From assembly GCA_015523565.1 (NCBI GenBank), contig WAKA01000227.1:1-13358 (forward strand): a stretch of DNA of 13,358 nucleotides. The letters are read 5' to 3'. This document shows positions 1 through 13,358 of this stretch, piece by piece (within the stretch, counting starts at the first letter, position 1; the number at the start of each line of letters is the position of its first letter). Source of the DNA: Candidatus Heimdallarchaeota archaeon. GTDB taxonomy: Archaea; Asgardarchaeota; Heimdallarchaeia; Heimdallarchaeales; Kariarchaeaceae. Below the pieces are notes generated by a model. It searched no databases. It saw nothing but the letters and a program-made list of their open reading frames with translations, and was not told the DNA's origin. The position numbers and the translations under genes are program-made.

Positions 1-1032
1 ATTGCATATCTTATTGCAGGAGGTGTTCTTTTCACCACCTATCGCAAATATAGGTATGTAGGTCATCTTTGGATGTTTTTGGCATTTACTGCTCTTTTCT
101 CACACTATCTTTTCAGGATACTCGCAGTGGTCGTTCCTGAAGACCAGACAAAAGAAGTTTGGTTTTATCAAAATATTACGATAATGCTTGGTTTATGGGG
201 ATTACTGTTGGCTTCCATTCTAAGCCAATACGATAAGTTGCCAATTCGTGCAAATTGGATCTCATTGCTTGTTGGGCTTCTAATTGGGCTGTTTTCAAAT
301 CCAAACAACGTAACTTTAAGTTATGATGAATTGGGACTTAATGCAAAATACTCCCCCATTATTGGTCTTTTCTCAATCATTCTCACGCTCATATTTTTGA
401 TATTCATTAATAGGCCACTATTGATCAGGATAAGGAAAAATCCAGAAAGCATTCGAGAACCTTATTTTATCACTCTTTCCCTTGCCTATATCCTCATTGT
501 CCTTTGGGCAATTGGTGTTGCATTTACGGGTTATTCTTTTGTGCGTAATTTTAGACCATTGGCTTTTGGTTTTGCTCTTCTTTTTTGGGGAATCTCAATT
601 TACCTTAATCCACTTAGTCTTTCTTTAACCTCCACAAAGATCAAAAGCTTCATAATCGCAACCCATTCAGGTCTTCCAATAATCTCTTTGGATACCACAA
701 ATGATATGGAAACGGACGTAACCCTCCTAATGCCACTTATCAGTGCCGTAAAAGCGTCTATGGAAACTTTTGTGAAATCTGAAGGTGACCTTTCAACAAT
801 TGACTTCGAAAATTCACTTTTGGCTTTCATTAAAGGGAAAAAAGTTTTGCTGATTATGGAATTGCATGGTAACTTCTCATCAAACATAGAGTTAATGGGA
901 AAGGTTTATCTCAATGAATTTGAGGAAAAATATGCGGAGGTTTTCAAAGCCATTGGACAAGTTGTTGAACCCGACCTCTTTCATGAAGAAAACAAAAGAA
1001 TATTCCAGATGATCAAGTCAATTGCTCTTTAA
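1..1032 (+). CDS. Multipass (about 7 TM) membrane protein with C-terminal longin/roadblock-like domain; 5'-truncated by the window edge
   Basis: Frame 1 is open from base 1 (IAYLIAGGVLFTTYRKYRYVGHLW before the ATG at 73), so the start probably lies upstream. There are seven hydrophobic segments. The soluble tail from ~637 (IKSFIIATHSGLPIIS...LLMPLISAVKASME...LLAFIKGKKVLLIMEL...YLNEFEEKY...DLF) follows the beta-beta-alpha-beta-beta-beta-alpha-alpha pattern of Asgard longin-like domains. The domain call is by eye. Confidence 0.7.
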   Translation: MAYLIAGGVLFTTYRKYRYVGHLWMFLAFTALFSHYLFRILAVVVPEDQTKEVWFYQNITIMLGLWGLLLASILSQYDKLPIRANWISLLVGLLIGLFSNPNNVTLSYDELGLNAKYSPIIGLFSIILTLIFLIFINRPLLIRIRKNPESIREPYFITLSLAYILIVLWAIGVAFTGYSFVRNFRPLAFGFALLFWGISIYLNPLSLSLTSTKIKSFIIATHSGLPIISLDTTNDMETDVTLLMPLISAVKASMETFVKSEGDLSTIDFENSLLAFIKGKKVLLIMELHGNFSSNIELMGKVYLNEFEEKYAEVFKAIGQVVEPDLFHEENKRIFQMIKSIAL

Positions 1033-1043
1033 CAGCATGGCAT

Positions 1044-1304
1044 TTACTGAAATTCCCCAATGATTTGTAATGCTTCAATTGTCATAGCGACCTGCAATCC
1101 CGATTCTGTAAGACTTACTTGCCCGTTCGTGATCTCTGCCAATCCCAACTCAACCAATTCTTTCCATTCATTTGTTCCATCAAGTTCTGTCTCCTGTTCC
1201 CCAGTCAACAATCTTCTTAGTAAACTCCTGATTTTTCCATCTGTCAGAAAATCGACAACTGTGTCTATAACACAAAATTCACTTGTTTCCAATTTTGTTC
1301 TCAA
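1044..1304 (-). CDS. Small winged-helix protein, degenerate HxlR-like
   Basis: CVIDTVVDFL...LLRRLLTG...KELVELGLAE...SLTESGLQVAMTIEAL...G aligns by eye with the HxlR pattern (C..E.ALD....LL.G...LRELE..GLV...YSLTE.G..L....AL..WG). TTG start 21 bp after the protease stop. Confidence 0.6.
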   Translation of the reverse strand: MRTKLETSEFCVIDTVVDFLTDGKIRSLLRRLLTGEQETELDGTNEWKELVELGLAEITNGQVSLTESGLQVAMTIEALQIIGEFQ

Positions 1305-1325
1305 TAAATTTTGTATTTTTCAAGT

Positions 1326-3791
1326 TTATATCTGTTTACGAACATGCAACTTTCGCACCGCGATAGCTACTAACGCCATAAATATTGGTATGAGTGAAAT
1401 TGGTGCTGGTGCACTTTCTGATGTTTCATTGGGCGGTGTGTGTGTCTGTGATAATGATGGATTCGATGTGTTGCTTGACATATCCGTTGATGTTTCACTT
1501 GTCGAGGCAGGTGTGGATGTGATTGCAGGCATTGTTGACAAGTCAATTGCAATTTCTGACACTTCCCATGTATTCACGTCTTGTGTCACTATCATTCCAT
1601 CAGTTGTTCTTGTCACAATCACTGAAACCTTGACCCAACCTAGTGTAATATTGCTTAAATCTGCCAAACTTCCATTATAATAGATTTTGCCAGTGTCTTG
1701 GTCAACAATTGTCAGAATGTAGTCTGTGGCATTGCCATTTGAGACCGTTATCGGCAGGGAAATGTCAAATGTGTAGTTCCTTAATTCATCCAGCCAACCT
1801 CGAACAGTGTATGCCATCTCAAAAAAGTCCATTGGCTTTACATGGAGGTAATCAAGAAGATACGATGGAACGTTTGATTCCTGCCACATTCCAAATACCA
1901 ATGAATAATTCCACATTACCCCATCTACCAAATCCACCAGTTGTTTCACGTGTGATGGCACATAATTTGTCGATTGCTTGATTCCCACAATTATATTTTC
2001 AAAATCCTGTTGGATGTCCCTTGACATTTTGGGGAAAATGCCTCGGTAATATGTATACATGTCCATAATGGATATATCACTGTAATGATGCGCATAGGAC
2101 ATCTGTGTATAGCTTAAATCCCAAGTCCAATCAAAGATCTCCCCGTATCCCAACTGCTCATATTGCTGCCAACTGAACCCATCGTGGGGATGGGAAAGAC
2201 CGAATGCATGTCCTGTCTCGTGCATTACCACAAAGGTAAATCCAAAAGACCTGTCCTCGAAGGAATCTATTTGCCAATCTACAGTTGCCGTATTTGCCCC
2301 TGCATTTTCAATCACCCAATAATAATTCTGGTAGACACTCGTTGTGTAATTGAACTCAAGTGATGTTACCCCTGAATAACTCATTATAGGTGTAAAATTC
2401 CCTCCACTTACATATTTCTCATACTCAAACGGATTCAAAAGATAAACGTTCACGGGTTGATCACTGTTGACGGTGGTTCGCAAAATGTTATTTGTATATC
2501 CGAATGAACTGTTGAAATATACATACGCCCCTGATGGAAGGGTTGTTTGTGTTGTCAACCATGGCTCAAGGTCAGGTGTAGGGTCACTCCATCTTTCATT
2601 GGCTGCGGCAACAACAAATGAAAAATTTTGCCCCTCATTGTCCGCCAACCCAAGAAATGCATCAAAAAGCCAATCATCTGGAAATCCAAACAAAAACACT
2701 GGTATTATCAAGTTTTCCTTGGTTGAACTATTGAACATTGTTGGTTTGATGCTCTCCAAATAACTGAGGATGTTCCATGAATCATATGAATGGTCTGTCG
2801 TATTCTTGGAACTTGCAAGTATGTTCATGAATGTACTGTCATTTTGGTAATCCCAGGTCCTTATGCTTGTTTGCCATGTCGCATAGGGATTCAATTGGGA
2901 ATATTGTTCCAACAGATAGGTTGTGTTCAATTTTGAAAGAAAGTCATAGTTTCCATTTGTAAGGTCAACTAAGACAAAATCAAAAGTGACTGTGTCATAC
3001 CCATAAATCGGTGAATAAATCCATGAAGGGATAAACCTTAATTCGATTGCCCTTTGCAAATGGTCAACCATGGCATCCATAAGACTTGTTTCATTCATTT
3101 GCGTAATGTGGGGAAACACATCACCCCGATAGTTTGTCGGACCTGCCGAAAAGTCAAACCAGAGAAGGGGTGCCTTGTGCCCTCCTCCAGATACCTGATA
3201 GGTCGCCCCATATGGTCTTGGATTGGAATACCCGTCAATGTCAAATGAAGATGCATTATAGTAATAATATTCAAAACCTGTGGGATCAGGGGTATATGTG
3301 TCAATAAAAACCATTGTCGGGTTTTGTATCCCCTCTCCGACCAGATAATCTTCCACTGGGTCTGATGGCACGTACCTTGCACTTTCTGAAAGATTTCCCA
3401 AGTAAAGCGGTGCCATTCCTACATTTGACCAATTATATATCTGATTCCTGAACTCTAGTATTTCACTGCTATTGAAATACCTGACATTATAAACCAAGGT
3501 GTAATTCACGTCAAAAACTGGCGAGGAACTGAAGAATGTCGGATATCTTTCAACTGGTGCATACCATTTGGGCAACCTCTGAAGAAAAGCATTTGTGTCC
3601 AAGTTCTGTGACATCATGAACCAAATGTCAATCTGAAAGGTGTAAGAATCATTCACGGATGGAATGGTGTCCACTAAATCATCAACATATGTCACGTTTT
3701 GTTGATGTTCCGCATTGGTAACTGAAACTGGAAAACTAGCAGTAACCAATATCCCACAAAACAATAACATTGCAACATTTCTTATGTGCAT
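1326..3791 (-). CDS. Secreted, cell-surface-anchored zinc metalloprotease (metzincin-type HExxHxxGxxH)
   Basis: Signal peptide MHIRNVAMLLFCGILVTASFPVSVTNA. HETGHAFGLSH at 2222-2190, followed by Met-turn-like TQMSY. Many N-x-S/T sequons, a Ser/Thr/Pro-rich linker, and a C-terminal P-hydrophobic helix-basic tail (APISLIPIFMALVAIAVRKLHVRKQI). Start moved from 3815 to 3791 because the 3815 ATG overlaps the TATA box. Confidence 0.85.
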   Translation of the reverse strand: MHIRNVAMLLFCGILVTASFPVSVTNAEHQQNVTYVDDLVDTIPSVNDSYTFQIDIWFMMSQNLDTNAFLQRLPKWYAPVERYPTFFSSSPVFDVNYTLVYNVRYFNSSEILEFRNQIYNWSNVGMAPLYLGNLSESARYVPSDPVEDYLVGEGIQNPTMVFIDTYTPDPTGFEYYYYNASSFDIDGYSNPRPYGATYQVSGGGHKAPLLWFDFSAGPTNYRGDVFPHITQMNETSLMDAMVDHLQRAIELRFIPSWIYSPIYGYDTVTFDFVLVDLTNGNYDFLSKLNTTYLLEQYSQLNPYATWQTSIRTWDYQNDSTFMNILASSKNTTDHSYDSWNILSYLESIKPTMFNSSTKENLIIPVFLFGFPDDWLFDAFLGLADNEGQNFSFVVAAANERWSDPTPDLEPWLTTQTTLPSGAYVYFNSSFGYTNNILRTTVNSDQPVNVYLLNPFEYEKYVSGGNFTPIMSYSGVTSLEFNYTTSVYQNYYWVIENAGANTATVDWQIDSFEDRSFGFTFVVMHETGHAFGLSHPHDGFSWQQYEQLGYGEIFDWTWDLSYTQMSYAHHYSDISIMDMYTYYRGIFPKMSRDIQQDFENIIVGIKQSTNYVPSHVKQLVDLVDGVMWNYSLVFGMWQESNVPSYLLDYLHVKPMDFFEMAYTVRGWLDELRNYTFDISLPITVSNGNATDYILTIVDQDTGKIYYNGSLADLSNITLGWVKVSVIVTRTTDGMIVTQDVNTWEVSEIAIDLSTMPAITSTPASTSETSTDMSSNTSNPSLSQTHTPPNETSESAPAPISLIPIFMALVAIAVRKLHVRKQI

Positions 3792-3814
3792 GGCAAAACA
3801 AAGGTAAAAACACA

Positions 3815-3820
3815 TATAAA
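3815..3820 (-). promoter_or_regulatory. Archaeal TATA box (TTTATA) for the protease
   Basis: TTTATA begins 29 nt upstream of ATG 3791, with purine-rich AAAAGG (BRE-like) a few bases further upstream. Confidence 0.6.
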
Positions 3821-3886
3821 TGCACCTTTTTTGAGACTGCGATTATTCAGGGAGTGCAGGTATTCTTTGCGATAATCTTCTAAATG

Positions 3887-3893
3887 TTATTAA
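3887..3893 (+). promoter_or_regulatory. TATA-like box (TTATTAA) for the sulfotransferase
   Basis: Begins 29 nt upstream of GTG 3916, the same spacing as other unit-leading genes in the window. Confidence 0.45.
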
Positions 3894-3915
3894 GTGCAAT
3901 GCTCTATCCCATATT

Positions 3916-4950
3916 GTGAAACAGCCTGTCCCACTTTTTCTTCTTGGTGCCCATAAGTCAGGGACTACGTTGCTCAAGAGCCTTTTTGACGGTCATCCAG
4001 ACATGTTTGCCATTCCGTTTGAATCTGAACTGATGAAATGGATTGGACAGTGGATATACTACCCGCTGAAGCGCCAATTTCCTACTGCAAAAAGTATCCC
4101 TGAAATGAAAGAGGCTTTAGTCAACTATGTGAAACACACCAATACAATGGACAGGGATGAAATGGGGGGAACTGGCAATATGGATCTGATGGGACGATTC
4201 AATCTTGCCCTCTTCCAGGAATTCCTGAAAAAGACACATGAATCCCTCAATGGAATGATCATGGATTACTTTGTCTCTGTCTTTCATTCATTGATGGGTG
4301 ACATCTCCTTTGACAAGCAATATATTGTCGAAAAGACAGTGGGAAACTCTGAATATGCCATGTTCCTAAAACAACTCTTTCCCGATGCCAAGTTCATCCA
4401 TTTGGTCAGAAACCCCTACGCAAACCTCGTCTCATTGAGAAGGTATTCCTCAAGACGATTGGGTCATTACCCACCTATTTATCCTGCCATTGACGGATTG
4501 GAATACACATATTATATGCTCCACAAAAATGAGCAATTGTTAGGTCAGGACTATTATGTCCTAAAATATGAGGATCTGGTTGAAAACCCCGAAGGGACAA
4601 TGAAAAAAATTGCGGCATTTCTGCGTGTTGATTATACCCAGTCAATGACTGAACCAAGCACTTTAGGTGAACCGTGGGTTGGCAACAGCAGTACTGGTGA
4701 AAAATTTTCTGGCATCTCAACAGCAACATTGGAACGATGGAAAAACGAAATCCTTCCCTTGGAGATAGAATGGGTCAATCTCCGCCTCCCCTTCATACTT
4801 GAACGATTTGGGTATGAACGTCTTTCCTCTTCCAAAAAAACACGAAAGAGGAACAAGGGTGAGCCAATCAAGGTCTACCTGATAAACAGACTTGCATACA
4901 GATTGGATCGCATAAAATACGGGTCTCTCTCACGTGGCTATGTCCATTGA
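3916..4950 (+). CDS. PAPS-dependent sulfotransferase (Sulfotransfer_3-like)
   Basis: 5'-PSB loop LLGAHKSGTTLL then FDGHP; VEKT; 3'-PB motif FIHLVRNPYANLVS; LKYEDLVENPE; ERWK. No signal peptide. Confidence 0.9.
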   Translation: MKQPVPLFLLGAHKSGTTLLKSLFDGHPDMFAIPFESELMKWIGQWIYYPLKRQFPTAKSIPEMKEALVNYVKHTNTMDRDEMGGTGNMDLMGRFNLALFQEFLKKTHESLNGMIMDYFVSVFHSLMGDISFDKQYIVEKTVGNSEYAMFLKQLFPDAKFIHLVRNPYANLVSLRRYSSRRLGHYPPIYPAIDGLEYTYYMLHKNEQLLGQDYYVLKYEDLVENPEGTMKKIAAFLRVDYTQSMTEPSTLGEPWVGNSSTGEKFSGISTATLERWKNEILPLEIEWVNLRLPFILERFGYERLSSSKKTRKRNKGEPIKVYLINRLAYRLDRIKYGSLSRGYVH

Positions 4951-5553
4951 CGCACTCAGCTCATACCCTTTTTTGAATGCCTCCAAATTCTTTTCACGGA
5001 ATCTTGCAGGAGAATCATGAACTAGGCTCTCCTCGAACAATTCGGGTGTTATCTCAAGCAACGTGTGTTCCTCTGCCTCTTCAGGATTGCTTGTCCCAAT
5101 TCCCTTTGTGATATAATTGCCTTCCAAATCCAAAAGTTCAGAGATAAATCCCAGCGCAACAACATTCATCACATTCTCTGACCCTATCTGCAAAGCTACC
5201 TTGCTGAACGGAAGCCTATAAATTCGGTCATGTGACATGTCTGAGGTGTCCACTTGGCTGTCATCGACAAGCACAAGTGTGTTTCCCCCGATAATGCCCT
5301 TGTATTCATCCCATGCCCTTTGTGCGAATATCACCAAAATATCTGGTTCATTCTCGATAAATGGATAGACTATCTCCTCATCATCTTTTGCAATTGTCAA
5401 ATCTGCAACTGTCAATCCTCCCTTTGTTGAAGGTTCATATTTGACTGCCTGTGACACATTCAGGTCTGCTGAAAATGCGGCATGCGCCAAAAGTTTTCCT
5501 GCGAACTGCACGCCCTGTCCTCCAATGCCTGCTATTTTTATTTGTATTACCAT
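4930..5553 (-). CDS. korC: 2-oxoacid:ferredoxin oxidoreductase gamma subunit
   Basis: IKIAGIGGQGVQFAGKLLA, NVVALG, NLEAFKKGY. Start set at ATG 5553, which follows GGAGAGGTGA (SD) and lies 4 nt after the korB stop. Confidence 0.9.
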   Translation of the reverse strand: MVIQIKIAGIGGQGVQFAGKLLAHAAFSADLNVSQAVKYEPSTKGGLTVADLTIAKDDEEIVYPFIENEPDILVIFAQRAWDEYKGIIGGNTLVLVDDSQVDTSDMSHDRIYRLPFSKVALQIGSENVMNVVALGFISELLDLEGNYITKGIGTSNPEEAEEHTLLEITPELFEESLVHDSPARFREKNLEAFKKGYELSASMDIAT

Positions 5554-5557
5554 CTCT

Positions 5558-6379
5558 TCACCTCTCCTGTCTCCTAAATATGCCAACGGGTATCCTTATA
5601 TAACCTACAGAACTGTCAAAGTGGATCCTGGTGTTCTCTGGTAAAAGGTAGGTGCCATTCTCATCAGGAACAATCTCTTTTGATGCTTCCAACAAGTTCT
5701 TTACCATATATTCACCTGTTGGATAACCATTCCGCTTGCCATAGATTGCAGGACATCCGCTGACCAAGTCAATGAATGCAACCCCTTCTGTCTTGATGGC
5801 TTCACTTATCACCCTTGGAAGGATCTTGTAGTGGGCAGATGTGTATCTTGCCACAAAATCTGCACCTGCACCCAATGCCAAATCGACCAAGTTGAATGGT
5901 GGGTCATTCTCTCCAACCGTTGTCGGTGTTCTTGTCTTCTCGAATGACGTGGGTGATGCCTGTCCGCCAGTCAGCCCGTAGGTGGAATTGTTATTGCAGA
6001 TAATTGTCATGTCAATGTTCCGTCGGCAGGCATGGATGAAGTGGTTTCCCCCTATCGCAAAAAGATCACCGTCACCAGAAAAGACTATGACCTCTAAATC
6101 TGGATTTCCAAGCTTAACTCCAGTTGCAAATGGAATGGCTCGACCATGTGTCGTATGGAACCCATCCGCTTCCACATAACCTGAGGCTCTGCCTGTACAC
6201 CCTATCCCCGACACAAACACCACTTCCCTATCCAAATCAAGTCCCGTCCTGAGTATCCCTCGAATAATGCTCTGAAGGTTTGTCCCTAAACTGCACCCGC
6301 TGCACCAAATGTGCGGCAACATTTTTGATGTCAATGAATCTTCCAAATTATGTCCAATCTTGCTGAAATCAATCATCAT
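5558..6379 (-). CDS. korB: 2-oxoacid:ferredoxin oxidoreductase beta subunit (TPP-binding)
   Basis: WCSGC, SGIGC, HTTHGRA, GDGD...GGNH, NNSTYGLTGGQASPT, GCP. GGAGGT SD, and an ATGA overlap with the korA stop. Confidence 0.95.
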   Translation of the reverse strand: MMIDFSKIGHNLEDSLTSKMLPHIWCSGCSLGTNLQSIIRGILRTGLDLDREVVFVSGIGCTGRASGYVEADGFHTTHGRAIPFATGVKLGNPDLEVIVFSGDGDLFAIGGNHFIHACRRNIDMTIICNNNSTYGLTGGQASPTSFEKTRTPTTVGENDPPFNLVDLALGAGADFVARYTSAHYKILPRVISEAIKTEGVAFIDLVSGCPAIYGKRNGYPTGEYMVKNLLEASKEIVPDENGTYLLPENTRIHFDSSVGYIRIPVGIFRRQER

Positions 6380-7533
6380 TTTCCTTTACCTCCTATTTCC
6401 TTGACTTTTTCAATAATCCTGCTTGGTGGAGGAATTTCTCCCCTGTAGTAGGGCAAGTGGTGAACTTCTCTTCTCAAAAACCTCTCAACTGGCCAAATCA
6501 GTTGCCCTTGGGACATTTCTGTCACTAGAACCTCTTTCCCTTTGGTCTTCTCCCTCAATGCTTCATCAGGGAATGGCCAAATCGTCCGTAACCGAAATAG
6601 TCCTGCCTGTATTCCCTCCTTTCTTAACAAGTTGATCGCATGCTTTGCGGATCTTGCGGTGCTCCCATAAGCGACAACCACAACATCTGCATCTTCAACC
6701 TGATAGCTCTCTGGCTCTGGAAGCAAGTGGTTGTATCTCAAAATCTTTTCTCTTTGCCGCCTCAACAGTTTCTCATAAGTGTCTGCTGATAAATCCACAT
6801 GCCCTGAAGGATCATGGCTCAGCCCCGTGGCAAATGCTTTCTTCTCTTCCCCAAAACAGTTCATCGGTGGAACAAATTCTGGAGATATTGTTTCGCCCTT
6901 CCAAACAATTGGTTCTGCATTTGGCTTGGCTCGATCCACGATTTCCAGCTTCTCAGGAATGATATACCTTTCCTTCAATGTCGACAGCACTTGGTCGGAC
7001 AAGACAAATACTGGTGTTCGCAATGCCTCGCTTGCGTTGAATGCCTCAACAGTCAAGTCAAAACACTCCTGCACTGATGATGGGGCAAATGTCGGAATGA
7101 GATAGTCTCCATGTGAGCCAAAATGTGCCTGCATCAATTCCTGTTGTCCTGGAAATGTGGGCAATCCTGTTGACGGTCCCCCTCTCATAATGTTTGCAAG
7201 CACAATCGGTGTCTCTGTAAATGCCGCCAATCCAATCCCCTCCTGCATGAGGGAAAATCCTGGTCCCGATGTGGCTGTCATTGCCTTTTTTCTCGTCCAA
7301 GAGCATCCGATGGTGGCAATTATGGATGCAAGTTCATCCTCTGCTTGGAAAAACCTTCCACCAACTTTTGGCAAACGACTGGCAATATGTTCCATCACTG
7401 TTGAGCTGGGGGTTATTGGATAGCCAAAATACCCATGGAGACCTGCGGCGATTGCCCCTTCTGCAATGGCGACATTTCCTGAATCCAAATGCTTTCCTGA
7501 AAGAACCCTTTTGTCATCTCTACTTTCGCTCAT
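6376..7533 (-). CDS. korA: 2-oxoacid:ferredoxin oxidoreductase alpha subunit
   Basis: GNVAIAEGA, GYPITPSS, QAEDE, TATSGPGFSLMQE, RGGPSTGLPT, IWPFP, EMSQGQ. GGAGG SD upstream. Confidence 0.95.
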   Translation of the reverse strand: MSESRDDKRVLSGKHLDSGNVAIAEGAIAAGLHGYFGYPITPSSTVMEHIASRLPKVGGRFFQAEDELASIIATIGCSWTRKKAMTATSGPGFSLMQEGIGLAAFTETPIVLANIMRGGPSTGLPTFPGQQELMQAHFGSHGDYLIPTFAPSSVQECFDLTVEAFNASEALRTPVFVLSDQVLSTLKERYIIPEKLEIVDRAKPNAEPIVWKGETISPEFVPPMNCFGEEKKAFATGLSHDPSGHVDLSADTYEKLLRRQREKILRYNHLLPEPESYQVEDADVVVVAYGSTARSAKHAINLLRKEGIQAGLFRLRTIWPFPDEALREKTKGKEVLVTEMSQGQLIWPVERFLRREVHHLPYYRGEIPPPSRIIEKVKEIGGKGK

Positions 7534-7536
7534 TTC

Positions 7537-7821
7537 CTATCCTCCTGCTGTTACATCCCTTAGATCATGTATTGAAAGCACAAAATCAGGACATGCATAA
7601 AGGCATTGTCTGCAAGCTGTACAATTCCCGTTTTCAATCGGATAGAAGTATCCCCTGTGAGTCTTCTTGTCACTCATCTCTAAGGCATTGTAGGGACAAA
7701 TGCTTACACAGATCCTGCATCCCTTGCATCTATCCCTGTCCACAACAAAAACCCTGTTTCTCTTCTTTCCAACAATAAAGACGTCAAATCTTTCATTGTG
7801 CTGCACTCGCACTTCAGACAT
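7537..7821 (-). CDS. korD: 2-oxoacid:ferredoxin oxidoreductase delta subunit (2x[4Fe-4S] ferredoxin)
   Basis: CKGCRICVSICP and CTACRQCLYACPD; first gene of a DABC-ordered operon. ATG 7821 (MSEV...) is preferred over GTG 7902, which overlaps the upstream gene. Confidence 0.9.
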   Translation of the reverse strand: MSEVRVQHNERFDVFIVGKKRNRVFVVDRDRCKGCRICVSICPYNALEMSDKKTHRGYFYPIENGNCTACRQCLYACPDFVLSIHDLRDVTAGG

Positions 7822-7844
7822 AAGAATCCCTCTAAAAAAATCCA

Positions 7845-7850
7845 TTAAAA
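7845..7850 (-). promoter_or_regulatory. TATA box (TTTTAA) for korDABC
   Basis: Begins 29 nt upstream of ATG 7821 and is preceded by GCAAAGACA (BRE-like). Confidence 0.55.
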
Positions 7851-7885
7851 TGTCTTTGCAGGAAAGGATAGAAAATATTCCCCTT

Positions 7886-8095
7886 CTATTTGTGTTTTTC
7901 ACTCAATTTGTTCAACGCCTTGTTATCGCGTTCTACATTTTCGTTGGTAAGATTCGGACCCTGAGTGATTGTATGGATCTTTTTAAGGTTTGGATTTATA
8001 GGTGTACTGCTTTTTGCATCTTTGTAAATTGCGAAAACAACAAACAAAATGAATACCCCCAAAAGTATTAGTCCCGGATAATCTGTGAGTGCCAT
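7886..8095 (-). CDS. Small single-pass membrane protein (69 aa), unknown function
   Basis: ATG start; N-terminal hydrophobic helix GLILLGVFILFVVFAIY followed by a polar, Lys/Asn-rich tail. It fills the gap between the MFS gene and korD on the same strand, with an AT-rich upstream region. Confidence 0.65.
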   Translation of the reverse strand: MALTDYPGLILLGVFILFVVFAIYKDAKSSTPINPNLKKIHTITQGPNLTNENVERDNKALNKLSEKHK

Positions 8096-8184
8096 AATCC
8101 TATTTATGCATAATATATTTATTTATTTCCCACAATAAATGGAAAAATATATTGCTCAATGGGTTTTTGAAAATGGTTTCACAA

Positions 8185-9474
8185 TCAATATAACATGGGT
8201 GGATGTTCAAACCTTCTTTTTCTTCTATCAAGATGGTGTTTCCTTCTAAACACTACCAAGACAAACGCAGGTACTGCCAAAAAGATTGACGCAACAAATG
8301 AACCTTCTGTACTTCTAGAATAAAAAAATGGGGCAAGGGAATTTGCCACTGCTGTTCCCAATATACTCATTGATGTGGTCAGACCAAAAACAAAGGAAAA
8401 GTCAGACCTGTCAACAACTCGTCCAATGCGTGTGATTTCCATGGTGAAATATGTGGAAATTGCAAGGTTCAGAATAAACAACCCTGCAATGTAGAAATAA
8501 AGATTCAACTTTGAAAAGGACATTGACAATGTCCCTATTACCACCAATATCCATCCAAGTACTCGCATGTTCTCATCCTTGACATAATCATAGAGTTTTC
8601 CGACAACAGGTGCCCATATTACTTGGATCAGGGATGCAGCTCCAGTAATGAAGCCAACAAATGTCAGGTTTAATTTCAACACATTATATCCATATACTGC
8701 ATAAACTGATGATATCAGTCCAAATATCAACCCCGCCACCGTGAAGAGAAGAATGGCTTCCCAGATTCCATTTTCCCGAAGTGCTGAAAGATGTATCTTC
8801 CCTGCTTTTGGGGGGGAGGATAGATCCACGTCAATTTTTTCTTCTGGAAATATCTTGACAAAAACTACAGGCATGCTTTTCAATAATATTGAATATAAAA
8901 CGAAGTCTCCTGCAATAATAAAGAACGATGCGATTATTATTGTATCAGGGGGATAATGGTCAAGCAGAAACGCGAACAAATATGGCCCAAAAAAACTACC
9001 AAGCCCTACCATTGCAGATAACAACCCGTTTTTCATTCCTTTGTCCCTTTTTGAAACTGAGACAATTGCCCTTCCTGTCATGGCAAACATGTTGACTCCG
9101 AACCTGATAGAAGACAAGGCAATCATGTAGACAATTGGCAATGCTGAAAGATATACCAACCCGATTGCAATGATATATATTGAATAGCCCAACGCAAATG
9201 CCCTTGTCCGTCCAATCCTATCAGAAATGAGCCCTGCCGGCAATCTTGTGGCGGCTCCGACAAAAAACGCAACAGACCCGATTTGCCCCCACAATTTTAC
9301 TGTTTCCGTATCTGTCAATCCAAACTTCACTTGCAAATAAAGTGGAAAAATGGAAAAAAACCCTTTGAAAATAAAAAATCCCAGAAAATATGGAATAAGA
9401 ATCGGTACCAATTCAGTAACTGAAATGACAACGGTTGATTTATTTTCCACAGCATCCCAATTGATTGCTGTCAT
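8185..9474 (-). CDS. Major facilitator superfamily transporter
   Basis: About 12 hydrophobic segments in two halves, motif A GLISDRIGRTRA, and second-half equivalent GKLYDYVKD. The start is uncertain (ATG 9474 preferred over TTG 9504). Confidence 0.9.
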   Translation of the reverse strand: MTAINWDAVENKSTVVISVTELVPILIPYFLGFFIFKGFFSIFPLYLQVKFGLTDTETVKLWGQIGSVAFFVGAATRLPAGLISDRIGRTRAFALGYSIYIIAIGLVYLSALPIVYMIALSSIRFGVNMFAMTGRAIVSVSKRDKGMKNGLLSAMVGLGSFFGPYLFAFLLDHYPPDTIIIASFFIIAGDFVLYSILLKSMPVVFVKIFPEEKIDVDLSSPPKAGKIHLSALRENGIWEAILLFTVAGLIFGLISSVYAVYGYNVLKLNLTFVGFITGAASLIQVIWAPVVGKLYDYVKDENMRVLGWILVVIGTLSMSFSKLNLYFYIAGLFILNLAISTYFTMEITRIGRVVDRSDFSFVFGLTTSMSILGTAVANSLAPFFYSRSTEGSFVASIFLAVPAFVLVVFRRKHHLDRRKRRFEHPPMLY

Positions 9475-9610
9475 TTGTATTGTTTGGTTGTGGCAGTTTT
9501 TCAATGAACTGATGCCTTGGAAATTCCAATATCATTCCGAACCAATTAAAACATGTTTCTTTCATGTTTTGCATTCCGAATTTTCCCTTTTGCAGTTTTA
9601 CCTGTTGATT

Positions 9611-9651
9611 TTTTAATGGCTAAATTATAATTTTACCTGATAATTGGTGAT
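9611..9651 (+). promoter_or_regulatory. Putative TATA box (TTTTAA, 9611-9616) and SD (GGTGAT, 9646-9651) for the small peptide gene
   Basis: GGTGA ends 6 nt before ATG 9657. The palindrome AAATTATAATTT (9622-9633) lies between the two elements and contains an alternative TATA-like TTATAA. Confidence 0.5.
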
Positions 9652-9656
9652 GAAAA

Positions 9657-9803
9657 ATGAAGTTAATGGTAAAAAAATTGATCATTGCAATAATCCCATT
9701 TTTGGTAATGCTTGGAATAACTCTTGCTAGCGCTAATGGCTCTGAATTTCCTGGTGGGAATGAGACAGATGCTCCACGAAGTGGATGGGGATGGAGAAGA
9801 TAA
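9657..9803 (+). CDS. 48-aa secreted peptide precursor (not in the ORF track): MKLMVKKLIIAIIPFLVMLGITLASA|NGSEFPGGNETDAPRSGWGWRR
   Basis: Translated by hand from ATG 9657 to TAA 9801-9803. It has a tripartite Sec signal peptide (KK n-region, hydrophobic h-region, A-S-A cleavage motif), an archaeal SD, and the same orientation as the MCP. Confidence 0.75.
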   Translation: MKLMVKKLIIAIIPFLVMLGITLASANGSEFPGGNETDAPRSGWGWRR

Positions 9804-9811
9804 ATCCTTGA

Positions 9812-9866
9812 TTTCATTCTAAAATTAAAATTTGTTTTATCAAGAAAGGATTTTAATTTAATGAAA
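9812..9866. repeat. Imperfect AT-rich inverted repeat overlapping the MCP TATA box
   Basis: TTTCATT (9812-9818) pairs with AATGAAA (9860-9866), and AAATTAAAAT (9822-9831) pairs with ATTTTAATTT (9850-9859). TTTTAA at 9851 begins 29 nt upstream of ATG 9880. Confidence 0.5.
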
Positions 9867-9879
9867 ATAGAAATAGTTT

Positions 9880-11850
9880 ATGAATAAATTCCCATTATAT
9901 CGACTCTTCTCTGAAAGGCTGGTAGTGAAGATCATTGTAATGGTGCTTGTGGGGATATTGTTGATCGGGGGTCTGACAACTTATCGAAACCAGAAAATTT
10001 CACGCATTGCTCAACAACAGGAACTCTTGGTTGACACGAAATTTGACTTTTCACAAGTCTTGATTTTTACAGGGGATTTTGTCAAGAACAACACAGGTCT
10101 CTATGAAATTATCAATCAGTCATACCTCGACATCTTCCATGAAATTGATCAACTCAAAACTCTAATTACACCTTCGCTCTTGCCAGAACTTGATCAAATC
10201 CGCGGATTTGTCCAGAAGTCCTATGACCTTTCAATCAATACGAGTTTTGAACGGACATTACAAAAGGAAATTCCCGTCCAATTCAATTCGTTGCAAGAAT
10301 TCAATGGTGCCACTGACAGTATCTTCAAAATTTTATCTGAATGGAATACGTTATGGCTCAATGGATCTGCCCGTGACATCTTTCATCTCAAGTTTTACCA
10401 AATTCATGAGGAAATTGCAACTTTGGTGGGCGTTCAAGAAGACTATTCAAAAGGCATACTGCAAAAGTTCATGTTTGAGGATCAAGCAACTACTGCATTC
10501 AATTCATTGGTTAACCTTACAGCCTCCTATTTGGATGATTATCTTTCTGTGTTGAACACAACCTCGGACAATGCCCTTCTACAGATTAGAGATAATTTTC
10601 AGATGTTAAGGAATTATCTAAAAGGAATTGATGGTGCATTTAATCCATTGCCCAATGATTTGCTCTCTTGGCTAAACATGACATCTAATACTGGGATTTC
10701 TGGAATTAATGCCACTGTACTTGTTGACAAAATGATAAGTGCTGTTGAAAATTCGATTGCCTCGAATCTTTCTTTTTTTGAGACAATATTTCCCCAATCC
10801 CCAATATCTGTTGCCAAAAGAGAACTCAGTCCAATAAGTGCCGCGATGCAACTGCTAAGAAACCAAATCATATTACAGGAAAATGGTTTTTTGGTAATTT
10901 CTGCCATTAACTTCATCTATCCCACAACAATAAATATTCAAATCAACTATTCAGGTTTCACATCTCGTGTTGATCAAATCTTGGAAGCATTGACACACCA
11001 ATTGGATGACCCTGGATTTGTGATTCTCAGCTTTTCCCTATTGCTTGCTACCTTAGGTCTTTTTGTCTTCATTCTAAATACCAATCTTATCCAGCCAATC
11101 AAGAAAATGGAGGCAATGGCGAAGGAAGTCAACAAAGGGAATCTTGCTGTTGAATCCGATGATTGGATGCGTGATGATGAAATCGGCGTTTTGGGTCGTG
11201 CCCTCAATGGGATGGTTGCCTCATTAAGGGCCATGACCAACAGATTGCAACAATCAACAGAACAGGTTTCTGAAACAAGCCAAAAACTCAGTGATATAAC
11301 AAAAGAGGCAAATGAAAGCACTACTCAAATCACCAACACAATGCAACACATAACCCAAGGGGCGTCAGAACAAGTGCAAATGGTGAACAGGGTCATGTCC
11401 ACCCTACTTTCATTTGAATCCACTGTCAACCAGATATTGAAAGATGTTTCAAAAACATTGGAAACCATCATAAAAATATCTCTCCAAACCAATGTTCTTG
11501 CCTTGAACGCAGGTGTTGAAGCCGCCCGTGCAGGTGAATATGGAAGGGGATTTGCCGTGGTTGCCAACAATATGCGTTCCCTTTCCGATAGGGTGAAGGA
11601 AGCCACTGAAGAAGTGGGTAACTTGTCTGAAAGTATTGGTGATAGGCTTCGAGAACTGATCAATAACCTCGAACAAGACCTGAACAATGTCCTCTCTGTC
11701 TCTGAAGAACAGGCAAGCTCTACAGAAGAGGTGACTGCCGCTGTGGAAGAAATAAGCTCACAGGTTCAGATGATTGATAATTCCATGTCTGATCTTGTTA
11801 AACTTATTCAACAATCATTTAGTGAAATCTCCGAAATCCAGACAAAATAA
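9880..11850 (+). CDS. Methyl-accepting chemotaxis-like receptor (TM1 - ~340-aa extracellular domain - TM2 - HAMP - short MCP signalling domain)
   Basis: HAMP PIKKM...GNL...[13 protein letters not shown]; hairpin tip [27 protein letters not shown]; methylation-consensus match [10 protein letters not shown] (11713-11742); multiple sequons between the two TMs. Confidence 0.93.
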
Positions 11851-11867
11851 TCGGTTGAAAAAGCTAG

Positions 11868-11906
11868 TTTTAAATGCATTCCCGTGAAATGTTGATCAAC
11901 GGAGGA
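11868..11906 (+). promoter_or_regulatory. TATA box (TTTTAAA, 11868-11874) and SD (GGAGGA, 11901-11906) for aspartate kinase
   Basis: Purine-rich GAAAAAG lies upstream of the TATA; the strong SD ends 10 nt before the in-frame ATC at 11917. Confidence 0.55.
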
Positions 11907-11916
11907 ATCTGTATTT

Positions 11917-13278
11917 ATCGAAAGGAACTTTGAAATTCATAAATTCGGTGGGACAACAACAGGAACTCAGAATGGTCTGAAAAGAATTTTTGAAATTGTC
12001 AGGGATGCAAGGACAATCCCAATCTTGGTCGTCTCCGCGGCGACTGGTGTCACAGACCTTCTGATATCCATTCTTGAAAATCTGCATGAGAACAAAATAC
12101 CAAGATACATTGATGAAATCGTTAAGATGCATGACGAACTTAGCCCTAACCAACTAAGCAAAAACCAAAAATTCATGGAGCAAGTTCTTAGGTTACAACG
12201 AGTCCTATATGGAATCTGTTATACGGAAGAACTCTCAGAAACCCTTCATGACTTGGTTTTAAGCTTTGGTGAACGGCTGATCACTTTTGTCATAATGGAT
12301 GTGTTGAAAGAACTAAATCGCCCAATCCATATTGTCTATCCTGAAGAAACATTGATCACAAACGGTCGGGCATCTCATGCCAGTATTGACCTTGTCTCCT
12401 CGGAACCATTGCTTGTCTCAAAATTAGAATCGATTTTTGCTCAGTCCAATAATCCAGTCATAATAATTCCCGGATTTTATGGAATCTCTCCCCAAGGGAA
12501 AATCAATCTGCTTGGAAGATCGGGCACCGACTATTCTGCTTCTGCTGTTGCATATCTGCTGAATTCAAAAAACCTGACAATATGGAAGGATGTACCCGGT
12601 TTTCTCAGTGCAGATCCAAGGGTTGTTCCCAATGCCCATAAAATTCCTGTGCTGAACTATGGGGAGGCATCAGAGCTATCCCATTTTGGTGCGAAGATTC
12701 TCCACCATCGTGCGGTGTTGCCTGCCAAACTGAAAAACATCCCCATTTACATCAGGAACATCTATAATCCCGATGAAACAACACTTATCACCTCTGATGG
12801 GATTATCGACAGGAACAAAATCATCAAAAGCATTTCTTATAAGAAAGGTCTTGCAATCCTGAAATTCTTTAATTCAATTGGAGCATCTGAAGCAGGCGTT
12901 ATGGATGAAATCACCACCTCGCTAAATCGCCATGGGATTGACATAATCTCTGTTGCCACATCCCAGACATGCATTGCCTTTTTAGTGGATAAAAAAGGGG
13001 CGGAACAAAAGTTGGGAACTATAGAATCCGAGTGCAGTTCAATTGCCGAGGCAATGGCAGTTGAAAATGACATCGCATTGGTTGCATGTGTCGGGGAAGA
13101 ATTGTCACATACCCCTGGTGTCGCATTCAAGGTTTTTGGTGCATTGGCTCGCAAGGGCATCAATGTGGACCTAATTTCTGCAGGTGCCTCAACATCTGCT
13201 CTCCACTTCACCGTAAAGGAAAAGGATTTGGACAATGCTGTTTTGGCCATTCATGATGATCTAATCAACGGACAATAG
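11917..13278 (+). CDS. lysC: Aspartate kinase with two C-terminal ACT domains; true start lies upstream of the ORF-track start and is non-canonical or uncertain
   Basis: The in-frame upstream extension encodes FEIHKFGGT (K at 11941), then VVSA..GVTD, SFGERL, PGFYG, LGRSGTDYSAS, IWKDVPGFLSADPR, ELSHFGAKILH and two ACT repeats. Confidence 0.92.
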   Translation: MERNFEIHKFGGTTTGTQNGLKRIFEIVRDARTIPILVVSAATGVTDLLISILENLHENKIPRYIDEIVKMHDELSPNQLSKNQKFMEQVLRLQRVLYGICYTEELSETLHDLVLSFGERLITFVIMDVLKELNRPIHIVYPEETLITNGRASHASIDLVSSEPLLVSKLESIFAQSNNPVIIIPGFYGISPQGKINLLGRSGTDYSASAVAYLLNSKNLTIWKDVPGFLSADPRVVPNAHKIPVLNYGEASELSHFGAKILHHRAVLPAKLKNIPIYIRNIYNPDETTLITSDGIIDRNKIIKSISYKKGLAILKFFNSIGASEAGVMDEITTSLNRHGIDIISVATSQTCIAFLVDKKGAEQKLGTIESECSSIAEAMAVENDIALVACVGEELSHTPGVAFKVFGALARKGINVDLISAGASTSALHFTVKEKDLDNAVLAIHDDLINGQ

Positions 13279-13330
13279 TGCTTTACCAAAAAACTATCAC
13301 AGATTAATATTAAACAAAAGATTGTGATGC

Positions 13331-13336
13331 TTTAAA
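13331..13336 (+). promoter_or_regulatory. Probable TATA box (TTTAAA) for a gene starting just beyond the window
   Basis: The -29 spacing seen elsewhere predicts a start near 13360. Confidence 0.35.
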
Positions 13337-13358
13337 ACCATACGAAGTTAATTGTTAA

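Follow-up and report, generated by a model that had tools for sequence, protein, structure and literature searches.

The window analyzed here, a stretch of 13,358 nucleotides, is the whole of contig C227 from a Candidatus Heimdallarchaeota genome (G000; 3.57 Mb, about 90% complete). It carries the 48-codon ORF reported in a preliminary description of this DNA and, 76 nt downstream in the same orientation, the ORF of a methyl-accepting chemoreceptor (MCP); a divergent MFS transporter gene lies upstream of the pair and an aspartokinase gene beyond it (Table 1). Elsewhere in the window, the reverse strand encodes an 829-aa secreted protein (1326-3815) with an HEXXH motif (weak M10/M12 metallopeptidase matches) and a Ser/Thr-rich linker followed by a C-terminal anchor, as well as a 69-aa single-TM microprotein (7886-8095) with no Pfam match, which was called in the strain contig L022 and is absent from the slot in the related genome G001.

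Table 1. Features around the peptide gene and the chemoreceptor gene, in order of position in the window.
Feature	Position	Strand	Basis or remark
MFS transporter, divergent	8185..9474	-	PF07690; context, unlinked to peptide
Conserved element TTTCCC-N4-GCWG-K-TTT, 18 bp	9582..9599	+	Just upstream of peptide promoter
AT box, likely TATA of peptide gene	9609..9617	+	Alternative to TTATAA at 9625-9630
Shine-Dalgarno-like GGTGA	9646..9650	+	6 nt before ATG; paralogues have GGAGG at the equivalent place
Peptide ORF, 48 codons, secreted-peptide family of Heimdallarchaeia	9657..9803	+	Profile, selection, gene call
Predicted Sec-type leader, conserved, KKL-x-IA-x-x-P	9657..9734	+	Alignments, hydropathy; cleavage after codon 26 or 28
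Variable mature peptide, 22 or 20 aa (predicted)	9735..9800	+	Net charge 0, Trp/Arg end, no Cys
Polymorphic hotspot in mature peptide	9758-9777	+	4 of 13 SNPs: 2 synonymous, 2 nonsynonymous
Purine-rich BRE-like stretch and TTTTAATT, probable leaderless promoter of the MCP gene	9841..9858	+	Suggested by motif and position
Class I methyl-accepting chemoreceptor, 656 aa	9880..11850	+	Pfam, TM scan
Extracellular sensor, all-alpha, four-helix-bundle/HBM-like (modeled)	9982..11019	+	AF2 model, 10 N-glycosylation sequons
Aspartokinase	12025..13278	+	PF00696 and ACT; also follows the MCP gene in G001 (synteny)

On the sequence evidence, the 48-codon ORF is a real gene and more than a chance frame. With a profile built without any G000 sequence, all five family peptides of this genome came out on top of 78,927 frames, the window's ORF ranking second (E = 7.6e-8), and the next frame outside the family had an E value of 0.12. 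The leader codons are evidently under purifying selection (pN of 0.18 to 0.28 against pS of 0.63 to 0.79, the window's peptide being compared with three paralogues), and the ORF was also predicted by the gene caller in L022. We rejected a 5′ remnant of a longer secreted protein, since close relatives are all equally short; generic signal-peptide similarity, since the profile selects short frames and not long secreted proteins; and a class III pilin leader, since inspection found no K/R-G/A site ahead of the hydrophobic stretch. Hydropathy and alignment give the peptide an n-h-c anatomy with its hydrophobic segment at residues 8 to 26, and Sec export followed by cleavage is predicted. The A-S-A site with a 22-aa product that had been proposed earlier is one of two candidates: the cut may fall between A-S-A and N (22-mer) or between A-N-G and S (20-mer), and the latter agrees with the V-x-G ending of many leaders in the family. 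The peptide contains no Cys and matches no Pfam profile.

A first genome search returned two paralogues, alike in leader and unrelated in their short tails, and iterated profiles gave a family of about 25 members, five of them in G000. Most members come from one taxonomic family, with two weakly scoring ones from another. Their mature parts, 15 to 45 residues long, are mutually unrelated and nearly all have one or two Cys, the window's peptide alone in its taxonomic family lacking Cys; none of the family peptides has a Pfam, NCBIfam, or ESM Atlas match above noise. A literature search of incomplete coverage found no published account of these peptides, and the family of short exported peptides in Heimdallarchaeia is apparently undescribed so far. 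The earlier reading of the ORF as a secreted-peptide gene missed by annotation, here in an Asgard archaeon, is supported, and plausibly the peptide serves as a signal. It is highly improbable that the product keeps its leader and acts as a small surface protein or regulator anchored in the membrane. The hydrophobic leader does make up more than half of the product, and its conservation goes beyond what a signal peptide usually needs, but alignment places small residues at -3/-1 after the hydrophobic stretch in nearly all members, and the tails bear no relation to one another.

The 18-bp element upstream of the peptide gene occurs only three times in the 3.57 Mb of G000, each time 75 to 88 nt before a family peptide (the window, C193, and C36); the pattern was derived from these same three sites, and with a leave-one-out PWM the chance is about 1e-4 per site. 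It also stands ahead of the peptide on G002:C18, with a variant ahead of that on G001:C60. Outside the genus, matches to the element lay mostly within coding sequence and none preceded a peptide gene; a class-wide site was rejected on the mostly coding location of these matches. The element is a probable transcription factor site and probably marks a subfamily of self-contained, co-regulated cassettes. Both motifs previously assigned to the peptide gene, a TATA box (TTATAA) and the Shine-Dalgarno-like GGTGA, are present, but they cannot both be used, because transcription from the box at 9625 would begin at about 9651-9656, past the Shine-Dalgarno sequence. The AT box farther upstream lies +21 to +28 from the element, an offset about equal to that of the AT boxes in four paralogues, and by consensus it is the likelier TATA box of the peptide gene. 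The MCP gene has a TATA-like box at -29 to -22 from its ATG and no Shine-Dalgarno sequence; its orthologues need promoters of their own, because the upstream gene is divergent in both, and the MCP gene of the window would likewise be transcribed from its own promoter. A sigma-70 promoter and terminator scan, a model unsuited to archaea, gave nothing above shuffled sequences.

Pfam matches to PF00015 (98.4 bits; cutoff, 34.6) and HAMP (37.1 bits; cutoff, 25) confirmed the chemoreceptor-like nature of the downstream gene. Its product runs from TM1 (residues 14-32) through the sensor (35-380) and TM2 (381-399) to HAMP (401-451) and the signaling domain (492-653), and it has orthologues in G001 (53% overall identity) and G002 (38%). 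No Pfam family, including HBM and 4HB_MCP, matches residues 35-380, in agreement with the large extracellular domain without a known family that had been described, and this sensor domain was found in only 3 of 83 genomes of the class, all from the same genus. An AF2 model of the sensor (pLDDT of 57 overall, 66 to 92 in blocks over sensor residues 160 to 270) is all-alpha. Of the two stacked four-helix modules expected of an HBM domain, it shows one with confidence, the distal bundle, whereas its proximal half has a pLDDT under 50. The best chemoreceptor match of this model, itself of modest confidence, was the McpS LBD (Z of 8.8, rmsd of 3.2, 134 residues aligned), with Z of 7.3 for TorS and 7.0 for PilJ, in a range (under 13) that may be generic for helical bundles. 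ESM features for 4HB/TarH/HBM scored 0.86 to 0.88 on the sensor, a lead only; Foldseek on the whole MCP gave signaling-domain matches only, and an atlas fold search with the sensor gave nothing above a TM score of 0.45 by query.

Like the HBM and four-helix-bundle chemoreceptors (McpS, McpQ, McpK, and CtpL; the TorS sensor; PilJ), the window's MCP has two TM helices separated by a large extracellular domain, modeled as all-helical, and then HAMP and a signaling hairpin; unlike theirs, its sensor lacks a Pfam HBM/4HB match and, at 346 aa, is larger than the McpS LBD, with about 10% identity. For HBM domains, the ligands are organic acids or binding proteins in the loaded state (PMC5126104). The MCP is an ordinary orphan class I chemoreceptor with a genus-restricted sensor modeled as helical and HBM-like, and its ligand is most likely a small molecule. 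The remark that the window holds no che genes is correct but says little: each of the 13 MCPs of G000 lies on a contig other than the two with CheW (C203 and C108, which have five CheW-domain matches), where genes resembling those for CheA, CheB, CheY, and CheC, by sequence likeness rather than profile score, stand beside the CheW genes. The orphan state is the rule for MCPs in G000.

In Halobacterium BasB/BasT and CosB/CosT, the transducer's partner is a solute-binding protein with a lipobox that takes amino acids or osmolytes (PMC7289035), and the consulted passages of that paper list no peptide-ligand transducer. Each of these systems joins an archaeal two-TM transducer to a secreted partner, which makes them the closest archaeal precedent for an MCP that is served by an exported product; unlike in BasB/BasT, the partner in the window is a 48-aa peptide with no Cys and no Pfam match, and no lipobox solute-binding protein is involved. 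Elsewhere in G000 (C95:18204-22197), a gene for a 704-aa secreted solute-binding-protein-like product lies 85 nt upstream of that for a two-TM MCP, a BasB/BasT-type layout.

The dedicated peptide-MCP module that the preliminary description had envisaged was not supported. The peptide gene is absent beside both orthologous MCPs, in G001 and G002, a comparison comprising two orthologues in genomes 82 to 89% complete; such absence is an outcome that the preliminary description itself had named as counting against the module. G001 keeps the order MFS - X - MCP - aspartokinase, X being a 280-aa membrane gene, and has no peptide ORF in the slot upstream of the MCP orthologue; the G002 orthologue has a divergent transporter-like gene upstream and no peptide gene. 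Of the remaining 12 MCPs of G000, not one has a family peptide alongside, and no family member lies on an MCP-bearing contig in G001, G002, G004, or G006. A search of genome contigs for loci related to that of the MCP gave no match, the metagenome search with the MCP returned generic MCP signaling domains alone and no sensor match, and homologue searches yielded only strain variants of the peptide and the MCP. We also rejected the MFS transporter as a partner, since its orthologues in four relatives (G001, G002, G003, and G006) have no family peptide nearby. Other family members likewise have neighbors that occur without them: in G001:C6, the C45-peptidase gene and the 555-aa gene found on either side of the G002:C18 peptide stand next to each other, with no peptide; three G001 homologues of the TM-wHTH neighbor of the C36 peptide all lack one; and so does the G002 counterpart of the tRNA-synthetase-like neighbor of the C193 peptide. 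For about 20 peptide loci, the chance of one MCP neighbor is about 0.08 (downstream) to 0.16 (either side). The adjacency is compatible with chance. Since relatives have retained the receptor and lack the peptide beside it, the placement looks accidental. We are highly confident of the reality of the gene, of its family, of the shared element, and of the nonconserved neighborhood.

It is very unlikely that the peptide is nonetheless the cognate ligand of the adjacent MCP, either through recent species-specific recruitment or as a pair acting in trans in relatives. Beyond the closeness and common orientation of the two genes, receptor-like genes do accompany other members of the family and the sensor is large and without an assigned family, but the peptide is missing beside both orthologues, no other member shares a contig with an MCP in the four genomes named above, the chance of one such neighbor is appreciable, and the promoter signals of the two genes are separate. 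G000, G001, and G002 each have both the peptide family and the sensor family, and the searches of G003 turned up neither of them; yet G001 retains a 45% identical sensor and no similar core. For a pair in trans, the G002:C18 core is loosely similar, starting with NG-x-E and ending in RR. A literature search of incomplete coverage found no published chemoreceptor encoded beside its own peptide.

Strain contig L022 differs from the window by 13 SNPs over a 9.7-kb overlap. None falls in the leader, the MFS gene, or the aspartokinase gene; three fall in the MCP gene, including two conservative changes in the sensor, and the cluster of four in the mature core has a probability of about 3e-4 under a uniform rate, after correction. 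This cluster is probably one imported allele. The window's DNA is present in hydrothermal-vent metagenomes, one vent run containing both peptide alleles at low depth; a search of sequencing runs listed no RNA run with this DNA. Amino acid changes in both core and sensor, with none in the MFS transporter or the aspartokinase, speak for the MCP as receptor; against it, run X1 has the window's peptide allele beside L022's sensor alleles, weakly, as the contigs are unphased.

The strain variation agrees with a peptide of the identity type, with an antagonistic one, or with relaxed constraint. Under relaxed constraint, the window's copy would be a decaying or drifting duplicate with an intact promoter and leader and an unconstrained core without a disulfide, which we consider quite unlikely. 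It is the one Cys-free member in its taxonomic family, and the codons of F31 (TTT) and W46 (TGG) are each one base short of a Cys codon, but many codons lie one step from Cys by chance. The SNPs do cluster in the core, yet all four keep the frame and resemble one imported divergent allele; degenerate copies exist elsewhere (L110 and G006:C166), but frame, stop codon, Shine-Dalgarno sequence, element, and leader are intact in both alleles here. As a Cys-free member, the window's peptide may have changed or lost its function.

The best hint of signaling by the family is the pairing of a sister subfamily with TPR genes. Four members, with longer, two-Cys, Pro-ended tails, lie 3 to 16 nt upstream of such genes, at G000:C221:19567-21662 (L042), G001:C130+C114 (L077 and L148; the two contigs join via a 55-nt overlap), G002:C53 (L043), and G002:C158 (L044). 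The pair is conserved between G000 and G001, whose TPR proteins are 33% identical, and the sister TPR proteins are 638, 657, and 684 aa long. A family peptide is found at 1 of 19 TPR genes in G000 and at none of about 25 further TPR loci whose upstream DNA is visible; the chance of at least three TPR neighbors is about 3e-4 to 7e-3, kin not being independent. Both in G000 and in G001, the pair lies downstream of a homologous gene, which is MinD/ParA-like in G000. Two distant, Cys-free members (G070:C14, L194; G072:C50, L195) are divergent from large Lrp-like genes of 450 to 510 aa, one of them tandemly duplicated.

RRNPP systems are defined by a propeptide of 10 to 100 aa and an adjacent intracellular TPR receptor of 250 to 500 aa (PMC10075063). 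Like the RRNPP pairs of Bacillota (Rap-Phr, PlcR-PapR, NprR-NprX, and AimR-AimP; PMC10075063), the family comprises small, putatively Sec-exported propeptides with a variable core, and the sister subfamily lies directly upstream of cytoplasmic TPR genes. Unlike those pairs, it has an archaeal host and TPR proteins of 638 to 684 aa with no demonstrated sequence homology, and re-import and TPR binding are putative here. The sister pairs thus appear to resemble RRNPP systems in size, export-like character, and adjacency, though not in receptor length. In the window, the 48-aa product lies within the propeptide range (PMC10075063), but its neighbor is a 656-aa membrane MCP without TPRs, and the two are adjacent here only and not in G001 or G002.

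It is also rather unlikely that the family consists of antagonistic bacteriocin-like or microhalocin-like peptides, in which the leader exports a fast-evolving toxic core, the element co-induces the copies, the cassettes move, and the MCP is unrelated. Leader-core antimicrobial peptides such as Sec-dependent bacteriocins and microhalocins have a conserved leader, a variable core, a frequent disulfide, and a mobile position. The present family has all of these, with cores that often have two Cys and a position that wanders; in addition, the window's peptide has a Trp/Arg end, strain-level variation is confined to the core, and the C193 copy adjoins an Hsp70-like/Apyc1-like cluster. Unlike in those systems, however, the window's core is neutral (most cores of the family are neutral or acidic, and very short), and no NCBIfam or Pfam match rises above noise. 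No modifying enzyme, exporter or other transporter, or immunity gene is linked to the members in a conserved way, and the TPR pairing of the sister subfamily suits signaling better.

Known archaeal quorum signals are carboxy-AHLs or unidentified small molecules, the Haloferax signal resisting proteinase K, and no gene-encoded peptide signal in archaea is named in PMC12240190. What archaeal quorum sensing, known to control motility or shape (PMC12240190), has in common with the proposal made here is a secreted signal. In our preferred explanation, which we give roughly an even chance of being correct, the window's peptide would be a strain-variable signal acting in trans. The ORF would be a free-standing cassette with its own upstream element, promoter, and Shine-Dalgarno sequence, occupying in this species, by happenstance, the variable slot that separates the MCP gene from the MFS gene. 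Its product would be exported via the conserved leader, which is cut to leave a peptide of 20 to 22 residues, and the released core, differing among paralogues, species, and even strains, would serve as a strain- or species-specific extracellular signal for a receptor encoded elsewhere. The MCP would be independently transcribed, feed Che proteins encoded on other contigs, and sense a small molecule.

The signaling role of the window's peptide is borrowed from the sister subfamilies, because its own subfamily has no conserved receptor neighbor, and those subfamilies are linked to it by the short leader only. The family would work like leader-core pheromone systems, of which it is at most a candidate member. 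More tentatively, Heimdallarchaeia could possess leader-conserved, hypervariable secreted peptides for cell-to-cell or kin signaling. Some would have a linked TPR or Lrp-like receptor; others, the window's peptide among them, would be unlinked cassettes under shared regulation, perceived in trans and possibly through chemoreceptors. Heimdallarchaeia being the class of Asgard archaea nearest to eukaryotes, a family of variable exported peptides there, many of them looped by a disulfide, would be relevant to the origin of communication of the peptide-hormone type. Tests of ligand-receptor pairing are better directed at the conserved peptide-TPR loci than at the peptide-MCP neighborhood, and the family offers cheap, concrete test objects in synthetic peptides and soluble TPR proteins.

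Several further loci illustrate the variety of the family. The C36 peptide has an orthologue, P0007, with 84% nucleotide identity and a different gene context: at L113:777-1627 its ORF runs across the stop codon of a short DUF285 gene, and no upstream element precedes it, a placement that reflects either a recent relocation or an assembly join. A tandem repeat array (G000:C36:4000-4200; L021) begins immediately 3′ of the C36 peptide stop codon. At G000:C193:57444-64234 (L020 and L228), the C193 peptide is convergent with a gene cluster that includes an 898-aa Hsp70-like gene and an Apyc1/metallo-beta-lactamase-like gene, a possible defense or accessory island. Degenerate second copies of peptide genes at L110:372-760 and on G006:C166 (L197) point to duplication and decay within the family, and G006 has three near-identical intact copies besides. 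The orthologous peptides at G000:C161:2252-2398 and on G001:C32 (L026 and L032), syntenic upstream of a HEAT-repeat gene, share a nearly identical two-Cys core and represent one family member whose core is conserved between species. Two short frames at G000:C31:9281-9442 and C204:1958-2128, each with a signal-like start and a tail that contains Cys, do not reach the family threshold and are possible distant members.
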